This document shows positions 1 through 64,000 of a DNA stretch of 64,000 bases, piece by piece. Below the pieces are notes generated by a model. It saw nothing but the letters and a program-made list of their open reading frames with translations. It did not search any database and was not told the origin of the DNA. The position numbers and the translations under genes are program-made. This stretch comes from Shigella phage phi25-307. Within the stretch, counting starts at the first letter, position 1. The number at the start of each line of letters is the position of its first letter. The DNA is taken from sequence record MG589383; one strand, written 5' to 3'.

Positions 1-275
1 CGTATGACGGTGATAATCAGATAACAGTTTTTGATGTAACATTTGCTTATCGCGTTATGCAATCAGGTGCTGTAAATAGACAGGCTGCTTTAGAATGGCT
101 GGAATCAGGACTTATTAGTAGTGTTTCAGGAATGTTTGGAAATAACCAGAATGATTCTGGTCTAGGAAGTGCAGTATCAAGACTTTCTAGATTAGGTGGG
201 ACCGCTGGAGGTGTGTCTAATATAAACACATTGACAGGTGTGGTGAATTCTGCGTCAAGAGTTTTAGGACTATAA
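1..275 (+). CDS. 3' end of a late structural gene, probably baseplate gene 54 (partial, 5' end outside window)
   Basis: Open frame from the window edge to TAA at 273-275; plus-strand orientation and position just upstream of alt match gene 54 in T4 order. Identity is by synteny only. Confidence 0.4.
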   Translation, partial: YDGDNQITVFDVTFAYRVMQSGAVNRQAALEWLESGLISSVSGMFGNNQNDSGLGSAVSRLSRLGGTAGGVSNINTLTGVVNSASRVLGL

Positions 276-280
276 AGAAA

Positions 281-303
281 AAAGGGAGACGTTGTCTCCC
301 TTT
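281..303. terminator. Bidirectional intrinsic terminator hairpin between convergent genes
   Basis: Perfect hairpin GGGAGAC-GTTG-GTCTCCC at 284-300, flanked by A-run on one side and T-run on the other; sits between the plus-strand stop at 275 and the minus-strand stop at 310. Confidence 0.6.
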
Positions 304-309
304 AGGGGT

Positions 310-603
310 TTATTTACGGAATGAAAGGAATGCTGGTGCTCGGAATGGAGTATCATCTTTAGAGTATTTAACTAATACGACCATTGGTACCTCTGTTTCT
401 AAATGACCCGTCACTACACCGACAAAAATTTGATCAGTGTGTTCAGGGTCACGAAAGTTTTTAAGAGGTTCCATAGCAATATGGAATGCACCTGGGAATA
501 CTCGATTCAATTCGTCAATCACAGCTTCGTTAAAAGCATCATCCGCTGGGATAACATCTTCAACTACTAGTTCTTGACCATTAAAGCGAAGCATAGATTT
601 CAT
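310..603 (-). CDS. Hypothetical protein, 97 aa (alt-downstream ORF)
   Basis: ORF-track ORF 310..675 trimmed to the ATG at 603, which follows GAGGAAAA and lies downstream of the early promoter at 634-661. Confidence 0.5.
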   Translation of the reverse strand: MKSMLRFNGQELVVEDVIPADDAFNEAVIDELNRVFPGAFHIAMEPLKNFRDPEHTDQIFVGVVTGHLETEVPMVVLVKYSKDDTPFRAPAFLSFRK

Positions 604-633
604 AACGTTTTCCTCATGTTGTTGATGGGATGA

Positions 634-661
634 TAGTATCACACATCCATGTGTTTGTAAA
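634..661 (-). promoter_or_regulatory. Early sigma70-type promoter (-35 TTTACA, 17-nt spacer, -10 TACTAT) inside a GGATG/CATCC inverted repeat
   Basis: Minus strand reads GTTTACAAACACATGGATGTGTGATACTATCATCC. Confidence 0.5.
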
Positions 662-2749
662 CTATCCTTGGACAAATTTAAACGGAACTGATTCTAAATC
701 CATTAAAGATGCTAACAATTTCAATCCTTTAGGAGCACTAGTTTTTTCTACAAATGAGGAGAACGATATCGGCTCATCTGATTCGATTTCACCCGTCATA
801 GCAACCACCTCACCTGTTTCCATGAGAACATCACCGTCGTAAATGACAGCTTCGTCCAACTGGTCCGAGGACATGACTTCAGCTTGAATAAATTTAAGGT
901 TGGATTCTAAACCTGCACCAGTGTCAGATGACGCATCTGTAATTTTATTTATCTGCAAGAGAATGCCTCTAGGCAAAATAATTTCTTGCTCATTAGGGTG
1001 ATTACTCAACTGTCCAGGATAAATCACGTTAACTTTATGGGCGCCATCAATAGCCCATCCAACGTTAACACGGATTTGGTCTGGTGCATGCATAGCTGTT
1101 CTTACTTGACTAGGAGAAATAGTAACACCTTCGTCATTATTGTCAATGTTAAGCTCTTTGCGAACTTCTTCAGGAGCAAGTCCAAGGGCAACGTTCTCTT
1201 TAAACCCACCGAAAATAATAGGAGCTAGTGAAGTGGAAACATAGTTTCTGAAGTAGAATACCTTATTTTTAACCATTGCTTCGTAAATAGGCATTCTGAT
1301 AGACTGAGCTCTATATAACGTTAGTCCTTCAGGTAAACGGTCTCCATTTAAAAACGCTGAATCAAGACCATCAATAGCGCGTTTAACTTCATCTTCATCT
1401 GCAACATCGTAAAAATCTGGTTTATAACGACCTAACAGCATATTATTGATATCGGTATACGCAGAAGAGGCATATTCACGAATAGCTCGTTTTTCAGCAA
1501 CAGAGTATTGATTAGGGACCCGATTCATTGTTATATTAAAGGTGCCTCTAGCCGATTCTCGTGCATAAGTATACATCACATTAGACAAGAACGCTGATTT
1601 ACGTTGTTTCCAAGTTTTTTCAGATACTTCAGCTAAAACGTCGTCAGCCAGTTGGAAATTATCACGTCTAAAATCTTCAAACCATTCGTCTTTAATAGAG
1701 TCTGCAATTTCATTTGCAGCTTCAACAAAAGCAGTTAATGCTTTAACAGATGTTGTTTTTTCAGTTTTAATTTTCTTAGCAAACTTTTCTAAAGTTGGCT
1801 TAATAACACTACCATAAGAAACTTCATCAGCAAATCTAAAGGATTCATCAATACGATTATAAATCTTATTTTCGATATCAGCAACTAAAGTGCCTTTTGC
1901 TGTGGACGATGCTTGGGCTAGTACGATTTCATATGCTTCAGGAAGTAATTCGGCTGTAGCTGGGCCACTAACTTCTTTAGCAGAATTTTCGTATTTCTGG
2001 AATAACTCACCTTCTTGTCGGTCAGCTTCTAAAGATTGACTTGCTGCAATAGCACGACGAGAAATTTTAGTACGAGCAATAACAGGCTTATCTTTACGTT
2101 TTTCTTCTACAGCAGCAATAGAACCAGCGATAGCCGTTTCTTTGGTGACCTTTTCGCCAGTCTTTTTACTCACATAAACTTCGCCAACATCAGAATCTAC
2201 TTTCGTGTACAACTCTGTGTTAATGTTAGGGATGCCTTTAATATCTTCAATGTTGGCATTTTTGCGAACCATCATCACATAGGTGTGTTTACCTGTGAAT
2301 TGATACATTGCCGACAATACTTTAAAACGACCACCGGTTTTAGTAGAAACTAAACGAGCAAGAAGAGTTTGAAGCTGCTGTCCGCGTCCTTTCAATTTCT
2401 TGGTAGGGAATCGGAATAGAACTGCATCCATACGAAGAGCTTTAACCTGTTCATATACTGTATTGAAAATGGTGTTGATTGCATCAATAGGAGCAGGACC
2501 AAGGCCATTTTTCAATTCAGCGAGATTGCCCTTTTCAGATAGACTCATAATAACAACATGAGCGTATTTGTCGCCAAGTTTAACTTGTTTTACAGCATCA
2601 CCTTCGGAAAGGTAAGAGAATAAGCGAACTACGATGTTTGTATCGATATCACCAATTTTCCAGACTTGTGGAACTTTAGCTTTAGGGTTCAAATTGACGA
2701 CAGGAAGACTGCCTTCAGATTCAAACACTTCATTTAATTGTTCAGACAT
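662..2749 (-). CDS. alt: Alt-like ADP-ribosyltransferase (head-packaged), 695 aa
   Basis: C-terminal ART motifs in order: R (LYRAQSIR), STS (YVSTSLAP), E-x-E (NEQEIILPRG); size close to T4 Alt (about 682 aa); position between gene 54 and ligase as in T4. Confidence 0.8.
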   Translation of the reverse strand: MSEQLNEVFESEGSLPVVNLNPKAKVPQVWKIGDIDTNIVVRLFSYLSEGDAVKQVKLGDKYAHVVIMSLSEKGNLAELKNGLGPAPIDAINTIFNTVYEQVKALRMDAVLFRFPTKKLKGRGQQLQTLLARLVSTKTGGRFKVLSAMYQFTGKHTYVMMVRKNANIEDIKGIPNINTELYTKVDSDVGEVYVSKKTGEKVTKETAIAGSIAAVEEKRKDKPVIARTKISRRAIAASQSLEADRQEGELFQKYENSAKEVSGPATAELLPEAYEIVLAQASSTAKGTLVADIENKIYNRIDESFRFADEVSYGSVIKPTLEKFAKKIKTEKTTSVKALTAFVEAANEIADSIKDEWFEDFRRDNFQLADDVLAEVSEKTWKQRKSAFLSNVMYTYARESARGTFNITMNRVPNQYSVAEKRAIREYASSAYTDINNMLLGRYKPDFYDVADEDEVKRAIDGLDSAFLNGDRLPEGLTLYRAQSIRMPIYEAMVKNKVFYFRNYVSTSLAPIIFGGFKENVALGLAPEEVRKELNIDNNDEGVTISPSQVRTAMHAPDQIRVNVGWAIDGAHKVNVIYPGQLSNHPNEQEIILPRGILLQINKITDASSDTGAGLESNLKFIQAEVMSSDQLDEAVIYDGDVLMETGEVVAMTGEIESDEPISFSSFVEKTSAPKGLKLLASLMDLESVPFKFVQG

Positions 2750-2784
2750 AGTGTTTTCCTTTTAGTAATAATTTATATTTATGC

Positions 2785-2805
2785 CAAAAAGAGCCCGAAG
2801 GCTCT
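2785..2805 (-). terminator. Intrinsic terminator (UUCG-loop hairpin plus U-run)
   Basis: AGAGCC-CGAA-GGCTCT hairpin at 2790-2805, followed on the minus strand by TTTTT; abuts the stop of ORF 2805..2993. Confidence 0.6.
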
Positions 2806-2993
2806 TAATCCACAATCGGGAGCAAAGTACGATAAACTTCAAAATTAGGGCCTTTTTCGTACCCATTAACGTTATCTACGAAAACCCGATACGAATTTTC
2901 ATTAGGAAAATCTAATATAATCTGAGAGCAAGAGGTGGAAACATCTCCACCATCCTTCTTAGCTACAATAACTGTTTCTAAATAAGCTTTCAT
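2805..2993 (-). CDS. Hypothetical protein, 62 aa
   Basis: Start trimmed to the ATG overlapping the ligase stop (TAATG at 2991-2995); ends at the terminator hairpin. Confidence 0.45.
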   Translation of the reverse strand: MKAYLETVIVAKKDGGDVSTSCSQIILDFPNENSYRVFVDNVNGYEKGPNFEVYRTLLPIVD

Positions 2994-4486
2994 TATAAAC
3001 CTGTCTGGGACCACGGTCCAAATACGTCTTCAAACGAATCCGCTTCTGTTTTATCAAAACGGAACCCTTTAATAATTGGAAGGAAAATACCTACAGTACC
3101 TTCACGGCCTTTAGAATGAACCCAACCATTACATTCACAATCAGCGATACGTCCAATTAATTTACCTTCACGAGCTTCGGTCATTAATCGTTCACGGTCT
3201 AAATCATGACGCTCGTCTAAAGGAATAAGAACCTTTACACCGTCAACTGTTTTATGAGTTGTATCTTTAAACCCTGAACCACAATCGGTTGTAATACGAC
3301 GACAACGTGATACGAGTTCGACACCACCTAATTTGTTAGGGTCTTTAGAGTGTTCATAGTATCCTACAACTTCTAAAGCGATATCAATAACTTCTTTAAA
3401 TTTAATTAGGTTCTTAGAGCGTTTGTTTTCCCAATATGAATCACGGTTTTTAAGGATAATACCTTCAAGACCTTGGTCAACATATTTTTTATAAACTACT
3501 TTAGCTTCGTCAAGATTACGAACTAACTGATTTTCAATTGGTTCAATTCGCTTAAAGCCTTCAGCCATATTTTCAAGAGCAGCAAAACGAACATCGTATT
3601 TCTGACCTTTAATTTTGCCGTCAGAATAGACTTCATCTAAAGGAACATAGTCCCAGGCTTGAAGAACCATACCTTCCGCTTCTTTAGGAGAAATAGTCCC
3701 TTGAAGAGATTTATTTGCTAAACCATTTGAAGTGCTACGGTCTGCAACTTGTACTTCTTCGGATTCTTCATTATCACCAAATAAGAACGACAGGTCATTT
3801 CCTGAGCTCACAGCCTTTTTAATATCGAATGAATGATAAACTAATTCACCGTCGATTAAAACCCCATTAGGGTGTCTTTCACGAGCTTCTTTAGTCATTT
3901 CCATTAGTTCATCCGCTAATAGAGTAAGACCATGGTATTCGTTACCAGCACGAGAAAAGAATTGAACACCATCATCGCGAACTTCAGCGAAACAACGAGC
4001 ACCATCTGCTTTTAATTGGGCAAATGCGGGCCATTTAATATTTTTAGTAATCAATTTCTCATCATATGCAGATGCTAACATCTGTGGTTGCAATTGAATA
4101 AGTCCAGGCCACACCTTATTCGCGATAGACACTGAAGCACCTACTTCAAGGTCGCGCATCATTACACGACGAAGGACTTCTACATCATCAGGTTTACCAT
4201 CAGCGATATAACCCATGAGCTCTTTAATTGCAGCATTACCGGTGAGTTTACGAGTGGCTAATGTGAACTCAATAAAATCCAACATGTCATCTAATTCAAG
4301 AAGACCATATGCTTGAGACCTTTCACCCGGTCCTGGCCATTTCTTAATATAATACTGGATACCACGTGCATATGTTAAACGATACACACGTTCAAGTAAT
4401 TTGTTGTCCTTATTTTTCTTAAGGATTTCTTGTTTTGTTTTAGTAGAACCGATCGCAGCTATTTGGTTTAAAATATCTAAAATCAT
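2993..4486 (-). CDS. 30: ATP-dependent DNA ligase, 497 aa
   Basis: Adenylation motif KADGAR; N-terminal region closely resembles T4 gp30 as remembered; size and position between alt and rIII match T4. Confidence 0.92.
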   Translation of the reverse strand: MILDILNQIAAIGSTKTKQEILKKNKDNKLLERVYRLTYARGIQYYIKKWPGPGERSQAYGLLELDDMLDFIEFTLATRKLTGNAAIKELMGYIADGKPDDVEVLRRVMMRDLEVGASVSIANKVWPGLIQLQPQMLASAYDEKLITKNIKWPAFAQLKADGARCFAEVRDDGVQFFSRAGNEYHGLTLLADELMEMTKEARERHPNGVLIDGELVYHSFDIKKAVSSGNDLSFLFGDNEESEEVQVADRSTSNGLANKSLQGTISPKEAEGMVLQAWDYVPLDEVYSDGKIKGQKYDVRFAALENMAEGFKRIEPIENQLVRNLDEAKVVYKKYVDQGLEGIILKNRDSYWENKRSKNLIKFKEVIDIALEVVGYYEHSKDPNKLGGVELVSRCRRITTDCGSGFKDTTHKTVDGVKVLIPLDERHDLDRERLMTEAREGKLIGRIADCECNGWVHSKGREGTVGIFLPIIKGFRFDKTEADSFEDVFGPWSQTGL

Positions 4487-4752
4487 TTGATGTCCTCGAT
4501 TTTGGTTACGGTTCTATTATAAGCCACTTCATCTAGAAGCGATTTCAGCGTTTTCTGATAAGTGGTAATCCATTTACCGAGACCTTCAACATAATATTCT
4601 GAAATGTAGATGAACCCTTGTTCAACACACTCTTTAAATATTTCTGCGTCTTTTACTGAACGAAACATTGGCCAGTCTCGAAAGAACATGTTAACGTGAC
4701 CGTAGTCACGCGTTGTGTTTTTGCCATCTGTAATATCATGAACTACAAACAT
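4483..4752 (-). CDS. Hypothetical protein, 89 aa (30.1 position)
   Basis: ORF with ATGA overlap onto the ligase start; no recognisable motif. Confidence 0.5.
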   Translation of the reverse strand: MFVVHDITDGKNTTRDYGHVNMFFRDWPMFRSVKDAEIFKECVEQGFIYISEYYVEGLGKWITTYQKTLKSLLDEVAYNRTVTKIEDIK

Positions 4753-4761
4753 AATTAACCC

Positions 4762-5586
4762 TTAACAATTTGTAGACCAAGTCCATTTGGACGAATCTAA
4801 AGGAAAGTTTTGAATCGTCCACCATGGCTGCATATCGGTTGGTCCTGGGGTTCGCCAGGTATATGGAGTACGTGTTGTCGAGGGGCCACCAATTTGATTA
4901 GGCCATGCACCTGGACTTGTTGTACCAGATTCTTTAAGCAAATCCGCCAATCGTTTTAAAAGGTCTTCACGATCTGAATCTGAATTATGCTCGGGTGGAA
5001 CCAAACGAGATTCAATATCATCCCACGTGTGTACACGTTGTGCAGTACGAGGAATGGCATCACGTTCACCACGAGCCAACCAATAAATCGGTACATTAAG
5101 AATTTCTGCTGCATGGTCACAATGATGAGCTAAATCGTCAACGTAACAAATCACGTTATATTTTGTTTTAGCTAGTTCGAATAATTGTTCCTTTGAAGAA
5201 TCATGACCACACATCATTACTTCAGAGAAAGCGCCTGGGAACAAAGCATTCAAATTAAATTGTCTATTCAATCGAGCATCAATTGAATCACCTAGCGCCG
5301 TCACGGCTACAAAATTATAGTCTTCTTTTAGTTTATTGATAACTCGAAGAGCATCCGAATAAGGCGCTAAGTAACGAATAAAATCAGAGCTATTATATTT
5401 TTCTATTAATTGTTTACCAAGGTTATCGTCGGTATTGAACAGTTTACCAGGAGAAATAAATTTTTCGTCCTGAATCATTTTTAAAATATGTTCTAATGGA
5501 AGATTATATTTTTGGGCAAAATAAGGAAGTCCAGATTGCCAGCTTAAACATACACCATCAATATCAGTCAAAATAGTAGGTTTCAT
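4762..5586 (-). CDS. HAD-superfamily phosphatase-like protein with a low-complexity P/T/W-rich C-terminal tail, 274 aa (30.2 position)
   Basis: HAD motif I DIDGV near the N-terminus, later VTALG and YVDDL motifs; last ~70 aa are Pro/Thr/Trp-rich; ATGA overlap with the upstream NADAR gene. Confidence 0.5.
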   Translation of the reverse strand: MKPTILTDIDGVCLSWQSGLPYFAQKYNLPLEHILKMIQDEKFISPGKLFNTDDNLGKQLIEKYNSSDFIRYLAPYSDALRVINKLKEDYNFVAVTALGDSIDARLNRQFNLNALFPGAFSEVMMCGHDSSKEQLFELAKTKYNVICYVDDLAHHCDHAAEILNVPIYWLARGERDAIPRTAQRVHTWDDIESRLVPPEHNSDSDREDLLKRLADLLKESGTTSPGAWPNQIGGPSTTRTPYTWRTPGPTDMQPWWTIQNFPLDSSKWTWSTNC

Positions 5587-6050
5587 AAAGAGTCTCTTAA
5601 TAGGTTTAACACATCAATAAATTCAGCTTCGGTTAGTATTGTATCATCTTTTGTTAGACCGCTAGCCATGCTGTGCTTCAAAATTTTTCCTTTAGAGGCT
5701 TGTAAGGCATCACGAAACCCCTTGTTTTGGATCGCGGCTTCAAAATATGCATTTGTGTATAATTCTTTCCACGCTTCGGAGTATCTTGAAAATGGAACTC
5801 CTAACCAGAAGAGAGTTCCACGGTCCTGAGCTCTTGCATAAGACCTTCCAGCTTGCTGTGCAGCCAATCCAGACATCCCAAATATGCGTCTTTGTTGTTC
5901 AACATTTTTCACCTTACATCCTTGGAGAAATCCTTCAAGTCCTCCGAATTGAATACCATCCATAACGAAAGGCCATTGAGCAAAGTTACTTAATGCACAT
6001 GACGGCCATTTGAAATTGCTTCTTATTTCTAATTCAGACATCTTTAACAC
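5583..6050 (-). CDS. NADAR / YbiA-like domain protein, 155 aa (30.3 position)
   Basis: Motif LSNFAQWPFVMDGIQF...EGFLQGCK matches the FSNFAAWP...DG...E.YFQA.KF core of E. coli YbiA as remembered. Confidence 0.6.
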   Translation of the reverse strand: MLKMSELEIRSNFKWPSCALSNFAQWPFVMDGIQFGGLEGFLQGCKVKNVEQQRRIFGMSGLAAQQAGRSYARAQDRGTLFWLGVPFSRYSEAWKELYTNAYFEAAIQNKGFRDALQASKGKILKHSMASGLTKDDTILTEAEFIDVLNLLRDSL

Positions 6051-6252
6051 TTATAATTTCAACATCAGCCCAATGGCCATATCCAGGTATACGGTCTTCG
6101 ATAGATAAATTTCCGTCATTTTTAGGCATTTTAATTGACGTAACGTATGGTTCTAAACGGTTTTCTGCATAATACGGAAAAACGTCTGTTACACGATAAG
6201 TAACTTCGATCATTTCCGTACCAAACAATTTCTGGATTAATTTATTCAACAT
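6034..6252 (-). CDS. Hypothetical protein, up to 72 aa (start uncertain)
   Basis: ORF overlaps neighbours at both ends; the true start may be the internal Met (MIEVTYR). Confidence 0.4.
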   Translation of the reverse strand: MLNKLIQKLFGTEMIEVTYRVTDVFPYYAENRLEPYVTSIKMPKNDGNLSIEDRIPGYGHWADVEIISVKDV

Positions 6253-6439
6253 GTTTCAACCCTTTAATAGGAGATAACTCTTTACCCATACGTATGTCAG
6301 AAGTCCAATCAACCCATTGAACAGCATACGCTTCATTGATAATTCCAGCGCCGGTTTTAAATTCAGGGAGAACTTTAAAAATCACCCCAGGAATTCCAAC
6401 ACCTTTTAATTGAACTGTTTGTGCTATTAAAAATTTCAT
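6242..6439 (-). CDS. Hypothetical protein, 65 aa
   Basis: ORF directly downstream of the early promoter at 6464-6493. Confidence 0.45.
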   Translation of the reverse strand: MKFLIAQTVQLKGVGIPGVIFKVLPEFKTGAGIINEAYAVQWVDWTSDIRMGKELSPIKGLKHVE

Positions 6440-6463
6440 ATTTTTCCACTTACTAAAGAAATC

Positions 6464-6493
6464 ATTATACTCTAATCCGTCCTTGGATGTAAA
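6464..6493 (-). promoter_or_regulatory. Early promoter (-35 TTTACA, -10 TATAAT)
   Basis: Minus strand reads GTTTACATCCAAGGACGGATTAGAGTATAAT. Confidence 0.5.
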
Positions 6494-7108
6494 CTACTTA
6501 ACGAAATTAATTTCTACTGGATGAACAACAGGTTGAGCAGTGATATATTGAGTAATTGCTTTCATGACTAGAGCTTCAGAACCAGGATTTTTCTCAACGA
6601 ATTCACGTGCTTGGTTATGAGCTTCAAGTTCACTTAGTAAACCACTTCGTTGGCATCCACGGTCTTGAGTACCCTGTTCAGATAAAAAGACGACGATGTA
6701 TTTTTCATCGTCATACGGTTTAGACGGTTGAGCAAATGTTCCTTTACTTCCAAAAGGAGAGTTATGACGCCACATCACGCCGTGAGGAGTTTCAACCTTC
6801 ATATATTCGTGCGGGCCATTTTTCTTAGTTTCTTGATGTGGAACTTCGTGGACCTTAGGGTTAGGACATTCAATAAAATGCTCATCTAAATCGGTCGAGA
6901 ATATTAAAGTAAAACAATTACTGAATTTACCAACACCTGCCTGATAAATTTTACCTTCAGAAGTTCTAATTTCACAAACCGAGCCGGCATCAGTAACTTC
7001 TAAAACTTCAAAAGGCTCGATAAGGTCATATGAGAACATGTTTTTAAGGCGTGGAGTAATATCCCCATTTTTAAAATTCATTTTATAAAAAGTATTAACT
7101 TTAAACAT
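6494..7108 (-). CDS. Hypothetical protein, 204 aa
   Basis: Long ORF preceded by GAGGAAA and the intercistronic hairpin at 7121-7136. Confidence 0.6.
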   Translation of the reverse strand: MFKVNTFYKMNFKNGDITPRLKNMFSYDLIEPFEVLEVTDAGSVCEIRTSEGKIYQAGVGKFSNCFTLIFSTDLDEHFIECPNPKVHEVPHQETKKNGPHEYMKVETPHGVMWRHNSPFGSKGTFAQPSKPYDDEKYIVVFLSEQGTQDRGCQRSGLLSELEAHNQAREFVEKNPGSEALVMKAITQYITAQPVVHPVEINFVK

Positions 7109-7120
7109 AATTTCCTCAGT

Positions 7121-7136
7121 GGGAGCCGAAGCTCCC
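7121..7136 (-). promoter_or_regulatory. Intercistronic UUCG-tetraloop stem-loop (no U-run) immediately upstream of an SD
   Basis: GGGAGC-CGAA-GCTCCC; on the minus strand it is followed by ACTGAGGAAATT-ATG. Confidence 0.4.
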
Positions 7137-7143
7137 AGTTAAA

Positions 7144-7509
7144 TTAGATATCGAATTCGTTAAGAACTACATCAAAGATTGCTTCGAGATGTTCAGGTTT
7201 AGCTCGGTTACTCAGGATATGACGAATCCAAGTTTTAACCAGAAGTTTACGATTATCACCGTTCCAGCAAGGATGAGTACCTAAATCACGTTGACGGAAA
7301 TCGTCATCTAATGCAATTTTGAAGTTGGAACCTTCCATCGTGATTGAAACCGTGATGCCATTTTCAAATCGCATATAAACGTAATTAGGAGTCATATACT
7401 GCTCAATTTCACATACTGAACCGTTATTATGTTTCCATAAGCAAATCGTATCAATAGAACCAGCAATACCGTTAGAAACATATTTACGTTCGAAGTTGAT
7501 GTAGTTCAT
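7144..7509 (-). CDS. Hypothetical protein, 121 aa
   Basis: ORF downstream of the promoter cassette at 7539-7578. Confidence 0.6.
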   Translation of the reverse strand: MNYINFERKYVSNGIAGSIDTICLWKHNNGSVCEIEQYMTPNYVYMRFENGITVSITMEGSNFKIALDDDFRQRDLGTHPCWNGDNRKLLVKTWIRHILSNRAKPEHLEAIFDVVLNEFDI

Positions 7510-7538
7510 TTATTCTCCAGATGTTTAAGTTGTTTGTT

Positions 7539-7578
7539 GGTACAGGTCTATAATAACAAAACCTGTACCAAAGTAAAC
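7539..7578 (-). promoter_or_regulatory. Early promoter embedded in a perfect 9-bp inverted repeat (PeSL-like cassette)
   Basis: Minus strand GTTTACTTTGGTACAGGTTTTGTTATTATAGACCTGTACC; arms GGTACAGGT / ACCTGTACC flank the -10 TATTAT. Confidence 0.55.
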
Positions 7579-7582
7579 ATTT

Positions 7583-7954
7583 TTATTTGATTTTTGTCCA
7601 CTTAGCTGAATCAATAACACCTTTTGCTTTAATCTTCTCGATTAATGACTCTGCACGATTTCTAGCATTTTCGTACCATACAACATCTTCAGAGTAACCA
7701 GTCTCTTCATCTTCGTAAGTTTTAGAACGAATACAACCATAAACTGTAGAATTCAGACGGTAAATTTCACCAGTGAAAAAGTTTTCGATTTCGATATGAT
7801 AACAAAAATCGTCTGAAGGGCCATCAGGAGTTGTACAATAAACTACATCACCTTGAACCGAACGAACCATCCACTGTAACTCGTTAACAACTTGAGATTT
7901 ATATCCATCATGGTCACGGCATTTAATTGTAGCATTTAAATTGATAGTGTTCAT
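7583..7954 (-). CDS. Hypothetical protein, 123 aa
   Basis: ORF downstream of the promoter at 7996-8024. Confidence 0.6.
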   Translation of the reverse strand: MNTINLNATIKCRDHDGYKSQVVNELQWMVRSVQGDVVYCTTPDGPSDDFCYHIEIENFFTGEIYRLNSTVYGCIRSKTYEDEETGYSEDVVWYENARNRAESLIEKIKAKGVIDSAKWTKIK

Positions 7955-7995
7955 TTTATTCTCCGGTTGTTTTATTGATTAGGTGGTACAAGTCT

Positions 7996-8024
7996 ATAGT
8001 AACACATCCTACAGGAGAGTAAAC
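7996..8024 (-). promoter_or_regulatory. Early promoter (GTTTAC, 17-nt spacer, TACTAT)
   Basis: Minus strand GTTTACTCTCCTGTAGGATGTGTTACTATAGAC. Confidence 0.5.
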
Positions 8025-8054
8025 ATCTTTTTTAAACTTTTTCTGCCCTAAACG

Positions 8055-8079
8055 CACAAAAGGGAGACCGAAGTCTCCC
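8055..8079 (-). terminator. Intrinsic terminator (GGGAGAC-UUCG-GUCUCCC plus UUUUGUG)
   Basis: Hairpin at 8062-8079, identical in sequence to the one at 23041-23058; lies just after the stop of ORF 8085..8264. Confidence 0.65.
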
Positions 8080-8084
8080 TAAAA

Positions 8085-8264
8085 TTATGCAACAACCTTT
8101 CCAAAACGAGAAGCATCATCTCGAAGAACTGCACGTGCTCTGCGCATGATCTTCTCAACGGTTTGATTAATACGAGAGTTCGACCCACGCTTGTATCCAG
8201 CGCGTTTAGAGGTACCATCAACTTTCTTTTCAACTGCTTTCTTTGCTTTAGCTTGTTTTGCCAT
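8085..8264 (-). CDS. Small basic Lys/Arg-rich protein, 59 aa (below the ORF-track size cut-off)
   Basis: Hand translation MAKQAKAKKAVEKKVDGTSKRAGYKRGSNSRINQTVEKIMRRARAVLRDDASRFGKVVA; ATG preceded by AAAGAGAA; stop is followed directly by the terminator. Preferred over track ORF 8048..8233, which is in another frame. Confidence 0.45.
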   Translation of the reverse strand: MAKQAKAKKAVEKKVDGTSKRAGYKRGSNSRINQTVEKIMRRARAVLRDDASRFGKVVA

Positions 8265-8531
8265 TATAAATTCTCTTTAAATGAAAATGCAGGACTTATT
8301 GTCATTGCCTGCTCAAGCCCTCAAGGGGAATATAGGTTTTGGATATTTAACGACAGGATAACCATAAACCCGTCATCATACCGACCACGACTTAGACAGA
8401 TAACCTTTTTCTGACGCGTGATAGTACAAAATACATTCAAGAGGTACACCGTAAAATTGTCGGGGCGGTACTTCAAAACATACCGATTCGCAAATCGATA
8501 ATCAGACAATTCGACGGCTCCTCGATTTAAC

Positions 8532-8780
8532 TTACTTCAGGGTAATAACAAAATGACGAACTGCTTTACGTGCTGCAGAAGCCAGAGGCTTAGCATATTT
8601 CAATTCATCTTTCTGGACCAGGATATCGCGAAGATCGGCTTGTGCTGGATTCAGATGTTTGAAATACTGTAAGATTTCAAGAGCTTCAGCTTCAACATCA
8701 ATAGATGCGCCGTAATTGTCATGGCCATTATTCCATGCATGGCGTTGCAGTTCAAGAGCGTGTTGTAATTGTTTAGTCAT
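8532..8780 (-). CDS. rIII: rIII lysis-inhibition accessory protein, 82 aa
   Basis: Same length as T4 rIII; sequence (QLQHALELQR...WNNGH.NYGASIDVEAEALEIL.YFKHLNPAQ) matches remembered T4 rIII; located upstream of gene 31 as in T4. Confidence 0.8.
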   Translation of the reverse strand: MTKQLQHALELQRHAWNNGHDNYGASIDVEAEALEILQYFKHLNPAQADLRDILVQKDELKYAKPLASAARKAVRHFVITLK

Positions 8781-8896
8781 TTTAAATTCTCAATTCGAGA
8801 TAATATTTAGTAGCCACGTTCTTCTGAATTTCACCTTCTTTCGACAAGTCTCTCAGTTGTAGGCTACCGCTTAGAAGAATGTTCTCTTCATATAGT

Positions 8897-8904
8897 TATT
8901 TATA
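8897..8904 (-). promoter_or_regulatory. Candidate late promoter TATAAATA upstream of rIII
   Basis: Minus strand reads GATATAAATAACT, immediately downstream of the gene 31 stop. Confidence 0.35.
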
Positions 8905-9237
8905 TCACTTATAAAGACACGGAATAGCTTTATAGTGGCATGTTACGAATTTCTGTTTAATTTCTTTAGGTTGTTTAAGTCCCAAAGCCACAAATGGATG
9001 CGGAACGTTTCGAATTTGACCAACTGGCAGAGAAGTCAAATCACCAACTTCAACAAAACCTTCAGGAACATCAGGACCTACAGAATGAACTACACATAGT
9101 TCAGGAACTTCACCTTGAACACGTTTACCAATCACAAGTCCTGATTCGGTAACTTCTTCATCACCTGCTTGAGCGGGTTCAGAAACCAGAATGACATATT
9201 CACCAACAGCACGAATTGGGAGTTGTACTTCAGACAT
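8905..9237 (-). CDS. 31: Co-chaperonin gp31 (GroES analogue), 110 aa
   Basis: Near-identical in remembered sequence to T4 gp31 ([34 protein letters not shown]...[11 protein letters not shown]). Confidence 0.9.
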
Positions 9238-9267
9238 CTTATTTCCTTGTTGTTTGACGATAGATTA

Positions 9268-9292
9268 ATAATACTATACTATTCGTAAAGCA
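9268..9292 (-). promoter_or_regulatory. MotA-dependent middle promoter for gene 31 (MotA box TGCTTTA, 12-nt spacer, -10 TATTAT)
   Basis: Minus strand ATGCTTTACGAATAGTATAGTATTAT; followed by AAGGAAAT and the gene 31 ATG. Confidence 0.45.
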
Positions 9293-9294
9293 TA

Positions 9295-9591
9295 TTACAT
9301 AAGAAGCAAACGTTCCACCGGAGTACCATCAACCGAAATTACTTTATCAAGGCGGAAAGAACGCCACTGACCTAACTTGGTGTCGAATGCTCGAACTGAT
9401 TCACGAGGTTCATAACGAACTTCTGTTGCCGGATTGTTATTTTCGTATTTGACTTCAAGTTCATCACGGGAGGCAAACATCGTACGAACATCACCGTTAG
9501 CCTTTTCAAATACAACACAATGAACGCCTACAGACAGAATAGTTTTAATACGTTCACGAAGAACCATAGTTTCTTGTTCAGTTAAAATCAT
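9295..9591 (-). CDS. Hypothetical protein, 98 aa (31.1 position)
   Basis: ORF between cd and gene 31; no recognisable motif. Confidence 0.55.
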   Translation of the reverse strand: MILTEQETMVLRERIKTILSVGVHCVVFEKANGDVRTMFASRDELEVKYENNNPATEVRYEPRESVRAFDTKLGQWRSFRLDKVISVDGTPVERLLLM

Positions 9592-9593
9592 AA

Positions 9594-10175
9594 TTATTCA
9601 CCACAAAAGTTTCGGATTTGTTCCCAATTCAGAGAACGAAGATTATTACGAGAGTACTGAATTACTTCAATACCGGCTTGTTTTAGAATGTCTGCCCAAT
9701 TTTCAGGAGATCTGTCATATAATTCTGCGTATACAACCTTTTTAATACCTGACTGCGTAATAGCTTTAGTGCAATCAGGACATGGAGAAAGTGTCGTATA
9801 CAACGTAGCACCTTCAATAGAATTACCTTTACGAGCTGCAAACAAAATGGCATTCAATTCAGCATGGATTTCGTTATTAGCAGACCATGCACTATGAGCG
9901 GCCCGATGTTCTTTAGCCAAAACAAAATTATCCACCCGTCCAAATGCTGTAGTGCCTTCTTTATGTCCGGCAACGATGACCGGGCTTGGTTTATTCTTCA
10001 ACCAACCGTTTTCGGATGCATGTTCACAACAGTTAACGCCACCTGCTGGTGAGCCATTATATCCAGTAGAGATAATGCGTCCATCTTTTTCAATGACGGC
10101 ACCAACTTTCCATGAACAACATTTTGATTCTTGAGAAATCAGATATGCAATCTGAAGGTATGTGCTAGCTTTCAT
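9594..10175 (-). CDS. cd: dCMP deaminase, 193 aa
   Basis: Zinc-binding deaminase motifs HAELNAI and PCPDCTKAI; same length as T4 Cd. Confidence 0.9.
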   Translation of the reverse strand: MKASTYLQIAYLISQESKCCSWKVGAVIEKDGRIISTGYNGSPAGGVNCCEHASENGWLKNKPSPVIVAGHKEGTTAFGRVDNFVLAKEHRAAHSAWSANNEIHAELNAILFAARKGNSIEGATLYTTLSPCPDCTKAITQSGIKKVVYAELYDRSPENWADILKQAGIEVIQYSRNNLRSLNWEQIRNFCGE

Positions 10176-11167
10176 TATTGAACCTTATTAATATAAGTTA
10201 ACAGCTCTTTAGTTTGTTCCCAACCGATGCACGCATCGGTAACGGAAACGCCATAGGACATATTATCAGAAATTTTTTGATTTCCTTCATGTAGGAATGA
10301 TTCTATCATAATTCCTTTGACCAAATCATTAGCTGCTAAATTTTTACCAATACCAATTTGATTGCTATAATACCCATCAGCGTTTGCGTGGCTACAGTCA
10401 ACCATTACATAATGATTCAGACCTAATGCACTTGCTTTGTTAGAAGCTTCTTGAATATCAGAAGAATGATAGTTCGGGCCGTTAGTCCCGCCACGCAATA
10501 CGATATGCGTATTCTGATTACCTTCAGCTTCAACAATGCCTACAGTACCATCGACGTCCATACCCATATACCGATGAGGCCAGGCGGCACTATACATCGC
10601 GTCTGTAGCTACTTTAATAGAACCATTGGTTGCGTTCTTGAAGCCTACGCACATCGGTAGACCTGAAGCAATTTCACGATGTGTCTGACTTTCAGTCGTA
10701 CGGGCGCCAATAGCAACCCATGAGAAAATACCAGAAAGATACTTAATCGTGAATGGGTCTAATACTTCAGTTGCTAATGGAAGTCCCATACGTAGAAGTT
10801 TACGACACAATGTTCGTGCAACTATAAGACCGTGGTTCATATCAAAACTTCCGTCAAGATATGGATCATTTACAAGACCTTTCCAACCTACGGTAGTTCG
10901 AGGCTTTTCAAAATAAACGCGCATCACTAACAGAACATTAGGAAGACGAGTTTGAAGTTCAGCCAGACGTTTGCCGTATTCAACAGCAGCAATAGGGTCA
11001 TGAATTGAACAAGGACCTACAACAATAAGTTTGCGTGGGTCTTCACCGTTCATAATCGAATTAACTTGTTCGCGATGAGAAGCCACTTGTGATGCGTAAG
11101 CTTCCGACAAAGGAATAATCTCAGCCAGTTCTTTTGGAGAAATAAGTTTTCTGACGATAGGTAACAT
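10175..11167 (-). CDS. 3-deoxy-D-arabino-heptulosonate-7-phosphate (DAHP) synthase, class I alpha (AroG/AroF/AroH-like), 330 aa
   Basis: Long runs shared with remembered E. coli AroG: VVGPCSIHDP, MRVYFEKPRTTVGWKGL, IGARTTESQ.HRE.ASGL, VGFKN, ILRGG, SHAN, VTDACIGWE. Stop overlaps the cd start as TAATG; own SD TAAGGA. Confidence 0.9.
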   Translation of the reverse strand: MLPIVRKLISPKELAEIIPLSEAYASQVASHREQVNSIMNGEDPRKLIVVGPCSIHDPIAAVEYGKRLAELQTRLPNVLLVMRVYFEKPRTTVGWKGLVNDPYLDGSFDMNHGLIVARTLCRKLLRMGLPLATEVLDPFTIKYLSGIFSWVAIGARTTESQTHREIASGLPMCVGFKNATNGSIKVATDAMYSAAWPHRYMGMDVDGTVGIVEAEGNQNTHIVLRGGTNGPNYHSSDIQEASNKASALGLNHYVMVDCSHANADGYYSNQIGIGKNLAANDLVKGIMIESFLHEGNQKISDNMSYGVSVTDACIGWEQTKELLTYINKVQ

Positions 11168-11287
11168 AACAATCCTTAGGAGATATAAACAGATTCTGAT
11201 TCAACAATACCTTTAACCGGATTAGACAGGCTAAGTTGGTAGTGCTCAGATTTATGACCATTCTCGATAGTAATGAGATAGCTCTCA

Positions 11288-11524
11288 TTATAGTGTTCCA
11301 TATACTCGAGTTGCTTCAACAAGACCATCACTGCCTAATTTAAGATTAGTAATTTGGTCACCATCTTTAGGATTAACGATTATGAGAAAAGAACGTGGAG
11401 ATTCTTTAATAACTCGTAATGTTGCATCTTGGAAACGTTCAGACACTTTATTGATGAGTGCTTGAGCAAATTCTTTTACTTTAATCTGAAATTCGTGTAC
11501 TGTAATTGGGTTTTCACTTAGCAT
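11288..11524 (-). CDS. Hypothetical protein, 78 aa
   Basis: ORF downstream of the promoter at 11553-11582. Confidence 0.55.
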   Translation of the reverse strand: MLSENPITVHEFQIKVKEFAQALINKVSERFQDATLRVIKESPRSFLIIVNPKDGDQITNLKLGSDGLVEATRVYGTL

Positions 11525-11552
11525 TTCTATTTCCTCATTTGTTGGTAGAGTT

Positions 11553-11582
11553 ATAGTATCACAACTCCACCATGTTGTAAAC
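11553..11582 (-). promoter_or_regulatory. Early promoter (GTTTAC, 18 nt, TACTAT) in an imperfect inverted repeat
   Basis: Minus strand GTTTACAACATGGTGGAGTTGTGATACTATAACTCTACC. Confidence 0.5.
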
Positions 11583-11584
11583 CA

Positions 11585-11860
11585 TTAAATTGCTTTGCAT
11601 TCAATTTTTTGTGTACCGAAATTGATATCACATTGGATAACTAAATCGCCGTCAAGATCAAATACCACTATGACGTGTGCAGACCCAGGGAGAAGAGTAA
11701 TAGCAATAGAATCTACTTGGTCTGGGAGCAAAGCATTGAGTACATGAGTTAGTTGAGCATGAACTCTGAGTTCGGCTGCATTATCAAGCACTTCAAACAT
11801 ATTATTAGCAATAATCTGACTGAAGACTACCTTTACAATTTCAGAATAAGTTGGGAACAT
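11585..11860 (-). CDS. Hypothetical protein, 91 aa
   Basis: ORF in the cd-pseT interval. Confidence 0.55.
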   Translation of the reverse strand: MFPTYSEIVKVVFSQIIANNMFEVLDNAAELRVHAQLTHVLNALLPDQVDSIAITLLPGSAHVIVVFDLDGDLVIQCDINFGTQKIECKAI

Positions 11861-11867
11861 AATTACC

Positions 11868-12092
11868 TCAGTGTACAGTATTTACTTTAACTCGAACAAC
11901 AAATCGCTCGGTCGGTTCACCTACAGGAACAAACTCTACATGATATTCACCTTTGTAACGAGTATTCAGATCATTACGAATTCCTGCGAGTTTGTTGATT
12001 AATGTAGGACTCATATTAAGTCCCACTAGTTTACGAAGCATTTTGTATGCTTCATCTTCGATTTCATGATGTTTATCGTACATAGTTTTCAT
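11868..12092 (-). CDS. Hypothetical protein, 74 aa
   Basis: ORF in the cd-pseT interval. Confidence 0.5.
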   Translation of the reverse strand: MKTMYDKHHEIEDEAYKMLRKLVGLNMSPTLINKLAGIRNDLNTRYKGEYHVEFVPVGEPTERFVVRVKVNTVH

Positions 12093-12263
12093 TTAACCAT
12101 TCAATTGCCTGGTCGACGTTATCAAATATACCGCCGTCCAACCATTCTTCATGTTCATAGTCCAGCACATCAATACCGAACCGTCCATTTACTAAAGGCC
12201 ATACTACAAACAAATATTCTTTATGCTGTTCGATGGCCTCAATCACTTCATATAATCGTTTCA

Positions 12264-12264
<1 letters not shown>
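12073..12264 (-). CDS. Hypothetical protein, 63 aa
   Basis: ORF whose ATG overlaps the pseT stop as TAATG. Confidence 0.5.
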
Positions 12265-13350
<1,086 letters not shown>

Positions 13351-13351
<1 letters not shown>

Positions 13352-13650
13352 TATTTTATTCCTAAGAAAATTTCAAGAATACGAATGTTATGCTCGCGCC
13401 GGTCTTTATTAATTTCAGCAACGTTTTTATTAATTGACGTACTTCTAACGTTTGAAGAAATAAATTTAATCATATGACTTTTGAGTTGTTGCAAATCCAA
13501 CCCTTTTTCTTTAGCAGCTTTACGAAGAGCTTTACCTGCTTCATCTAGTGCCTTTGCTGCATCTTTGTCATAATTGCCGAGTGACATTCCACGACAGATA
13601 TCAATATACTCATCAGACCGTTTGATGTAATTCTCTAGTAATGTTTTCAT
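13351..13650 (-). CDS. Hypothetical protein, 99 aa
   Basis: ORF downstream of the promoter at 13689-13719. Confidence 0.55.
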
Positions 13651-13688
13651 TTAGATTTCCTCAATTATCCATAGGAGCATTATACTCT

Positions 13689-13719
13689 GCTCCTGAGAGT
13701 TTGTAAACTATTTTACTAA
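13689..13719 (-). promoter_or_regulatory. Early promoter (GTTTACA, 18 nt, TATAAT) with AGGAGC/GCTCCT inverted repeat
   Basis: Minus strand GTTTACAAACTCTCAGGAGCAGAGTATAATGCTCCTATGG. Confidence 0.55.
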
Positions 13720-13932
13720 AGATTCAATATACTCGTGAAGAGCTTTAGTCGCTACTGCCCACTTATTCTGATATTCATTTTTCAGATTAGCACGAGACTG
13801 AACTAACAATCGGTCATTAGTCGGAGGCAAAGATTCTAATCGTTGAATCTGGCGCCCATAAATCATAGCCGCCATTTCAGATTCATAGATAAGCCCTTTA
13901 ATGTATTCATGTTGTTCTTTAGTCATTGGCAT
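13708..13932 (-). CDS. Hypothetical protein, 74 aa
   Basis: ORF in the pseT-alc interval. Confidence 0.5.
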   Translation of the reverse strand: MPMTKEQHEYIKGLIYESEMAAMIYGRQIQRLESLPPTNDRLLVQSRANLKNEYQNKWAVATKALHEYIESLVK

Positions 13933-14213
13933 TTTTCCTCTTTTAAACCACTACGATAATAACATATCATAGTCTTCTGGTCATGTACATATCTTTTTAC
14001 ATCGTTTAACCAGATACGAAATTCTTGAGAGTCTTCAAACGGCATTCCAACCCACGGATTACCATCAATAACCTTTACTTGCCATTTCTGGTTATATTCA
14101 ACAATAGATTCAGGCCATGGCGGATGTAAAGTTTCTTTAGGGCTTAAGGGCACATCCTGGGCACATCCAGCCAAAATACTAATAGATAATACAACTGCGG
14201 TTAATTTAATCAT
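13923..14213 (-). CDS. Predicted lipoprotein, 96 aa
   Basis: N-terminus MIKLTAVVLSISILAGCAQ: signal peptide with lipobox LAGC. Confidence 0.55.
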   Translation of the reverse strand: MIKLTAVVLSISILAGCAQDVPLSPKETLHPPWPESIVEYNQKWQVKVIDGNPWVGMPFEDSQEFRIWLNDVKRYVHDQKTMICYYRSGLKEEKCQ

Positions 14214-14566
14214 TCTGAGAGCTTCCTGAGGTCTTCTGCAAAGGAATCGAAGGACTTGTTGATTTGTTTTTCGACCAATCCTGGTTTACTTGCCACCACG
14301 TTCTTCTTCTTCGAATCCTTACGGAGCTTTTCATTTTCGGCCTTAAGTTGGTCAACTAAAACACGGTTCTTATAAGTCATTTCTTCGATTGACTGATACT
14401 GAACCTTGAAGTCGTCTAATACTTTAGCATTGTTTTTAGCGGTCTCTTTGACAGAAGCTAATTCAGTATTCAACGAATCAACTTTGTTGTTTAAGACAAC
14501 TATTGTTACCGTAGAAACTAGAGCAAAAGCTGCTACTATAGTATAAATCGGATTTACTTTAAGCAT
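14210..14566 (-). CDS. Membrane-anchored coiled-coil protein, 118 aa
   Basis: Hydrophobic N-terminal helix (IYTIVAAFALVSTVTIVVL) followed by a charged helical region. Confidence 0.55.
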   Translation of the reverse strand: MLKVNPIYTIVAAFALVSTVTIVVLNNKVDSLNTELASVKETAKNNAKVLDDFKVQYQSIEEMTYKNRVLVDQLKAENEKLRKDSKKKNVVASKPGLVEKQINKSFDSFAEDLRKLSE

Positions 14567-15054
14567 GTTTTAATAATCTCAATGATTTCATCTCGGGATA
14601 ATCCATTGATAAGAACGGTTTTCGGACCATCGCACTGGATTTTGTACGATTCAAACAATACACACAACTCTTCTGCTGTATGATACGGACTTGAAATTCC
14701 GAGGCGGTTGAATTTGTCGGTAAGAGGGTCGCAAATAATGTAGAATTTTATACCTGCGATATGTACATTTGGTTGACTAATATTAATGAACACATTAGCG
14801 TCATATTTAGTCAAATTGTTTTGAAGAAATTCTACCATGGCATTAACTGCTTCTGGCATCGCTTCACGTTTCTCTTCGGTGTAACGTGTTGAATATTCCT
14901 TTTGCTTTAACTTCTTTTTAGCATTTTTGGCCAGTGTAACACGTAGGTCAGTAAGATAACCAACTGGACGTCCTTTCTTAAAGACCCTGATTCCATCTGA
15001 AGAATCACCAAATGCTGCCACAACCATATCGTTAGTAATCAATTGCATATTCAT
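14554..15054 (-). CDS. alc: Alc-like inhibitor of host transcription, 166 aa
   Basis: Start set at ATG 15054 (MNMQLITN...), preceded by GAGGAG and the early promoter at 15085-15114; size and position (between the pseT cluster and rnlA) match T4 alc. No motif check possible. Confidence 0.55.
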   Translation of the reverse strand: MNMQLITNDMVVAAFGDSSDGIRVFKKGRPVGYLTDLRVTLAKNAKKKLKQKEYSTRYTEEKREAMPEAVNAMVEFLQNNLTKYDANVFINISQPNVHIAGIKFYIICDPLTDKFNRLGISSPYHTAEELCVLFESYKIQCDGPKTVLINGLSRDEIIEIIKTCLK

Positions 15055-15084
15055 AATTTTCTCCTCGTGATGTTGATAAAAGCC

Positions 15085-15114
15085 ATAGTAACACCATCCT
15101 TGGTGTTTGTAAAC
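15085..15114 (-). promoter_or_regulatory. Early promoter (GTTTACA, 18 nt, TACTAT)
   Basis: Minus strand GTTTACAAACACCAAGGATGGTGTTACTATGGC. Confidence 0.5.
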
Positions 15115-15116
15115 CA

Positions 15117-16250
<1,134 letters not shown>

Positions 16251-16266
16251 TCAGTTAGTTTTTTAA

Positions 16267-16296
16267 ATTGTACCACAATCCTTGTGGCGTGTAAAC
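16267..16296 (-). promoter_or_regulatory. Early promoter (TTTACA, 17 nt, TACAAT) with CCACAAGG/ATTGTGG inverted repeat, upstream of rnlA
   Basis: Minus strand GTTTACACGCCACAAGGATTGTGGTACAAT. Confidence 0.5.
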
Positions 16297-16706
16297 TACT
16301 TTTTCTTATGTTGGATATTCCAAGGCGGGTTGAACTTTTTGATAAAAAGCGGTTCTTCAAGGTCCATTGTTGCGATGGTCATTGAACCAAGTTCGTTGGT
16401 GACTGAAAGGTCAAAACATTGGCGGGCCCAGAATTCAACCTTTTTGCCTTGCATTAAGGCATCCAAAATCATAAGTGATTTTCTTGAATCTGAAGTCTGG
16501 TCTTTTCGATTTATGGCTGTTCGATAATAGTTAATGCGTTTCTTTAAATTCTTGGTTTTACCAATATACACAAGTTCGTCATCTATAGCAATAGCGTATA
16601 TGACATTTTTCTTATTAGGGACATCAACTGTTTTAATTGTTGCATCTTCTAATAGCTCCAATTCTGTATATTTAATAAAGGAATATTCGGCGGCAATATC
16701 TTTCAT
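16296..16706 (-). CDS. denA: Endonuclease II (GIY-YIG family DNA endonuclease), 136 aa
   Basis: Same length as T4 DenA and a close match to its remembered sequence (VIYAIAIDDELVYIGKTKNLKKRINYYRTAINRKD...PPWNIQHKKK). Confidence 0.92.
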   Translation of the reverse strand: MKDIAAEYSFIKYTELELLEDATIKTVDVPNKKNVIYAIAIDDELVYIGKTKNLKKRINYYRTAINRKDQTSDSRKSLMILDALMQGKKVEFWARQCFDLSVTNELGSMTIATMDLEEPLFIKKFNPPWNIQHKKK

Positions 16707-16710
16707 AATA

Positions 16711-16730
16711 AAGTGGGACCGAAGTCCCGT
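16711..16730 (-). promoter_or_regulatory. Intercistronic UUCG-loop hairpin between nrdB and denA
   Basis: GGGAC-CGAA-GTCCC, followed on the minus strand by ACTTTATT and the denA ATG. Confidence 0.4.
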
Positions 16731-16732
16731 CC

Positions 16733-17920
16733 TTAGAAATATTTTTTGTATGAATTGATTACATTTTGGTCTACATCATTATCAATTTGTGCGACAAGAT
16801 AAGAACTGATTTCAACTTCCTGAGGAGCTGCTTGAACTAAATCAGAGTTCAGATATTCACGAATCCAAGGATATGGATGCTTGGTCGGAGCATCAGTGAT
16901 TGGGCATGGTAAACCACACTGTTTCATACGAGACACAGTCAAGTAATCAACAAAAGCACACATACTCTGCGTATTGATACCTGGGCATGTACCGTTTTTA
17001 AAGAGGTGTGCAGCCCATTCCTTCTCTTGTCTATTTACTTCCATAAAAATGTCAACTGCTTCTTGTTCACATTCTTTAGCAATTTGAACCCACTCATCAC
17101 CATCAGTACCAGATTGAAGTTGACGGATAATGTACTGAGTACCCTTGAGGTGGAGTTGTTCGTCACGAGCAATGAACTTCATAATCTTTGCATTACCTTC
17201 CATAATTTCCATATTTTTATGGAAGTTGAAAGTACATGCAAATGATACGTAAAAACGAATAGCTTCTAAGGCATTGATAACATGCAAACAGAGATAAAGA
17301 GACTTCATTAAATCACGCTTGGCGTTAAACATTATTTCTTCATACATCTCAATATCATTCTGCTGGCATGAGCCTATTGAACGCTCATAATCTTCCTTAG
17401 CGTTTTCCCAATAACGAGTTTTAACCAGAACATCATCGTAATATTTACCTATTGATTCAGCTCGTTTCATGATTGCTTCGTCTAATACAATTTCATCAAA
17501 TACCTTAGATGGGTCCGTATAAAGATTTCGCATAATATGAGTATACGAACGAGAGTGAATAGTTTCACTGAATGTCCATGTTGCAACCCACGTATCTAAT
17601 GAAGGGTCAGAAATCAGTGCCATAAGTACCGCAGATGGGGCCCTGCCTTGGATAGAATCTAATAATGATTGATACTTAAGATTGTTTGTAAAGATGTCCT
17701 GTTGGAACTGAGGAAGCTTATTGAACTGCGCAGAGTCCAACATCAAGTTTACCTCTTCTGGGCGCCAAAAAAACGATAATTGCTTTTCGGTCAAATCTTC
17801 AAAAACTTTATGGCGTTGAATATCATAACGCGCAATACCAAGACCAGAACCAAAGAACATCGGTTCATTCAAAACATCAACTTGTTGTGTGTTAAAAACT
17901 GTACTCATTATATTTCTCAC
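16733..17920 (-). CDS. nrdB: Ribonucleotide reductase small (beta) subunit, 395 aa, uninterrupted
   Basis: Class Ia RNR beta-like sequence with a single continuous ORF (no intron); position denA-nrdB-nrdA as in T4. Confidence 0.88.
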   Translation of the reverse strand: MRNIMSTVFNTQQVDVLNEPMFFGSGLGIARYDIQRHKVFEDLTEKQLSFFWRPEEVNLMLDSAQFNKLPQFQQDIFTNNLKYQSLLDSIQGRAPSAVLMALISDPSLDTWVATWTFSETIHSRSYTHIMRNLYTDPSKVFDEIVLDEAIMKRAESIGKYYDDVLVKTRYWENAKEDYERSIGSCQQNDIEMYEEIMFNAKRDLMKSLYLCLHVINALEAIRFYVSFACTFNFHKNMEIMEGNAKIMKFIARDEQLHLKGTQYIIRQLQSGTDGDEWVQIAKECEQEAVDIFMEVNRQEKEWAAHLFKNGTCPGINTQSMCAFVDYLTVSRMKQCGLPCPITDAPTKHPYPWIREYLNSDLVQAAPQEVEISSYLVAQIDNDVDQNVINSYKKYF

Positions 17921-17960
17921 TTAGTTTAACTCATCCATGAGTAAATTATAATCAAAAGTC

Positions 17961-20216
17961 TTAAAGCTTACAAGCAGAACAATCTTCAGCTTTAGGTGTT
18001 TCTAATTCGTAGTCATCTGTACCTGACCCATCACGAGTGTTATGATAGTAGAGGTTTTTTCCGCCAAAGTACCAGAAGTAAAGTAGATCGTCAAGCATTA
18101 CTGACATTGGTACTTTACCTTTCTCAAATACTGCAGGGTCATAGTAAGTATTAGCAGAAGCAGATTGGCACACCCATTTCAACATGATAGCAACTTGGGT
18201 CAAATAAGGTTTATTACCTTTCTTAGCAAGTTTCCACGCGTAGTCGTAAAGACTCATGTTATGTTCTATATTAGGAACAACCTGACGGAAGTTGCCTTCT
18301 TTAGATTCTTTAATACTTACTGGACCGCGTGGGGGCTCAATCCCGTTTGTAGAGTTTGATACTTGACTGCTTGACTCACAAGGCATGAGTGCAGACAACG
18401 TTGAGTTACGAATTCCATGTTCTTTGAGTTCAGCTCGAAGTTCTTCCCAGTCACAGACGTAGTTCGGGGCTGCGATTTGGTCAATCTTTTTATTGTACCA
18501 GTCGATAGGTAATTCGCCTCTAGACCATTTAGTGTCTGAATAATACTCGCAACATCCTTTTTCTTTGGCGAGTTTGATTGAAGCTTTGATAAGGCCATAT
18601 TGCAATCTCTCAAACAATTCATGAGTCAAATCGTTAGCGTCTTCATATGAAGCAAAGTTGGAAGCTAACCATGCGGCATAGTTCGTAACACCAACACCGA
18701 GGTTTCGACGCTTTTTAGCTTTTAAAGCTTCTGGAACCGGATAATCTTGATAGTCTAACAGGTTATCAAGTGCACGTACTTGTACTTCAGCAAGTTCATT
18801 AATTTTATCTTGGTCTTGCCAATCAAATTTATCTAATACAAAAGCAGATAATGTGCATAAACCAATTTCAGCATCAGGACCATTCACATCATTAGTTGGA
18901 ATAGCGATTTCACAACATAAGTTACTCTGACGAATTGGAGCTTTTTCACGAATAAATGGAGTGTAGTTATTCGTGTTATCAACAAACTGTGGATAAATTC
19001 GAGCAGTGCCAGAACGTTCAGTCATGAACAATTCAAAGAGTTCTAGTGCTTTTATTCTTTTCTTTCTGATTGTTGGGTCTTTTTCAGCTTTCTCATAAAG
19101 CTCACGGAATTTATCTTGATCTTCAAAGAACGAGTAGTATAGTTCGCCTGACATTTCGTGAGGGCTAAATAAAGTAATATAATCATTTTTACCAAGGCGT
19201 TCCATCATAAGGTCATTAATCTGAATTCCGTAGTCCATATGACGAATACGGTTTTCATCCACGCCTTTGTTATTTTTCAGAACTAATAGGTTCTCTACTT
19301 CTAAGTGCCACATCGGATAATACGCTGTAGCAGCACCACCACGAATACCACCTTGAGAACAAGATTTTACTGCAGTTTGGAAATGTTTCCAGAATGGAAT
19401 AACACCTGTATGTCGAACTTCACCCATACCGATCTTAGAACCTTCTGCACGAAGCATACCAACGTTGATACCGATACCAGCTCGTTTAGAAATATATTCA
19501 ATAATTGATGCTGAAGTTTTGTTAATAGATTTTAACGAATCACCGGCTTCAATAACTACACAACTAGAGAACTGGCGAGTTGGAGTACGAGCACCTGCCA
19601 TAATTGGAGTAGGCAATGAAACTTGATGAGTAGAAACGGCATCATAAAAACGAATAATATGTTTCAAACGGTCGTGAGTTTCGTCTTGATGTAAGGCCAT
19701 ACCAATAGCCATGATAGCAAACTGTGGAGTTTCATAAATCTTCCCAGTTGTTTTATCTTTAACTAGATATTTTTCTTTAAGCTGCATAGCACCAGCATAA
19801 GTCAGGTCAAAGTCTCGTTCATGTTTAATCTGTGAATCGAGATAAATGATTTCTTCTGCTGAATATTGAGACAACAACTCAGGGTCATATTTGCCTTCAT
19901 TAACACAGTAAGAAATATGGTCGATAAAAGCAGGTGGTTCAAACTGTCCGTATACATCTTTACGAAGTGCAAACATTAGCCCTTTGGCGGCGACATACTG
20001 ATAATCAGGTTCTTCGACAGAAATCAAGTTAGCTGCAACTTTAATACAAATCTTCTGAATATCTTTGGTGCTCATCCCATCGACAAGATGGGTCTTAATT
20101 TCTTCGTACAATTCATATGGATCAATTTGTGTTCCTTCACATTGCCAAGTTAAGACTTGAATAATTTTCTGTGCATCAAAATTTTGGGATACACCACTGC
20201 TCTTAGTTACTTGCAT
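17961..20216 (-). CDS. nrdA: Ribonucleotide reductase large (alpha) subunit, 751 aa
   Basis: Class Ia RNR alpha features (ATP-cone-like N-terminus, CEIAIPT and conserved Cys-containing segments); size close to T4 NrdA (about 754 aa). Confidence 0.9.
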   Translation of the reverse strand: MQVTKSSGVSQNFDAQKIIQVLTWQCEGTQIDPYELYEEIKTHLVDGMSTKDIQKICIKVAANLISVEEPDYQYVAAKGLMFALRKDVYGQFEPPAFIDHISYCVNEGKYDPELLSQYSAEEIIYLDSQIKHERDFDLTYAGAMQLKEKYLVKDKTTGKIYETPQFAIMAIGMALHQDETHDRLKHIIRFYDAVSTHQVSLPTPIMAGARTPTRQFSSCVVIEAGDSLKSINKTSASIIEYISKRAGIGINVGMLRAEGSKIGMGEVRHTGVIPFWKHFQTAVKSCSQGGIRGGAATAYYPMWHLEVENLLVLKNNKGVDENRIRHMDYGIQINDLMMERLGKNDYITLFSPHEMSGELYYSFFEDQDKFRELYEKAEKDPTIRKKRIKALELFELFMTERSGTARIYPQFVDNTNNYTPFIREKAPIRQSNLCCEIAIPTNDVNGPDAEIGLCTLSAFVLDKFDWQDQDKINELAEVQVRALDNLLDYQDYPVPEALKAKKRRNLGVGVTNYAAWLASNFASYEDANDLTHELFERLQYGLIKASIKLAKEKGCCEYYSDTKWSRGELPIDWYNKKIDQIAAPNYVCDWEELRAELKEHGIRNSTLSALMPCESSSQVSNSTNGIEPPRGPVSIKESKEGNFRQVVPNIEHNMSLYDYAWKLAKKGNKPYLTQVAIMLKWVCQSASANTYYDPAVFEKGKVPMSVMLDDLLYFWYFGGKNLYYHNTRDGSGTDDYELETPKAEDCSACKL

Positions 20217-20279
20217 ATATTCCTCAGTATAGGTTGATAGACATTACTCCAAACGGGATAGTATTTATCCCGTTAATTT

Positions 20280-20304
20280 ATTATACAACTTTTAAACTGA
20301 AGCG
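20280..20304 (-). promoter_or_regulatory. Candidate middle promoter for nrdA (MotA-box-like CGCTTCA, 12 nt, TATAAT), followed by a 9-bp-stem leader hairpin
   Basis: Minus strand ACGCTTCAGTTTAAAAGTTGTATAAT, then AACGGGATA...TATCCCGTT at 20251-20273. Confidence 0.35.
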
Positions 20305-20559
20305 TTAATTATCCTCAGCAATAATTTCTTCGTATTCTTTAGGTGTCAAGACTGTGATATCGAAATAAACCAACGGTTCTTTTTCTATACCGTAACCACC
20401 ACAAAATTCACGATATTCATAAATTCGTTCATGTGAATAGCAAATGAATCGTTCACCTTTAATTGTGATTTCACTATTCGGTGAAGGGATATCCAGTTCG
20501 GTAGGATTTTTCATTTCAAAAATTGTGGTGCCATATGAATTAATAAAACGTAAAATCAT
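20305..20559 (-). CDS. Hypothetical protein, 84 aa
   Basis: ORF between td and nrdA. Confidence 0.5.
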   Translation of the reverse strand: MILRFINSYGTTIFEMKNPTELDIPSPNSEITIKGERFICYSHERIYEYREFCGGYGIEKEPLVYFDITVLTPKEYEEIIAEDN

Positions 20560-20560
20560 T

Positions 20561-21421
20561 TTATACCGCCATTTTAGCTTTGATAGCTGGATGTGATTCG
20601 TAATTTTTAAGAACGAAATCAGAATGTGTCATTGTTCCGGTAACCCAGTCCATTTGGATTTTTGTAGGCCAATTCTCAAAATTACTAGGCCAATTAATTT
20701 CAAGAGAACATAACTCTTTAGGTTCACGACGAAGAACTTCTTTGCATTGTTCTACATGATTGCTGTAGATATGCGTGTTGCCGCCTGAGAACACTAAATC
20801 ACCTGGGGTAAGGTTACACATCTTCGCTACAATATGCGTCAAGGCAGCGTACGAGGCAATGTTGAACGGCAGGCCTAAGAAAACATCTACACTGCGTTGA
20901 TACCATTGTAAATCAAGATGACCATTACGCACATTGAACTGATAGAACATATGGCAAGGAGGAAGAGCCATTTGATTTATTTCAGCTGGATTCCAGGCAG
21001 AAACAATTTGACGACGATCAGTTGGTAATTTTTTAATACGGTCGATTGTTTCAACTAATTGGTCTACACCACCAAAATCACGCCATTGCTTACCATAAAT
21101 AGGACCAAGTTCGCCACTATGATATCCAAGGTCTTTTGCCTGATTTTCATAGTTATCGTCCCAAATAGTTTTACCTTGAATAAGACTACCATGAGTACGA
21201 ATACGCAAATCATTAACATTGGTAGAACCAGACATGAACCATAATAGCTCGGCAATACAAGCTTTCCATGCTAATTTCTTAGTTGTTACCGCAGGGAATC
21301 CTTTAGTCAGATCCCAACGTAATTTAGTTCCGAACAGGGCAATAGTGCCGGTACCTGTACGGTCGTCTGTTTCGTAGCCATTTTCTAAGATATCTTTAAT
21401 TAGGTATTGGTATTGTTTCAT
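20561..21421 (-). CDS. td: Thymidylate synthase, 286 aa, uninterrupted
   Basis: Same length as T4 Td; active-site region ALPPCHMFYQF and LGLPFNIASYA; continuous ORF (no intron). Confidence 0.95.
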   Translation of the reverse strand: MKQYQYLIKDILENGYETDDRTGTGTIALFGTKLRWDLTKGFPAVTTKKLAWKACIAELLWFMSGSTNVNDLRIRTHGSLIQGKTIWDDNYENQAKDLGYHSGELGPIYGKQWRDFGGVDQLVETIDRIKKLPTDRRQIVSAWNPAEINQMALPPCHMFYQFNVRNGHLDLQWYQRSVDVFLGLPFNIASYAALTHIVAKMCNLTPGDLVFSGGNTHIYSNHVEQCKEVLRREPKELCSLEINWPSNFENWPTKIQMDWVTGTMTHSDFVLKNYESHPAIKAKMAV

Positions 21422-22005
21422 TTATAAACGCTCTCAGTAATTTCGGTGAGTTCATCGATTCTGTAGTAATGAGATTCTACCATAGAACGTTGAAGCATAA
21501 TATCTTGGACGAAATCTTTATCAAGTTGAACATCGGAATTAACACGACATTTCTTAATGATTTTAGTCATCACGATTTCATCGGCATAAGGCAGTGCTTG
21601 TTTTAATAAAGCAGGACCACCAATAACCGAGACATTAACATGTTCAGTAGAAAGTTTAAACGGTACGTCAGTTGCAGGGCTAAACAGGTTAATTTCACCA
21701 CCTGTTACCAAGGTAATAAATTCAGATTGGGTGATATAGAACCGTGCAAGTTCGTTGGTTTTAGTCCTAGGCAGTTTTCTGGCCATATCAGTGACAACCA
21801 CATGAGTGCGATCTGGTAGTAGACGAGGTAATGATGCAAAAGTCTTAGCACCCATAACCATTACAGTGTTTTTAGTGCGAGCAACAAAGTTACTCATATC
21901 TTGTTTGATATGCTTCCATGGAAGTCCATCACCTAATCCAAAAGCATATTCCAGTTTATCATCAACCGTTTTAGACGGTGCGCATGCGAATACTAATTTA
22001 AGCAT
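21418..22005 (-). CDS. frd: Dihydrofolate reductase, 195 aa
   Basis: Start trimmed to ATG 22005 (MLKLVFACAPS...); DHFR-like GLGDGLPW near the N-terminus; 4-nt overlap with the td start. Confidence 0.8.
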   Translation of the reverse strand: MLKLVFACAPSKTVDDKLEYAFGLGDGLPWKHIKQDMSNFVARTKNTVMVMGAKTFASLPRLLPDRTHVVVTDMARKLPRTKTNELARFYITQSEFITLVTGGEINLFSPATDVPFKLSTEHVNVSVIGGPALLKQALPYADEIVMTKIIKKCRVNSDVQLDKDFVQDIMLQRSMVESHYYRIDELTEITESVYK

Positions 22006-22246
22006 TTTTAAGTCCTTTAATAACTTTTTGGATTTGTGATTTAGAAGAAACCAAATCAGTCTGGATTTGACAGCCGTCGGTCGGGTCAAATGTTGTAACA
22101 CAAACACGAGGTTTTGTTGTGTATCGACCAGACAAATCAAATGCGTCACCAATGAATTCGGCTAAATCCGGATGGTCCAAATTAACTGAAGTATAAACTT
22201 CATATCCGACATCAGCGCCTTGAGAGTATTCAACAACAACATTCAT
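21998..22246 (-). CDS. Hypothetical protein, 82 aa
   Basis: ORF overlapping the frd start by 8 nt. Confidence 0.5.
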   Translation of the reverse strand: MNVVVEYSQGADVGYEVYTSVNLDHPDLAEFIGDAFDLSGRYTTKPRVCVTTFDPTDGCQIQTDLVSSKSQIQKVIKGLKNA

Positions 22247-22248
22247 AA

Positions 22249-22497
22249 TTATTTCCTCAGATTTTTCTTAACAACTTTCCAATCGGCTTTAAACGATTCA
22301 ACATCAGAGTGGTGAATCCAGAATCCTGCACTTTCACCATCTTCGTAGAGTGGACATCCATCACATTCTTCGTTCCAACCCATTTCACGTAAAGCTTCTT
22401 CGGCTTGTTCAAGGAGTTCAGCGTCTTTACCAACTATGGTAAAGTACCATTTACCTCTAACTTCTGAATCTTTGATGCTCTGGCGTTGCAATCTCAT
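22249..22497 (-). CDS. Hypothetical protein, 82 aa
   Basis: Start trimmed to ATG 22497 preceded by AAGGAG; the track start at 22512 is a GTG inside the SD. Confidence 0.5.
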   Translation of the reverse strand: MRLQRQSIKDSEVRGKWYFTIVGKDAELLEQAEEALREMGWNEECDGCPLYEDGESAGFWIHHSDVESFKADWKVVKKNLRK

Positions 22498-22520
22498 TTT
22501 ATTCTCCTTCACTTTTATTT

Positions 22521-22559
22521 GATAGGACTACTATAACATAGCCCTATCTTGTTATAAAC
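22521..22559 (-). promoter_or_regulatory. PeSL-like early promoter cassette (family B)
   Basis: Minus strand GTTTATAACAAGATAGGGCTATGTTATAGTAGTCCTATC; shares ATAGTAGTCCTA(T/C) with cassettes at 42443, 42964 and 62711. Confidence 0.55.
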
Positions 22560-22951
22560 TACTTTTTAAAAGTTTTTTGCAAAAGTTTGATGATTTCGTC
22601 GACGTTGGTTTCATCTACGATACAATGTATTTTTGTTACACCTAAAGCTATACCTTTGTTGGTAGATTGAGGCTTTACTAAATCTACCTCAGTAAAGTAT
22701 TTGAACTCGTCAGGATAAATCTCAAAATAAGTTTCAATTTCACCAGCGGCAGAACATACAGTACCGTCTTCCATAGTTACACTTACTACGTTTGGCGTAT
22801 CGTCATCATAATCAGGTTCCATTCCGTTTACAACAAAACTAGGCCCGTGGAGTTCAATCAATTTTAACATCTTAGCGTTATTGTGTGGCGCTTCTTGAAC
22901 AAAGTCGTCTTTAAACAAAGGGTTAATGATATAAGATTTTCCGATTTCCAT
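22559..22951 (-). CDS. Hypothetical protein, 130 aa
   Basis: ORF downstream of the promoter at 22981-23009. Confidence 0.55.
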   Translation of the reverse strand: MEIGKSYIINPLFKDDFVQEAPHNNAKMLKLIELHGPSFVVNGMEPDYDDDTPNVVSVTMEDGTVCSAAGEIETYFEIYPDEFKYFTEVDLVKPQSTNKGIALGVTKIHCIVDETNVDEIIKLLQKTFKK

Positions 22952-22980
22952 TTTGATTTCCTCATGTTGTTGATAGAACT

Positions 22981-23009
22981 ATAATATCACATCTAGGGAA
23001 GAAGTAAAC
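22981..23009 (-). promoter_or_regulatory. PeSL-like early promoter cassette (family A)
   Basis: Minus strand GTTTACTTCTTCCCTAGATGTGATATTATAGTTCTATC; near-identical to the cassette at 52392-52420. Confidence 0.55.
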
Positions 23010-23032
23010 AACTTTTTTGGCAATTTACAGAT

Positions 23033-23058
23033 ACTCAAAAGGGAGACCGAAGTCTCCC
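23033..23058 (-). terminator. Intrinsic terminator after gene 32
   Basis: GGGAGAC-UUCG-GUCUCCC hairpin followed by UUUUG on the minus strand. Confidence 0.7.
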
Positions 23059-23064
23059 GATTTA

Positions 23065-23964
23065 TTATAGACCAGCTAACAGGTCATCGAGGTCGCCATC
23101 GTCAGAAGACGAGGAACTCATGAAGTCATCTTCAGTTTTTGCAGAACTAAAGGCTTCCATGTCTTTATCAAAATCGTCGAGGTCAGAAGCAACTTTATCT
23201 GCAACAGAAGCTGCGGCAGCTGCTGCACCACCAAGAGCGGCAGTACCAAGAACTTGAGTAAATTTAGTATTCAATTCTTCAAACGATTTGAACTTATCTT
23301 TAGAAGTCATTTCAGAAAGGTCAACCATTTGTTCGAACAATTCTTTCTGGAAAGATTCATCATCAATGTTTGGAATCGCAGATTGATTCAGGAATTTAGA
23401 TTCGTCATAGTTACTGAAACCAGAAACCTGTTTAACTTTCAGCACAAAGTTAGCACCTTCCCATGGGCAAGTTACATCAACAGGAGTTTCACCCATTTCA
23501 GTATCGACTGCAATCATTGCATTGATTTTGTCCCAAATCTTTTTACCAAAACGGTATTTGAATACTTTACCTTCATTATCTGGAGCTTGTGGGTCTTTAA
23601 CAACCAGGATATTAGCCCAATAAGAAGTTTTACGTTTCAGTTGAGAATATTCTGTTTTGTTTGTATTGTACAGATCATTTTTACTAATGTACTGACATAC
23701 TGGACAAGAGTCATAATCGCCGTGTGTAGATGAACAGGTTTCAATATACCATTTGCCGTTTTTCTTGAACCCGTGGTTAACAAGAATTGCAAACGGAAGT
23801 GCGTCATCTGTTTTTGCCGGCAGGAAACGAATTACCGCTTGACCATTACCGGATGCATCGAGTTTCAGCTTCCATTCACCTTTATCTTCTGAAGAGAAAC
23901 CTTTGTTACCATTCAGTTTAGCCATCTGAGCTGCGAGGTCTGCGGTACTTTTACGTTTAAACAT
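23065..23964 (-). CDS. 32: Single-stranded DNA-binding protein gp32, 299 aa
   Basis: Close match to remembered T4 gp32 ([36 protein letters not shown]...), acidic C-terminal tail, size about 301 aa. Confidence 0.95.
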
Positions 23965-24035
23965 TTTATTTGCCTTTATTTAGATTAATTAAATTTTACA
24001 GTTGGTTGCTACGACACTTATACCTCGTAGCTGGT
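23965..24035 (-). promoter_or_regulatory. Gene 32 leader: AU-rich unstructured tract plus upstream hairpin (candidate autoregulatory translational operator)
   Basis: Minus strand GCTACGAGGTATAAGTGTCGTAGC hairpin (24008-24031), then AACCAACTGTAAAATTTAATTAATCTAAATAAAGG before the ATG. Confidence 0.5.
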
Positions 24036-24041
24036 ATGATT

Positions 24042-24049
24042 TATTTATA
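24042..24049 (-). promoter_or_regulatory. Candidate late promoter TATAAATA upstream of gene 32
   Basis: Minus strand TTTATAAATAAATC. Confidence 0.4.
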
Positions 24050-24078
24050 AAGTAATTTTAACACACAAGAAATAAAGC

Positions 24079-24732
24079 TTAATACTTACATGATTTGATT
24101 GTTTCTATGAACAATTTCTTAGCAGCATTTCCATCGATTTGAAGTATTTTTCGATATGCCTTTAATTTGGTAGAATAATTTTGCCAGACTAAATTGTCAG
24201 TAAGTTCGTCGTGCTTATCTATAATATTCAAAAATGAGTCCAACAATAAGAAAGTCTCAAATGAGATTATATTGCTTTGTAGCAATTTGAATATGTAGCT
24301 CGACTGAACGTTGTTATTATAATCAAATATCTCTTGAAGCGCACTAACTTCAACTTTCTTACTGAAATAGTAGATGTTACGTACGTCTTCAGCAAACGTC
24401 TCCTTGGCTTGTTTGAGACGTCCAATATATTCCCTATAGAAAACTAATGCATCAGCGTCTGATATCTCACCAATCCATGCGTCTTGGTTAGCAACTAAGT
24501 TGCTTATGAATATCAAGGTGAGTTCCTTCAATTTATATTTCTCTGCTAGTTTTTCAAAGAAATATTTATCTCGGCGTTTTTGATACGCATTATCCGAAAC
24601 ACGCATGCACCAGTTATATTTGATTACGTCATACCGACCACCAAAGTGGTTTTTGCACATCAAGTATAGTTTATATACTGATTTACCGTTAATATAACGT
24701 TCTCCGTCAGGAGGCATGCGTATTTTAATCAT
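24079..24732 (-). CDS. 59: Helicase loader gp59, 217 aa
   Basis: Same length as T4 gp59 and a close match to its remembered sequence (GERYI.GKSVYKLYLM...DVIKYNWCMRVSD.AYQKRRDKYFF). Confidence 0.9.
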   Translation of the reverse strand: MIKIRMPPDGERYINGKSVYKLYLMCKNHFGGRYDVIKYNWCMRVSDNAYQKRRDKYFFEKLAEKYKLKELTLIFISNLVANQDAWIGEISDADALVFYREYIGRLKQAKETFAEDVRNIYYFSKKVEVSALQEIFDYNNNVQSSYIFKLLQSNIISFETFLLLDSFLNIIDKHDELTDNLVWQNYSTKLKAYRKILQIDGNAAKKLFIETIKSCKY

Positions 24733-25408
24733 AGTTCCATCCAGGCCATTTTGAAGATTTAAGTCTATACGTAACTAGAGATGCAGAAATATTAAAAACA
24801 TCCGAAACTTCTGTGCATGACGAGTATTTTATACCATCAATAATTATAGGTTTTTGTTTTTTAATAGTTCTTTCTTTAGAATGCGGCTTTGAATTTGCTA
24901 TTCTAAGAGCTTCTTTGGTTGAATCAGGCATCGGCTTATTCGTTTTTCGCCCTTTTCGGACTTTACTCAAAGCTAATTTATGAGCTTCAGATAGTTTCTT
25001 ACCCTTATTAGGGGATGGTATTTTTCTTTCTAATCTGGTTTTAGATACTTTAGCCTTAGTCTCTTCAGATCTAGGTTTACCTAATTTAGAAAGTGAAATA
25101 GCCCTTTTAGCTTCATCACTTTGTTTTTTACCAGGGCCACCTTTACCACCGGGAACTAAGTTATAAGTATCAGTTCGCAAAACAAAATCTTCATTAACCA
25201 ATTCTGCTTCTTTTTTATAGGCGTCCTTGTCATTATCATATTCATAAAGAATTTCGGTATAAAAATTTTTTAGTCCATATTTAGCTTTGGCCGCTAATAT
25301 AGCGCGGCCTGATCCAATATACCAATCTTTCTCTTTATGTTTTTTGTGTACGCCTATATAAATTTTACCATTTATTTTATTGGTAGTTTTATACACAACG
25401 TATTTCAT
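24725..25408 (-). CDS. GIY-YIG homing endonuclease (Seg-like), 227 aa
   Basis: N-terminal GIY-YIG module VVYKTTNKINGKIYIGV..., basic C-terminal half with repeated K/R-rich DNA-binding-like segments; free-standing between gene 59 and gene 33. Confidence 0.8.
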   Translation of the reverse strand: MKYVVYKTTNKINGKIYIGVHKKHKEKDWYIGSGRAILAAKAKYGLKNFYTEILYEYDNDKDAYKKEAELVNEDFVLRTDTYNLVPGGKGGPGKKQSDEAKRAISLSKLGKPRSEETKAKVSKTRLERKIPSPNKGKKLSEAHKLALSKVRKGRKTNKPMPDSTKEALRIANSKPHSKERTIKKQKPIIIDGIKYSSCTEVSDVFNISASLVTYRLKSSKWPGWNYD

Positions 25409-25743
25409 AATAAGAAATCTAACGTATTAGTTTTTTCACCACGAGCAACTGATGGGCGAAGCATGTTTTCGTCAATTGCTTCGCTTGTAATTTTTTCAAC
25501 AATTCCTGTAGGAATAAATTTAGCAAATTGTGTTTCTGGAATAGAATTTTCTTCCAAGAAAGCAGTTGTTGCTTCTAAATAAGACATACCAAATCGTTCA
25601 ACCATGGATTCGATAATGAATCCGTTTTCTTGTCGGTCAAGTAATTTAGCGATATCATCTTTATCGTGTTTTACTGCTAATTCTTGTTCAGATAAACCGG
25701 CCTCATCAACCGGTTTAATATCACTTAGTGAAAACTGTGTCAT
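25405..25743 (-). CDS. 33: Late transcription accessory protein gp33, 112 aa
   Basis: Same length as T4 gp33 and close match to remembered sequence (FSL.DIKPVDE.GLSE.EL...LLDRQENGFIIE.MVE.FGMSYLEATTAFLEENSIPETQFAKFIP). Confidence 0.9.
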   Translation of the reverse strand: MTQFSLSDIKPVDEAGLSEQELAVKHDKDDIAKLLDRQENGFIIESMVERFGMSYLEATTAFLEENSIPETQFAKFIPTGIVEKITSEAIDENMLRPSVARGEKTNTLDFLL

Positions 25744-25990
25744 AAAGCTCGACTACCTCTTCGTTTTCAGCTTCAAATTGATCACGAGCGTCTTTATGAT
25801 AAAGAGCTAACAAACGATTAAACATTTTTCCATCGACGCCAAGCTCTTCTTTAGCACGAGTACGAATGTCTTTAATCAGTTCATTATAACCAGAAATTTT
25901 AAGTTTGTTATCGGAAGCTTCTTTGACTAGTTTAGCCAGTTCTTCACCATGCACATCTTGATTAAATTCAACTGCTTCTTTCTTAGCCAT
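25721..25990 (-). CDS. dsbA: Double-stranded DNA-binding protein DsbA, 89 aa
   Basis: Start trimmed to ATG 25990 (preceded by GAGG), giving the T4 DsbA length of 89 aa; position between 33 and rnh. Confidence 0.75.
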   Translation of the reverse strand: MAKKEAVEFNQDVHGEELAKLVKEASDNKLKISGYNELIKDIRTRAKEELGVDGKMFNRLLALYHKDARDQFEAENEEVVELYDTVFTK

Positions 25991-25997
25991 GTTTACC

Positions 25998-26915
25998 TCA
26001 GAATTCATTAATTACACTTGTTAATTTAGAAAGACCAGATTTTACAAAGTATGAATAAATCTTGCCTTTAGGTTGTGGTTTATATGAGTTATAATACTCT
26101 ATAATGGTTGAAGCAATATTATCAGGGATATAATCAAAATCAATGAGAACCAAATTTTCTTGATACCGTTTATATTCTTCTGCACTTAATAATACTTCGG
26201 CTTGAGAACGGTCATTGGCAATTGCTTCAATAATCGTTGTTTTCATGCTCGGAGTTCGTTCACCATCAACTCGAGTAAACCAGAAGTCACCACGAACTCG
26301 AACAGATGCAACGCCATCTTTACGGTCACCTTTAAGAATTTTAGTCATGCAATCAATTTCAGCAGAACCGTTCTTAATTTTAACCCATTTTTTCTGTGGT
26401 GGCGACCACTGTTTAACGTTAGGATATTTGTGTAATTGTGTAAAGTCACCATCTGATGCAACAATACATACCTTATGACCAGCTAATGACAAATATTTAG
26501 TTAATACACCGATATGGTCATCCGCTTCATACTTGTCAATATCCATTACAACGTATGGCATGTATTTCTTAATCTCATCAACAACTTGATGGAGTGCAGT
26601 AAAATATCCTTCCCAATCCCACTTTGAAGCTTCACGATCGGTTTTACGATTTTTCTTGTAATAGTAAGCAAAGTCACGACGCCAATAACCTGAAGTAGCA
26701 TTATCCATACACAATACAAATTTTGTATAGCCTTGCTTACGGAACATCACCACGTTTTTACGAATTGAATTCAAGATTACATGGCGAACCATCGGAACAG
26801 TAATTTTATCGCCGTCTTCAAAGTTGTTTAATGCGGCTGCCAATGCAATGTTACTAAAGTCGGCAAGTGCAATACCTTCTTTGTAATCTTCATCCAACAT
26901 CATTTCTAAATCCAT
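25998..26915 (-). CDS. rnh: RNase H (5'-3' exonuclease, FEN-1 family), 305 aa
   Basis: Same length as T4 RNase H and a close match to its remembered sequence (YKEGI...VRH.ILNSI..., DIDKYEADDHI.VL, SSDGDFTQLHKYPNVKQWSP). Confidence 0.92.
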   Translation of the reverse strand: MDLEMMLDEDYKEGIALADFSNIALAAALNNFEDGDKITVPMVRHVILNSIRKNVVMFRKQGYTKFVLCMDNATSGYWRRDFAYYYKKNRKTDREASKWDWEGYFTALHQVVDEIKKYMPYVVMDIDKYEADDHIGVLTKYLSLAGHKVCIVASDGDFTQLHKYPNVKQWSPPQKKWVKIKNGSAEIDCMTKILKGDRKDGVASVRVRGDFWFTRVDGERTPSMKTTIIEAIANDRSQAEVLLSAEEYKRYQENLVLIDFDYIPDNIASTIIEYYNSYKPQPKGKIYSYFVKSGLSKLTSVINEF

Positions 26916-26947
26916 ATGAACCTCTTGTTCAGTTAGTCAACTTGACT

Positions 26948-26977
26948 ATAGTAACATACTCATTTGAAAGCGTAAAC
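26948..26977 (-). promoter_or_regulatory. Early promoter for rnh (GTTTAC, 18 nt, TACTAT)
   Basis: Minus strand GTTTACGCTTTCAAATGAGTATGTTACTATAG. Confidence 0.45.
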
Positions 26978-26980
26978 TGG

Positions 26981-26988
26981 TATAAATA
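26981..26988 (+). promoter_or_regulatory. Late promoter TATAAATA for gene 34
   Basis: Exact TATAAATA 31 nt upstream of the gene 34 ATG, in the divergent rnh/34 intergenic region. Confidence 0.6.
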
Positions 26989-27018
26989 AGTATTATTGAA
27001 ACAATAAAGGAAAAACGA

Positions 27019-30000
27019 ATGGCCGACATCAAACGTAAGTTCAGAGCCGAAGACGGTCTGGACGCCGGTGGCGACAAGATTGTTAACGTAGCATTAGCCG
27101 ACCGTACAGTAGGTACTGATGGCGTAAACGTTGACTTCCTGGTACAAGAAAACACCGTTCAAGTATATGATTCTACGCGTGGATATAACAAAGGATTTGT
27201 TGTTCTTTATGACAACCGTTTATATCAAGCAATAAATGATATCGTGTCTCCTTCCGGGGCATTTAACCTTTTACAATGGCGCACAGTTCGTACCGATGCA
27301 CAATGGATAACTGTCGCTTCTGGGACTTATCAACTTTCTTCAGGTGAATCGATTTCGGTTAACACTGCTGCCGGCAATGATATGGTTTTCACATTGCCAA
27401 GTACGCCGGTTGATGGTGATACTGTTGTTTTGGCTGATATCGGTGGAAGAACCGGGACAGTTAAAGTACAGATTAACGCGTCTGTGCAGAGTATTTTAAA
27501 CTTTAGAGGTGAACAAGTTCGTTCAGTTTTAATGACGCGACCACGTTCACAACTAGTGTTTGTGTTTAGTAATCGTTTGTGGCAGATGTATATCATTGAT
27601 TACGGTAAAGAATCAATCACTGTTACACCAGCGGCACCATATCAAGCACAAGCAAATGATTTTATCGTTCGTCGTTTTACTAGTGCAGCACCAATCAACA
27701 TTACACTTCCACGTAATGCTAACAATGGTGATATAATCAGCCTAGTCGATTTAGATAAATTAAACCCACTGTATCATACAATTGTTAAAACATTTGATGA
27801 TACAACGTCTATTGGTGAAGTCGGGACTCATATTGCCGAAGGCAGAAATGACTCTGACGCGTTTTTTGTTTTTGATGCTGCAAATAGTTTATGGCGTATA
27901 TGGGAAGGCGACCAGAAATCGCGTCTTCGTATTATCCGTGCGGATTCAAATATTCGTCCAAATGAAGAAGTTCTTATTTTTGGCACAAATAACGCTGCAA
28001 CCGGAACTATTAATCTTACGCTGCCTACCGGAATTTTGAGTGGTGACACTGTTAAAATTTCAATGAACTACATGCGTAAAGGCCAAACAGTAAAAATTAA
28101 AGCTGCCGAAGGTGATACAATTGCTTCTTCTGTTGCGTTGCTTCAGTTCCCTAAACGTTCTGAGTATCCACCTGATGCTCAATGGGTCTCTGTTACTGAA
28201 CTAGAATTCAATGGCACTACTTCATATGTTCCTGTATTAGAATTATCGTATATCGAAGACACCGTTGCTGGTACACGTTATTGGGTTGTGCAACAAAACG
28301 TCCCAACTGTAGAACGTGTTGATGCTGGAACTGATGCTACACGAGCTCGTTTAGGTGTTATTGCTCTTGCTACTCAAGCGCAAGCAAACGTTGATTTTGA
28401 AAATTCTCCGGCTAAAGAAGTTGCTATTACTCCTGAAACGTTGGCAAATCGTACAGCAACTGAAGCTCGACGTGGTATCGCTAAAATTGCTACAACAGCA
28501 CAAGTTAACCAGAATTCCACAGCATCATTTGTGGACGATACTATTGTTACGCCTAAAAAACTAAATGAGCGTACAGCAACTGAAACTCGTCGTGGTCTTG
28601 CTGAAATTGCTACTCAGGCTGAAACAGATGCTGGTCTTGATGACACAACGATTATTACACCTAAGAAATTGCAGGCACGTCAGGGTTCTGAAACACTATC
28701 TGGTATAGTTAAATATGTATCAACTACTTCTGCTACTCCTGCTGAAACTCGTGGGGCTGCAGGCACTAATGTTTATAATAAAACCGTAAATAATTTAACT
28801 ATTTCTCCTAAAGCCCTTGACCAATATAAAGCAACTTACGCCCAACAAGGTGCAGTAATTTTAGCTATTGATAGTGAAGTAATTGCTGGACAATCTCAGT
28901 CTGGATACTCTCATGCTGTAGTAACTCCTGAAACACTACATAAGAAAACTTCTACTGATGGACGTATTGGTTTAATTGAAATTGCTACGCAAGCAGAAAC
29001 TAATGCTGGGACTGATTATACACGTGCAGTAACGCCTAAGACGTTAAATGATAGGAGAGCGACGGAAGGATTATCCGGCATAGCCGAAATTGCTACGCAA
29101 GTTGAATTTGATACTGGAACTGATGATACTCGTATCTCGACTCCACTGAAAATTAAAACTCATTTTGATTCTTCTGACCGTACCAGTGTTAATTCTGATT
29201 CCGGACTTATTGAAGAAGGAACCTTGTGGAACCATTATACTCTTGATATTTCTAAAGCAAATGAAACACAACGTGGTACACTTCGCGTAGCGACCCAGGC
29301 AGAATCTAATGCAGGAACTTTAGATGATGTTCTTATTACTCCTAAAAAGCTTTTAGGGACTAAGTCCACTGAAACGTCTGAAGGTGTAATCAAGGTTGCA
29401 ACCCAGTCTGAAACTGTGACTGGAACGTCAGCGAACACTGCTGTATCTCCTAAGAATTTAAAATGGATTGTGCAGAGTGAACCAACATGGGCTGCTACTA
29501 CAGCAATTCGCGGATTCGTTAAAACTTCATCCGGTTCTATTACATTCGTTGGTAATGATACAGTCGGTTCTACACAAAACTTAGAGCTATACGAGAAAAA
29601 TAGCTATGCAGTATCACCGTATGAATTAAACCGTGTATTGGCAAATTACTTGCCATTAAAAGCAAAAGCTGCTGACGCAAATTTATTAGATGGCCTAGAT
29701 TCATCTCAGTTCATTCGTAGGGACATTGCACAGACGGTTAATGGTTCACTAACCTTAACCCAACAAACGAATCTGAGTGCCCCTCTTGTATCATCTAGTA
29801 CGGCTACGTTTGGTGGTTCGGTATCTGCTAATAGTACATTAACTATTTCTAATACAGGTGCTTCAACTCGCTTAATATTTGAAAAAGGTCCACAAACTGG
29901 AAACAACCCTGCTCAGGCGATGAATATCCGTGTATGGGGTAACCAATTCGCCGGCGGTTCTGATACATCTCGTGCTACGATATTTGAAGTTGGTGATGAA

Positions 30001-30894
30001 ACATCTAACCACTTTTATTCACAACGGGATAACCTTGGTAATATTACTTTCAGCATCAACGGTACAGTTCGGCCGATTAATGTTAATGCATCCGGAACAT
30101 TGAATGCTAATGGTGCGGCAACATTTGGACGTTCGGTGACAGCACAGGGTGAATTTATAACCTATAGTGCAAACGCATTCAGAGCAATTAGTGGTAATTA
30201 CGGATTCTTTATTCGTAATGATGCTGCTAATACCTATTTTATGCTTACTGCATCAGGTGATCAGACTGGCGGATTTAATGGATTACGTCCTTTAGCTATT
30301 AATAATGCATCCGGCCAAGTAACGATTGGTGAAGGCTTAATCATTGCCAAAGGTGCTACTATAAATTCAGGTGGTTTAACTGTTAACTCGAGAATTCGTT
30401 CTCATGGTTCTAAAACTGCTGATTTATACACTCGTGCTCCTACTGCTGATACAGTCGGATTCTGGTCAATCGATATTAACGATTCAGCCACTTATAACCA
30501 GTTCCCGGGTTATTTTAAAATGGTTGAAAAAACTAATGAAGTGACTGGACTTCCATACTTAGAACGTGGCGAAGAAGTTAAATCTCCTGGTACACTGACT
30601 CAGTTTGGTAACACACTTGATTCGCTTTACCAAGATTGGATTACTTATCCAACAACTCCAGAAGCACGTACAACCCGTTGGACACGTACATGGCAGAAAA
30701 CTAAAAATTCTTGGTCGAGTTTTGTTCAGGTATTTGATGGTGGAAACCCTCCTCAACCTTCTGATATTGGTGCTTTACCTTCTGATAATGCAACAATCGG
30801 AAACTTGACAATAAGAGATTTCTTAAGGATTGGTAACGTCCGCATTATTCCAGACCCTGTGAATAAATCTGTTAAATTCGAGTGGATTGAATAA
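27019..30894 (+). CDS. 34: Long tail fibre proximal subunit gp34, 1291 aa
   Basis: First gene of the plus-strand late operon; size close to T4 gp34 (about 1289 aa); repeated ...TPKKL/TPETL... motifs in the shaft region. Confidence 0.9.
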   Translation: MADIKRKFRAEDGLDAGGDKIVNVALADRTVGTDGVNVDFLVQENTVQVYDSTRGYNKGFVVLYDNRLYQAINDIVSPSGAFNLLQWRTVRTDAQWITVASGTYQLSSGESISVNTAAGNDMVFTLPSTPVDGDTVVLADIGGRTGTVKVQINASVQSILNFRGEQVRSVLMTRPRSQLVFVFSNRLWQMYIIDYGKESITVTPAAPYQAQANDFIVRRFTSAAPINITLPRNANNGDIISLVDLDKLNPLYHTIVKTFDDTTSIGEVGTHIAEGRNDSDAFFVFDAANSLWRIWEGDQKSRLRIIRADSNIRPNEEVLIFGTNNAATGTINLTLPTGILSGDTVKISMNYMRKGQTVKIKAAEGDTIASSVALLQFPKRSEYPPDAQWVSVTELEFNGTTSYVPVLELSYIEDTVAGTRYWVVQQNVPTVERVDAGTDATRARLGVIALATQAQANVDFENSPAKEVAITPETLANRTATEARRGIAKIATTAQVNQNSTASFVDDTIVTPKKLNERTATETRRGLAEIATQAETDAGLDDTTIITPKKLQARQGSETLSGIVKYVSTTSATPAETRGAAGTNVYNKTVNNLTISPKALDQYKATYAQQGAVILAIDSEVIAGQSQSGYSHAVVTPETLHKKTSTDGRIGLIEIATQAETNAGTDYTRAVTPKTLNDRRATEGLSGIAEIATQVEFDTGTDDTRISTPLKIKTHFDSSDRTSVNSDSGLIEEGTLWNHYTLDISKANETQRGTLRVATQAESNAGTLDDVLITPKKLLGTKSTETSEGVIKVATQSETVTGTSANTAVSPKNLKWIVQSEPTWAATTAIRGFVKTSSGSITFVGNDTVGSTQNLELYEKNSYAVSPYELNRVLANYLPLKAKAADANLLDGLDSSQFIRRDIAQTVNGSLTLTQQTNLSAPLVSSSTATFGGSVSANSTLTISNTGASTRLIFEKGPQTGNNPAQAMNIRVWGNQFAGGSDTSRATIFEVGDETSNHFYSQRDNLGNITFSINGTVRPINVNASGTLNANGAATFGRSVTAQGEFITYSANAFRAISGNYGFFIRNDAANTYFMLTASGDQTGGFNGLRPLAINNASGQVTIGEGLIIAKGATINSGGLTVNSRIRSHGSKTADLYTRAPTADTVGFWSIDINDSATYNQFPGYFKMVEKTNEVTGLPYLERGEEVKSPGTLTQFGNTLDSLYQDWITYPTTPEARTTRWTRTWQKTKNSWSSFVQVFDGGNPPQPSDIGALPSDNATIGNLTIRDFLRIGNVRIIPDPVNKSVKFEWIE

Positions 30895-30902
30895 GAGGTA
30901 TT

Positions 30903-32030
30903 ATGGAAAAATTTATGGCTAAGTTTGGACAAGGATACGTCCAAACGCCATTTTTATCGGAAAGCAATTCAGTACGATTTAAATTAAGCATAGCGGGCTC
31001 TTGCCCGCTATCAACATCTCCTGCTTATATTAAGTTCCAGGATAATCCACTTGGGTCCCAGGTTTTTTCTGTTGGATTAAACGTTCGTGTAATAAATCCT
31101 ACAACAGGTGCAGTAGTTGAATCTAAGTCATATAATTTCTCTACTGAAAACGACACAACGTCAAGTGCATTTGTTACTTTCATGGACACATATGCTTCAA
31201 ATTTTATATTTGCTCTTGTTACTAACGCTAAAACAAACTTTCCGCCTGAAGTTCTTACATGGTTTAATAAAGCCGGAAGTTCTGCTATTCCATTAGCTCA
31301 ACAAGTTTTAAATATAGTGGACATTTCTTATTCGGCATTTTATATTTCTGGTAAGAATGCTATAGCACTAGAACATATTAAGTATAGTAATAAGAAAACT
31401 TCAACCGACTATAGTACACCACTTGATGTTGTGTATGACACGATCGACGATATTGGTGCTACCGGCTTCCCTAGTCGTACGTATGAATCGACAGACACAT
31501 TTTTATCTGCCGTTGGAGGTACTAATAATGAAATTAAAAGGATGCCTACAACATCCCTTATTACACCTCTCGCTGGGTATAAATTGAAGCCTGGAGATTT
31601 CCTTTATATGAAATTCCAACTAATGGCTGATGCCGATTTGTTAGCACAAGGGACGACACGACTTTCTATTCGTTTCTTTAAATCTCCTTCTACTTCACCT
31701 ATTTCATTTAAGGATACAAACTTTGATGGGGCTGCAGGTGAATGGAAGATATATGAAGACTACATAGAAATTCCTGCTGGTGCTGACGGGTTCACGATTT
31801 ATTGTTATCGTACAGCTCCAGTCGGGCAAGGTGGATTAAGAAACGTTATATTCACTGAAGTATCATGTAATGGAAGCGTTTCAAAACCTGCTGAGTTTGG
31901 TGTAAATGGTATTCGTGTAAATTATGTTTCAGAATCTTTAAGTGCCCCAGACATAATGACATTACCTACTCAATCTTCAACTGATACTGGTAAGGTATTT
32001 GGTCAAGAATTTAAAGAAGCATCAGAATAA
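30903..32030 (+). CDS. 35: Long tail fibre hinge protein gp35, 375 aa
   Basis: Position and size match T4 gp35 (about 372 aa); SD GAGG before the ATG. Confidence 0.8.
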   Translation: MEKFMAKFGQGYVQTPFLSESNSVRFKLSIAGSCPLSTSPAYIKFQDNPLGSQVFSVGLNVRVINPTTGAVVESKSYNFSTENDTTSSAFVTFMDTYASNFIFALVTNAKTNFPPEVLTWFNKAGSSAIPLAQQVLNIVDISYSAFYISGKNAIALEHIKYSNKKTSTDYSTPLDVVYDTIDDIGATGFPSRTYESTDTFLSAVGGTNNEIKRMPTTSLITPLAGYKLKPGDFLYMKFQLMADADLLAQGTTRLSIRFFKSPSTSPISFKDTNFDGAAGEWKIYEDYIEIPAGADGFTIYCYRTAPVGQGGLRNVIFTEVSCNGSVSKPAEFGVNGIRVNYVSESLSAPDIMTLPTQSSTDTGKVFGQEFKEASE

Positions 32031-32035
32031 ATTTA

Positions 32036-32060
32036 GGGAGACTTCAGTCTCCCATTTTTG
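32036..32060 (+). terminator. Intrinsic terminator after gene 35
   Basis: GGGAGAC-TTCA-GTCTCCC hairpin followed by ATTTTTG. Confidence 0.7.
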
Positions 32061-32068
32061 TATAAATA
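32061..32068 (+). promoter_or_regulatory. Late promoter TATAAATA for genes 36-37-38-t
   Basis: Exact TATAAATA directly after the terminator, 25 nt upstream of the gene 36 ATG. Confidence 0.6.
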
Positions 32069-32092
32069 TGGTATACATATAAGGAGACAACT

Positions 32093-32758
32093 ATGGCCGA
32101 TTTAAAAGCTGGTAGTACAACTGGCGGCGCCGTTATATGGCATCAAGGTAATTTCCCTTTAATGCCAGCAGGTGATGACGTCCTGTATAAAACGTTTAAA
32201 CTCTATTCAGAATATAATAAACCACAAGCGGCTGATAACGATTTCGTTTCTAAAGCTAATGGTGGTACGTATGCCGCTCGAGTAACATTTAATAATGGTG
32301 TGCAAGTACCTTATGCCGTAAATAACACAAATCAAAGTGGTATTTATCCTGGCAATGGCGATGCTGCTACTTTTGATACAGCAAATATTGATATTGTTTC
32401 ATGGTATGGCATTGGTTTTAAATCATCACAAGGATCTGCAGGTAGAACTGTTGTTGTTAACACTCGTACTGGTGATATCAGCACTAAAGGTGGTATTTAT
32501 GCAACTGGTCCTGTCCGTTCTAACGCTACTGCTCCGGTTGCAGCAAATGATCTCACAAGAAAAGATTACGTTGATGGACGAATAAATATTGTTACAGATA
32601 ACGCAAATTCCCGTGTATTGCGTTCTGGCGATACCATGGCTGGTACTTTAACAGCACCAAACTTTTTCTCACAGAATCCGGCGTCTGAGGCTAATCATGT
32701 TCCTCGTTTCGACCAGATTGTAATTAAAGATTCTGTTCAAGATTTCGGCTATTATTAA
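32093..32758 (+). CDS. 36: Long tail fibre distal connector gp36, 221 aa
   Basis: Same length as T4 gp36; position between 35 and 37. Confidence 0.8.
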
Positions 32759-32766
32759 GAGGACTT

Positions 32767-35700
32767 ATGGCTACATTAAAACAGATACAATTTAAAAGAA
32801 GCAAAGTAGCAGGAGTTAATCCTACTGCAGCACAATTAGCCGAAGGCGAATTAGCGATAAACTTAAAAGATCGAACTCTTTTTACTAAAGATGACCTCGG
32901 TAATATTATTAGCCTAGGCTTTGCTAAGGGCGGGGATATTAACGGTAATGTAACTCAAAATGGAGATTATTTACAGAACGGTACATATAATCTCAATGGA
33001 AACCAGTTTGTTTATGCAGGAAAATATATTGAATTTTTACCTAAAACTGCAGGCAATGGTGCTTGGGCTAACCAACATTTGAATAAAGCCCCTATCTTTA
33101 CAGATTTAAGTTCAACTACTTCTGTTTCAGAATACCATCCGCTGATTAAACAACGCTATAAAGATGGAACTTTTTCTGCTGGTACATTAGTAAACGAAGG
33201 TAGTTTTAAATTCCATTATATTGATGAAACCAGGACTTCAAAATACTGGACTTTTAATCGAAACGGTAATTTTCAAGTTGATTCCGGAAGTTTATTAGTA
33301 TCTAATGGATATTTAGTTACTCAAAGTAATATTGAAACTAAAGCTGGTTCTTTAATTGGTCCTAAAGTTATTACCAAAAATATCAATGTGAGCACTAAAT
33401 CTTGGGACACTAATATTGATACTGCATATGATTTAGTTTCATTACCTACTTGGCAGTATACTCCAACCGAAACGGATTTGGATACTAATGGTATAAACTA
33501 CCTTCGTAAATTCCGCGGACATGTTTCTTCTGCTATTTTCCATGAAGTTGCTGATGCTCGTTCAGGTAAACCACAGAATATTTCGTATTGGACGGGACGT
33601 AATGCTGAAGTTTATCAATGGTCTTATACCACAGATGGGCGTATGTCTGTTGCTAATTCGATAGGTATAGGTCTTGCTGATGTTGGTGACCAAGGACGTT
33701 ATCCATTGGTTTCGTTTGGTAAAGGTATTGCAATTGGTGACAATGATACTGGTATTAAATGGGTTCGTGACGGGGTTATCGATTTAGTTGCGAATGGTAT
33801 TTCTGCCGGCACTATTCTTAATAACGGTATTAACAGTACTAAAAAATTGATGGTCGGTTATAGCCGCGATTCTGGTACTACTTGGGATTTCCCAAATAAC
33901 AACCAAGCAATGTTTACCGCACGCACCGATGTTGATGGTAATAATAACGGCGATGGTCAGACTCATATCGGTTATAACAGTAATTCTAAAATGTATCACT
34001 ATTTCCGTGGTACAGGTCGTATGGCTGTTGGTATGTCCCAAGGTCTCCTTGTTGAACCAGGAATTTTAGATATTAGCACTGGTTCAAATACATTAAGTTT
34101 GCGTGCTGACGGTACTGTTGCTTCTGTTCAAACGTTAAAGCTTAATAATGGATTATATTTTAATGGTGATGGAACTAATGCTTCTTTAGTTTTTAAAGCA
34201 GCTTCAGGTATTGATGGCACTAAGCAAATTATGTGGGAAGGTGGTAAGCGTGCTGGTCAAAATAAAAGTTATGTGACAGCTAAAGCTTGGGGTAATTCAT
34301 TTAACGCATCTGGCGATCGTAATCGTGAAACAGTTTTTGAAGTAGCTGACGGACAAGGTTATTACTTTTATGCGCAGCGTGTAGCTCCCGCTTCAGGATC
34401 TACTGTCGGACCAATTCAATTTAGAATTGCTGGAGCATTATTAACCGGTGGTGGTATTACATCATCCGGCTCGATTGTTACAGAATCAAGTTTAGTTGCT
34501 AATAACGGATTATCTGTAAATGGCCAGGCTAAATTTGGCGGAACAGCTGATGCATTAAGAATTTGGGATGCCGAATATGGCGCTATTTTCCGTCGTTCAG
34601 AAACAGCATTACATATTATCCCGACCAATAAAGATGCTGGTGAATCTGGTGGAATAAGCAATCTGCGCCCATTGAGCATCGCACTTAACAACGGTATGGT
34701 TCAAATGCGTCATTCTGTCACGTTAGGTGATGATGGTGCAGGCGGTAATATGATTACTGTGGACAACGATAACAAACTTGTTGTTGTTACTAGTCATAGT
34801 CGTATTTCTCCTAATTACCGTATGCAGGTAGGACAAGCAGCTTATATTGATGCTGAATGTACTGACACCGTTCGCCCGGCTGGTGCAGGGTCTTTTGCTT
34901 CACAAAATAATGAAAACGTTCGTGCTCCGTTCTATATGAATATTAATCGCACAGATACAAGTACTTACGTTCCTATTTTAAAACAACGTTATGTTCAAGG
35001 AAATAGCTGTTATTCTTTAGGTACTTTAATAAATGGCGGTAACTTCAGAGTTCATTATCATGAAGGTGGAGACGGAAGTTCAACAGGCGCAACTATAAAA
35101 GATTTAGGCTGGGAATTTACACGTTCTGGTGATTTTATATCTCCTAAGCGCATTTCTGCTGGGGGTTCAGTTTATTTAGGCACAGACGGTAACATTACTG
35201 GTGGTTCTGGTAATTTTGCCAACTTAAATAGTACAATTGAATCACTTAAAACTGATATTGTTTCAAGTTATCCTATTGGAGCTCCGATTCCTTGGCCTAC
35301 TGATACACCTCCTGAAGGTTACGCCATAATGGAAGGTCAAACATTTGATGCTGGCTTGTATCCTAAGTTAGCTGCTGTGTATCCTTCCGGCTCTCTGCCT
35401 GATATGCGTGGTCAAACTATCAAGGGTAAACCATCTGGGCGTGCTGTATTAAGTACAGAAGCAGACGGTGTTAAGTCACATAGCCATAGTGCAAGTGCAT
35501 CAAACACGGATTTGGGTACTAAAACCACTTCTAGTTTTGATTACGGTAGCAAAACGACTTCAAGCTTTGATTATGGTACTAAGACCAGTAATACCACTGG
35601 CAACCATAACCATACAGTGAGTGGTAATACTAGTTCCGCTGGTGCTCACCGACACGCGCGTTCAGGCCCTCAGATTCAATACGGCGTACACACTAGCATA

Positions 35701-36024
35701 TTCTATGATGGATACAATAGTGCTGGTCCAAATGGCAACGCTAAAATCACTGGAACCGTGAGTGGTGCTACTGCATCGTCGAATATGGCCAAAACTTCTT
35801 CAGACGGTGCCCACACCCATAGTTGGTCTGGTACTACTAGCACCACAGGTAACCATGCCCACACCGTAGGTATTGGCGCCCATACTCACACCGTAGGTAT
35901 TGGCGCTCACACCCATTCGGTTGCAATTGGTTCACATGGTCATACAATAACTGTAAATGCCACAGGAAATACAGAAAACACAGTTAAAAACGTTGCTTTT
36001 AACTATATCGTTCGTTTAGCATAA
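32767..36024 (+). CDS. 37: Long tail fibre distal subunit / receptor-binding protein gp37, 1085 aa
   Basis: Large Gly/Ser/Thr-rich fibre protein ending in a His-box tip (GNHNHT, GAHRHA, GAHTHS, GNHAHT, GAHTHT, GAHTHS, GSHGHT) and the T4-like C-terminus NYIVRLA. Confidence 0.9.
35515..35592 (+). repeat. In-frame tandem 30-nt coding repeat in the gp37 tip ([11 protein letters not shown])
   Basis: GGTACTAAAACCACTTCTAGTTTTGATTAC / GGTAGCAAAACGACTTCAAGCTTTGATTAT, then a partial third copy. Confidence 0.7.
35866..35919 (+). repeat. In-frame tandem 27-nt coding repeat in the gp37 tip ([10 protein letters not shown], His-box)
   Basis: GTAGGTATTGGCGCCCATACTCACACC / GTAGGTATTGGCGCTCACACCCATTCG. Confidence 0.7.
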
Positions 36025-36057
36025 GGAGAAGGGACTTCTGTCCCTTTTTATAATATG
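36023..36057 (+). promoter_or_regulatory. Gene 38 translation initiation region with SD and AUG separated by a hairpin (split ribosome-binding site)
   Basis: AAGGAG at 36023-36028, hairpin GGGAC-TTCT-GTCCC at 36031-36044 plus T-run, ATG at 36055; the hairpin would bring the SD close to the AUG and may also terminate some gene 37 transcripts. Confidence 0.5.
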
Positions 36058-36606
36058 AAACTCTATCACTATTATTTTGACACTAAAGAATTTTACAAAG
36101 AAGAAAATTATAAACCATTAAAAGGCGTAGGATTTCCAGCTCATTCGACACCAAAAAAACCTTTAGACCCTAAAGAAGGCTATGCTGTTGTATTTGATGA
36201 ACGCGAACAAGAATGGGTATATGTTGAAGACCATCGTGGAAAAACAGTATGGACTTATGATAAGCAAAAAATTGTTATTGACACTCCAGGTGCTCTTCAA
36301 AATGTTACTACAGAAGAACCTGGTGAATTTGACATTTGGACCGGCGACGGGTGGAAGGAAGATGAAGCATATAAACGCGTAGTTCAACGTGATAAGAAAA
36401 TTCATGAACTCTATAAATTATTCAGTGTTTTAAGTTCTCTTATTGACGCAGAGGTTGCTAATAGAGAAGAAAAACGAAAATTTAAAGAGCTCAAAAAATT
36501 CTTTGCCCTTTTAGAAAAACATGAACATCTTGGTGGTGAATTCCCTAAATTCCCTGACCTTGAAAACAAATCTATTGTCAAAGCGATTATAAATATCTTT
36601 AAGTAA
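36055..36606 (+). CDS. 38: Tail fibre assembly chaperone gp38 (T4 type, not the T2-type adhesin), 183 aa
   Basis: Same length as T4 gp38 and close match to remembered sequence (YHYYFDTKEFYKEENYKP.KG.G.PAHST.KKPL.PKEGYAVVFDE...FALLEKHEHLGGEFP). Confidence 0.9.
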   Translation: MKLYHYYFDTKEFYKEENYKPLKGVGFPAHSTPKKPLDPKEGYAVVFDEREQEWVYVEDHRGKTVWTYDKQKIVIDTPGALQNVTTEEPGEFDIWTGDGWKEDEAYKRVVQRDKKIHELYKLFSVLSSLIDAEVANREEKRKFKELKKFFALLEKHEHLGGEFPKFPDLENKSIVKAIINIFK

Positions 36607-36615
36607 GGAGGTATT

Positions 36616-37275
36616 ATGGCAACACCAAAAGTATCATTTTCGCCTAGTGATATTCTATTTGGGTTGCTAGATCGTATTTTCAAAGATAACGCTACTGGAA
36701 AGGTTTTAATGTCTCGAGTAGCGGTAATTATTCTTTTGTTCCTAATGGCACTAATATGGTACAAAGGAAGTATTTTGCTGGATTATTATGTAAGAGCTAA
36801 GTATGATACTTATACTGAAATAATCCAAAAAGAACGAGCTTTACGTTTTGAATCTGCGGCTCTAGAACAACTGCAAATAGTTCATATCTCATCTGGTGCA
36901 GATTTTAGTGCTGTGTATTCTTTCAGACCTAAAAACTTAAATTATTTCGTCGACCTTATAGCTTATGAAGGCAAACTACCTAGCACAATTTCTGAAAAGT
37001 CCCTTGGCGGATTTCCGGTGGATAAAACGGCCAATGAATATATAATTCATTTAAGTGGCCGTCATTTCTCATCTAAATCAGAATTTGCATTTTTGCCTAC
37101 AAAATCTAAGACCGCCGAACTTTCTTATATGTATAGTTGCCCATACTTTAATTTGGATAACATCTATGCTGGGACTGTGACGATGTATTGGTATAAGGGG
37201 AGTAATATACTTGAGGAGGATCGCTTAGCGGCTATATGCAACCAAGCGATCCGAATACTAGGAAGGGCTAAATAA
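36616..37275 (+). CDS. t: Holin T, 219 aa
   Basis: Close match to remembered T4 holin (SFSPSDILFG.LDR.FKDNATGKVL.SRVAV..LLF.MA..WY...), single N-terminal TM segment and large periplasmic domain; SD AAGGAGG. Confidence 0.92.
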   Translation: MATPKVSFSPSDILFGLLDRIFKDNATGKVLMSRVAVIILLFLMALIWYKGSILLDYYVRAKYDTYTEIIQKERALRFESAALEQLQIVHISSGADFSAVYSFRPKNLNYFVDLIAYEGKLPSTISEKSLGGFPVDKTANEYIIHLSGRHFSSKSEFAFLPTKSKTAELSYMYSCPYFNLDNIYAGTVTMYWYKGSNILEEDRLAAICNQAIRILGRAK

Positions 37276-37548
37276 TTAGTTGTTAGAATACATCGCTAAA
37301 TGACGATAAATATTTTCAAAACCTTCATTGAATTCACTAATCAGTGTTTTCTTTTCTTCGGCAGTTAAATTTGTAATTAGTTTTCTGAACGAATTCTGAT
37401 TTAGCTGCCGACCATCTTTTTTAATTCCAATCTCATTCAAGAAACCGATGAAACTTGCTCGGTCTTCAACAATATCTTCCCTAGAGAATTTAATCAAAAT
37501 AGAAGCAATAGTAATAATTTCACGTACGATTTCAATGTCTTTATTCAT
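37276..37548 (-). CDS. asiA: Anti-sigma70 factor AsiA, 90 aa
   Basis: Same length as T4 AsiA and close match to remembered sequence (REIIT.ASILIKFSREDIVE.RA.FI.FLNEIG...NQNSFRK). Confidence 0.92.
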   Translation of the reverse strand: MNKDIEIVREIITIASILIKFSREDIVEDRASFIGFLNEIGIKKDGRQLNQNSFRKLITNLTAEEKKTLISEFNEGFENIYRHLAMYSNN

Positions 37549-37582
37549 AACGTTTTATTCATTCCACTTAATTGATAGGAGT

Positions 37583-37612
37583 ATAGTACCACTATCAGTG
37601 TTGATTGTAAAC
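37583..37612 (-). promoter_or_regulatory. Early promoter for asiA (TTTACA, 17 nt, TACTAT)
   Basis: Minus strand GTTTACAATCAACACTGATAGTGGTACTATACTCC. Confidence 0.5.
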
Positions 37613-37756
37613 GGCTTTTTCTACGCTTTTAACGTAATTGGTGTAGTCTTCCTGTTCGTACGAGTGTAAGGCCAAGAACGGAGCTAATAGTTCATTATAG
37701 ACTAAAGCCTCACGCTCACGTTCGGCCTCTACTACGTTCTGAAGATTATGACTCAT
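37595..37756 (-). CDS. Hypothetical protein, 53 aa
   Basis: Track ORF 37595..37810 trimmed to the ATG that overlaps the upstream stop (ATGAGTCATAA). Confidence 0.4.
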   Translation of the reverse strand: MSHNLQNVVEAEREREALVYNELLAPFLALHSYEQEDYTNYVKSVEKAVYNQH

Positions 37757-38132
37757 ACTGTTCCTTATAACTATCAATGTAGTCCTGTATGTCGAAGAAT
37801 GATATTTCATATTCTAAGGCATTAAGAGCCTGTTCTTCAGTGTAGTCAGAACCAAATACAATAGTGATTTCACCAGGTTTAGAATGACTGAAATCAACAC
37901 TAAACTCAAGTCGAGAGCAGACTTCATCTTCCATATCTATGATAACACTACGATACACTTCTCGGTTAACCTGATAAAGCTCTGCAAGTTCTTCGCATCG
38001 AATAACAAGTTCAGTGGCAGGATTTTCTTTGATTTTAGTAAGCATAGTCTTTACCCTTATGTTTTTGTTTGCGTTTAGATTGAAGTTCTGATTTCTTCTT
38101 GTCCTTATGGACGGAAGCCTTATTGAAATCAT
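37746..38132 (-). CDS. Hypothetical protein, 128 aa (start uncertain)
   Basis: ORF with ATGA overlap onto the upstream gene; an internal Met at 38045 is an alternative start. Confidence 0.5.
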   Translation of the reverse strand: MISIRLPSIRTRRNQNFNLNANKNIRVKTMLTKIKENPATELVIRCEELAELYQVNREVYRSVIIDMEDEVCSRLEFSVDFSHSKPGEITIVFGSDYTEEQALNALEYEISFFDIQDYIDSYKEQYES

Positions 38133-38347
38133 GTTTTGCTACAAAATTGTTCATAATGCTTTATAACCTCGTTTAAACATTTGTCTGTGAAAGAAAACTT
38201 TTTAGCCACAGAACATTCGATAATGTGCTCTTTCAAATCTTTAGAGTCAGTATAACCCATCTCAGTAATAAAGTGGCGAATTAAAGCTTTATTCTTATCA
38301 TTAACAGAATTAAAATAATCTGCTTTAGAATCAATTATTCTCATCAT
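38129..38347 (-). CDS. Hypothetical protein, 72 aa
   Basis: ORF in the asiA-motA interval. Confidence 0.5.
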   Translation of the reverse strand: MMRIIDSKADYFNSVNDKNKALIRHFITEMGYTDSKDLKEHIIECSVAKKFSFTDKCLNEVIKHYEQFCSKT

Positions 38348-38612
38348 CTAATTTCCTTAATTGATATTGCAACGAGCCAATAATTTCTTCGTTCATTTTA
38401 ATATACATGTCGCGCAAGAAAGGTTTTAACCCATCACGAATAATTGCTAATGTATCACCTTTACATAAATTAACCAAATAAGGATGGTCTAAAGCATCCC
38501 AACCAGGCTGATTAGCATACATACCATAATTTTCTTCCATCATATGATTAAGACGTTTGATATCTTGGATACGTGATTCAATAGCATCTTTCTGGAGTTG
38601 TTTAATATTCAT
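38331..38612 (-). CDS. Hypothetical protein, 93 aa
   Basis: ORF in the asiA-motA interval. Confidence 0.5.
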
Positions 38613-38874
38613 TAATAAAGGTCCTCTGAATAAAGTTCTTTCTCGCTTCCGCCACGTTCAATTTAAACCTATTAGCTGCACATACTATAACACGTTGAAC
38701 TTTTTGGTCATTATTCCAATAGCACGTTTGCCAACAGATTTCAGGAACTTCATTCATTATATCATCAGCAGAATAATTATAACCGTAGGACTGGAATTTT
38801 TCTGCTAGACTTTCAGGAGTCTCACGAGACAAGGCCAAATCTAATAGCTCTAAACGTTCTTTAAATGATTTCAT
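38602..38874 (-). CDS. Hypothetical protein, 90 aa
   Basis: ORF in the asiA-motA interval. Confidence 0.5.
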
Positions 38875-39200
38875 TTAAACCATTCCTTAATACGTTGCCA
38901 AATAGATTTTTGTGCTTGTTTATTTACACCAATCGAACGAATAACTGGTTGTGACTGCTGATATTCTTTATAATCTTCTTTATAGATTTCGTAAGCGGCA
39001 TCAACAAATGAACTGATCGCTGCCATGTAGTTTTTACGAAGGCCGAATGGTGCGTCATTATTTTCACGAATAACCATATATTGGCCTGCTTTAATCTTTA
39101 CAATTGTCCCTAAATAAGCCCCGTGGTACCAAATATCCCATCCTTCCTGAGTAGGTTCTGCACATTTACGAAGTTCGTTAATAATATTCAGCTTATTCAT
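38871..39200 (-). CDS. Hypothetical protein, 109 aa
   Basis: ORF immediately downstream of motA. Confidence 0.55.
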
Positions 39201-39210
39201 TATGTATTCC

Positions 39211-39843
39211 TCACAGTACGTTAGTTACAAGGGTAATGATTTCTTTGGACACATTAGGGAAGTCAATGTAAGTATATTTACCACCGATCTTAATCTTAAC
39301 ATCATTTTCAAGAGAAGTAAACAGCTTTGATTCAGTTTCTGACATGTTATATGCAAATATTCTAAGACAACCGTCTCGACGAATTTCGATCTGACGAATA
39401 CCTAGAACTCGTTTTGCAAATCGAACTTCCAAGTTACTACGGTTTTCACCAATTTCTTTAACTTCAACTTTATCTTTAATATTTTCAAAAACAAAGTTTG
39501 CTAATTCATGCATTTCGGGAGTAACTCCACGTGCTTTTCTAGTGTTACGTTTCTGAAGAAGTTCTGGAGCATTTTCTTGGGCAAAGAGGTCTGCAGCTTT
39601 TTGGATAATATCCATTGCTTCGCCTGTTGCTATAAGTCCATCACCAGATTTTTCGACTAAACCTTTCTTAATCAATACACCAATGTTAGAGTTAACAACC
39701 GATGCATTGTATTCCGCTTCCAGAGCTTCACGGACATTGGCAGCAGTGGTGAAGTTGTTCTTAATGATATAAACCATTATTGCAGCAGTTTTTTCATTCA
39801 GAGCGTTTTCGGAAGCTTTGATGATGTAAGCAACTTTAGACAT
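39211..39843 (-). CDS. motA: Middle transcription activator MotA, 210 aa
   Basis: Size close to T4 MotA (211 aa); close match to remembered sequence (IIKAS...LNEKTA, NSNIGVLIKKGLVEKSGDGLI.TGEA.DII, QENAPELL.KR.TRKAR). Confidence 0.9.
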   Translation of the reverse strand: MSKVAYIIKASENALNEKTAAIMVYIIKNNFTTAANVREALEAEYNASVVNSNIGVLIKKGLVEKSGDGLIATGEAMDIIQKAADLFAQENAPELLQKRNTRKARGVTPEMHELANFVFENIKDKVEVKEIGENRSNLEVRFAKRVLGIRQIEIRRDGCLRIFAYNMSETESKLFTSLENDVKIKIGGKYTYIDFPNVSKEIITLVTNVL

Positions 39844-39882
39844 TTTATTTCTCCAATTTGGTTGTTTTGTTTTGATAGGTCT

Positions 39883-39911
39883 ATAATATCATGTTTGAAG
39901 CACATGTAAAC
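39883..39911 (-). promoter_or_regulatory. Early promoter for motA (GTTTAC, 17 nt, TATTAT)
   Basis: Minus strand GTTTACATGTGCTTCAAACATGATATTATAGACC. Confidence 0.5.
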
Positions 39912-39929
39912 TGTTTTGTGAGAAAAATG

Positions 39930-39952
39930 CACAAAAGGGAGCCGAAGCTCCC
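39930..39952 (-). terminator. Intrinsic terminator downstream of gene 52
   Basis: GGGAGC-UUCG-GCUCCC hairpin followed by UUUUGUG on the minus strand. Confidence 0.6.
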
Positions 39953-40028
39953 TAATCGTGTTTGTCCAACCAATACAGCCAAATCACTAGTGCAGCTATT
40001 GCACCGAGAAATCCTAAGGCTAGGGCAC

Positions 40029-41354
40029 TCAAAGTGCCTCCAAGTCTTTAGTGTACTCTGTCACAACATCAGTAGACTTCCAATACTCATTTTCTTCTTT
40101 CTTAGCTTTAGCTTCTTCTGCCAGTTTACGTGCTTCGTCGGAAGTGATATGGAAGATGTTAAGGCCTACCAGTTTATCGACATGTTCTTTATACATTTCG
40201 ATTTGTGCTAGCTCTTCAGTCAAAGCTTTACGAGTCTTGCCCTGAATCACAATTTCGCCACTGATAACTTTTTTGATGAAGTGTGCCTTAGCAAAAGCCA
40301 GTTTAAATGCTTTTTCAGATTCAAGGATTTTGTTGTCAATACGTTTCTGAACGTAAGTCTTACGGACTTCAACAAAATCTTTGATTAAGTCCACTACGTT
40401 ATCATAGACGGCTAATTTACCCTTTTCATTAATCACTGTGATGTTTTGTGAACGACGTTCGATGAGACTAAAATCTTTCATGATTTTTTCATGACGTAGC
40501 TCTTCATCATCAGGAAGCGAGTACTCTTTACGGAACTTCACCTTAAACCCAAAGCCGTGTTCACCACAATCATCTTCCCATGAGATTAGACCTTTGTCTT
40601 CCAATGGGTCAAGAACCTTACTCACATACGTTTCACGGTCGAATTTATATGGGATTTCAGTTATCTGCATTTGAGTGCGAGATGTGAACTTATATGTTCC
40701 GTGAATCTCATAACGCCCATCAACTTCGTGTACTTCACCACGGAATTCCGGGAATTCAACTTTTGGCTTAGTGACATTTTTACCTTGAAGAGCTTGTAAT
40801 ACGGCCTTTTTTACCGATTTAAAACTATGAGGCAGAATATTTGTTGCGTAACCGGTTGCAATACCAGAGACACCATTCAAAAGAACTGTCGGAATAATAG
40901 GAAGATAGAATTTTGGTGGAATGTGTTCTTTATCTTCATGGGCTGGAGCATATTCAGTATCTTTATATACGTTATAGAAATTTTTACTTACACGAGCAAA
41001 AATATAACGAGATGCTGCAGCTTTTTGGACTGTTCGAGAACCAAAGTTGCCTTGGCCATCTAACAGTGGATAGTTGTTGTTCCATGTGTTAGCCATCAAT
41101 GCACCTGCATCTTGTGCAGAAGATTCACCATGGTGATAACCTAAATCTGCAACACCGCCTGCAATTGACGCAAGTTTATGAAATTTTTCTTTATTACCAC
41201 GAGCCAAATCTAACGCACGATGAACCACAAAACGTTGAACCGGCTTAAATCCATCAATCATGTTTGGGATTGCACGGTTTTCAACGGTGTACATCGCGTA
41301 TGCTAAGGCTTCGTTATCAATAATACTTTTTAGATTACGAGAATTCAATTGCAT
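40029..41354 (-). CDS. 52: DNA topoisomerase II medium subunit gp52, 441 aa
   Basis: Size close to T4 gp52 (442 aa); GyrA-like N-terminal region with near-identity to remembered T4 gp52 (IDNEALAYAMYTVENRAIPNMIDGFKPVQRF). Confidence 0.95.
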   Translation of the reverse strand: MQLNSRNLKSIIDNEALAYAMYTVENRAIPNMIDGFKPVQRFVVHRALDLARGNKEKFHKLASIAGGVADLGYHHGESSAQDAGALMANTWNNNYPLLDGQGNFGSRTVQKAAASRYIFARVSKNFYNVYKDTEYAPAHEDKEHIPPKFYLPIIPTVLLNGVSGIATGYATNILPHSFKSVKKAVLQALQGKNVTKPKVEFPEFRGEVHEVDGRYEIHGTYKFTSRTQMQITEIPYKFDRETYVSKVLDPLEDKGLISWEDDCGEHGFGFKVKFRKEYSLPDDEELRHEKIMKDFSLIERRSQNITVINEKGKLAVYDNVVDLIKDFVEVRKTYVQKRIDNKILESEKAFKLAFAKAHFIKKVISGEIVIQGKTRKALTEELAQIEMYKEHVDKLVGLNIFHITSDEARKLAEEAKAKKEENEYWKSTDVVTEYTKDLEAL

Positions 41355-41358
41355 ATTT

Positions 41359-41499
41359 TCACCATATTAATGAACGAATAGCCATTATAACATCTGAAAT
41401 GAAAAGCACTACTTGGATTAGCCCAAACATCACACCATAGTACAGAACCGTAAGCAACAACAAGAGCCCGAAGGCTCCTGCTAAGATTTTCTTAATCAT
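41359..41499 (-). CDS. Small hydrophobic protein, 46 aa (52.1 position; uncertain)
   Basis: Hand translation MIKKILAGAFGLLLLLTVLYYGVMFGLIQVVLFISDVIMAIRSLIW; a UUCG hairpin (41463-41478) lies inside it, so it may be a terminator region rather than a gene. Confidence 0.3.
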   Translation of the reverse strand: MIKKILAGAFGLLLLLTVLYYGVMFGLIQVVLFISDVIMAIRSLIW

Positions 41500-41644
41500 T
41501 ACTCGCCTTTAATACGTTAAAAAGAGCTAAGACCGCTAAGGTACCTTGTGACACAGCCTGTTGAAATACTGTTGTTTCGCCTGTAACTAAAGTGTTAACG
41601 AATAAAAACGACCAACACAGCAATGCAATAATCCATGCTACCAT
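41492..41644 (-). CDS. ac: Ac-like small membrane protein, 50 aa
   Basis: Hand translation MVAWIIALLCWSFLFVNTLVTGETTVFQQAVSQGTLAVLALFNVLKASND; SD GAGGT; size and position (between ndd and 52) match T4 ac (51 aa). Confidence 0.5.
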   Translation of the reverse strand: MVAWIIALLCWSFLFVNTLVTGETTVFQQAVSQGTLAVLALFNVLKASND

Positions 41645-41670
41645 TTTAATTACCTCAAAAATAAATTAAA

Positions 41671-41689
41671 GGCCTAGCTTAATAGGCCT
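41671..41689 (-). terminator. Stem-loop after ndd (AGGCCUA...UAGGCCU) followed by AU-rich run
   Basis: 7-bp stem; minus strand continues TTAATTTATTTTT. Confidence 0.45.
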
Positions 41690-41696
41690 GTATAAA

Positions 41697-42143
41697 TTAG
41701 TAACTCTGCAGAATGAATTTGAAGTTATCAGCCAGAAGACGGTTCATTTCAGTGAGTGTTTGATATTCTGATGTATGGTTGCGAGTGAATGCCAGAGCCA
41801 ATTGACCTTTACCGTAACCAGTAGTCAGGGGTTTCATGTTCTTAGCTGCAACAAAGATTACATCATATTCAATATTGTTAGTGCCCATGGTACGGGCTAG
41901 TTGCGAACGGCCTTGACGAATGTGAGAAAGAATTGCATCTAACCCTTGTTTAGAACGTTGACGTCCTACAAAGAATCGTGCTGCTACTTGACGCCAATCA
42001 GATGAACCTTTAACAAAGAAGTAAAAACCTTCACGAGAACGAAACTCTTTAGAAACTTCAGAACCGTATTCGCCATTACGAACTACTGCAACAACTTCAC
42101 CGCCAACTGCCAGAAGGTCTTTACGAGTTAAATATTTGGACAT
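41697..42143 (-). CDS. ndd: Nucleoid disruption protein Ndd, 148 aa
   Basis: Close match to remembered T4 Ndd ([63 protein letters not shown]). Confidence 0.9.
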
Positions 42144-42188
42144 GCTAATTTCCTCAATTGATTAATGATTTTATTATCCAATGAGAGC

Positions 42189-42218
42189 ATTATACTCTGC
42201 TCTCAAGAGTTTGTACAA
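42189..42218 (-). promoter_or_regulatory. Early promoter for ndd (TTGTACA, 18 nt, TATAAT) with GAGAGCA/TGCTCTC inverted repeat
   Basis: Minus strand TTGTACAAACTCTTGAGAGCAGAGTATAATGCTCTCA. Confidence 0.55.
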
Positions 42219-42220
42219 TT

Positions 42221-42421
42221 TTATTCGGCTATATCAGAACGTTCAAAAAGCTCTTCAACAGTTAAACATTCGGTGTCGTCCTCAATAAAGAATCGAGTCC
42301 AACACGTTGGGGCGATACAGTTATGAGTTTGTCCGGCGATAGAAGCTACACGAATAAGCTGCTGACCATTATTCAGAACAAATTTTTCACCAATTTCAAC
42401 ATCTTTAAAAAGCTTAGCCAT
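42221..42421 (-). CDS. Hypothetical protein, 66 aa
   Basis: ORF downstream of the cassette at 42443-42479. Confidence 0.5.
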   Translation of the reverse strand: MAKLFKDVEIGEKFVLNNGQQLIRVASIAGQTHNCIAPTCWTRFFIEDDTECLTVEELFERSDIAE

Positions 42422-42442
42422 TTTGTGTTCCTCATGTTTCAG

Positions 42443-42479
42443 TAGGACTACTATACCATAATCCTACCTTGATGTAAAC
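42443..42479 (-). promoter_or_regulatory. PeSL-like early promoter cassette (family B)
   Basis: Minus strand GTTTACATCAAGGTAGGATTATGGTATAGTAGTCCTACTG. Confidence 0.55.
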
Positions 42480-42481
42480 AA

Positions 42482-42592
42482 TTAAATTACATTAAAATAT
42501 GTTAAAGCCAACCATGTTCCAGTGAACGAACATACGATGTAAAAACCCGTATCACAAATTGTTCTTAGTACAATAAGAAGCGCATTTTTCAT
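42482..42592 (-). CDS. Hydrophobic micro-protein, 36 aa (below ORF-track cut-off)
   Basis: Hand translation MKNALLIVLRTICDTGFYIVCSFTGTWLALTYFNVI; ATG overlaps the stop of the preceding micro-ORF (ATGA). Confidence 0.3.
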   Translation of the reverse strand: MKNALLIVLRTICDTGFYIVCSFTGTWLALTYFNVI

Positions 42593-42675
42593 AAGTACCT
42601 CAATGCAATTGAAAATATTATACAAATCATAGGGATACTAAGCAACCATATTCCGATCCACATTTTAGAGCTCAT
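42589..42675 (-). CDS. Hydrophobic micro-protein, 28 aa (below ORF-track cut-off)
   Basis: Hand translation MSSKMWIGIWLLSIPMICIIFSIALRYL; ATG overlaps the stop of ORF 42672..42935 (ATGA). Confidence 0.3.
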   Translation of the reverse strand: MSSKMWIGIWLLSIPMICIIFSIALRYL

Positions 42676-42935
42676 ATCTCAACTTCCGCGAGTTCCATAT
42701 ATCCTTTGTTGATAACCTCTTTAAGGTCTTTAGAAAGAATAACACTAAAATGGTCGTTCATATGTCCATTAACTAAACGAGTTATTTCTGCTTCAGATGA
42801 CATATAAGGCACGTCTGAGTCCCAATGAGATAGACTCAAATGGGTATAAATCATCCCTTCGTCATCTGCGGTGTTGTACATTGAAACAAATTCGCCTGTT
42901 ACTTTATGTTTTGCGTAGAAAAATTTAAATTTCAT
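42672..42935 (-). CDS. Hypothetical protein, 87 aa
   Basis: ORF downstream of the cassette at 42964-43001. Confidence 0.55.
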   Translation of the reverse strand: MKFKFFYAKHKVTGEFVSMYNTADDEGMIYTHLSLSHWDSDVPYMSSEAEITRLVNGHMNDHFSVILSKDLKEVINKGYMELAEVEI

Positions 42936-42963
42936 GATGTTATCCTCTTTTAGATAGGACTAC

Positions 42964-43001
42964 TATATCATAGTCCTACTTAGTTGTAAACACTTTTATG
43001 A
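42964..43001 (-). promoter_or_regulatory. PeSL-like early promoter cassette (family B) with perfect 8-bp inverted repeat
   Basis: Minus strand GTTTACAACTAAGTAGGACTATGATATAGTAGTCCTATC. Confidence 0.55.
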
Positions 43002-43003
43002 AA

Positions 43004-43480
43004 TTAAAGATGAAGATACCACCCGTTGTAGTTGCTCTTGCGGACGATTTTCTTTAGGTCTTCATGGTCTCCCACGAACTTTATAGAATAAGAGAAGACG
43101 TCAGGTGAGGTTTCTTTGACATCTAATATAATAATGCAATCTGCGACTCGATGGTTCAAGAAGGGCCCTATATTGATTCCATTACCACCCGGATAATCAC
43201 CACTGTATCCTGTGGTAACCGAAATCCATTTAGAATCTATCTGGTGTGTCTTGACTTCTACACGAATTCCACAATACTTGGGATGGGCTAACACGTCCCA
43301 TGCATACGTGTACGGGTCTTCTACGTCTTCAATACCTTTATTAACATATCCGTCTAGCCAATTTGCTACTACATACTCTGCAAAGACCGCAACCTTACAA
43401 CGTCGAACTACGTCTTCTTTTATTTGACCTGGATCTTGTTTCAACGAGTACCGAGCAGTGTCAGCAATCTTCACCTTCAT
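43004..43480 (-). CDS. Putative PD-(D/E)xK-like nuclease, 158 aa (possibly DenB / endonuclease IV by position; start uncertain)
   Basis: D...EVK and LDVKE motifs; position between rIIB and ndd; the track ORF extends to 43624 (206 aa) and an internal Met would give 185 aa. Identity is not established. Confidence 0.35.
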   Translation of the reverse strand: MKVKIADTARYSLKQDPGQIKEDVVRRCKVAVFAEYVVANWLDGYVNKGIEDVEDPYTYAWDVLAHPKYCGIRVEVKTHQIDSKWISVTTGYSGDYPGGNGINIGPFLNHRVADCIIILDVKETSPDVFSYSIKFVGDHEDLKKIVRKSNYNGWYLHL

Positions 43481-43496
43481 TTCACTAGTCAAAAAC

Positions 43497-43784
43497 TCAT
43501 TCGACAGGATAAATGTCGGAAGATTCTTCAGTCTCAACAGTCCCAAGTTCGTCTTTACCATAGATACCTCTGATGTGTAGTTCGCCAAAATAAATGCGGT
43601 CACCTTCTTCAAGATATTCTGCATCTACAGGCGGAATTTCAATAACAACTTCGTCACATTCTAACCAGCCGTAGTGTGCATCGCCAGGATGTTTTACCAA
43701 TTTAGCACAATAAACTGATTTACACTTATGATGACCACGAAGATTAGCAATTTTGGATTCTGATACGTCAAATGGATGAATCAT
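43497..43784 (-). CDS. Hypothetical Cys/His-containing protein, 95 aa
   Basis: Start trimmed to ATG 43784, which follows the rIIB terminator and AGGGG; contains HHKCKSVYC. Confidence 0.5.
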   Translation of the reverse strand: MIHPFDVSESKIANLRGHHKCKSVYCAKLVKHPGDAHYGWLECDEVVIEIPPVDAEYLEEGDRIYFGELHIRGIYGKDELGTVETEESSDIYPVE

Positions 43785-43796
43785 AATTACCCCTAA

Positions 43797-43822
43797 AGAA
43801 AAAAAAGGGGACCGAAGTCCCC
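43797..43822 (-). terminator. Intrinsic terminator after rIIB
   Basis: GGGGAC-UUCG-GUCCCC hairpin followed by UUUUUUUU on the minus strand. Confidence 0.7.
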
Positions 43823-43827
43823 AATTA

Positions 43828-44763
43828 TTATTCTGCAAATAATTCAGTAACGTCTGAAATTACTTCATAACGACAAGTACGCATCTTAGCATCACCATAG
43901 TCAACTGGGATAGATACAACATCACGTGGATGAACTTTAACCTTAACAACTTTATCTGAGCTAGAACCAAAGTAACGAATATATGATTTAGCACAAACAT
44001 GTAGACCACGGGAACAAGTTTGTGTATCATCATCGTTAACACGAGTACGAGGCATTGAAACAACTTTACCAGGCGAGTTATCAAATGTGCCACTATAGCA
44101 ATCTAAATAGTCTTTACGAACTACTTTCCACGCATAGAAATGCCCATCTTCAGTGATTTCAATATCGTTTGCAACCAAGAAGTCGAATAAACGTTGTACA
44201 GCTTTTTCGCTTGGGTTTTCTAACAGGTTTTCAAGGAACGGCAGATAGAATTTAAAGTCTTCGCCTTTTTCCATGGAATCAATAATACGATTAACCAGTC
44301 CTGAACGAATTTCTATACCTTGATAAAATAAACTACCACCTTCAATAGTAACATTACCGTCAACAAACTTAGTAATAGCTTTCTTGATGTTAATAAGTTC
44401 GACAGCTTTACTAAGGTTTCCTGCGACCAAATTGGCTTTAATTTCTTCAAAATTTGCATGACTTGTTGGGGTCGCATTGTATGCTACGCGTCCTTCAATG
44501 ATTGAAATAAATTTAGATGACGCGTTCCATACGATTTCTGGACGATGACCTGTAATAATAGGTTCATTATTTTCTGGGACCTGTTCTTCGTCTTCAAATT
44601 CAGCTGCTTTCTCTTCAGCTTTAAAATTCTTAACAATCTTACGAAGAGTATCTGTTGAAATGCCGAAGTAATCGGCAATTTCTTTACGAGTCCATTTGCC
44701 TGATTCAACCAGGCCGTAAGCTTCTAACTGTTCTTCTTGGGACAAGCATTTAATATTGTACAT
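43828..44763 (-). CDS. rIIB: rIIB protein, 311 aa
   Basis: Size close to T4 rIIB (312 aa); extensive identity to remembered sequence (FYLPFLENLLENPS.KAV.RLFDFLVANDIEITEDG.FYAWKVVR, KVKVHPRDVVSIP). Confidence 0.95.
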   Translation of the reverse strand: MYNIKCLSQEEQLEAYGLVESGKWTRKEIADYFGISTDTLRKIVKNFKAEEKAAEFEDEEQVPENNEPIITGHRPEIVWNASSKFISIIEGRVAYNATPTSHANFEEIKANLVAGNLSKAVELINIKKAITKFVDGNVTIEGGSLFYQGIEIRSGLVNRIIDSMEKGEDFKFYLPFLENLLENPSEKAVQRLFDFLVANDIEITEDGHFYAWKVVRKDYLDCYSGTFDNSPGKVVSMPRTRVNDDDTQTCSRGLHVCAKSYIRYFGSSSDKVVKVKVHPRDVVSIPVDYGDAKMRTCRYEVISDVTELFAE

Positions 44764-44772
44764 AATGTTTCC

Positions 44773-46986
44773 TTATTTGGCCGCTTCCACGGCCTTCATG
44801 AATTTAACGATTTGAGCGACCTGTTCTTTGGAAAGAGTACCACGTCGTCCCATGTATTCTGACACAATATGATAATTGGTTTCGAATTCAATAACCATTT
44901 TATCATCATTATCGTAAGCATTATCTTTAAGCTTATCGAAAATTTTAGCACACAATTCTAACTTCTTATTCAGGTCTGTATTAGTAGCACCTGCGAATCG
45001 ATTCCATCCCCAACGATTATTTACTGTTGAGAGTTTTGCAAAGTCTTTACTGATTTCTTTGTTCTTAGAGCTAAAATACTTACTAAGGAAGTTAAGCTCT
45101 TCGTTACGAGTAATATGATTCAAATAAGGCTGTGCTCTACGACTTGGTGATACATACTCATCATAATCCACTTTGTCAATTAGCGTAATATAGTCATTAA
45201 TTGATTTTTCGAACAAGCATTCTACTTCACCAAGTTTACGAACTTTCTTAGCAATCTGTGGACGGACTACAGTGAACTCTTTAATACCTGACAAATCAGC
45301 AATACGAGTCAAGAAACTAGAATCATAGTTCAACCAACCTTTATCTGCGTCAAGACATTCGGCGTTAGAACGATTACGAATTACAACATAACCTTGAATC
45401 TCATCGGCTTTACCGGCCGGAATAAAGAGATCTTCTGATACCCAAACATCGTTTTCATTCTTAAAGAACCGATGAGCACTTGGGGATTTAGGACGAGGCT
45501 GCGATGAACGTTCTTTAACTTCAATCCACGGTTTAACTAATGCAAGAATTTCAGAGGTCTTATAAAATTTAAGGCTATCACCAGCGAAAATAACCTTTAA
45601 TCGTTCTAGAAGTTTCATTGCAACTTCATCTTCCGGATTAACGAATAATACGCTACTACCCCATCCGGAAGGAACCTTATCAACGAGTGTTGATGCATCG
45701 GTGGAAGTCAAAGCATCGTTCAGAGCACGCATCATTGGTACGCGGCCTTTCACATCGTCAATAACAATATCAATATGCTTACGACTAATACCTAGCAGGC
45801 TATTAATTGAAATAGTTGAAGACGAGCTTCCGCTTTCACGAATACGACGAAGTCGTGGATCTGAAACGATATCGTATACAACACCAAGGTTGCACCATTC
45901 AGGTCCCATTTTAAACCGTTTGTACAACTCAGAATAAGTTAGCTGTTCTTTAGAATATTTCAGTGATTCAATATTAGAACCGGCTTTTTCCATGTATTTA
46001 CGAGCAGAGTAACCAAGAGAATCGATTTCACGGAATACATGACGTGGATATTCACAATCAATCCATTTCTTAGAATCTTCAGCAAATAATTTTGCATCGA
46101 TTTCTGCAACACGTTTATGGATATTTGCTACTGTACGTTTATCAAATGACAATGCTTCACGAGACGGGGCTACATCTAGTTCACCCATAGGGAATTTAAT
46201 ATAAGCTGTAGTGCATCGCGTCATCATCCATGTTTGTTCTTTAATAACACTTCCGATTGGATATACAATACCACCATAAACAGCCATGATATTACCACGT
46301 TCACCCCATGGAGCTTCCTTGGCTAAATAAACATCATCGAATTCCGGGAAGTATTTGATATCTTTAACACCACGAACTTCTGCAATATCGCCGAGAGGAC
46401 GCATAACATATGCAATTTCAGATGCGAACTTTTCAAAATCTTCTGGGTTAACCGGTACAACTACTTCTACACCCGTACGGTCATCAGGGCCCATCTTATC
46501 TACAAAGGTTGGCTTAATCTGTGGACCGCTGTCATCTTGATAAATTACATAACCACGAACTTCACCGTTGTGATAAGACGTAAGGTTAAACGTATCGGTA
46601 TACGCTAGTGGAGCTTTAGAGCCGAGTCCGAATCCACCAATGAAATCGTTACTCGATGTTTTAGTTGAAGCAAAATATGAATTATAGATTCCTGGCTCTT
46701 CGTCATTACCTCGAATGGTGAAATCACTCATACCAGGACCAAAGTCTCGAACTACAAAACGTGGGTCTAAACGACCTGGAGCCTGAACAATAAACTTATC
46801 AGTGCAACCATTAAGAATTTGACCATCGATACAGTTTGTGATTAATTCGCGTACACAAGCCAATTCTTTGTTTGTATAAAGGTCATTAGACAAAATCTTA
46901 TAAACTTTGCTATTGCCTTGAATAGTAAATGCTGTGCTCTTATCGCCTGAACCAATAATCGTTTCTTTAGCCGTTTCAATAATCAT
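44773..46986 (-). CDS. rIIA: rIIA protein, 737 aa
   Basis: Size close to T4 rIIA (about 725 aa); N-terminal GHKL-ATPase-like region matching remembered T4 rIIA (ELITN.ID...FGPGMSDF, YNSYF.S.K..SNDFIGGFGLGSK). Confidence 0.95.
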   Translation of the reverse strand: MIIETAKETIIGSGDKSTAFTIQGNSKVYKILSNDLYTNKELACVRELITNCIDGQILNGCTDKFIVQAPGRLDPRFVVRDFGPGMSDFTIRGNDEEPGIYNSYFASTKTSSNDFIGGFGLGSKAPLAYTDTFNLTSYHNGEVRGYVIYQDDSGPQIKPTFVDKMGPDDRTGVEVVVPVNPEDFEKFASEIAYVMRPLGDIAEVRGVKDIKYFPEFDDVYLAKEAPWGERGNIMAVYGGIVYPIGSVIKEQTWMMTRCTTAYIKFPMGELDVAPSREALSFDKRTVANIHKRVAEIDAKLFAEDSKKWIDCEYPRHVFREIDSLGYSARKYMEKAGSNIESLKYSKEQLTYSELYKRFKMGPEWCNLGVVYDIVSDPRLRRIRESGSSSSTISINSLLGISRKHIDIVIDDVKGRVPMMRALNDALTSTDASTLVDKVPSGWGSSVLFVNPEDEVAMKLLERLKVIFAGDSLKFYKTSEILALVKPWIEVKERSSQPRPKSPSAHRFFKNENDVWVSEDLFIPAGKADEIQGYVVIRNRSNAECLDADKGWLNYDSSFLTRIADLSGIKEFTVVRPQIAKKVRKLGEVECLFEKSINDYITLIDKVDYDEYVSPSRRAQPYLNHITRNEELNFLSKYFSSKNKEISKDFAKLSTVNNRWGWNRFAGATNTDLNKKLELCAKIFDKLKDNAYDNDDKMVIEFETNYHIVSEYMGRRGTLSKEQVAQIVKFMKAVEAAK

Positions 46987-46998
46987 ATTTTTCTCTCA

Positions 46999-47199
46999 TC
47001 ACAAGTTACGTTTAAAAATTTCTGCTACTTCAAGAAGTTCTTCTTTAGTAGCTGTATCGGTTTGTATTTTATATCGAATTTCCTTAAAGCGTTCTTTAAA
47101 GGCTTCAGCTGATTCGATATCAAAAAATCTTTGGATAAGCCGGAATTCCCGGAGCACAGCTTTATCAAAAAGTTCCAAGTCCACGTTATATGTTCTCAT
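46999..47199 (-). CDS. Hypothetical protein, 66 aa (rIIA.1 position)
   Basis: ORF directly upstream of rIIA. Confidence 0.5.
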   Translation of the reverse strand: MRTYNVDLELFDKAVLREFRLIQRFFDIESAEAFKERFKEIRYKIQTDTATKEELLEVAEIFKRNL

Positions 47200-47224
47200 A
47201 ATATTCTCTTCAGTAGATTCCTAG

Positions 47225-47275
47225 GGCACTATTACTAAAGACCATATAATCTATCATCTTATGTGTAATAGTGCC
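47225..47275. repeat. 11-bp inverted repeat (GGCACTATTAC / GTAATAGTGCC) around a 29-nt AT-rich loop containing TATAAT
   Basis: Perfect arms at 47225-47235 and 47265-47275. Confidence 0.6.
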
Positions 47276-47291
47276 TCAGGCTATTCAGGAT

Positions 47292-48392
47292 TTACGCTGT
47301 GAAGATTTTATCCCACATCGCAACAACTGCATCTCGGTTATACTTCTTCCATACTGCTTCAGCACGTTTAACTCGAGCTTCGTATGTATCAGTGAATTCT
47401 AATACAGCTTTTGTGTAAAGCGCAACTACTTCTTTCTTAGGAGTAGAGGAATCAATTTCTACACGCACAGTATCTGGGTCGTATTCAAATGTCGCATGAG
47501 GATAATCCTTAAAAACTAACTGGATTACAGGGACACCTTTAGAGATGGCTTCAATAGAACTATTCTCTACCGTACCTGTGTCAGGACATGTATTAATAAG
47601 TGCTTTAGCTGTTTTAAGACGTTCCATGATTTCACTGTGTGGAGCATCAATAATAACAGGATATTTAGCTGGTGGTGCCCATTTGCTTGGACAGTATCCT
47701 ACACCATTTTCGCCTAGTGCTTTAATCGCTTCAAGAGCAACATCAGTACGACGCATTTTAGTGTCATAACGTTGTGCACTAATAATCAGATCAGTCGCCG
47801 GAAGAACTTCAGGTTTCTCATTCAAACAAATAACCGGATAATCTTCGGCTTCAAACAACGGATTTGCTCGCCAATAATCATAATCAATTTTGTCAGTCAG
47901 AGCTGAAGTCATATGGCAATATTTACGTTCAAATTCACGGAAGGCTTTAGTAGGAGCATAACTCTTACCGCCATTCTTATGAATTTGAATAGTCTGGTCC
48001 CAAATTTGAACAATGCCACGAGATACCGGTTCAAATGGTGTTGCCATAAAATTCTTATGAACTTTAGAGAGACCTGCGTCTTTAATTGCCTGAACGGTTA
48101 GTTTAGTCGGTTCCATAGTAACAACAAAATCGTATTCATGGATGCCGGCTAGTTCAACAATCTTACGAGCCATAGTATAACTCATACCTAGACTGAATTT
48201 AGTCAGATGACCAACAGGATGGTGTGTAACTTTCCAGTCACCAAACGTGTCATTATCAAAGCCGATATAATCAATATCAGCACCAATGGACACAAGATAT
48301 TTCAACACATTTAAATGTACTGCTTCAAGGCCACCTTGTACACGGTCAGGATTAAATGGGACTGCACGAGATGGGATAAACATAACTTTCAT
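47292..48392 (-). CDS. GT-B fold glycosyltransferase-like protein (GT4-like motifs), 366 aa
   Basis: N-terminal Rossmann start MKVMFIPS...GGLEAVHLNVLKYLVSIG.DIDYIGF and C-terminal E-x7-E-like segment TGTVENSSIEAISKGVPVIQL resemble retaining GT-B glycosyltransferases; no obvious match to remembered T4 alpha- or beta-glucosyltransferase N-termini. Confidence 0.55.
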   Translation of the reverse strand: MKVMFIPSRAVPFNPDRVQGGLEAVHLNVLKYLVSIGADIDYIGFDNDTFGDWKVTHHPVGHLTKFSLGMSYTMARKIVELAGIHEYDFVVTMEPTKLTVQAIKDAGLSKVHKNFMATPFEPVSRGIVQIWDQTIQIHKNGGKSYAPTKAFREFERKYCHMTSALTDKIDYDYWRANPLFEAEDYPVICLNEKPEVLPATDLIISAQRYDTKMRRTDVALEAIKALGENGVGYCPSKWAPPAKYPVIIDAPHSEIMERLKTAKALINTCPDTGTVENSSIEAISKGVPVIQLVFKDYPHATFEYDPDTVRVEIDSSTPKKEVVALYTKAVLEFTDTYEARVKRAEAVWKKYNRDAVVAMWDKIFTA

Positions 48393-48404
48393 AATTAAGC
48401 CTTA

Positions 48405-48436
48405 TTAAAATTAAAATGAAGCTCCCGAAGGAGCTT
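48405..48436 (-). terminator. Intrinsic terminator overlapping the HNH endonuclease stop codon
   Basis: AAGCUCC-UUCG-GGAGCUU hairpin (48419-48436) followed by CAUUUUAAUUUU on the minus strand. Confidence 0.6.
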
Positions 48437-49232
48437 AGGACATCCAACACATTTTATAACCTTTGCAGGTTCTGTTAGGATTATTTAATGCTTTCAATAT
48501 ATTAGAAGACCCTATATCTAAATACTCCCTTAATTCATAAAGATAGTTAAAATCAATAGTTTCACCTGTTTTTACACTTGTGATTCTTATAGGCCTTCTT
48601 TCATATTTAGATTTATACAACTCTCTAGTCTTAGCTTTAGTTTCTTCTGACCTAGGAGTGTATGGTTTAAATCCTTTTGTTTTAAATGTTTCCATTCTTG
48701 ATTTAGTTATTTTATCCTGGTGTTCTTTTGTTTTTACAGGTGCTTTTCGCCCATTCTCCCAAGATAACTTGTTGGCCTGTATTATTTTATCTATTGCTTC
48801 TTGCGTATGAGTTTTACCATAAAATGGATTTAATTCGCCTATACGTTGTGAAGCAATATGTGACATTAATTCTCTTGTTGCTTTAGTATGTTTTTTACCT
48901 TTAAATGGGTTGCCATTTTTAGCAATCCATTCTTTCATAAATCTAGAGTGCTCTTTAGAGAATTCTTGTTTAAGCCAATCATAATCTCTAGAATTTCTAG
49001 CTCCCATGTAAAAAGCTCTAATAGCCATAAGCATAGAACGGTTCTTATGAATTTTATAAAGCAATAAATGGGCGATAAAATGCTCTCTAGGGGTCATTTT
49101 AACTAGATTTGATTTAGCATTACTCCCACCCATAGATTTAGGCAAAATATGGTGAGTTTCAGTATAATTAGGAATAGTGCTGCGGTTTTTAGCCGCAGCG
49201 ATAAGTTTATCATAAATTTTACGATAATTCAT
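48435..49232 (-). CDS. HNH homing endonuclease (Mob-like), 265 aa
   Basis: HNH motif TETHHILPKSMGGSN...NLVKMTPREHFIAH and repeated NPF(K/Y)GK.HT NUMOD-like motifs; start overlaps the gene 39 stop (TAATG). Confidence 0.8.
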   Translation of the reverse strand: MNYRKIYDKLIAAAKNRSTIPNYTETHHILPKSMGGSNAKSNLVKMTPREHFIAHLLLYKIHKNRSMLMAIRAFYMGARNSRDYDWLKQEFSKEHSRFMKEWIAKNGNPFKGKKHTKATRELMSHIASQRIGELNPFYGKTHTQEAIDKIIQANKLSWENGRKAPVKTKEHQDKITKSRMETFKTKGFKPYTPRSEETKAKTRELYKSKYERRPIRITSVKTGETIDFNYLYELREYLDIGSSNILKALNNPNRTCKGYKMCWMS

Positions 49233-51052
49233 TATCCTAGCATCCAATCTTTACGGAGTTCAGGGTCGTTACCCATGAGCATTTCAAATAGTTCTTTCCA
49301 ATTTTCAGGAAGTTTAACTACGTCGTACACAGGGTTTTGAATCATTTCTTTATATTCATCCCGCTGAAGTGAGCCCAATCCCTTGATGTATCGAATACTA
49401 TGCTTAGGCAGTGTATCTTTGGCTTCTTCATACTCAGCTACAGTATAAAACCATTTTTGAGTTTTGCCAATTTGTGCAATAATTACAGGCGTTTTAACAA
49501 AGCGAATACGTCCTTGTTCAAACAATTCAGGCCAATTACTAAAGAAAGCAAGCAAAGCCGGATAAATACTTCCAAGACCGTCATGATCGGCATCGGTCAT
49601 AATTGCAATATTACGATAGTTCGTATTCTCTGCCTTTTCACCAAGAATAAGACCTGTGATAGCACAGATATCAAAGAGCTCTTTGTTCTTCATCATATCA
49701 GCATATGACATACCCCAGCTATTCATCACCTTACCACGTAATGGGAATCCACCGTGTAGTTCACGGTCACGAACATCAATGAGATAACCAATTGCCGAAT
49801 CACCTTCTGTTAAAAACAATGTCGTATCTGCATCTTTACCACATTGGTTAGCTTTAATATGCTTATGAACCTTAGCTTTAGTTGCCTTTTTAGCTGCTTT
49901 AGTTTCTGCAGCCTTTTCTGCTGCCAATTTACGAGCTAATGCTGCTTCAACAATAGGCATAATCAAAGCTTCATTTTTAAGAAGTGCCTGAGCAATTTTC
50001 TTAGCATCTAATTGGATATGATTACGAATATCACCATACGTTGACGTTAAACGTTCTTTAGTCTGAGAATCAAAACGCATGTTGCTCATGTCTCTAATAA
50101 ACATCAACATTGTGAGGCATTCTTTAACACGAGCTTTAGTGACTTCAATACCCTTATATTTCTTTTTAATACCGGGCAAAAGATGTTCGCAGATATCATC
50201 CATTACACATTCAACATGATGACCACCATTTTTAGTATGGATGTTATTCACATAAGTTAAATGACGGAAGCCATCTGGTGATGTTGTGAATGCTATAGAG
50301 ACTTTATCATTTTCTTGAATGATGTTATCTTCGCCAAATTGTTTAGCAAATCGTTTAAAATTACCATCAACCTTTTTACCATTAAATGTGAACTTGATAT
50401 CAGGATAAACGACTGCCAATGTTTGAAGACGGTCTAAAGTAATATCTAAATAAATTTGAGATAAATTATGCTCTTCAAATGAAGAGAAATCAGGAGTGAA
50501 GATTACTTTAGTGCCTTTACCTTTAGATTTCTTAGAAGACCATGATTTGTTTTCCATTCCGTTTGAACAGTTAACAGTGATTTCATTTTCGCCATCTGAC
50601 GTGATGCCTGTAAACAACGTAGAGAAGATATTAGTTAAACTACTCCCGACGCCGTTCATACCACCAGTCTTGCGTTCAGAGTCATCACCAAAGTTACCAC
50701 CGGCCTTTGGAATAGTCCAGGCCGCTACAGGCCCAGGAATTTGTTCACCTGTTTGGTCGGTAACTAAACCTTGAGGAATACCACGTCCGTTATCTTCCAC
50801 TGAGACTTGATTATTTTTAATTTGCACATCAATTTTATTTGCAAACTTAAATGATGTACGAATAGCTTCATCAACCGAGTTGTCAATAATCTCATCGATT
50901 AATTTAACAAGACCAGGAACATATTCAACTTGTTGATATTTACCAAACAAAAAACGCTCATGGGCTTCTTTAGCCGAAGAACCAATATACATGCCACTGC
51001 GTTTCTTAATATGTTCTACATCTGACAATACCTTAATTTCATTTTTAATCAT
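49232..51052 (-). CDS. 39: DNA topoisomerase II large subunit, single fused ORF equivalent to T4 39 plus 60, 606 aa
   Basis: GyrB-like ATPase N-terminus (HIKKRSGMYIGS, VDEAIR...DNGRGIP) and TOPRIM region in one continuous frame. Confidence 0.92.
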   Translation of the reverse strand: MIKNEIKVLSDVEHIKKRSGMYIGSSAKEAHERFLFGKYQQVEYVPGLVKLIDEIIDNSVDEAIRTSFKFANKIDVQIKNNQVSVEDNGRGIPQGLVTDQTGEQIPGPVAAWTIPKAGGNFGDDSERKTGGMNGVGSSLTNIFSTLFTGITSDGENEITVNCSNGMENKSWSSKKSKGKGTKVIFTPDFSSFEEHNLSQIYLDITLDRLQTLAVVYPDIKFTFNGKKVDGNFKRFAKQFGEDNIIQENDKVSIAFTTSPDGFRHLTYVNNIHTKNGGHHVECVMDDICEHLLPGIKKKYKGIEVTKARVKECLTMLMFIRDMSNMRFDSQTKERLTSTYGDIRNHIQLDAKKIAQALLKNEALIMPIVEAALARKLAAEKAAETKAAKKATKAKVHKHIKANQCGKDADTTLFLTEGDSAIGYLIDVRDRELHGGFPLRGKVMNSWGMSYADMMKNKELFDICAITGLILGEKAENTNYRNIAIMTDADHDGLGSIYPALLAFFSNWPELFEQGRIRFVKTPVIIAQIGKTQKWFYTVAEYEEAKDTLPKHSIRYIKGLGSLQRDEYKEMIQNPVYDVVKLPENWKELFEMLMGNDPELRKDWMLG

Positions 51053-51074
51053 GTTGTCTCCTCGTTATGAAGGT

Positions 51075-51099
51075 ATTCTATCATCCGAAATCTAAAGCA
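51075..51099 (-). promoter_or_regulatory. MotA-dependent middle promoter for gene 39 (TGCTTTA, 12 nt, TAGAAT)
   Basis: Minus strand TTTGCTTTAGATTTCGGATGATAGAAT, just downstream of the UUCG hairpin terminator at 51104-51115. Confidence 0.45.
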
Positions 51100-51100
51100 A

Positions 51101-51115
51101 AAAGGGCCGAAGCCC
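51101..51115 (-). terminator. Intrinsic terminator (GGGC-UUCG-GCCC plus UUUUUG)
   Basis: Short GC hairpin with UUCG loop directly after the stop of ORF 51116..51541. Confidence 0.5.
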
Positions 51116-51541
51116 TTATTTAAATTTAATTTTCTGAAGTGCATCAATTGCAGCCAAACGCCCTTGTTCACTTTTAACTGTAATGACCACATCGCCTGAT
51201 ACGATCACCGAACCATCAACAAATTCTATAGAGCCTTTTTTGAAATCGACAGATGTATCTGGTTCCGGAACTTCTTCAAAGAATTTAAATTCTGCACCAT
51301 AAAGCAGAATATCACCTTGCATACTATGAATAGTTCGGCCATAATCGCCTACGGCTTCTACAGCAATCACAGAAACGCCGTAACCAATCATCTCTTCCAC
51401 AATAAAATCTTTGGACAATAAAGTAGTATGCAGATTAGTATTAAGACGTTTACCAGTCGTATTAAGAATTCTCAAGAAATTATCTTCCTGTCCTTTGATA
51501 ATACGATATTTCTTACCAACTTCAAAACCTTTAAAAGCCAT
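51116..51541 (-). CDS. Hypothetical protein, 141 aa
   Basis: ORF upstream of gene 39. Confidence 0.55.
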   Translation of the reverse strand: MAFKGFEVGKKYRIIKGQEDNFLRILNTTGKRLNTNLHTTLLSKDFIVEEMIGYGVSVIAVEAVGDYGRTIHSMQGDILLYGAEFKFFEEVPEPDTSVDFKKGSIEFVDGSVIVSGDVVITVKSEQGRLAAIDALQKIKFK

Positions 51542-51543
51542 AA

Positions 51544-51723
51544 TTAACCCTTCTTAAGTAAGTCGTAAAAACCACCGTTCACATGTTTAGGAGCAGAAAC
51601 CCGACGAGTAGACAAACGATGACATTCAGGGCAAACATCGTTTTCTCGTTCAGAAATTCTTTTAATTTTTTCATATTCATGACCACAATCTTCAGATTGG
51701 CATTTATAGTCGTATAACGGCAT
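51544..51723 (-). CDS. Zinc-ribbon protein (FmdB-like CxxC...CxxC), 59 aa (below ORF-track cut-off)
   Basis: Hand translation MPLYDYKCQSEDCGHEYEKIKRISERENDVCPECHRLSTRRVSAPKHVNGGFYDLLKKG; fills the gap between flanking genes with 2-nt spacers. Confidence 0.65.
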   Translation of the reverse strand: MPLYDYKCQSEDCGHEYEKIKRISERENDVCPECHRLSTRRVSAPKHVNGGFYDLLKKG

Positions 51724-51725
51724 TA

Positions 51726-52136
51726 TTATTCCTTAAAATGTGCTTTCAACATTTGATACAAAGACCATGCCTGGTCGTTATTTTCGATAGTAATCGTCAT
51801 CACCGGAAATTCAGACAATTCGTCAAGTTCACCAGAATCTTGCTCTTCGGACGCTTGATATGGATTTTCAACTTCGTCAAAGAACTCTGCTTCATTCGTG
51901 GAGAGCCAGATAAAGTTTTCATCAAGGATATCACCGCCTGTTGCGTATCCAACCGTGCCAGTAGATGTCACAATTTTAGTAGGACGGCCAAGATGGTCAA
52001 CATCTAATACTTTAAATGGTTCCATGCCAAGACGTCGTGCATAAATCCCATTATCAGTGTGGTCTTTAATAAACTCTTCTTGGGCACGTTTATCTATAAA
52101 TTGGTACCATGAGTTAACGCGGAATTTATTAGCCAT
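51726..52136 (-). CDS. Hypothetical acidic protein, 136 aa
   Basis: Start trimmed to the ATG overlapping the upstream stop (TAATG); begins [10 protein letters not shown]. Confidence 0.5.
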
Positions 52137-52363
52137 TAGTAAGTTTCCTTCCAATAAGTTGTACCGTTTTCAGTGATTTCACGGAAGATACCATAGATAG
52201 GCATTTCATCACCGAGTTTTTCGTAAACGTAAATCACTTCTGTGTAGCATAAAAATTCGGTCCAGTTTTTCTGTACAACAACTAAATCAGGATTAAACAG
52301 AACATCTTCAAACTCATCGATGTTTGAATCAGTAGTTACGTTTTTAATGATTTGGCGTTTCAT
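52136..52363 (-). CDS. Hypothetical protein, 75 aa
   Basis: Start trimmed to ATG 52363, preceded by GAGGAG and the promoter at 52392-52420. Confidence 0.5.
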
Positions 52364-52391
52364 AATATTCTCCTCTTGTTTTGATAGGTCT

Positions 52392-52420
52392 ATAGTAACA
52401 CATCTAGAGGAGAAGTAAAC
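52392..52420 (-). promoter_or_regulatory. PeSL-like early promoter cassette (family A)
   Basis: Minus strand GTTTACTTCTCCTCTAGATGTGTTACTATAGACCTATC. Confidence 0.55.
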
Positions 52421-52424
52421 AACT

Positions 52425-52844
52425 TTATGCAAAAGATGCTGGACAATATTTTTTGATTTGGAACTCAGGAACTACCATGAACTGTCCAGCGAAAACGATG
52501 TTATAAAGCTTAACACCATCTTCTACCCAACGGTCGCTAATAAATCCGGCGATTTGCTTAGTTTTCCACGGCGTTCCATCGGTTCCCGCAGCAATAGTGA
52601 ATTCATGGTCTTTTACAACTAAAACAGACCTGCACAGTTTCCATTTGAACGCTTTTTCTTCTGGCTCAATGAATTGGCTTGAGACGTAGCCAATGTTGCC
52701 ATCGGCGTCACGAACTTTAACTTGATGTGGACTAAAGAGTCCACAACTTACAGAAAGAACTTCAACCAACTTCCCGGCAACTTTAGAGCGAGAAGCAACA
52801 GATACATATACGTAATCACCTGTAGAGAGATTTACAATATTCAT
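52425..52844 (-). CDS. Hypothetical protein, 139 aa; paralog of 52854..53309
   Basis: Shares VSVASRSKVAGKLVEV and FISDRWVEDGVKLYNIVFAGQF with its upstream neighbour. Confidence 0.6.
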   Translation of the reverse strand: MNIVNLSTGDYVYVSVASRSKVAGKLVEVLSVSCGLFSPHQVKVRDADGNIGYVSSQFIEPEEKAFKWKLCRSVLVVKDHEFTIAAGTDGTPWKTKQIAGFISDRWVEDGVKLYNIVFAGQFMVVPEFQIKKYCPASFA

Positions 52845-52853
52845 AATAATTCC

Positions 52854-53309
52854 TTAAGCTTTACGAGGAGACACATAGCGAGTGATTTCAGATTCTTTAA
52901 CAACTCGGAAGTCACCTAAGAATACGATATTGTATAACTTTTCACCATCTTCAACCCATTGGTCACTAATGAAGCCACACATAGTATCAGTTTTGCTTGG
53001 ATAACCGTATTCGTCGATGTAATCAAATTCTTTATCGGTTATAAATTCAACGCCTTTGCAAAGGGCCCATTTGAACTGTACATTAGGTTCAGTAGAAGCA
53101 AAATGAGCACTCACATGAGTTTCCAGGAATTTAGGACTTACGTAAGCGTACTGAGTATCCTGACGTCCAAAACTAGGAATGATTCGAACTTTAACTTCTT
53201 TAATACGTCCCATGCCATTTGTGCGAAGTCCGACAACTTCAACCAGACGACCTGCGGCTTTAGACCGGGATGCAGTTGATACACGCTTAATTTCACCAAT
53301 AGTAATCAT
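52854..53309 (-). CDS. Hypothetical protein, 151 aa; paralog of 52425..52844
   Basis: Start trimmed to ATG 53309 (the track start lies inside the -10 element); shares STASRSKAAGRLVEV and FISDQWVEDGEKLYNIVFLGDF with its neighbour. Confidence 0.6.
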   Translation of the reverse strand: MITIGEIKRVSTASRSKAAGRLVEVVGLRTNGMGRIKEVKVRIIPSFGRQDTQYAYVSPKFLETHVSAHFASTEPNVQFKWALCKGVEFITDKEFDYIDEYGYPSKTDTMCGFISDQWVEDGEKLYNIVFLGDFRVVKESEITRYVSPRKA

Positions 53310-53339
53310 AATTTTTCTCTCTTTGTTTAAGTTGAATTC

Positions 53340-53369
53340 ATTATACTCCATCCATCCTTGGATGTAAAC
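53340..53369 (-). promoter_or_regulatory. Early promoter (GTTTAC, 18 nt, TATAAT)
   Basis: Minus strand GTTTACATCCAAGGATGGATGGAGTATAAT. Confidence 0.5.
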
Positions 53370-53374
53370 TGGTT

Positions 53375-54052
53375 TTATCGCTGTTTTACACTTAACGGGT
53401 CAGGATTTTCAGGGACATCTTCAAGGCCAAGCGCATAACGCTGAGCATATTTTAACATCAAAATATCTTTAGCACAATCATGAATACTATCATGGGCAAC
53501 GAATCCTTTTAACGTACCCAACGGTAATGGACACATACTTAATCCTCGTGTCAACGAGTAAGCTTCGATTGCCGTACGAATATCGCGTTGAGCCCAGAAT
53601 TTAACCGGTTCTAATTTATCAGTATCAATCTCTGGTTCAGGAACACCTTCATCACGATAGAGGTCACGAATCAAATCGACTAATATCGGGAAGTCAAAGC
53701 TCATACCACGGCACCACATCTGTGATTTCCATTGGTCAACTTTATTAGCTCGACAATAATCTAAAAAGATTTTAATGCCTTCAAGCGTAGTGACATCGTC
53801 TTCAGACGGAGCCAAGTTTTTACGTGCTTCAGCCGATTGTTCTTTCCACCATTTCATAGTGGATTTAGCGAAAACTCGCTTCCCTTTCTGAGAAGCTAAA
53901 TTAAATTTAATTCGTTTACCTCGTTGAACAAGTTCTTCAAATGATTCAACAACTTCAGGGTCGGAATTATATGCAATAACCGCAAGGTCAATAACAGCCG
54001 CTTTTGATGTATTGCCGAATGTTTCAAAATCTATAATAACATCAGTGCTCAT
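53375..54052 (-). CDS. dexA: Exonuclease A (DnaQ-like 3'-5' exonuclease), 225 aa
   Basis: N-terminal DnaQ Exo I motif VIIDFETFG; size close to T4 DexA (227 aa); position upstream of dda as in T4. Confidence 0.75.
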   Translation of the reverse strand: MSTDVIIDFETFGNTSKAAVIDLAVIAYNSDPEVVESFEELVQRGKRIKFNLASQKGKRVFAKSTMKWWKEQSAEARKNLAPSEDDVTTLEGIKIFLDYCRANKVDQWKSQMWCRGMSFDFPILVDLIRDLYRDEGVPEPEIDTDKLEPVKFWAQRDIRTAIEAYSLTRGLSMCPLPLGTLKGFVAHDSIHDCAKDILMLKYAQRYALGLEDVPENPDPLSVKQR

Positions 54053-54061
54053 AATTTTCTC

Positions 54062-55375
54062 TCAAATAAAATGGACGTCAAACCGGCCACGAGTTGTGCC
54101 GACATACAATAACTGTTTAGCTAATTCTGAATCGGCATAATGGATACACGGTGTATAAACAAAGGCCGTGTCAACAGACATACCCTGGGCCTTATGGAAG
54201 GTTGATACTGGTAGTGCCTTCACCTTAGTGAACATACGTTTAGCATCCCAGAATTCGCTCCATGGAGCTTTACCACCTTTATTCCAAAATTTGTATGTTT
54301 CTGCGGTCTTAGCCAAAAACAAATTGAATTTATAAAGCTCTTCTTCAGAAGAAATAACCTTTATATCTTCGCGGATGTATTCTTCATCATCCCCATATGT
54401 TTCTACTGTAAGATTCCAGTATCGTATCATATATTCGCCCGAAACACCACGTGCTTTAACGAATGTAGACGTTTCTACAGCATCTCTAATACGAACGAAT
54501 TGGCCGTTATTGAAAAGCATTTCGGTAATATTTTTACCATCTAGCTTATATGTCTTAGTAAATGGCTCCTGTAGAACAATGACTTCGTCTTTAATAAATG
54601 GTTTTTCTGTTTCAAGAAGTTTTCGTCGAATAATTGAATTTAACTTGTCCACCGACTTATTTGTGAATGCCATCATTCGATTTTCGAAAAGGTCTTCAGG
54701 AGTTTTAACGACGTTAAAATAGTTCATCATATACGATTTAAGGTCTGTATATCCGTGAACACCATGTCCATCAACTACTTTATCGTAAATCCATTTGCCA
54801 TTACGAATATCAGTAGCAACATCAATAATTGGTGCATTGCTACGTTTAACTTCTGTAAGGTTGCATTGCACGAAGTCTTTGTGAGTGAAGAAAGGACTTA
54901 GATACGCAGTTGATTCGCCTGGGTCTACCGGACGAATCTGGCATCGGTCGCCGATGCCAATTACTGTACACCATTTAGGGATACTAGCTAACATTATTTT
55001 AAACAGAGAACGGTCGCACATTGACGCTTCATCAAATAACAGTACACGGCACAAGGCTAGGTCTGGAACCTTTTTCTGTTCAAACAATACGTTTTCTTCG
55101 TATGTAGTTGGGTTGATTTTAAGAATGCTATGAATAGTCGATGCTTCTTGTCCCGCAAGTTTACTTAGAACCTTTTTAGCGGCATGTGTAGGGGCTGCTA
55201 AAATAATACCTGATTCTCCAGAAGAAATAAGGGCTTCAACGATGAATCTAGTAAGGGTTGTTTTACCTGTACCAGCAGGCCCATTAATAGTTACGTGATG
55301 TTTCTTTTCTTTAATAGCGTTCATAACAACGTTGAAGGCGTTTTTCTGGCCTTCAGTCAAATCATCAAATGTCAT
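54062..55375 (-). CDS. dda: Dda DNA helicase (SF1B), 437 aa
   Basis: Walker A INGPAGTGKTTL, Walker B LLFDEASM; size close to T4 Dda (439 aa). Confidence 0.9.
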   Translation of the reverse strand: MTFDDLTEGQKNAFNVVMNAIKEKKHHVTINGPAGTGKTTLTRFIVEALISSGESGIILAAPTHAAKKVLSKLAGQEASTIHSILKINPTTYEENVLFEQKKVPDLALCRVLLFDEASMCDRSLFKIMLASIPKWCTVIGIGDRCQIRPVDPGESTAYLSPFFTHKDFVQCNLTEVKRSNAPIIDVATDIRNGKWIYDKVVDGHGVHGYTDLKSYMMNYFNVVKTPEDLFENRMMAFTNKSVDKLNSIIRRKLLETEKPFIKDEVIVLQEPFTKTYKLDGKNITEMLFNNGQFVRIRDAVETSTFVKARGVSGEYMIRYWNLTVETYGDDEEYIREDIKVISSEEELYKFNLFLAKTAETYKFWNKGGKAPWSEFWDAKRMFTKVKALPVSTFHKAQGMSVDTAFVYTPCIHYADSELAKQLLYVGTTRGRFDVHFI

Positions 55376-55683
55376 CGTAAAGTCCCTGCAATTGGAATAC
55401 TAACAATACGGCCTGTATCCAGGATTCGTTGATACAATTTTTGCGTCTCCGCATCTAGTTTAACGTGTTTCATTTCAAGCTTATTAAACCAGAACTTACG
55501 CGGAGTTTCGACCATTCTTAGAACTCCCATTTTTAAATCTGTTTTATACTGTGTTTTCAAAGTATCGAAAACTTTATCTGCAATATCCTTTCTAAAAAAT
55601 ACTGCAGGACGATGCTCATCAAGTGGAACCGGGACAGTAAATCCTTCCATATCTCGATAAACTATTGCATATACATAAACCAT
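55372..55683 (-). CDS. Hypothetical protein, 103 aa (dda.1 position)
   Basis: ORF with 4-nt overlap onto the dda start. Confidence 0.5.
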   Translation of the reverse strand: MVYVYAIVYRDMEGFTVPVPLDEHRPAVFFRKDIADKVFDTLKTQYKTDLKMGVLRMVETPRKFWFNKLEMKHVKLDAETQKLYQRILDTGRIVSIPIAGTLR

Positions 55684-55685
55684 AA

Positions 55686-56432
55686 TTAACCTTTAATCAG
55701 TTGGAATAATGATGCGCTAAGTGGTAAGCCACGTTTCAATTTTAATTTACCAATGAAACCGATCTTTTCAAAACGTTGCAGACCTTGGATAACTTTATCA
55801 TATGTATCGAAAAGCGATTCAGCGTCAGTTAATTTAGTTTTAGTTTTCCAGTCAGAGCCTTTAAGAAGAACGTTGAGTTTAGTAAGTTCATGGCCTTCTG
55901 CTTGATGCGAGCCATTAATGCGTGCTTTCAAAGCAACAATTCTAAGTTTAGCTTCGTCAGATAAAGGTTGATTTTTCATCATGTTCGCCATATGCTTAAC
56001 ACGATTTTCACGTTTTGCTCGGATTTTTAAAATGGTATCATAAACCTTTTTAATTTGGGCCCATTTCTTCTCGTCGAGATTAAGTTTCTCTACTTTACGG
56101 GCGGAAGGATTAGCGATACGTCTTGCAATAGCGTCACGTTTCTCAATAAGTTCTTCTAATGTTAAATCAGAACGAGCCGTGTTATATTTTTTCTTAACTG
56201 GGATAACATTACCTTTAATGTAACCGATATCGTTATTAAAACGTTCTAAGGATAATTTCTCACCTTCAACAGAGTTATTGAAAGATTCACCTGAGTAAGC
56301 GCAGACCTTTTGATCAAGAATGTTTTTAAGGTAATTAAAGTCTAAGTTAAAATCCTTAGAGCGTCTCTTCGCAGAAGCTCTGGTGTGGTCAAGACGACGA
56401 TTGATTTTGTTAATTTTATTATTTGATAACAT
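55686..56432 (-). CDS. srd: Srd-like protein, 248 aa
   Basis: Size and position (between dda and modA) match T4 srd; no motif check possible. Confidence 0.45.
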   Translation of the reverse strand: MLSNNKINKINRRLDHTRASAKRRSKDFNLDFNYLKNILDQKVCAYSGESFNNSVEGEKLSLERFNNDIGYIKGNVIPVKKKYNTARSDLTLEELIEKRDAIARRIANPSARKVEKLNLDEKKWAQIKKVYDTILKIRAKRENRVKHMANMMKNQPLSDEAKLRIVALKARINGSHQAEGHELTKLNVLLKGSDWKTKTKLTDAESLFDTYDKVIQGLQRFEKIGFIGKLKLKRGLPLSASLFQLIKG

Positions 56433-56585
56433 AATATTTTCCTCTGTCTTACGGACGTTAGGTCATTTAGCTGATATGTCCTATAATATCATGCCCTCAG
56501 GTAGTGTACACTCTTTTTTCGTAAAATGCTTTAATTTTTTATGTGTTATAATGGTTCTGAGTTCCATCCGGTTATTCCAATCCAG

Positions 56586-57194
56586 TCAGTAACCGACAAT
56601 AGACAGATTCCAGATTGTATAACGTCCATCTTGAATAATAGAATCTACACGCAGTGTAGTCCCTATAGGGAGCATAAATTCACATTCGTCAGATATAAGT
56701 CTAGCATTAGACCGTCTTGTCGCTTCAGGGAAAGCTCCATTGAACTCACAAGATGGTGCAGCCAGAATCATATTAAGCATATGTTCACGGAAGTTGAAAG
56801 CAAATGGTGCATCTTTGATGCAGAACATATTAAATGTTCCGTAAAAATTATATGAAGCGAAGTTACGTGCTACACCAAACACCGGACTAAAGCTCATTAC
56901 TCTATCAAATTTAATAATACTACCAACGCCTTTATCATCGAGTGTGGCCATAGTTTTCTTAGAGATTCCACGATACATTGTCTCAGGAACAGAAGACGTC
57001 CAATTTCTACGAACGATTGAACTTAAATCTTTTTGGATGCTGTCTGGCTTGTTTTCCATACATTGCCACAGTACACTTTGTTCAATGTCGCTGAATTGCT
57101 CATCGATTTTGTACTGAAGCATATCTTGATAATCCGGGCATTGAGCACGACGAACCATTTCTTCAATTTCACACTCGTTATACGGCATAAACAT
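56586..57194 (-). CDS. modA: ModA/ModB-family ADP-ribosyltransferase, 202 aa
   Basis: ART triad in order: R (TMYRGIS), S-x-S (VMSFSP), E-x-E (DECEFMLP); size close to T4 ModA (200 aa). Only one mod paralog is present. Confidence 0.6.
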   Translation of the reverse strand: MFMPYNECEIEEMVRRAQCPDYQDMLQYKIDEQFSDIEQSVLWQCMENKPDSIQKDLSSIVRRNWTSSVPETMYRGISKKTMATLDDKGVGSIIKFDRVMSFSPVFGVARNFASYNFYGTFNMFCIKDAPFAFNFREHMLNMILAAPSCEFNGAFPEATRRSNARLISDECEFMLPIGTTLRVDSIIQDGRYTIWNLSIVGY

Positions 57195-57222
57195 TTAGGT
57201 TTCTCCTCTGGTTGATAAAAGT

Positions 57223-57251
57223 ATAGTATCATCGTCGGTAGAGTTTGTACA
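57223..57251 (-). promoter_or_regulatory. Early promoter for modA (TGTACA, 17 nt, TACTAT)
   Basis: Minus strand GTGTACAAACTCTACCGACGATGATACTATAC, followed by GAGGAG and the ATG. Confidence 0.5.
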
Positions 57252-57380
57252 CTAAAAATTCAACATTTTTAAATGAATGATTTTGTTAGGTATTCGCGTT
57301 CTTGAAGTTCAGATTGACATGTCATGATAGACCTCCATTTAAAGATAAGCCTATCATAACACGAGAGGAGGGAATGTAAA

Positions 57381-57545
57381 CTACTTTTTAAGCTTTCCTA
57401 CTAAAGGTCCATCAGGTCCAGGTTGTTCTAACATGAATAAGGATGCTTTAAAAAGCAATGCCAACCCTTTCACCATTCGATACCATGTCTCAAAGTCTTT
57501 TTCCTTGATTTCTAGTAAGAATTTCTCTTTAAATTTCTCTTTCAT
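57381..57545 (-). CDS. Hypothetical protein, 54 aa (below ORF-track cut-off)
   Basis: Hand translation MKEKFKEKFLLEIKEKDFETWYRMVKGLALLFKASLFMLEQPGPDGPLVGKLKK; ATG overlaps the upstream stop (ATGA). Confidence 0.4.
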   Translation of the reverse strand: MKEKFKEKFLLEIKEKDFETWYRMVKGLALLFKASLFMLEQPGPDGPLVGKLKK

Positions 57546-57730
57546 TTCCAAGGACTCCATGGTGGAGGGTCGTCATAATAAGAGGCAAGGTCTTTCAGGG
57601 CTTCAACAGGTAAACTACAGCCGTGACGTTGTATAATACTATCTAGTTCATCAACAAGTTCACTACGATGCACTTTAGGAGCCTCAACTTCGGGCTCATC
57701 AAACATACTCATCAAGTCCATATTATTCAC
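57542..57730 (-). CDS. Hypothetical acidic protein, 62 aa
   Basis: ORF with 8-nt overlap onto the upstream gene. Confidence 0.5.
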   Translation of the reverse strand: MNNMDLMSMFDEPEVEAPKVHRSELVDELDSIIQRHGCSLPVEALKDLASYYDDPPPWSPWK

Positions 57731-58187
57731 CGAGATAAAAACTAGCAGGTTCAGAGAATGTTTCTAGCGCTACACCTTTTGTCTTAAAAAATTTCCAAAT
57801 AGCTCGTTGCAAATGGATTAAATCTGCTAATGATGTAATAAAGTATTTTTTGGCAAAATACTTATGGTCTCGCTTTTCAAACAGGTCTAAACGCTTTTCT
57901 GGATTCACATAAACGGCATTTTCCGTAGATTCATAACCTAAGTCCTTTATGCCTTCTTCAAGACTAAACGGAGAATTTTTAGAATGAGTAATAGCTCCAA
58001 CTCGCTCTACACGAATTTTGTAACCTTTAGGAATCTGCAATTTACAGAATTCTTCTACGATATATTGCGGATTATTTAGACTTTTGTTAATGAGAATAGC
58101 TATTTCTAGTGGAGTCTTATCTTCTACTGGTATATGTTTAAACGACTTGGCTTCAAGCAAATACATTTTAAATAACATAGCATCCAT
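57723..58187 (-). CDS. Hypothetical protein, 154 aa
   Basis: ORF in the modA-soc interval. Confidence 0.55.
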   Translation of the reverse strand: MDAMLFKMYLLEAKSFKHIPVEDKTPLEIAILINKSLNNPQYIVEEFCKLQIPKGYKIRVERVGAITHSKNSPFSLEEGIKDLGYESTENAVYVNPEKRLDLFEKRDHKYFAKKYFITSLADLIHLQRAIWKFFKTKGVALETFSEPASFYLGE

Positions 58188-58393
58188 TATAATTTCCTCG
58201 ATGGTTCACCCATATAAAGTTTTACAATACGTTCGCCTTCATCTTCGATGAGCTTCTCTTCATGTTTCTGGAATTCTTTAGCCATATTCTCTTCAAGAAC
58301 ATCCAGCCAATCTTCTGGACCGACACCATCGTCCCAGCTTTTAAACCATTTAACTATCTTGTTCATTCGCAGCTCCCTGAGCTTGAACCACAA
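58187..58393 (-). CDS. Hypothetical protein, 68 aa
   Basis: ORF whose ATG overlaps the downstream gene start region. Confidence 0.5.
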   Translation of the reverse strand: MWFKLRELRMNKIVKWFKSWDDGVGPEDWLDVLEENMAKEFQKHEEKLIEDEGERIVKLYMGEPSRKL

Positions 58394-58563
58394 TCAGAAT
58401 AACTTGACCCAGAATCACCAGGCCAAGACGATACGTATGAATGATTATAATCGGAAGAGCTTGAAGCATTAACCTGTTTTGTTTTTGGACGAACAACTTC
58501 TTCCATCATTCCGTCACCGATATATTCCCAACTTTTTTCGTGTGTATCAGGAATAGGCATCAT
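58363..58563 (-). CDS. Hypothetical Ser-rich protein, 66 aa
   Basis: Track ORF 58363..58686 trimmed to the first ATG after the upstream stop, preceded by AAGG. Confidence 0.4.
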   Translation of the reverse strand: MMPIPDTHEKSWEYIGDGMMEEVVRPKTKQVNASSSSDYNHSYVSSWPGDSGSSYSDCGSSSGSCE

Positions 58564-58576
58564 ACCTTCGCCTGGA

Positions 58577-58804
58577 TTAACAGCAAACAACTTCTTCAGC
58601 ATCGTAAGCATTAATTGTTCCTCGAACAAAACGAACACCACCGTCATCCCAACGGATTTCGGCATTAAATTTGACGTCTTCACCATCCATCATGAACGAG
58701 TGTACGACTACATCATCATAATATCCAAGGCCGTATTTCAATGAAACTTCTTGAGCAATCAAAGCACCTAATGTGTTATTAGGTTTAATCCAACGATTTA
58801 ACAT
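58577..58804 (-). CDS. Hypothetical protein, 75 aa
   Basis: Start trimmed to ATG 58804, preceded by AAGAGGAGAA and the promoter at 58833-58862. Confidence 0.5.
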   Translation of the reverse strand: MLNRWIKPNNTLGALIAQEVSLKYGLGYYDDVVVHSFMMDGEDVKFNAEIRWDDGGVRFVRGTINAYDAEEVVCC

Positions 58805-58832
58805 ATTGTTCTCCTCTTGAGTAAGTAAGAAT

Positions 58833-58862
58833 ATCTTAACACAGTTTTTAGCGGTTGTAAAC
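58833..58862 (-). promoter_or_regulatory. Early promoter (TTTACA, 17 nt, TAAGAT)
   Basis: Minus strand GTTTACAACCGCTAAAAACTGTGTTAAGAT. Confidence 0.45.
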
Positions 58863-58871
58863 TGTAGAAAC

Positions 58872-58899
58872 AAAAAAAAAGGAATCCCGAAGGATTCCT
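58872..58899 (-). terminator. Intrinsic terminator after soc
   Basis: GGAAUCC-UUCG-GGAUUCC hairpin followed by a 9-nt U-run on the minus strand. Confidence 0.75.
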
Positions 58900-58907
58900 T
58901 AAATTAT

Positions 58908-59144
58908 TTAACCGCTTACTGGTGTAGGCGTGAACATTGCTGCGTTCTTGGTCTTCCAGTCAGCAGCATCAGTTACTACCGTTGTATAAGCAGCTTTTTC
59001 AGACGGGAAAGTCTGATAATGAGAATCTGCAATACGATGTTCGTTTGAATAAATCTCAAACGGTACAGAAACTTCCATACCTTTAACTTCTTTACCTTCA
59101 CCTGCAGGATGCGTAAAGGTTTTGATGTTTACATAACCACCCAT
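58908..59144 (-). CDS. soc: Small outer capsid protein Soc, 78 aa
   Basis: Close match to remembered T4 Soc (GYVNIKTF, HYQTFPSEKAAY.TV); size about 80 aa; late promoter upstream. Confidence 0.85.
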   Translation of the reverse strand: MGGYVNIKTFTHPAGEGKEVKGMEVSVPFEIYSNEHRIADSHYQTFPSEKAAYTTVVTDAADWKTKNAAMFTPTPVSG

Positions 59145-59175
59145 AATTAACTCCTTTGTTGTTTAATTACAGGTG

Positions 59176-59183
59176 TATTTATA
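59176..59183 (-). promoter_or_regulatory. Late promoter TATAAATA for soc
   Basis: Minus strand AGTTATAAATACACC, about 32 nt upstream of the soc ATG. Confidence 0.55.
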
Positions 59184-59189
59184 ACTTAA

Positions 59190-59708
59190 TCAGTAACCAT
59201 TATCCTGGCGTTCAAAGTTGTGTTGGTTTTTCAGGTAATACAGTTTGAAGATTTCTTCAGCAGAAAGTCCTAGACCTTGGAACATATTTAGAACGAAATG
59301 TAGGATATCAATCATCTCGAATTTAATTTCAAGCTGGTCTTCAGGAGACAGTTCATCGATACGACGATTTCGATATTCAGCATGTTGTGCCTTCCACGGC
59401 TTCCATACAGAGCTAGCGGCTTTTTCACCATTGCTCATACCACCAAGTGAAGTCAGCAGTTCACGGAATTCATCATCAATATAATCTTTCTGATTACGCA
59501 GCCAATCAACAACATCACCAGCAGTAGCCAATTCATCAGGATGTTTGTTATGTTCAGGCTTGTCATTTGCCAGACGAACCTGTAAAGATTTCTGCATATC
59601 AAGCATTACCTGCAGAGGGTCTTTATCTTCGTGAATCAGGGCATTAAAATAAGCTTCTTCTGCTTTATCAACACCAGAAATAAGTTGTGAACATTCGTTA
59701 AAGTGCGC
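59190..59708 (-). CDS. 56: dCTP pyrophosphatase (dCTPase/dUTPase) gp56, 172 aa
   Basis: Start trimmed to MAHFNEC; close match to remembered T4 gp56 (DPLQVMLDMQ, FRELLTSLG, SPEDQLEIKFE..D..HFVLNMF.GLG, EEIFKLYYLKN); position between soc and 61. Confidence 0.75.
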   Translation of the reverse strand, partial: AHFNECSQLISGVDKAEEAYFNALIHEDKDPLQVMLDMQKSLQVRLANDKPEHNKHPDELATAGDVVDWLRNQKDYIDDEFRELLTSLGGMSNGEKAASSVWKPWKAQHAEYRNRRIDELSPEDQLEIKFEMIDILHFVLNMFQGLGLSAEEIFKLYYLKNQHNFERQDNGY

Positions 59709-59801
59709 CATTATTTTTCCTTTCAATTCAGTATAAGAGAGTTTAATTCTAACATTAATTTTATAAAGCGTAATAAATAATAAGGTAACTAAGGAGATAT
59801 T

Positions 59802-59999
59802 ATGTTTAAACTTCCATCGTTAATCAACGCTATTAAAGGCAATAAAAAGAAAACTGCTATCGCTGCAATAGTTGTAGGTGGCATTATTTCATGGAACTTC
59901 GGGATTGCACCATTGTTAGTTGCCCATGGTGTTATAGTTCCTTCTGTTCCATTGGATACTGTAGTTGATTTGGCCTTTGCTATTATAGGGCTTGTTTAA
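59802..59999 (+). CDS. Small membrane protein, 65 aa, plus strand inside a minus-strand early block
   Basis: Strong SD AAGGAGA 8 nt before the ATG; two hydrophobic segments (IAAIVVGGIISW, VVDLAFAIIGLV). Confidence 0.5.
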   Translation: MFKLPSLINAIKGNKKKTAIAAIVVGGIISWNFGIAPLLVAHGVIVPSVPLDTVVDLAFAIIGLV

Positions 60000-61018
60000 A
60001 TCTTAGAATAACGAGATAATCTCATTTTAGCATGCAACCCACTTGAAATATTCTGTTTCATATATTCTAAAATTTCTTGTGGTGTTGCATTTTCTTTCAT
60101 TACCATATCATTCACATCCTTTGAACTCCATGGAGCTCTATCCCAGAACATAACACGTTCGCCTGCATCTACTAATCGCTTCATACGAGCTATAGTATCC
60201 GGATGCCTAGGTTCATTATCCATCACCCATACCCGACGTTCTTTAAATGGTACCACATCTAAATCTATTGAGCCGCCTGTAATAGCGATTGCATTGGGTA
60301 TGAATAAACTATCAATAGGGCCTTCCATTACCCAGACGTCTCCTTCCTTAACACGTTCAACACCATAAATTTTTGTTGCAGACTCAAACGCTTTAATAGT
60401 GATATATTTCTGAGGAGCATCTTTACGAAGTGCACGTCCTTGGAATGACTCGGCCTTCCCGTCTTTATTAAAAATAGGAATCACTAAACGTGGTTCGGGA
60501 ATCTCTTTCTTATACGTACCAGGTTGAATCTTGTTGACCAATTTAGGCCATTCTAATGTGAACCATAATCTGTTCCATGATTCTTTAGGAATGCATCGAG
60601 ACTTAACATATTTCACAATAGGATGCTCTTCAGGCAGCTTGTCCAGACGAGAACAAGACGGCAAAGAATTTATAGTCTTTTTCTCCGGTTCTGGTTTATG
60701 TTCAGGAACCTTTTCAATCTTTGGTCCCATTCTAGCTTTTTCTTTACGAACTTCCATTAGATATTCGCGGTAAAGCTCTTCATCATACTCTTTTAAGTAT
60801 CCGGAAATTGTATTGTGGTATTGACAATTATAGCAATGTACATTACCAGGAGTACCGCCATAATACCAACCGCGAGCTTTCATTGCATCTGTCTGGGAGT
60901 CGCCACAAACTGGACAACGAAATGTTAATTTAAATGTGCTTGAATTATTGATTTGTCTAAAACGAGGTAGGTGAGAAAACGCACGATAAGCAAATTCATT
61001 ATCTATCCATTCAGCCAT
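59996..61018 (-). CDS. 61: DNA primase gp61, 340 aa
   Basis: N-terminal zinc ribbon CPVCGDS...CYNCQYH followed by a TOPRIM-like region; size close to T4 gp61 (342 aa). Confidence 0.9.
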   Translation of the reverse strand: MAEWIDNEFAYRAFSHLPRFRQINNSSTFKLTFRCPVCGDSQTDAMKARGWYYGGTPGNVHCYNCQYHNTISGYLKEYDEELYREYLMEVRKEKARMGPKIEKVPEHKPEPEKKTINSLPSCSRLDKLPEEHPIVKYVKSRCIPKESWNRLWFTLEWPKLVNKIQPGTYKKEIPEPRLVIPIFNKDGKAESFQGRALRKDAPQKYITIKAFESATKIYGVERVKEGDVWVMEGPIDSLFIPNAIAITGGSIDLDVVPFKERRVWVMDNEPRHPDTIARMKRLVDAGERVMFWDRAPWSSKDVNDMVMKENATPQEILEYMKQNISSGLHAKMRLSRYSKI

Positions 61019-61057
61019 AGTATTCTCCAGAGGCCTTAAATTAATAAGGCCATCATA

Positions 61058-61552
61058 TCACAACTTATTAATATTTACTTTAATTCGCTTTCTTTTCTTG
61101 GAAGGAATTTGTTCTGGACCTTTATTTACGACTGCACCTGTAGTTGTTCCTGATGCAATAGCTTGAGGACTACCGCCTGAATCACCAGCAACCATATCCT
61201 CAAATAAAGGGAGTTCTTTAAATATTTCTTTCTGTTGTTCTTCTGTAATGTTATAGCGTGAAGCTACAGCACTCCAGGCAGACATCATTGAGGCCATTCC
61301 ATTAAGACCTGGAACAGTGCTCATCATTCGCTTCATTGAACGAACTGAAGCATGAAAAGGTGTATACGCAGCTTTCTCTTCGGGAGTAGAAGGACGTTTA
61401 AGAACACTTCCACGTTCATCGATGATTTTGGCTTCGTATGCTTTCCATTCGGTAAAAGGTTTTTGCATTAGTCGAATAAACTTATATGCATAAACAGAAT
61501 CTATTGCAGTGTTAATAATACCCATAGGTACCTCCTGAGTATATTTAATCAA
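61058..61552 (-). CDS. Hypothetical protein, 164 aa (61.1 position)
   Basis: ORF upstream of gene 61. Confidence 0.55.
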   Translation of the reverse strand: MIKYTQEVPMGIINTAIDSVYAYKFIRLMQKPFTEWKAYEAKIIDERGSVLKRPSTPEEKAAYTPFHASVRSMKRMMSTVPGLNGMASMMSAWSAVASRYNITEEQQKEIFKELPLFEDMVAGDSGGSPQAIASGTTTGAVVNKGPEQIPSKKRKRIKVNINKL

Positions 61553-61742
61553 TTACAAAGATTGCTTTGTCACCATTTACATCTGTGACTTCATATGTAG
61601 TGCCTTCATACTGTGGAATATTCCAAATTACACCATCATTAGCTTTTACGCTAATATGGCATTGGTGTTTTGAAACAACTTCATAATCTTCAAAACTTGT
61701 AAAAACACTAATTTTAGAACCAGTGCAAATTGCAGTAGTCAT
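61545..61742 (-). CDS. Hypothetical protein, 65 aa
   Basis: ORF in the 61-sp interval. Confidence 0.5.
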   Translation of the reverse strand: MTTAICTGSKISVFTSFEDYEVVSKHQCHISVKANDGVIWNIPQYEGTTYEVTDVNGDKAIFVID

Positions 61743-61743
61743 T

Positions 61744-62403
61744 TTAACCTCGATTCATAAATGCATTAAATATTTGGTCATCAACAGAAATTTCTAATTC
61801 GACTTCAATTGCTTCAGCCTTTTCTTCAGGTGGTAATTCGTATCCACACACTACAATTTTTTCATCAATATCAAAATATACAGAAGCAATATGATTAATG
61901 TTATTTTCGGTTAAGTCTAAATCAACATCAACATCTTTTTGACCTACACTTAAAGGATAACTAATACGGGTTATTTTATTATCTTTAACAAAGAGTCCAC
62001 CGACATACTCTGTACTACGTTTGAAGTTTACACGTTTCCGAAATGAAAGATATGATGCATCTTTACCATGAGCTCGGCTCATAGGACATAATGAATAGCT
62101 AGAATAAGAGATGTCAAATCCTACACCTTCAATATGAGCCAACGTGTCATGATTAAACCAATTATAATCATATGCCAAATCCATTATATTGTAATATGTG
62201 AAAGGCACCGGATTAACATCATACGTTGTACCTTTAAAATCTGCCCAGGCAACGATTTCGTTATCTTTAACAATTACAAAAATTACACCAATATGGTATC
62301 CGTTATTATTTTCATTCGGCGTTATATTATAACATTGTGCATTAGGAAATTTACCATATTTAAACGGCGCGTTTTTGTGCATGTAATAAATCATATTATT
62401 CAC
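61744..62403 (-). CDS. Hypothetical protein, 219 aa
   Basis: ORF in the 61-sp interval. Confidence 0.55.
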   Translation of the reverse strand: MNNMIYYMHKNAPFKYGKFPNAQCYNITPNENNNGYHIGVIFVIVKDNEIVAWADFKGTTYDVNPVPFTYYNIMDLAYDYNWFNHDTLAHIEGVGFDISYSSYSLCPMSRAHGKDASYLSFRKRVNFKRSTEYVGGLFVKDNKITRISYPLSVGQKDVDVDLDLTENNINHIASVYFDIDEKIVVCGYELPPEEKAEAIEVELEISVDDQIFNAFMNRG

Positions 62404-62689
62404 CTGTGATTTCGGTTACGATATCTTTGTTATCGAAATTAGGGTCACAATACAAAACATAATTGTACTGCATGATACCGCCAGACTTAAGTTGTTCAAC
62501 AACTTTATTAACCATATTAGGACGATCTCGTTTAGTGATGTTCATGATATCAGAGAAGATTTGTTGTTCAACATCTTCTTGATTTGCAGTCATTGACCAC
62601 TCACAGAGGTCTTTATCATAACCTGCCGTAACTGGAGCTGGTGCGCATGATACTGCAAGTAAGATTGCTGCCAATGATAACTTTTTCAT
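62396..62689 (-). CDS. sp: Spackle (Sp) periplasmic superinfection-exclusion protein, 97 aa
   Basis: Signal peptide MKKLSLAAILLAVSCAPAPVTA, then AGYDKDLCEWSMTA and MQYNYVLYCD matching remembered T4 Sp; same length (97 aa). Confidence 0.85.
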   Translation of the reverse strand: MKKLSLAAILLAVSCAPAPVTAGYDKDLCEWSMTANQEDVEQQIFSDIMNITKRDRPNMVNKVVEQLKSGGIMQYNYVLYCDPNFDNKDIVTEITGE

Positions 62690-62710
62690 TTTAACTCCTT
62701 AGTTGATTTG

Positions 62711-62748
62711 ATAGGACTACTATACTATAGTCCATCTATAATGTAAAC
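62711..62748 (-). promoter_or_regulatory. PeSL-like early promoter cassette (family B)
   Basis: Minus strand GTTTACATTATAGATGGACTATAGTATAGTAGTCCTATC. Confidence 0.55.
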
Positions 62749-62752
62749 AAGT

Positions 62753-63001
62753 TTATTCTTTTTCGCGAATAATAATTACTTGTTGAGGCTGCTGAGCAGA
62801 TTTCTTTTCGGCAACGATAGACCAAATTAAAGTTCCAATCCAACCAACCATCGTCCAGTTAAAGAGTAAAGATACAAAGAAGATTGCTGTTGTGCTTTTT
62901 GTGCCACGAATAAGTGCGATTACCCAAGGCAACATGTAAATGATGATTGAACCAATACCTGCGATTAAAACTGCTACTGAACTAGCTACGAATAATTCCA
63001 T
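62753..63001 (-). CDS. Small inner-membrane protein with two predicted TM helices, 82 aa
   Basis: Hydrophobic segments LFVASSVAVLIAGIGSIIIYMLPWVIALI and AIFFVSLLFNWTMVGWIGTLIWSIV; has its own promoter (63029-63058) and SD. Confidence 0.6.
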   Translation of the reverse strand: MELFVASSVAVLIAGIGSIIIYMLPWVIALIRGTKSTTAIFFVSLLFNWTMVGWIGTLIWSIVAEKKSAQQPQQVIIIREKE

Positions 63002-63028
63002 GTTAATTTCCTCTTGATTTGTTATGTT

Positions 63029-63058
63029 TATAGTATCTTGGTTTAACTTTAGTGTAAA
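63029..63058 (-). promoter_or_regulatory. Early promoter (TTTACA, 17 nt, TACTAT) within TGGTTTA/TAAACCA inverted repeat
   Basis: Minus strand TGGTTTACACTAAAGTTAAACCAAGATACTAT. Confidence 0.5.
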
Positions 63059-63062
63059 CCAA

Positions 63063-63431
63063 TTAATTAAATTTGTTTAAACGTTCAATACACTGGATGT
63101 AGTTATTCGCGATTTGTTTCTGGGTAGGCTCTTTACCAGTTGTTTCAACATAGCGAATGAATGCGATTTCAGTAGCCTGTAAGCAATGTTCTTTAACGCG
63201 CTGTTCTTTTGACATAGCTACAGTATCAGAATCACGATAACGTTGAGCATGAGCATCAGCTTGAATCATTCGATTACCTACAGTAACCGGGTCTTCCACT
63301 TCAACTTTAGGTTGTTCATACTGTTTAACATTCGGATTGTAAATCAGTTGGCCGACGTTATTAGGAATAAAGCCATGGGCACCACATCCTGTTAATCCAA
63401 ATACCATTGCTAAAGCGATTAATTTTTTCAT
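63063..63431 (-). CDS. Predicted lipoprotein, 122 aa
   Basis: N-terminus MKKLIALAMVFGLTGCGAHG: signal peptide with lipobox LTGC. Confidence 0.6.
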   Translation of the reverse strand: MKKLIALAMVFGLTGCGAHGFIPNNVGQLIYNPNVKQYEQPKVEVEDPVTVGNRMIQADAHAQRYRDSDTVAMSKEQRVKEHCLQATEIAFIRYVETTGKEPTQKQIANNYIQCIERLNKFN

Positions 63432-63459
63432 TTCAATTTCCTCTGTAGTTGATAGAAAG

Positions 63460-63489
63460 ATAGTAACACAGTATGTGGTGCTTGTAAAC
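63460..63489 (-). promoter_or_regulatory. Early promoter (GTTTACA, 18 nt, TACTAT)
   Basis: Minus strand GTTTACAAGCACCACATACTGTGTTACTATC. Confidence 0.5.
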
Positions 63490-63491
63490 AG

Positions 63492-63704
63492 CTATTTTAA
63501 ACTTTTGCGAAATTTGCGTTTTTCTTGACGAATCTGTCGTTTAGTCGGACGTACAGCAAATTTAACGAAGTCCACTTTGCCGTGTGGAAACTTTTCAGAT
63601 GCTTCACAGTCCATCATTAGTTCCCATCCTTCCAGAATAAGAGCTTTCCATTGTGTAGTTGATGCAAATTCGTATGTTGATGGTTTAAACACAGTTGAAT
63701 ACAT
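63492..63704 (-). CDS. Hypothetical basic protein, 70 aa
   Basis: Track ORF 63492..63749 trimmed to the first ATG after the dmd stop. Confidence 0.45.
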   Translation of the reverse strand: MYSTVFKPSTYEFASTTQWKALILEGWELMMDCEASEKFPHGKVDFVKFAVRPTKRQIRQEKRKFRKSLK

Positions 63705-63705
63705 A

Positions 63706-63897
63706 TTATCCTCTGAAATCAGCTTCAAAAACTTTCTCGTCATTAACAAATGCTTTAACTAATGCTTTGTTCACTTCAGCAAGTTGTACCGCAACCCACT
63801 CGATTTCTTCACGGTCACCTGATAACATGATATCTTTAGTGAACGTATTATCATTTTTAAACCAGCCAATAAAAGTAACTTTAGTTAATTTGCTCAT
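63706..63897 (-). CDS. dmd: Dmd antitoxin-like protein (inhibitor of RnlA/LsoA-type toxins), 63 aa
   Basis: Start trimmed to MSKLTKV; FIGWFKN...FTK and AEVNKALVKAF match remembered T4 Dmd (60 aa). Confidence 0.8.
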   Translation of the reverse strand: MSKLTKVTFIGWFKNDNTFTKDIMLSGDREEIEWVAVQLAEVNKALVKAFVNDEKVFEADFRG

Positions 63898-64000
63898 ATT
63901 TCCTCGCAAAATGCCCATTCAGCGTGATAAACTGTAGCACCTTTAGTATTATTCATTTGAACTACGTCTACCGGAGAAATTACTCGATAGAGACGTGGTT
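63894..64000 (-). CDS. 3' end of an upstream minus-strand gene (partial, 5' end outside window)
   Basis: Open frame from the window edge ending ...HAEWAFCEEI with TGA overlapping the dmd ATG (ATGA); identity unknown. Confidence 0.35.
   Translation of the reverse strand, partial: PRLYRVISPVDVVQMNNTKGATVYHAEWAFCEEI

Follow-up and report, generated by a model that had tools for sequence, protein, structure and literature searches.

Gene 30.3 of the phage DNA analysed here (positions 5583–6041) is, as judged from its sequence, a near-identical ortholog of T4 adfN, and very probably encodes a NADAR-fold enzyme that removes DarT1-placed ADP-ribose from phage DNA and so counters DarTG1. The gene lies on the minus strand of the window, by which we mean the whole 64,000-nucleotide stretch of Shigella phage phi25-307 (record MG589383). 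A sequence-only reading had proposed a counter-DarT NADAR enzyme at this locus. That main inference was correct, but it was already known for the T4 ortholog, gp30.3, which was renamed AdfN (anti-DarT factor NADAR) in 2025 (Johannesman et al., Nat Commun 2025, PMC11825919). By analogy with the T4 protein, the 97%-identical window allele would be expected to act in the same way.

The longest ORF at this site begins at a GTG at 6050, but translation in fact starts from the ATG at 6041. This gives a protein of 152 residues, as in T4, in which the catalytic residues known from the literature are numbered E36 and K43. Read from this start, the window protein was identical to T4 gp30.3 at 147 of 152 positions, with no gaps through residue 152. 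The five substitutions (K11R, M56L, E89P, I120V and M125I) are conservative or of surface type, and none is catalytic. Compared with T4 AdfN (PMC11825919), the window protein has equal length, the same E36, K43 and H123, an intact C-terminal helix and the same slot, flanked by 30.4 and 30.2 and upstream of DNA ligase, and the gene order around adfN is that of T4. The flanking proteins were far more diverged from their T4 counterparts, gp30.4 being 53% and gp30.2 69% identical, the latter with a different C-terminal tail. At the nucleotide level, bases 4400–6500 were 98.6% identical to Escherichia phage S143_2, and the window is Tequatrovirus (T4-like) DNA. The Pfam model PF08010 (Phage_30_3) matched the window protein over model positions 1–138 of 138, with E of about 3.6e-69 to 3.8e-69 and 231 bits (cut-off 36). 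The SNFAxWP...DG...E.F.Q..K core that had been noted in ORF 5583..6050 on the minus strand is present, as ...ALSNFAQWPFVMDGIQFGGLEGFLQGCK..., and the PF08010 match supports it far beyond chance.

Table 1. Features of the adfN locus and its surroundings; positions are those of the window
Feature	Position	Strand	Basis or remark
alt, ADP-ribosyltransferase	662..2749	-	PF03496 E 3.8e-28; about 2.8 kb from adfN
Gene 30, ATP-dependent DNA ligase	2993..4486	-	PF01068 E 1.9e-26; conserved downstream partner of 30.2
Gene 30.2 homolog, predicted HAD-superfamily, 5'(3')-deoxyribonucleotidase-like; residues 1-195 plus disordered variable C-terminal tail	4762..5586	-	
ATGA overlap of adfN stop and gene 30.2 start, 4 nt	5583..5586	-	ORF coordinates and sequence
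adfN (T4 gene 30.3), predicted 152-aa NADAR-fold DNA ADP-ribosylglycohydrolase, full-length allele	5583..6041	-	T4 identity, PF08010, AF2 model, Foldseek
C-terminal helix of AdfN, codons 138-152, intact	5586..5630	-	model helix 138-151; T4 alignment gap-free to 152
H123 codon of adfN	5673..5675	-	invariant in 76 members; directly after model strand 120-122
Active-site motif of AdfN, codons 16-43, ALSNF...DG...EGFLQGCK	5913..5996	-	E36 = 5934-5936; K43 = 5913-5915
8-nt overlap of gene 30.4 stop and adfN start, ATGTCTGA	6034..6041	-	sequence
Gene 30.4 homolog, 72 aa	6034..6252	-	immediately upstream of adfN; phrog_2042 E 4e-35
Best sigma-70-like promoter match, TTTACA-18-TATAAT, 11/12; candidate early promoter	6464..6493	-	gap upstream of 30.5-30.4-adfN-30.2-30.1-30

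Across 76 members of the AdfN family, with identities ranging from 35 to 88%, residues A16, L17, S18, N19, F20, F25, E36, G37, F38, Q40 and K43 were invariant, and the catalytic residues E36 and K43 are both present in the window protein. Its active-site segment aligned with the same motif in E. coli YbiA (2b3w; PF08719, NADAR/DUF1768), the N-terminal motifs being near-identical (YbiA SNFAAWPIKVDG...EHYFQAQK, window SNFAQWPFVMDG...EGFLQGCK). A search of PDB chains with the single sequence found YbiA only, at E 1.5, and with the family profile YbiA came up at E 0.008, the match being confined to the N-terminal motif. These sequence matches are too weak alone, so we used a structure model instead; AF2 models were computed from alignments without the T4 reference rows. 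The model of window AdfN had a pLDDT of 93.3 and a pTM of 0.88, with helices at residues 35–41, 47–54, 58–66, 89–105, 107–115 and 138–151 and hairpins at 25–27/30–32 and 76–79/82–85. The top three Foldseek matches in the PDB were YbiA 2b3w (E 1.4e-4, TM 0.65), PnNADAR 8bau (ADP-ribose bound) and the G. lovleyi NADAR 8bat. These three NADAR structures matched at probability 0.96–1.00, and every other match was at or below 0.04. The predicted NADAR fold and the orthology to T4 gp30.3 bear out the earlier assignment to the NADAR superfamily.

The profile evidence that had been suggested for this assignment, a match to the Pfam NADAR model PF08719, did not appear for the window protein, even at E ≤ 1. 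The same model matched 30 of the 76 family members (best E 1.5e-07), and one relative (P0082) bears PF08010 and PF08719 annotations on a single protein. At the sequence level, the link between the window protein and PF08719 is transitive, not direct. We do not take the missing direct match as a refutation, since PF08010 is a model of its own for the NADAR fold, and the window protein showed this fold as well as the transitive sequence link.

One residue of the last strand serves as a clade marker among NADAR proteins, being His in phage NADARs, Glu in the YbiA family and Asp in the DarG1/BC4488 family. This position was His in all 76 AdfN family members, including H123 of the window protein. 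Of the label 'NADAR (YbiA-like)', the first part holds, but the second does not in the strict sense, as the protein falls in the phage gp30.3 clade and lacks the Glu of the YbiA family proper. YbiA itself carries the last-strand Glu, has a housekeeping role in riboflavin metabolism, and was 18% identical to the window protein over the structural alignment. Identification of the window protein as a DarG1/BC4488-type antitoxin was likewise rejected, since it has His in place of Asp and no darT gene adjoins it.

An alternative explanation is that the main role of the protein is the destruction of soluble ADP-ribose-derived signals, or a YbiA-type housekeeping N-glycosidase reaction acting, for example, on riboflavin intermediates, with DNA de-ADP-ribosylation as a secondary activity. 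YbiA is indeed both the best structural match and the sole sequence-level PDB match, and Iyer et al. (2022) put forward low-molecular-weight ADP-ribose derivatives as the main targets of phage NADARs. We nevertheless consider this explanation extremely improbable. The YbiA-defining Glu has become His in window AdfN, and direct DNA de-ADP-ribosylation as well as a DarTG1-specific requirement have been published for the T4 ortholog. T4 30.3 was also non-essential on a defence-free host, where 27 of its 28 sites were hit by transposon, which indicates that there is no housekeeping requirement for it.

The published properties of T4 AdfN favour the counter-DarTG1 explanation. AdfN of T4 stripped ADP-ribose from DarT1-modified DNA and its E36A variant did not (PMC11825919), and T4 gp30.3 hydrolysed guanosine-ADPr in vitro, not thymidine-ADPr (PMC11125620). 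The DarTG1 resistance region of chimeric phages mapped to 30.3, and DarTG2 was not countered by AdfN (PMC11825919). In RB69, which is DarTG1-sensitive, a T insertion at nt 411 of 30.3 causes a frameshift and the loss of the last 15 residues. T4 AdfN cut at the RB69 truncation point had reduced activity, and the E36A, K43A and truncated forms of T4 AdfN rescued RB69 only partially (PMC11825919). The window allele is the same gene at the same genomic position as this natural inactive allele, but it is free of the nt 411 frameshift and keeps the last 15 residues. In a transposon screen of T4 on DarTG1 (HIDEN-SEQ preprint), 30.3 showed a log2FC of -7.25 (padj 0), and 30.3 and 30.4 were the only significant genes.

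Window AdfN shares its fold with the DarG1/DarT1-associated NADAR antitoxins (BC4488 family; E. coli C7, G. lovleyi 8bat; Schuller et al. 2023, PMC11543638), at 16% identity to 8bat over the structural alignment. The catalytic pair E36/K43 of AdfN corresponds to E88/K95 in the E. coli C7 NADAR and to E43/K50 in PnNADAR, whereas at the third catalytic position DarG1 has Asp where window AdfN has His. Guanine-ADPr hydrolysis is a reaction common to DarG1 NADARs and AdfN, and by analogy the window allele may be expected to carry it out as well. The genomic settings differ: DarG1 genes adjoin darT1, whereas the window adfN is an orphan, with 30.4 and 30.2 as neighbours and no ADP-ribosyltransferase gene adjoining it.

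We propose that adfN is probably expressed early, as part of the tightly packed co-directional string 30.5, 30.4, adfN, 30.2, 30.1 and ligase. The sigma-70-like site upstream of this string (Table 1) is a candidate promoter only, since promoter-like sites were not enriched in a scan of the whole region (28 sites, compared to 21.3 ± 4.1 in shuffles). AdfN would then bind the ADP-ribose that the host DarT1 toxin puts on guanine bases of phage single-stranded DNA, and cleave the N-glycosidic bond by hydrolysis, which would free the ADP-ribose and leave an unmodified guanine. Replication of the phage DNA could then proceed in DarTG1-carrying cells. AdfN would in this way behave as an 'orphan antitoxin', copying the enzymatic activity of DarG1 without toxin binding. 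Capture of an orphan antitoxin by a phage to undo a DNA-modifying defence of the host was established for T4 in 2024–2025. A homolog of adfA is also present elsewhere in the window; together with the intact adfN, it leads us to predict that this phage is DarTG1-resistant.

The published data on T4 indicate that the simple picture of a free-standing enzyme is incomplete. Despite its real counter-defence role, T4 AdfN is reported not to rescue uninfected cells from DarT1 toxicity, an effect that the sequence-only reading had looked to as a check, and was unable to replace DarG1 there. It was fully effective only in T-even infection, and poor for non-T-even phages (PMC11825919). This raises the question of whether AdfN needs gp30.4 as a T-even-specific accessory factor, in which case the functional unit would be 30.4 together with adfN. 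We regard this as unlikely, though gp30.4 could be the factor missing outside T-even infection. The effect on 30.4 in the T4 DarTG1 screen was log2FC -1.79 (padj 0.014), it was the only significant gene besides 30.3, and the authors of the preprint argued against widespread polar effects in the HIDEN-SEQ libraries. Because the two genes overlap by 8 nt, an insertion in 30.4 should still reduce the translation of adfN, so that the partial effect is what a textbook polar or coupling effect would give.

In favour of a joint unit, a recognisable 30.4 was found solely beside adfN, the 8-nt overlap was kept in all close relatives with a 30.4-like ORF, and where 30.5 and 30.2 persist in the absence of AdfN, no match to 30.4 was obtained either. 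On the other hand, gp30.4 evolves fast (compare its identity to T4 with that of AdfN), and can therefore be missed by tblastn. Distant AdfN homologs were preceded by unrelated genes. A search for gp30.4 beyond close relatives gave only 11 loci, all on contigs with an AdfN gene already known in that region, and these loci therefore provide no independent test of the pairing. Gene 30.4 is the sole lead of this analysis from which a new experiment on the T-even-limited action of AdfN could start.

The sequence-only reading had also proposed that AdfN, the neighbouring HAD phosphatase gp30.2 and Alt act together as a local ADP-ribose/nucleotide-processing module. The HAD enzyme might, for example, process the ADP-ribose or nucleotide freed by AdfN, or AdfN might reverse Alt modifications. 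The dependence on T-even infection suggests a phage helper and would suit such an arrangement, as would the ATGA overlap of adfN and 30.2 and the recurrence of AdfN-HAD adjacency in some distant T4-like lineages (34–47% AdfN identity; Acinetobacter- and Aeromonas-type genomes). The coupling to the HAD gene was correctly described as far as the 4-nt overlap goes. A specific pairing did not follow from it: along the 30.5-to-30 string almost all neighbouring genes overlap or lie very close together, and the overlap of adfN with 30.2 is thus not specific. Alt, for its part, is not next to adfN. Four genes (30.2, 30.1, DNA ligase and alt.1), about 2.8 kb in all, lie between them. Alt modifies protein arginines, whereas the linkage characterised for NADARs is the N-glycosidic one on guanine, which also counts against a module.

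Gene linkage across T4-like loci pointed the same way. Among 73 loci with 30.2, ligase lay downstream in 68 and AdfN upstream in 36, so that the HAD-AdfN linkage is gone in about half of them. For AdfN homologs below 50% identity, a HAD gene was found within 1.8 kb in 5 of 61 cases and the linkage was lost in the other 56. In at least 10 T4-like genomes both genes were present but 54–69 kb apart. A Pfam scan of the genes flanking two relocated AdfN homologs (L065 and L056) gave a YadA-anchor-like match and a DUF only, and this context was uninformative. In the T4 DarTG1 transposon screen, 30.2 (log2FC -0.12, p 0.61), alt (-0.01, p 0.97) and 30.1 (-0.01) showed next to no change, which makes 30.2 and alt dispensable for T4 on DarTG1. 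The HAD gene and Alt were rejected as AdfN partners on the synteny counts and the published transposon data. With the string-wide tight junctions added, the module found no support and is, for DarTG1, largely refuted; we hold it to be very unlikely. For annotation, gene 30.3 need not stay 'hypothetical', and the HAD gene should not be labelled as part of an ADP-ribose module. Gene 30.2 should rather be regarded as a gene in its own right, syntenic with DNA ligase and not a partner of AdfN.

The HAD-like call for the ORF at 4762..5586 was itself right, as seen from its N-terminus (MKPTILTDIDGVCL), its HAD motifs and its predicted fold. Among 66 members, D8, D10 and K132 of gp30.2 were invariant and T96, D150 and D151 were at least 90% conserved, which covers the four HAD catalytic motifs (the DxD nucleophile, Thr/Ser, Lys and the acidic DD pair). 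The model had a pLDDT of 85–98 over residues 1–200, mostly above 90, and below 50 past about residue 230. It showed the Rossmannoid fold of HAD proteins together with a cap domain, and Foldseek returned 93 PDB matches at E ≤ 0.001; among the matches listed, all were HAD enzymes or designs on that scaffold. The best ones (2jao, 3bwv and 2i7d; E 9e-8, target TM about 0.6) are all deoxyribonucleotidases, and 2jao was also the best PDB match by sequence (E 0.12). No Pfam or NCBIfam model exceeded its curated cut-off for gp30.2 (HAD_2, 16 bits against 23.8; TIGR01428, 12.7 against 125.4). PF06941 (NT5C) was weakly matched by 11 of the 66 relatives, with a best E of 0.002.

Compared with cdN and mdN (NT5C, PF06941; 2jao, 2i7d, 1mh9), gp30.2 has in common the HAD core, a helical C1-type cap and the DxD/Thr/Lys/DD motifs, but it is only 14–17% identical to them and has an extra disordered tail of ~75 residues. 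Identity to T4 gp30.2 rose to 86% over the HAD domain. The notion that the window tail is a frameshifted T4-type tail was rejected, as no GIEYL-type motif occurs in any frame. A literature search on the function of gp30.2 found none, and T4 gene 30.2 is dispensable (HIDEN-SEQ preprint). On its motifs and modelled fold, gp30.2 is predicted to be a deoxyribonucleotidase-like phosphatase of the HAD family with intact catalytic motifs. As a weaker variant of the idea that AdfN needs an accessory factor, gp30.2 could have a different role, linked to DNA ligase, in counter-defence or in the nucleotide pool.

The 30.3 ORF contains the SNFAxWP-type motif (ALSNFAQWPFVMDGIQFGGLEGFLQGCK) on which a sequence-only reading had based its assignment to the NADAR/YbiA family. 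The Pfam search proposed in that reading, against PF08719 (NADAR), gave no match for the ORF itself, which matched PF08010 (Bacteriophage protein GP30.3) with an E-value of 3.8e-69. The GTG at 6050 is merely the start of the longest ORF. Translation from the ATG at 6041 yields a 152-aa product, the length annotated for T4 gene 30.3 (459 nt, 152 aa; NC_000866), and this product aligned gap-free with T4 gp30.3 with 147 of 152 residues identical (97%). With numbering from the ATG, the E and K of EGFLQGCK correspond to E36 and K43 of the literature. A homology search returned 108 relatives, all with PF08010. Across an alignment of 76 full-length members (35-88% identity), P13, A16, L17, S18, N19, F20, F25, E36, G37, F38, Q40, K43, Q50, A61, A112, H123, L136 and T137 were invariant. 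Conservation therefore extends to the mutationally tested E36 and K43 and to the clade-marker His, all three of which the window allele has.

The AlphaFold2 model built from the 76-member alignment was confident (pLDDT 93.3, pTM 0.88) and showed helices and two small hairpins, as the YbiA fold is described. At sequence level, the link of this protein to NADAR was weak: YbiA gave E = 1.5 when the single sequence was used and 0.008 for the family profile. PF08719 was nevertheless matched directly by 30 of the 76 relatives (best E = 1.5e-07). The window protein belongs to the gp30.3/AdfN clade of the NADAR superfamily. The residue on the last strand is His in phage NADARs, Glu in YbiA and Asp in DarG1-type NADARs (PMC11125620, PMC11543638). 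The superfamily part of the earlier assignment therefore stands, on PF08010, the fold and E36/K43, whereas strict YbiA-family membership was rejected because His stands in place of Glu. We also rejected a DarG1-type antitoxin, for lack of both the last-strand Asp and an adjoining darT gene.

Johannesman et al. (Nat Commun 2025, PMC11825919) gave T4 30.3 the name adfN ('anti-DarT factor NADAR') and traced resistance to the host toxin-antitoxin defence DarTG1 to this gene with chimeric phages. In the same study, the allele of the DarTG1-sensitive phage RB69 was frameshifted and lacked the last 15 residues; RB69 was rescued by ectopic adfN(T4), but only partially by E36A, K43A or the truncated form. 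Purified AdfN(T4), but not E36A, took ADP-ribose off DarT1-modified DNA, and AdfN did not bind DarT1 (PMC11825919). Independently, T4 gp30.3 hydrolysed guanosine-ADPr but not thymidine-ADPr (PMC11125620, Toxins 2024); the construct, 'E. coli T4 phage NADAR (gp30.3)', spanned residues 1-208 compared to 152 aa for the T4 protein, and may have come from another phage or carried added sequence, a caveat on this in vitro result. In a T4 transposon screen (HIDEN-SEQ preprint), 30.3 insertions vanished on the DarTG1 host (sheet S6: log2FC -7.25, adjusted p 0). In uninfected cells, T4 AdfN failed to relieve DarT1 toxicity, so the toxicity-rescue check suggested with the sequence-only reading would mislead as a negative; T5 and Bas25 were barely helped.

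The candidate counter-defence role proposed from the sequence agrees with this published activity, that is, E36-dependent hydrolysis of ADP-ribose from DarT1-modified DNA and protection of T-even phages from DarTG1 in vivo; at full length and 97% identity, the window allele would be expected to act as T4 AdfN does. By analogy with the PnNADAR-ADPr structure and C7 NADAR mutagenesis (PMC11543638), the catalytic Glu would touch the distal ribose, the Lys would coordinate the phosphate, and the last-strand residue, here His, would complete the catalytic centre. The central finding had already been predicted and shown by experiment; the raw-sequence inference, though good, opens no new question, and the window contributes one further intact adfN allele. 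Several records of T4-like phages (AdfN-family proteins P0007, P0015, P0017 and P0053) had AdfN fragments only, of 86-109 aa, some of which also matched Pfam families of neighbouring genes. Such fragments could represent alleles disrupted in nature, as in RB69, in which case DarTG1 sensitivity is predicted for those phages. The internal out-of-frame gene 30.3' (75 aa) annotated in T4 is interrupted in the window by an in-frame stop after 34 codons, which argues against 30.3' as a conserved gene.

Features of the window discussed in the text
Feature	Coordinates	Strand	Remark
alt	662-2749	-	then alt.1
gene 30, DNA ligase	2993-4486	-	
30.1	4483-4752	-	
30.2 (HAD gene)	4762-5586	-	
30.2, C-terminal ~75 residues	4762-5000	-	
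30.3/adfN	5583-6050 as longest ORF	-	ATG start at 6041
30.3' region	5678-5905	-	
30.4	6034-6252	-	72 aa
30.5	6242-6439	-	followed by 30.7, 30.8, rIII, 31, cd
204-aa ORF	6494-7108	-	phrog_17531, function unassigned
DAHP synthase	10175-11167	-	330 aa; PF00793, E 1.8e-74
Mod-like region	~56583-57188	-	
adfA homolog	61747-62394	-	

The proposal that adfN, 30.2 and alt form a local ADP-ribose/nucleotide-processing module fared less well. adfN and 30.2, translationally coupled in the earlier account, do overlap, by ATGA (4 nt). Overlaps were also found at 30.5/30.4 (11 nt), 30.4/adfN (8 nt) and 30.1/ligase (4 nt), with a 9-nt gap at 30.2/30.1; the ATGA overlap is unspecific to this pair and reflects ordinary T4 early-region packing. 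The alt gene, placed beside the NADAR gene in the earlier account, lies ~2.8 kb and four genes away. Synteny was scored among at most 80 listed loci per anchor gene, which are phylogenetically non-independent, so the counts are descriptive: 30.2 adjoined adfN in 12/12 close relatives, as expected from shared ancestry, and lay within 1.8 kb in 5/61 loci of homologs below 50% identity. Around 30.2 itself (73 viral loci with adequate flanks among those listed), ligase was downstream in 68 and AdfN upstream in 36. At least ten T4-like genomes hold an AdfN homolog (38-44% identity) in a region of small unknown genes 54-69 kb from 30.2 (AdfN loci L027, L029, L042, L046, L054, L056, L065, L077, L078, L079; 30.2 loci L142, L130, L153, L116, L101, L108, L097, L103, L100, L099). 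Within T4-like genomes, the NADAR gene has relocated or been acquired anew. On DarTG1, the T4 screen showed 30.2 (log2FC -0.12, p 0.61), 30.1 (-0.01), alt (-0.01, p 0.97) and adfA/61.2 (-0.34, not significant) all to be neutral. On these results, the module is not supported, at least for DarTG1.

The call of a HAD-like phosphatase for 30.2 was right. The DIDGV-type motif is present (MKPTILTDIDGVCL), and all four HAD motifs were kept across 66 relatives (D8/D10, invariant; T96; K132; D150-D151). In the model, a HAD core predicted with confidence carries a helical cap, and the chain is disordered after ~residue 230; the best PDB matches were 5'(3')-deoxyribonucleotidases, cytosolic and mitochondrial, along with further HAD hydrolases. 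No sequence model scored above threshold for the 274-aa protein (HAD_2 reached 16 of the 23.8 bits required; nothing useful in NCBIfam), and 11 of the 66 relatives weakly matched PF06941 (NT5C). 'Deoxyribonucleotidase-like' is the best refinement. Identity to T4 gp30.2 was 69% overall and 86% over residues 1-195. A literature search for gp30.2 found no paper; T4 transposon data show 30.2 to be non-essential on a plain host (72/72 sites hit). The C-terminal ~75 residues, disordered in the model and rich in W, P and T, are hypervariable among relatives, many of which have no such tail. A G-I-E-Y-L-x-x-Q-P-T-like motif occurs near the end in T4 and many others; the window allele had no such motif in any of three frames and shares TWRTPG with T4.

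Only two genes passed adjusted p < 0.05 in the T4 DarTG1 screen, the second being 30.4 (log2FC -1.79, adjusted p 0.014; HIDEN-SEQ). The 30.4 stop codon overlaps the adfN start, and the screen result is most simply read as polarity or translational coupling that affects adfN. We consider it rather improbable that gp30.4 is the T-even-specific helper of AdfN postulated in PMC11825919. Close relatives always had a 68-72-aa 30.4-like ORF with the exact 8-nt overlap, and a gp30.4 scan matched only contigs with an AdfN gene already known in that region; loci with 30.5 and 30.2 but without AdfN gave no match. Distant AdfN homologs were preceded by unrelated genes, and window gp30.4 was 53% identical to its T4 counterpart compared to 97% for the adfN product.

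The adfA (T4 61.2) homolog, 67% identical to the T4 DarT1-binding inhibitor, keeps a His aligned to T4 H165, presumably the position of RB69 R164H. Together with adfN, this gives the phage two anti-DarTG1 genes, a layered anti-DarTG equipment as described for T4. The source phage is T4-like: bases 4400-6500 share 98.6% identity with Escherichia phage S143_2, and the region is common to 692 phage records, mainly Escherichia and Shigella Tequatrovirus. The first 12 kb has minus-strand genes only, and T4-like order holds up to the dCMP deaminase gene (cd), departing from T4 beyond it. The 204-aa ORF occupies the slot of the 95-aa T4 gene 30.6. Directly upstream of cd, where T4 has cd.1/cd.2, is a gene for DAHP synthase, the first shikimate-pathway enzyme, and a candidate auxiliary metabolic gene. 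A single region was matched by both T4 ModA and ModB (33% identity); the phage seems to carry one divergent Mod-like ADP-ribosyltransferase instead of the T4 modA-modB pair.

What the first reader, a model, noticed from the sequence alone, without database searches (positions are those of the whole stretch)
4762..5000. HAD phosphatase-like protein ends in an 80-aa Pro/Thr/Trp-rich low-complexity tail
The C-terminal segment ...SGTTSPGAWPNQIGGPSTTRTPYTWRTPGPTDMQPWWTIQNFPLDSSKWTWSTNC is unlike the rest of the protein. It may be a disordered linker or interaction tail, or may signal a frameshift, sequencing error or overlapping gene.
Basis: seen in the sequence. Interest (0 to 1): 0.3.

Follow-up and report, generated by a model that had tools for sequence, protein, structure and literature searches.

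The report
Disordered Trp/Pro-rich tail of gp30.2
The odd Pro/Thr/Trp-rich end of this phage phosphatase-like protein is the genuine, in-frame, probably disordered C-terminal tail of the T4-family protein gp30.2, found unchanged in about 140 sequenced relatives, so it is an ordinary feature of unknown role and not an error.

Summary
The window comes from an RB69-like (Mosigvirus) T-even phage. ORF 4762..5586 (-), 274 aa, is the homologue of T4 gp30.2. It is a HAD-fold enzyme whose closest solved structures are 5'(3')-deoxyribonucleotidases, and it lies between 30.3 (NADAR/AdfN) and 30.1/DNA ligase.

The composition bias is real but covers 54 aa, not 80. Residues 221-274 (nt 4765-4926) are T 20%, P 15%, S 11% and W 11%. 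Residues 192-220 are an acidic linker plus a confidently predicted helix.

The tail is not a frameshift, a sequencing error or an overlapping gene:
- The same ending is present in 141 phage records.
- Variation falls mostly on third codon positions, and dN/dS is 0.08-0.31.
- An in-frame 9-nt indel is tolerated.
- Only the annotated frame matches the tails of other genera.
- The antisense ORF is broken in RB69.

AlphaFold gives pLDDT 41-56 for residues 221-274, and similarly low values for the T4-type tail. No Pfam or PDB match was found, and the tail appears in no other protein context.

The tail evolves fast. Mosigviruses carry two alternative 3' ends, have lost the 'GTGIEYLxxQPT' motif kept by other genera, and include one natural nonsense allele.

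The most likely role, which is inferred and not shown, is a disordered partner-binding tail carrying a short motif, W-x-x-PGP-x-D-x-x-PW. Interest is low.

The parts
4762..5586 (-). Gene 30.2 homologue: 274-aa HAD-like protein, including the stop codon at 4762-4764
   Evidence: ORF list. phrog_420 E=1.4e-77. tblastn finds 1437 phage records; T2, SP18 and RB69 annotate it as gp30.2. It is 99.3% identical to the 'HAD-like protein' of phage 348Ecol098PP.
5002..5586 (-). HAD catalytic core with a helical cap insertion (aa 1-195)
   Evidence: AF2 pLDDT mostly above 90. The best Foldseek matches are cdN/mdN 5'(3')-deoxyribonucleotidases 2jao and 2i7d. D8, D10, K132, D150 and D151 are invariant.
4975..5013 (-). 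Acidic linker ESRLVPPEHNSDS (aa 192-204)
   Evidence: AF2 shows coil here, with block pLDDT of about 75-85. Length and sequence vary between genera.
4927..4974 (-). Amphipathic helix DREDLLKRLADLLKES (aa 205-220). It is probably a structured extension of the core, not low complexity.
   Evidence: AF2 predicts helix 203-220, with pLDDT 92 for block 211-220. The equivalent helix 207-220 appears in the T4-type model. A helix-like segment is present in all group-1 tails. Phage G2285 has a nonsense codon at R212 (nt 4951-4953).
4765..4926 (-). Pro/Thr/Ser/Trp-rich, predicted-disordered tail (aa 221-274)
   Evidence: Composition. pLDDT 41-56 and no secondary structure. No Pfam, PDB or PHROG match when searched alone. 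dN/dS is 0.08-0.31.
4819..4863 (-). Conserved short motif YTWRTPGPTDMQPWW (aa 242-256); pattern W-x(1,2)-[PT]-G-...-P-[WY][WY]
   Evidence: It aligns in frame with T4-type TWRTPGFNPY, P0002 TWRTPGIDHTRPYW, P0024 PWRTTGPSDWEQWY and Klebsiella-phage KKWVNPGPSDLKPWY. The pattern occurs in 13 of 55 tail-bearing cluster representatives and in none of their cores.
4870..4878 (-). In-frame 9-nt indel polymorphism (window ...PSTTRTPY... vs RB69 ...PS---NPY...)
   Evidence: Codon and DNA alignments of Mosigvirus genes.
4765..4824 (-). Variable 3' terminal segment, 'A-type' ending WWTIQNFPLDSSKWTWSTNC
   Evidence: The A-type ending is in 141 phage records. The alternative B-type ending (HWRYTNVGEHPVPPYWAVPQGYGTTKG) is in 7. 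The two DNAs cannot be aligned, and they re-join at TAAGGGTTAATTATG, which is read in different frames.

Best explanation
The segment is the authentic C-terminus of the gp30.2 homologue of an RB69-like T-even phage. The protein has three parts. The first is a HAD-fold phosphatase core with a helical cap, resembling 5'(3')-deoxyribonucleotidases. The second is a short acidic linker and an amphipathic helix that probably packs on the core. The third is a roughly 54-residue Pro/Thr/Ser/Trp-rich tail that is intrinsically disordered in the free monomer.

Shown here: the tail is translated in the annotated frame, is kept by purifying selection weaker than on the core, and carries a short aromatic/proline motif (W-x-x-PGP-x-D-x-x-PW-W/Y) shared with the tails of other Tevenvirinae genera.

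Inferred, not shown: the tail acts as a flexible tether that docks the enzyme onto a partner through this short linear motif. The partner could be a phage or host protein, or possibly another gp30.2 subunit. The tail would not contribute to catalysis.

Its 3' end evolves quickly by indels, motif loss and segment replacement. This behaviour is typical of disordered interaction tails.
For: - Identity and context: phrog_420 E=1.4e-77. The neighbours are Phage_30_3 (NADAR), DUF3045 (30.1) and DNA ligase, the same order as in T2, SP18 and RB69.
- Frame is real: the tail alone hits 149 phage records at 80% coverage or more and 82-99% identity. The A-type end is in 141 records.
- Selection: variable sites by codon position in aa 196-254 are 5/6/16. 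Pairwise dN/dS is 0.08-0.31, against 0-0.16 in the core. The 9-nt indel is in frame.
- Homology of the tail: only the annotated frame matches other genera's tails. E values are 5e-6 for P0002, 4e-5 for P0024 and 5e-5 for the Klebsiella-phage type, against a best of 0.75 for other frames.
- Disorder: AF2 gives pLDDT 41-56 for aa 221-274 and a confident helix at 203-220. The T4-type protein shows the same picture.
- Composition is conserved without sequence conservation: in 55 tail-bearing cluster representatives, tails are 13% P and 4.6% W, against 4.4% and 1.3% in their cores.
- Not a known domain: there is no Pfam or PDB hit. A profile of the tails finds only a gp30.2 fragment among 1.84 billion representatives.
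Against: - No partner is known, and no binding or activity was tested. A low pLDDT in a monomer model is only a proxy for disorder.
- The tail may be dispensable. About 40 of the roughly 100 homologue clusters lack it (about 200-aa proteins in Acinetobacter, Aeromonas, Shewanella and some Salmonella, Serratia and Pectobacterium phages).
- Phage G2285 carries a nonsense codon at R212 that removes the tail.
- Mosigviruses have lost the 'GTGIEYLxxQPT' motif that is the best-conserved tail element in other genera.
- The motif pattern is found in only 13 of 55 tail-bearing representatives.
- No paper on gp30.2 function was found.
Confidence: 0.6

Rival explanations
1. The tail is a tolerated, essentially functionless extension. 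It would be a stretch of 3' sequence that drifted into the reading frame and persists because it does no harm. Its bias would reflect drift plus avoidance of aggregation, not partner binding.
For: Many homologues are tail-less. G2285 has a natural nonsense allele. Two unrelated 3' endings occur inside one genus. The GIEYL motif has been lost. dN/dS is higher than in the core. The tail shows no fold and no family match.
Against: dN/dS stays well below 1 (0.08-0.31), with a third-position excess. The W..PGP.D..PW motif and the Pro/Trp bias persist across genera whose cores are only about 50% identical. The A-type end is 90-100% identical in 138 of 141 records.
Confidence: 0.25
2. The tail is not disordered in vivo. 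It would fold on oligomerisation, or insert at the membrane interface as other Trp-rich segments do, and so localise or regulate the phosphatase.
For: The tail has 6 Trp in 54 aa, almost no net charge (3 K/R, 2 D/E) and moderate hydropathy. A monomer AF2 model cannot show folding in trans.
Against: There is no amphipathic or transmembrane pattern and no predicted secondary structure. At 15% Pro and 31% Ser+Thr, the composition is typical of disorder. The sequence varies strongly between lineages.
Confidence: 0.1
3. An assembly frameshift or sequencing error in this window created a spurious C-terminus.
For: Only the unusual composition and the local GC rise.
Against: The same frame and ending occur in 141 independently deposited genomes, including RB69. 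Alternative frames contain stops and match nothing. The motif is conserved in frame in other genera.
Confidence: 0.01
4. The odd composition reflects a second gene overlapping the 3' end of 30.2, such as the antisense ORF 4810..4959 or a +1/+2 frame ORF.
For: A 49-aa TTG-start antisense ORF and a 37-aa same-strand ORF exist in the window.
Against: The antisense ORF is interrupted in RB69, and its length varies from 25 to 69 codons among relatives. Substitutions concentrate on third positions of the 30.2 frame, which are first positions of the antisense frame. No promoter or terminator excess is seen.
Confidence: 0.02

Closest known systems
Bacteriophage T4/T2/RB69 gp30.2 (PHROG 420; 'conserved hypothetical protein')
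   Same: It is the same family: about 71% identity to T2 gp30.2 in the alignment, and 91% tail identity to RB69. The position between 30.3 and 30.1/ligase is the same, and so is the architecture of core, helix and aromatic/proline-rich tail.
   Different: The T4-type tail is longer and keeps the C-terminal 'GGVEYLYNRPT...IFQGAF' element that the window's lineage lacks. The window's last 20 aa (WWTIQNFPLDSSKWTWSTNC) are specific to most Mosigviruses.
5'(3')-deoxyribonucleotidases cdN/mdN (HAD superfamily; PDB 2jao, 2i7d, 1mh9)
   Same: These are the best structural matches to the core (Foldseek E about 1e-7, TM to target 0.62). They have the same DxD nucleophile motif and a helical cap.
   Different: Sequence identity is only 15-18%. 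Those enzymes are about 195-200 aa and end where the gp30.2 core ends, with no Pro/Trp-rich tail. Substrate was not tested here.
Disordered C-terminal interaction tails of phage and bacterial replication proteins (e.g. the acidic C-terminus of SSB/gp32, or the clamp-binding C-terminal peptides of T4/RB69 polymerase). This comparison is from general knowledge and was not tested.
   Same: A short conserved motif sits in an otherwise fast-evolving, unstructured C-terminal extension of a globular protein.
   Different: The composition is aromatic/proline-rich and nearly neutral, not acidic. No clamp- or SSB-type consensus is present in the window's tail. No partner is known.
PWWP and WW domains; Trp/Pro-rich peptides such as indolicidin and tritrpticin. 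These resemblances are recalled from memory.
   Same: The tail contains 'PWW' and several W/P dipeptides. 'GIEYLNRQPT' in other genera superficially resembles the WW-domain 'G..YY.N..T' pattern.
   Different: There is no Pfam hit even at E up to 10 and no predicted beta structure. The spacing of the Trp residues does not fit a WW domain. The tail is not cationic. Membership is rejected.

Membership tests
T4 gp30.2 family (PHROG 420) | Significant full-length sequence match to the family profile | tested here: met
   phrog_420 E=1.4e-77, covering residues 1-259 of the protein. tblastn gives 1437 phage records.
T4 gp30.2 family (PHROG 420) | Conserved position between gene 30.3 and genes 30.1/30 (DNA ligase) | tested here: met
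   Window order is 30.3 (PF08010), then 30.2, then 30.1 (PF11243), then ligase. The order is the same in T2, SP18, RB69 and HX01.
HAD (haloacid dehalogenase-like) phosphatase superfamily | Motif I DxD nucleophile/acid pair at the end of strand 1 | tested here: met
   The sequence is D8-I-D10-G. D8 and D10 are invariant in 84 homologues.
HAD (haloacid dehalogenase-like) phosphatase superfamily | Motifs II (T/S), III (K) and IV (DD) | tested here: met
   T96 is nearly invariant. K132, D150 and D151 are invariant. Assignment of these residues to the motifs rests on their order and on the model, not on a structural superposition that I inspected.
HAD (haloacid dehalogenase-like) phosphatase superfamily | Pfam HAD model above the gathering score | tested here: not met
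   HAD_2 scores 16 bits against a cut-off of 23.8, E=0.014. Membership therefore rests on the motifs and the fold.
HAD (haloacid dehalogenase-like) phosphatase superfamily | Rossmannoid HAD fold | tested here: met
   The AF2 core has pLDDT above 90. 86 PDB matches have E of 1e-3 or lower, and all 50 listed are HAD-fold proteins or engineered proteins built on them.
HAD (haloacid dehalogenase-like) phosphatase superfamily | Mg2+-dependent phosphomonoesterase activity | not testable with these tools
   This needs an enzyme assay.
5'(3')-deoxyribonucleotidase (NT5C-type) subfamily | Specific sequence or structure relationship and dNMP substrate preference | tested here: inconclusive
   These are the top Foldseek hits (2jao, E=7.8e-8), and there is a weak phmmer hit (E=0.12). 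Other HAD subfamilies score almost as well, and substrate was not tested.
Intrinsically disordered region carrying a short linear motif | No stable predicted structure, and a disorder-type composition | tested here: met
   pLDDT is 41-56 with no DSSP elements for aa 221-274. The T4-type model gives the same picture. The segment is rich in P, S, T and G and poor in I, L, V and M (8% vs 26%). This is a proxy only.
Intrinsically disordered region carrying a short linear motif | A short conserved island within a variable sequence | tested here: met
   W..PGP.D..PW[WY] is conserved across Mosigvirus, P0002, P0024 and the Klebsiella-phage types, while the flanks diverge.
Intrinsically disordered region carrying a short linear motif | Demonstrated binding partner | not testable with these tools
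   No interaction data exist, and no literature on gp30.2 was found.
PWWP / WW domains | Match to the domain profile and a beta-rich fold | tested here: not met
   There are no Pfam hits at E up to 10 for the window, T4-type or Klebsiella-type tails. No strands are predicted.

The most novel reading that the evidence does not exclude
The tail is a fast-evolving interface in a phage-host conflict. Under this reading, the W-x-x-PGP-x-D-x-x-PW motif and the swappable 3' endings (A-type, B-type, GIEYL-type) would target the gp30.2 phosphatase to, or hide it from, a host factor such as a defence system. The gene sits in an accessory cluster next to the anti-DarTG1 NADAR gene 30.3. The different synonymous divergence of tail and core would reflect tail cassettes being exchanged by recombination under diversifying pressure.
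Probability: 0.12. Interest if true: 0.5.

Novelty: already known. Interest (0 to 1): 0.15.

Why it matters
Mainly as a clean-up: this is not an assembly problem, and the ORF call should stand.

Beyond that, gp30.2 is one of the many conserved but uncharacterised T-even accessory proteins. Three points give a small, concrete handle for anyone who studies it:
- The 'tail' is really a structured helix plus a 54-aa disordered segment.
- The disordered segment carries a motif conserved across genera.
- Its 3' end exists in exchangeable variants.

This suggests experiments with tail-deletion and Trp-to-Ala motif mutants, and a tail peptide as pull-down bait. It does not change current understanding of T4-like phages.

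Tried and rejected
1. Frameshift origin. I translated all six frames of 4700-5100 and ran blastx of the last 180 nt against a database of homologue tails. Only the annotated frame matched.

2. A-type and B-type endings related by a simple frameshift. The DNA alignment shows a possible 1-nt offset right after TGG (TGGACGATTCA vs TGGCGATACA). Beyond that the segments are only about 40% identical (my own hand count from the alignment, not a tool output), so I treat this as segment replacement or divergence, unresolved.

3. Overlapping or antisense gene. Rejected, because RB69 has a stop in it.

4. Known domain in the tail. Pfam at E up to 10, PHROGs and a PDB profile search were all empty for the window's tail.

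5. Tail as a portable module in other proteins. A profile of 18 tails against 1.84 billion representatives gave one hit, itself a Mosigvirus gp30.2 fragment.

6. Folding of the conserved GIEYL motif onto the core in the T4-type protein. AF2 gives pLDDT below 50 there.

7. Regulatory signals inside the tail-coding DNA. No promoter-like or terminator-like site falls within the tail-coding DNA (4765-4926), and region-wide counts are at shuffle expectation.

8. Literature on gp30.2. Four searches found only the AdfN (30.3) paper, which merely mentions 30.2.

9. IMG/VR scan for more close relatives. It gave only 10 loci, one of them Mosigvirus-like, so the selection analysis rests on nine GenBank genomes.

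10. Clamp-binding or PIP-like C-terminus (T4-type '...NIFQGAF', PM2 '...EIFNGF'). I considered this from memory. It is absent from the window's tail and was not pursued.

Full report
**What is there**

The window is a piece of an RB69-like T-even phage (genus Mosigvirus). On the minus strand the genes run 30.3 (5583..6050), the ORF in question (4762..5586, 274 aa), 30.1 (4483..4752) and DNA ligase gp30 (2993..4486). Gene 30.3 matches Pfam Phage_30_3, the NADAR family, with E=3.8e-69. Gene 30.1 matches DUF3045 with E=1e-26.

The ORF matches PHROG 420, a family of unknown function, at E=1.4e-77 over residues 1-259. tblastn finds it in 1437 phage records. The best is the 'HAD-like protein' of Escherichia phage 348Ecol098PP at 99.3% identity. 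T2, SP18 and RB69 annotate the homologue as gp30.2.

**The observation**

The quoted C-terminal sequence is exactly what the ORF encodes. The last 55 residues are T 20%, P 14.5%, S 10.9% and W 10.9%. The core has 3.6%, 4.1%, 5.6% and 1.5% for the same residues. The binomial tails are 3.5e-6 for T, 1.7e-3 for P and 2e-4 for W. Segments this rich in both W and P are rare in the window: four in all six-frame ORFs of 60 aa or more.

Two corrections apply. The biased part is 54 aa (aa 221-274, nt 4765-4926), not 80. Residues 192-204 are an acidic linker, and residues 205-220 (DREDLLKRLADLLKES) form an amphipathic helix. The bias is compositional, not repetitive: entropy is 3.3-3.7 bits per 40-aa window against a mean of 3.84 in the core. 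The local GC peak (0.49 vs about 0.37) follows from Pro, Gly, Trp and Thr codons.

**The core**

In an alignment of 84 homologues, D8, D10, K132, D150 and D151 are invariant and T96 is nearly so. This is the order expected for HAD motifs I to IV. An AlphaFold2 model built on that alignment has pLDDT above 90 for most of residues 1-195. Its best PDB matches are cytosolic and mitochondrial 5'(3')-deoxyribonucleotidases (2jao E=7.8e-8; also 2i7d and 1mh9), followed by many other HAD enzymes. By sequence alone the link is weak: Pfam HAD_2 scores 16 bits, below the 23.8-bit cut-off, and phmmer to 2jao gives E=0.12. 'HAD phosphatase-like' is therefore justified by motifs and fold. The substrate is unknown.

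**Is the tail an error, a frameshift or another gene? No.**

- The tail alone (78 aa) hits 149 phage records at 80% coverage or more and 82-99% identity.
- The last 29 aa, the 'A-type' end, occur in 141 records, 138 of them at 90% identity or more, including RB69, JS09 and PhAPEC2.
- In nine Mosigvirus genes aligned by codon, variable sites in aa 196-254 fall 5/6/16 on codon positions 1/2/3. Pairwise dN/dS to the window is 0.08-0.31, against 0-0.16 for the core.
- A 9-nt indel (PSTTRTPY vs PS---NPY) keeps the frame.
- A blastx of the last 180 nt against the tails of diverged homologues matches only in the annotated frame. E values are 5e-6 for P0002, 4e-5 for P0024 and 5e-5 for the Klebsiella-phage type, and the best hit in any other frame has E=0.75.
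- The alternative frames contain stops.
- The antisense ORF 4810..4959 is broken in RB69, and its open length varies from 25 to 69 codons.
- No promoter-like or terminator-like site lies in the tail-coding stretch; the counts for the scanned region match the shuffled controls.

**What the tail looks like across the family**

Of the 99 homologue cluster representatives plus the window protein, 55 have a C-terminal extension of at least 40 aa with this kind of composition. 41 are essentially tail-less, about 200-aa proteins from Acinetobacter, Aeromonas, Shewanella and some Salmonella, Serratia and Pectobacterium phages. Four more carry long extensions of other kinds and were excluded from the composition count (P0016, P0065, P0067, P0080). 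The 55 extensions differ greatly in sequence but share a composition: 13% P and 4.6% W in the last 50 aa, against 4.4% and 1.3% in the cores. The window's lineage is the Trp extreme at 12%.

In the group that includes T4, SP18, Mosigvirus and several Klebsiella- and Enterobacter-phage types, the tail has a common layout:
1. a helix;
2. a motif W-x(1,2)-[PT]-G-x-x-D-x-x-P-[WY][WY] (window YTWRTPGPTDMQPWW, T4-type TWRTPGFNPY, Klebsiella type KKWVNPGPSDLKPWY);
3. in most genera, a strongly conserved 'GTGIEYLxxQPT' element close to the C-terminus.

The first motif pattern is found in 13 of 55 tails and the G[IVL]EY element in 16 of 55. Neither occurs in any core. The Mosigvirus proteins lack the GIEYL element.

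**Structure**

AlphaFold2 predicts helix 203-220 with confidence (pLDDT 92 for residues 211-220). It gives nothing for 221-274: pLDDT 41-56 and no secondary structure. The T4-type protein (P0003) behaves the same way, including its GVEYL element at pLDDT about 41-49. Searched alone, the tails have no Pfam hit at E up to 10 and no PDB hit for a profile of 18 tails. The only PHROG hit is to the family's own C-terminal part, and only for the T4 and Klebsiella types. The same profile, searched against 1.84 billion representative proteins, returned a single hit, a 103-aa fragment of a Mosigvirus gp30.2. The tail is therefore not a portable domain seen in other contexts.

**Evolutionary behaviour**

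Inside Mosigvirus there are two alternative endings. The A-type is ...PWWTIQNFPLDSSKWTWSTNC, in 141 records. The B-type is ...PHWRYTNVGEHPVPPYWAVPQGYGTTKG, in 7 records including HX01 and ESCO47. The DNA between the shared upstream GATATGC[AT]GCC and the shared downstream TAAGGGTTAATTATG cannot be aligned convincingly. The downstream block is read in different frames in the two types: TAA is the stop in the window, while HX01 reads AAG GGT TAA.

Synonymous divergence differs between core and tail. RB69 against the window has dS 0.05 in the core and 0.30 in the tail. ESCO47 against the window has about 1.04 in the core and 0.20 in the tail. This points to recombination near the core/tail junction. 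Phage G2285 has a nonsense codon at R212, and the gene is annotated there as two CDS.

**Interpretation**

Shown:
- The tail is real, in frame and selectively maintained.
- It is predicted to be unstructured.
- It carries a short conserved aromatic/proline island.
- It is restricted to gp30.2.

Inferred:
- The tail is an intrinsically disordered tether that binds a partner through that island.
- The preceding helix belongs to the folded body of the protein.

Nothing here identifies the partner or the enzyme's substrate. The main rival is that the tail is a tolerated extension with little function. The evidence for that rival is the many tail-less homologues, the nonsense allele, the loss of the GIEYL element and the swapped endings. 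The evidence against it is the low dN/dS and the conservation of the motif across genera. I put about 0.6 on the interaction-tail reading and 0.25 on the tolerated-extension reading. The remainder goes to folding in trans or membrane association. Error or overlapping-gene explanations get about 0.03 together.

**Comparison with what is known, and novelty**

The protein is a member of the T4 gp30.2 family, by sequence and by gene order. It is a HAD-fold enzyme by motifs and fold, although the Pfam score is sub-threshold. Assignment to the 5'(3')-deoxyribonucleotidase subfamily is only suggested.

The tail works, at best guess, like other disordered C-terminal interaction tails of phage replication and metabolism proteins. 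That analogy comes from general knowledge and shares no sequence. PWWP and WW domains and Trp/Pro-rich peptides were considered and rejected.

I found no paper dealing with gp30.2. The only mention is in the AdfN study of the neighbouring gene 30.3 (PMC11825919). The sequence itself has been in GenBank since the RB69 genome, so as a feature it is already known, and it is of low interest. The small additions made here are the helix/tail boundary, the conserved motif and the exchangeable 3' endings.

Noticed in passing
window 5583-6050 (-), compared with L024 1-312 (RB69): Gene 30.3 (NADAR, AdfN, the published anti-DarTG1 factor) is full length in this window (...TILTEAEFIDVLNLLRDSL*). RB69 carries the published 1-nt T insertion (CTAACTTGAAGC vs CTAACCGAAGC) that truncates it. 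Going by the AdfN paper (PMC11825919), this phage would be expected to resist DarTG1, unlike RB69. The 30.3 stop overlaps the 30.2 start (ATGA).
   Followed up: partly
L031 (MK327933.1, phage vB_EcoM_G2285) 313-1137; equivalent to window 4951-4953: There is a natural nonsense codon at R212 (CGA to TGA) inside the helix of gp30.2, so the record annotates two CDS. It could be a real tail-less allele or a sequencing error in that record.
   Followed up: partly
L025 (HX01) and L026 (ESCO47) vs window 4765-4824: A second, unrelated 3' ending of 30.2 (B-type, ...HWRYTNVGEHPVPPYWAVPQGYGTTKG) occurs in 7 Mosigvirus records. It re-joins the window sequence at TAAGGGTTAATTATG in a different frame. 'EHP...GYG|TTKG' looks like the Klebsiella-phage 'EHPGN...GYG IGTGIEYLNRQPTAK TTIGKV' with the GIEYL element deleted.
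   Followed up: partly
L026 (ESCO47) 901-1737 vs window 4762-5586: Synonymous divergence from the window is about 1.04 in the HAD core but 0.20 in the tail. For RB69, HX01, LNA2 and ATK47 the tail is more diverged (dS 0.19-0.30) than the core (0.04-0.09). This suggests recombination breakpoints near the core/tail junction.
   Followed up: partly
P0016 (302 aa, 3 member sequences): This homologue has a PM2-like, tail-less gp30.2 fused in frame to a gp30.1 (DUF3045, PF11243) domain. It could be a Rosetta-stone hint of a 30.2-30.1 functional link, or a read-through or assembly artefact on a 1.4-kb contig.
   Followed up: no
P0065, P0067 (Yersinia phage phiR1-RT type) and P0080 (347 aa): Some gp30.2 homologues carry quite different C-terminal modules. 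One is a roughly 115-130-aa segment ending ...HPKGFGWVYCSNRKNLEEEYTKRFL. Another is a 152-aa extension ending in a Cys-rich stretch (...CVGCSKEGP...YYCGGAPWCCP).
   Followed up: no
L005 (GiZh, KT184311.1) 1201-2037 and L028 (ATK47, KT184309.1) 313-1128: An intact 30.2 ORF (278 aa and 271 aa) is present but not annotated in these two GenBank records.
   Followed up: yes
window 30634-30753 (+), 14010-14129 (-), 35766-35885 (-): These are the only other 40-aa stretches in six-frame ORFs of 60 aa or more with at least 4 Trp and at least 4 Pro. I did not check whether they lie in real genes.
   Followed up: no
window 4825-4845 (-): An AGGA lies 9 nt upstream of the in-frame ATG of M252 (CCAGGACCAACCGATATG). 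In principle this could start a 23-aa peptide MQPWWTIQNFPLDSSKWTWSTNC. The Met is not conserved outside Mosigvirus, and nothing supports its use.
   Followed up: no

What the first reader, a model, noticed from the sequence alone, without database searches (positions are those of the whole stretch)
8085..8264. Small lysine/arginine-rich protein in a different frame from the ORF-track call
The track lists ORF 8048..8233, but a 59-aa frame (8085..8264) has a better SD (AAAGAGAA), a highly basic composition, and ends exactly at a UUCG hairpin terminator. It may be a small nucleic-acid-binding protein.
Basis: seen in the sequence. Interest (0 to 1): 0.3.

Follow-up and report, generated by a model that had tools for sequence, protein, structure and literature searches.

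The report
Known T4-family small basic gene 30.9

Summary
The window is an RB69-like Mosigvirus (T4 family). The ORF at 8085..8264 lies on the minus strand. Its 59-aa product is identical to RB69 gp30.9 (T4 gene 30.9, also called 31.-2; PHROG 1427). It sits in the conserved order 31 – rIII – 30.9 – 30.8.

Comparison with about 50 related loci settles the frame question:
- Substitutions concentrate at third codon positions, and dN/dS is 0.13–0.6.
- The conserved start is MAKQ.
- The rival ORF 8048..8233 has no homologues and is broken by stops in 39 of 50 relatives.

The UUCG hairpin begins 4 nt after the stop codon. A hairpin plus U-run is kept in 49 of 50 relatives, with stems of different but still complementary sequence. 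An early-type promoter for 30.8 follows it, a known "PeSL" arrangement.

The protein is 6.6 kDa, pI 11.4, net charge +13. It has a predicted disordered Lys/Ala N-terminus, a near-invariant SKRAGYKRxSNxR motif and an amphipathic C-terminal helix. It matches no Pfam, NCBIfam, PADLOC, PDB or Foldseek entry.

Published T4 data class its transcript as early and its knock-down as having no fitness cost. Binding to nucleic acid or the ribosome is plausible but untested.

Verdict: already known, low interest. A covarying 137-nt RNA-like element upstream of 30.9 in relatives, absent from this window, deserves a separate look.

The parts
8085..8264 (-). CDS of gp30.9 (59 aa, 6.56 kDa, pI 11.35). Predicted regions: residues 1-18 Lys/Ala-rich and disordered; 19-33 near-invariant SKRAGYKRxSNxR[IV][ND]; 30-54 amphipathic helix.
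   Evidence: The ORF is listed. It is 100% identical to RB69 gp30.9 AAP76119. It matches PHROG 1427 at E = 2.4e-31. Codon-position bias and dN/dS of 0.13-0.6 support the frame. The AF2 model is and the composition.
8271..8278 (-). Ribosome-binding region AAAGAGAA, with a GAG core at 8275..8273 and 8 nt between the core and the ATG.
   Evidence: Read directly from the sequence. The same TIR is kept in T4, T6 and RB69-type relatives.
8061..8080 (-). Intrinsic-terminator-type hairpin AGGGAGAC-UUCG-GUCUCCCU, starting 4 nt after the stop codon.
   Evidence: Fold. 49 of 50 related loci have an 8-13 bp perfect stem plus a U-run 3-11 nt after the stop. The stems differ in sequence but stay complementary (GGGAGAC, GGGACUC(C), GGGAACC, GGGGCUCC, and an unrelated 13-bp stem in L012).
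8050..8060 (-). U-rich tail of the terminator (UUUGUGCGUUU). It is interrupted, so it is weaker than the U5-8 run in most relatives.
   Evidence: The generic scan did not call a terminator here.
7996..8023 (-). T4-early-type promoter for gene 30.8: TTTACT-N16-TACTAT, preceded by an A-rich stretch. Together with the hairpin it forms a 'PeSL' terminator/promoter cassette.
   Evidence: Read from the sequence. It matches the T4/PST PeSL consensus TTTACW-N17-TAYWAT of PMC4122927, with a 16-nt spacer instead of 17. Relatives show GTTTAC(A) after the hairpin. It was not called by the 9-of-12 scan, so this is an inference.
8265..8531 (-). 267-nt non-coding spacer between rIII and 30.9, which probably serves as the 5' leader of 30.9. 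Its nucleotide sequence is at least as conserved as the flanking genes. The motif CCCCUUGAGGGCUUG (8328..8314) is kept across six genera.
   Evidence: Alignments. Identity to T6 is 92% and to JS98 86%, against 78-92% for the flanking CDSs. Single-base indels shift every frame between close relatives. There is no Rfam hit. Folding is not better than shuffles.
8482..8499 (-). Hairpin AUCGAUU-UGCG-AAUCGGU about 33 nt after the rIII stop, followed by UAUGUUUUG. This is a possible weak terminator or processing hairpin between rIII and 30.9.
   Evidence: Read from the sequence. T6, T4 and JS98 carry UAAUGAUU-UGCG-AAUCAUUA, with C-G changed to U-A and U-G changed to A-U.
8048..8233 (-). The ORF-track call (61 aa, TTG start, +1 frame). 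It is a spurious overlapping ORF that runs through the terminator hairpin.
   Evidence: It matches no PHROG or Pfam family. Its TTG start is TAG in the closest relative DCP548. The frame carries stop codons, at the start position or internally, within the 30.9 span in 39 of 50 related loci.
8532..8780 (-). Upstream neighbour rIII (lysis-inhibition accessory protein, 82 aa).
   Evidence: PHROG 1457 at E = 8e-42, plus the RB69 annotation.
7583..7954 (-). Downstream neighbour gp30.8 (123 aa).
   Evidence: Pfam PF06019 Phage_30_8 at E = 1.3e-74, plus the RB69 annotation.

Best explanation
SHOWN. 8264..8085 (minus strand) is the orthologue of bacteriophage T4 gene 30.9 (old name 31.-2) in an RB69-like Mosigvirus genome. 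It is a genuine gene under purifying selection. It starts at the conserved MAKQ methionine and is the last cistron before a conserved UUCG-type intrinsic terminator. That terminator is followed at once by an early-type promoter for 30.8, forming a PeSL cassette. The overlapping ORF 8048..8233 is an artefact.

FROM PUBLISHED T4 DATA. The 30.9 transcript belongs to the early class. Knock-down of 30.9 has no measurable fitness cost on a laboratory host.

INFERRED (about 0.4-0.5). The product is a small accessory host-takeover or regulatory factor that docks on a polyanionic target. The near-invariant SKRAGYKRxSNxR motif and the Arg-rich face of the C-terminal amphipathic helix would make specific contacts. 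The floppy Lys/Ala N-terminus would add non-specific electrostatic affinity. RNA or the ribosome is favoured slightly over DNA, for three reasons: early timing, the Arg-rich-motif-like helix, and the neighbourhood of rIII, whose product binds ribosomal protein S1.

Confidence in the identity and architecture is at least 0.95. The single figure given below is for that part.
For: Identity:
- The surrounding DNA is 98% identical to phage DCP548 and 95% to RB69.
- The protein is 100% identical to RB69 gp30.9.
- It matches PHROG 1427 at E = 2.4e-31.
- T4 AF158101.6 annotates the same 58-aa frame.

Selection:
- Variable alignment columns by codon position are 20/18/37, and 36/32/53 over 38 distinct CDSs.
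- dN/dS is 0.13-0.61.
- The gene is found in 1005 phage records, and 165 protein clusters are all small phage proteins.

Synteny: the order cd-31-(rIII)-30.9-30.8...30 holds even in distant relatives.

Terminator. PeSL consensus: PMC4122927.

Expression and dispensability:
- The transcript is classed 'early' in PMC9697503, supplement 4.
- CRISPRi-ART gives a score of 0.04, p = 0.26, 'Not Fit' (PMC11879866, supplement 15).
- An in vivo expression study exists (Driukas & Nivinskas 2003), cited in PMC9409239.

Protein features:
- pI 11.35 and net charge +13.
- In the AF2 model, helix 30-54 has pLDDT 82-88 and the N-terminus has low confidence.
- The helix is amphipathic: muH is 0.59, against 0.26 for shuffles, with 1.2% of shuffles reaching that value.
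- The motif residues are invariant across the family.
Against: Nothing argues against the gene call.

Against the mechanism:
- No recognised nucleic-acid-binding domain was found in Pfam or NCBIfam.
- There is no significant PDB sequence match; the best is SlmA at E = 0.12.
- There is no Foldseek match.
- Overall model confidence is only pLDDT 66.
- The protein is missing from the T4 LC-MS list in PMC9697503, as far as that file is held. This shows neither presence nor absence, because tryptic peptides of so K/R-rich a protein are very short.
- A strictly conserved Gly/Tyr-containing motif could equally be a short linear motif that binds an acidic protein surface.
- Dispensability in the laboratory gives no phenotype to reason from.
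Confidence: 0.9

Rival explanations
1. gp30.9 acts by protein-protein contact. The invariant SKRAGYKRxSNxR stretch would be a short linear motif, and the helix a docking element, for an acidic host protein such as a protease, chaperone, RNase, RNA polymerase subunit, or a defence or division protein. It would not act as a nucleic-acid binder.
For: The motif is conserved far more strictly than generic charge would need, including Gly23, Tyr24 and Asn29. There is no nucleic-acid-binding fold. Being dispensable on a laboratory strain is consistent with a host-specific accessory role. There is a sub-threshold resemblance of RINQTVEKIMRRARAVLRD to a SlmA helix (RINQLFERIEAQLRQVLRE, E = 0.12-0.5).
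Against: A net charge of +13 and a Lys/Ala tail are typical of polyanion binders. There is no PADLOC match. The SlmA match is not significant and covers one helix only.
Confidence: 0.3
2. gp30.9 is a DNA-binding, nucleoid-directed or bZIP-like dimeric protein. A basic segment would lie directly N-terminal to a helix with hydrophobic residues spaced 3-4 apart (I32, V36, I39, A43, V46), which would dimerise.
For: The order basic-segment-then-amphipathic-helix, and the hydrophobic spacing read from the sequence and the model. The AKxAKAKKA tail resembles Lys/Ala-rich DNA-binding tails (my own knowledge, not tested).
Against: Gly23 and Gly27 interrupt the basic segment, and the model does not make it helical. 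There is no bZIP, HU or histone-like family match. The putative zipper has only about three heptads, with Ala and Asp at core positions. Oligomeric state could not be modelled with these tools.
Confidence: 0.15
3. The ORF-track call 8048..8233 (61 aa, TTG start) is the real gene, or a second overlapping gene.
For: It is an open frame of similar length in the window and in RB69 and T4-type relatives.
Against: It has no family match. Its start codon is TAG in the 98%-identical phage DCP548 and TAA in many others. The frame carries stop codons within the 30.9 span in 39 of 50 relatives. Substitutions fall on what would be its first and second codon positions. It also reads through the terminator hairpin.
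Confidence: 0.01
4. The true product is the longer N-terminally extended protein: 97 aa in the old T4 UniProt entry, and 68-102 aa in some GenBank records.
For: Such extensions are annotated in T4-type and Klebsiella phages.
Against: In the window an in-frame TAA lies four codons upstream of the ATG. The extensions are unrelated in sequence and length, and single-base indels shift them between close relatives. The current T4 record uses the short form. All family members share the MAKQ/MAK start.
Confidence: 0.02

Closest known systems
Bacteriophage T4 gp30.9 (gene 30.9 = 31.-2; UniProt P17310) and RB69 gp30.9 (AAP76119); PHROG 1427
   Same: The sequence is 100% identical to the RB69 protein and 96% identical to the T4-type protein. 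Length, MAKQ start, position between rIII and 30.8, and the following UUCG terminator are all the same.
   Different: Nothing of substance differs. The C-terminus is GKVVA here and in RB69, against GKQKA in T4. The terminator stem differs in sequence but stays complementary (GGGAGAC against GGACUCC).
PeSL (promoter-early stem-loop) terminator/promoter cassettes of T4-like phages (Arbiol 2010, PMC2839356; Comeau 2014, PMC4122927)
   Same: A GC-rich stem-loop with a U-run is followed within about 40 nt by TTTACT-N16-TACTAT, which fits TTTACW-N17-TAYWAT. It sits at a boundary between small accessory genes.
   Different: The spacer is 16 nt rather than 17. Neither promoter activity nor termination was measured here.
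Arginine-rich-motif RNA-binding peptides and small phage translational regulators (lambda N, T4 RegA), and the ribosome-binding early protein PhiKZ014 (PMC10914614)
   Same: All are small, basic, early phage proteins. Like these, gp30.9 is partly disordered and has an Arg-rich helix. The precedent that early phage proteins bind ribosomes comes from PMC10914614.
   Different: There is no sequence or fold relationship, and no binding data for gp30.9. This is a functional analogy only.
Small basic bacterial ribosomal proteins (for example bL32, whose N-terminus ...SKRGMRRSH... resembles SKRAGYKRGSN; recalled from memory)
   Same: Size is about 57-59 aa, pI is extreme, and there is a similar short basic motif.
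   Different: Pfam gave no match even at E <= 0.1. The exhaustive HMM search of 1.84 billion representatives returned only phage-type small proteins and one spurious repeat protein. gp30.9 is therefore not a member.

Membership tests
T4 gp30.9 family (PHROG 1427) | Significant full-length match to the family profile | tested here: met
   phrog_1427 at E = 2.4e-31, residues 1-57. Profile searches return only this family.
T4 gp30.9 family (PHROG 1427) | Orthology to the annotated T4/RB69 gene 30.9 | tested here: met
   100% identical to RB69 AAP76119. T4 AF158101.6 annotates 30.9 at 130364..130540, 58 aa.
T4 gp30.9 family (PHROG 1427) | Conserved position in the cd-31-rIII-30.9-30.8-...-30 module | tested here: met
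   The window order is 31, rIII, 30.9, 30.8. The same order holds in T6, JS98, Klebsiella, Salmonella and Enterobacter phages and in metagenomic relatives.
T4 gp30.9 family (PHROG 1427) | Family signature SKRAGYKRxSNxR[IV] followed by an amphipathic helix | tested here: met
   Alignments A1, A2 and A5, plus the model.
Protein-coding gene (as opposed to a chance ORF) | Excess of synonymous or third-position change and a frame kept open in relatives | tested here: met
   Variable columns by codon position are 36/32/53. dN/dS is 0.13-0.61. The frame is open in all 50 loci.
Rho-independent (intrinsic) terminator | GC-rich stem-loop followed at once by a U-run | tested here: inconclusive
   The 8-bp stem with a UUCG loop is stable, but the U-run is UUUU(G)UGCGUUU and the generic scan did not call it. 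Relatives have U5-8 runs.
Rho-independent (intrinsic) terminator | Structure rather than sequence conserved (stems of different sequence remain complementary) | tested here: met
   More than 20 distinct arm/loop combinations were found. All are perfectly paired, in 49 of 50 loci.
Rho-independent (intrinsic) terminator | Transcripts actually end there | not testable with these tools
   This needs 3'-end mapping (Term-seq) of infected cells.
Known nucleic-acid-binding protein families | Match to a recognised DNA- or RNA-binding domain or solved structure | tested here: not met
   Pfam gave no hit. NCBIfam gave only a sub-threshold YbaK hit. The best PDB profile hit was SlmA at E = 0.12. Foldseek against PDB and BFVD gave nothing.
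Known nucleic-acid-binding protein families | Strongly basic, partly disordered composition | tested here: met
   pI 11.35, net +13, 30.5% K+R, top-ranked of 235 ORFs. The N-terminus has low confidence in the model.
Known nucleic-acid-binding protein families | Demonstrated binding to DNA, RNA or ribosomes | not testable with these tools
   No data were found in the searchable literature.
Anti-defence or defence-associated proteins (PADLOC) | Match to a defence-system model | tested here: not met
   No family matched at E <= 10.
PeSL cassette | Stem-loop followed by TTTACW-N17-TAYWAT | tested here: met
   Hairpin at 8080..8061, then TTTACT (8023..8018), N16, TACTAT (8001..7996). The consensus is from PMC4122927. 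The spacer is one base shorter than the consensus.

The most novel reading that the evidence does not exclude
gp30.9 is a so far unrecognised early host-takeover factor. It would bind the host translation apparatus or RNA (ribosome, rRNA or mRNA) through its invariant SKRAGYKRxSNxR motif. It might work with its neighbour RIII, which binds ribosomal protein S1 and curbs RegB. Its long conserved leader, which in many relatives carries a covarying 137-nt RNA element, would be a regulatory RNA controlling it.
Probability: 0.15. Interest if true: 0.5.

Novelty: already known. Interest (0 to 1): 0.15.

Why it matters
For this scan the value is mainly quality control. It shows that the ORF track mis-called a frame where the public annotation of T4 and RB69 has long had the right one.

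Biologically, gp30.9 is one of the many small, conserved, dispensable T4-family proteins with no known function. It is kept in over a thousand phage genomes under purifying selection, with a near-invariant 13-residue basic motif, so it almost certainly has a specific target.

Finding that target would add a piece to how T4-type phages take over their host. Nothing here makes that question newly tractable beyond pointing to the motif, the predicted helix and the odd conserved leader.

Tried and rejected
- **Family and structure searches.** Pfam, NCBIfam and PADLOC scans gave no meaningful hit. The PDB profile search gave only a one-helix resemblance to SlmA at E = 0.12-6.5. I reject it as evidence because it is below significance and covers a single amphipathic helix. 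Foldseek of the AF2 model against PDB and BFVD gave nothing, and the model confidence is only 66.
- **Exhaustive HMM search of 1.84 billion representatives.** It returned only small phage proteins, plus one 617-aa repetitive protein (P0067) that I judge a spurious low-complexity match.
- **SD-sequestering hairpin.** I suspected a pyrimidine tract pairing with the purine SD, with matching changes between lineages. The pairing probability of the SD is no higher than with shuffled upstream sequence (fraction of shuffles reaching the observed value 0.19-0.70), so I dropped the idea.
- **Conserved 5'-leader hairpins.** The leader from -95 to -18 folds no better than shuffles in the window (z = +0.36), and the whole spacer has z = -0.81. 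The apparent compensating stems lie in segments that cannot be aligned, so they do not count as covariation.
- **62-aa ORF 8321..8509 in the spacer.** It has a GAGGAG 8 nt before its TTG start but matches no family. In T6 the start is CTG, followed by an in-frame TAA. I reject it as coding.
- **Promoter between rIII and 30.9.** Nothing passed the scan. By eye, GTGTAC-N17-TACTAT (8449..8421) is a weak candidate and is unproven.
- **Rfam.** No credible hit in the region or in the relatives' spacers.
- **Literature.** Searches for a function of 30.9 found only annotation tables and a citation to a 2003 expression study that is not held. The T4 genome review PMC150520 is not held.

Full report
**What the window is.** The 1.9 kb around the finding matches 758 phage records. 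The best are Escherichia phage DCP548 (98.3%) and RB69 (95.3%), both Mosigvirus in the T4 subfamily Tevenvirinae. All genes in this stretch run on the minus strand. The order matches the RB69 annotation: cd, 31.1, 31 (8905..9237), rIII (8532..8780), 30.9, 30.8 (7583..7954), 30.7.

**Checking the observation.**
- The 59-aa ORF exists at 8264..8085 on the minus strand, and the 61-aa ORF-track call at 8233..8048 lies in the +1 frame of the same strand.
- The purine tract AAAGAGAA lies at 8278..8271. Only GAG is truly anti-SD-complementary, with 8 nt between it and the ATG.
- After the TAA stop come four U, then an 8-bp stem AGGGAGAC/GUCUCCCU closed by a UUCG tetraloop (8080..8061), then UUUGUGCGUUU. 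The centroid energy is -14.1 kcal/mol, and z is -3.07 for the 61-nt context.
- A generic terminator scan did not flag the hairpin, presumably because the U-run is interrupted.
- The protein is 6.56 kDa with pI 11.35. It has 10 K and 8 R against 5 acidic residues, and is the most K/R-rich of 235 mechanical ORFs in the window.

**Which frame is real.**
- The 59-aa product hits PHROG 1427 at E = 2.4e-31, while the 61-aa product hits nothing.
- It is identical to RB69 gp30.9 (AAP76119), whose note gives the T4 synonym 31.-2. The current T4 record annotates the same short frame, 58 aa.
- I collected 50 related loci from GenBank phages, IMG/VR and metagenome assemblies.
- In a codon alignment of 38 distinct coding sequences, variable columns number 36, 32 and 53 at codon positions 1, 2 and 3.
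- Pairwise dN/dS against the window is 0.13-0.61.
Its TTG start is TAG in the 98%-identical DCP548 and TAA in many others, and the frame carries stop codons within the 30.9 span in 39 of 50 loci.
- The longer N-terminal extensions seen in some records (97 aa in the old T4 UniProt entry, 68 aa in Klebsiella phages) are unrelated to each other and shifted by single-base indels. In the window an in-frame TAA lies four codons upstream of the ATG. MAKQ is therefore the start.

**Transcription architecture.**
- A perfect 8-13 bp hairpin followed by a U-run sits 3-11 nt after the stop in 49 of 50 loci. The stems have quite different sequences (GGGAGAC, GGGACUC(C), GGGAACC, GGGGCUCC, and an unrelated 13-bp stem in a distant relative), and loops are mostly UUCG. 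This is structural conservation. It marks 30.9 as the last cistron of its unit.
- About 40 nt further on lies TTTACT-N16-TACTAT (8023..7996), preceded by an A-rich tract. This fits the T4-type early promoter of the 'PeSL' terminator/promoter cassettes described for T4-like phages (PMC4122927). It would serve 30.8.
- Upstream, a 267-nt spacer separates rIII from 30.9. It is non-coding, because frames are broken by indels between close relatives. The only sizeable ORF in it (8321..8509) is destroyed in T6.
- Despite being non-coding, the spacer is as conserved as the neighbouring genes or more so: 92% to T6 and 86% to JS98, against 78-92% for the flanking CDSs.
- The spacer contains a hairpin with a UGCG loop just after rIII, with paired changes in T6, T4 and JS98 (8499..8482). 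It also contains a motif CCCCUUGAGGGCUUG (8328..8314) that is kept across six genera.
- No promoter in the spacer passes the scan.
- I tested two ideas about the leader. One was a hairpin hiding the SD, the other a conserved stem-loop upstream of it. Neither beats shuffled controls, so I do not claim them.

**What the protein looks like.**
- Profile searches of 5.8 billion clusters and of 1.84 billion representatives find only small (53-105 aa) phage proteins, from T4-like phages of Escherichia, Klebsiella, Enterobacter, Salmonella, Serratia, Yersinia, Edwardsiella, Aeromonas and a Pseudomonas phage. None has a Pfam domain or a meaningful name.
- Across the family, the N-terminal Lys/Ala stretch varies.
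- The segment S19-K-R-A-G-Y-K-R-x-S-N-x-R-[IV]-[ND] is nearly invariant.
- The following helix keeps its pattern (QLxRxARKAL) rather than its sequence.
- AlphaFold2 with the family alignment gives mean pLDDT 66. Residues 1-29 have low confidence, and helix 30-54 has pLDDT 82-88.
- The helix is amphipathic: muH is 0.59 and only 1.2% of shuffles reach it.
- No solved or predicted structure resembles the model. The only sequence echo in the PDB is one helix of SlmA at E = 0.12, which I treat as chance.

**What is published.**
- Gene 30.9 appears in T4 annotation tables as 'conserved hypothetical'.
- A time-resolved T4 transcriptome classes it as early. UniProt P17310 is absent from that study's LC-MS table between its neighbours (PMC9697503 supplements). 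This is expected for a protein that trypsin cuts into very short peptides.
- Genome-wide dCas13d knock-down scored 30.9 at 0.04 (p = 0.26, 'Not Fit'), meaning it is dispensable on the laboratory host (PMC11879866 supplement 15).
- A 2003 paper on in vivo expression of rIII and 30.9 is cited in PMC9409239 but is not held.
- The same paper shows that RIII, the upstream neighbour, binds ribosomal protein S1 and blocks activation of RegB.

**How it most likely works.**
- Shown: a real, conserved, early, non-essential gene with its own terminator.
- Inferred: a 6.6-kDa protein with net charge +13, a disordered Lys/Ala tail, a strictly conserved basic motif and an Arg-rich amphipathic helix most plausibly docks on a polyanion.
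- I put about 0.45 on nucleic acid or ribosome, leaning to RNA or ribosome because of early timing and the rIII neighbourhood. I put about 0.3 on an acidic protein partner through the motif, with the rest unknown.
- None of this is tested.

**Comparison and novelty.** This is a member of the gp30.9 family by every criterion I could test: profile match, orthology, synteny and signature. It belongs to no known nucleic-acid-binding, ribosomal-protein or defence family. The finding is therefore a correct re-identification of an already annotated gene. Interest is low.

**Side observations.**
- The most notable is a ~137-nt element in the rIII-30.9 spacer of 21 of 50 related loci and 403 GenBank phages, including JS98, Klebsiella and Enterobacter phages and many Tequatrovirus.
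- It has 32 predicted pairs, of which 11 show changes on both sides that keep the pair, and almost none are broken. It has no Rfam match.
- A covariance model built from it finds nothing in this window.
- Separately, phage phi92, which is not a T4 relative, carries the T4-type spacer and the 30.9 start region. There the start is fused to the last 27 codons of rIII, inside its tRNA cluster.

Noticed in passing
Related loci, e.g. L004:409-545 (Klebsiella phage UTI-K4), L005:420-556 (JS98), L007:433-569. Absent from the window.: A ~137-nt highly conserved element lies between rIII and 30.9, 78-190 nt upstream of the 30.9 ATG. It occurs in 21 of 50 fetched loci and in 403 GenBank phage records, one copy each and mostly unannotated. 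RNAalifold gives 32 pairs, 11 with changes on both sides that keep the pair and almost none broken. The G-U pairs fit the gene strand. There is no Rfam hit at E <= 1. A covariance model finds nothing in this window (best E = 1.5). It is a candidate unnamed structured RNA.
   Followed up: partly
window 8265-8531 (minus strand); motif at 8314-8328: The rIII-30.9 spacer is non-coding, because indels shift every frame. Yet it is 92% identical to T6 and 86% to JS98, which is as conserved as the flanking genes or more so. The motif CCCCUUGAGGGCUUG is kept in six genera whose spacers are otherwise dissimilar. Folding energy is not better than shuffles, so its role (promoter, processing site or leader) is unexplained.
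   Followed up: partly
L054:1400-1800 (Escherichia phage phi92, NC_023693.1, about 53.4-53.8 kb): phi92 is not a T4 relative (Stephanstirmvirinae). Inside its tRNA gene cluster it carries a near-identical copy of the T4-type rIII-30.9 spacer. There the 30.9 SD and ATG are fused to the last 27 codons of rIII (annotated gp113, 42 aa), and TTTATTGGAGA is repeated at both ends. It looks like a recent, permuted capture of T4 DNA.
   Followed up: partly
window 7996-8080 (minus strand): The 30.9 terminator hairpin plus TTTACT-N16-TACTAT forms a PeSL-type terminator/early-promoter cassette ahead of 30.8. The SD of 30.8 is GGAG, which is the RegB cleavage motif.
   Followed up: partly
GenBank records AV112, AV113, AV116, PHB12, pEK20, KMB40 and others (hits H2-H4, H22, H26, H31, H39, H48); UniProt entry for Klebsiella phage PMBT63 (P0017): The 59-68-aa gp30.9 homologue is annotated as '1,4-alpha-glucan (glycogen) branching enzyme, GH-13-type' in several phage records. 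This is an evident annotation-pipeline error that has propagated. The old T4 UniProt entry lists a 97-aa, 11.1-kDa form whose N-terminal extension is not conserved.
   Followed up: yes
window 8321-8509 (minus strand): A 62-aa ORF in the spacer has a TTG start 8 nt after GAGGAG. It has no family match. In T6 the start is CTG and an in-frame TAA follows, so it is not a conserved gene.
   Followed up: yes
window 8163-8414 (plus strand): An 83-aa ORF antisense to 30.9 is open in close relatives but broken in Salmonella STP4-a, Enterobacter AS6 and Pseudomonas PspYZU05. It is most likely a by-product of the codon composition of 30.9.
   Followed up: partly
L008:656-934 (Pseudomonas phage PspYZU05): The most distant named homologue is 92 aa. 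It keeps the SKRAGYKRKSNSRIDQ core and adds a second Lys/Ala/Pro-rich tail at the C-terminus. It lacks the terminator hairpin, and the next gene overlaps its stop. This variant may help define the minimal functional core.
   Followed up: no
window 8421-8449 (minus strand): GTGTAC-N17-TACTAT lies inside the spacer. T6 has TTTACG-N17-(TGT)TACTAT at the same place. This is a weak candidate promoter for 30.9 that falls below the scan threshold and is untested.
   Followed up: no
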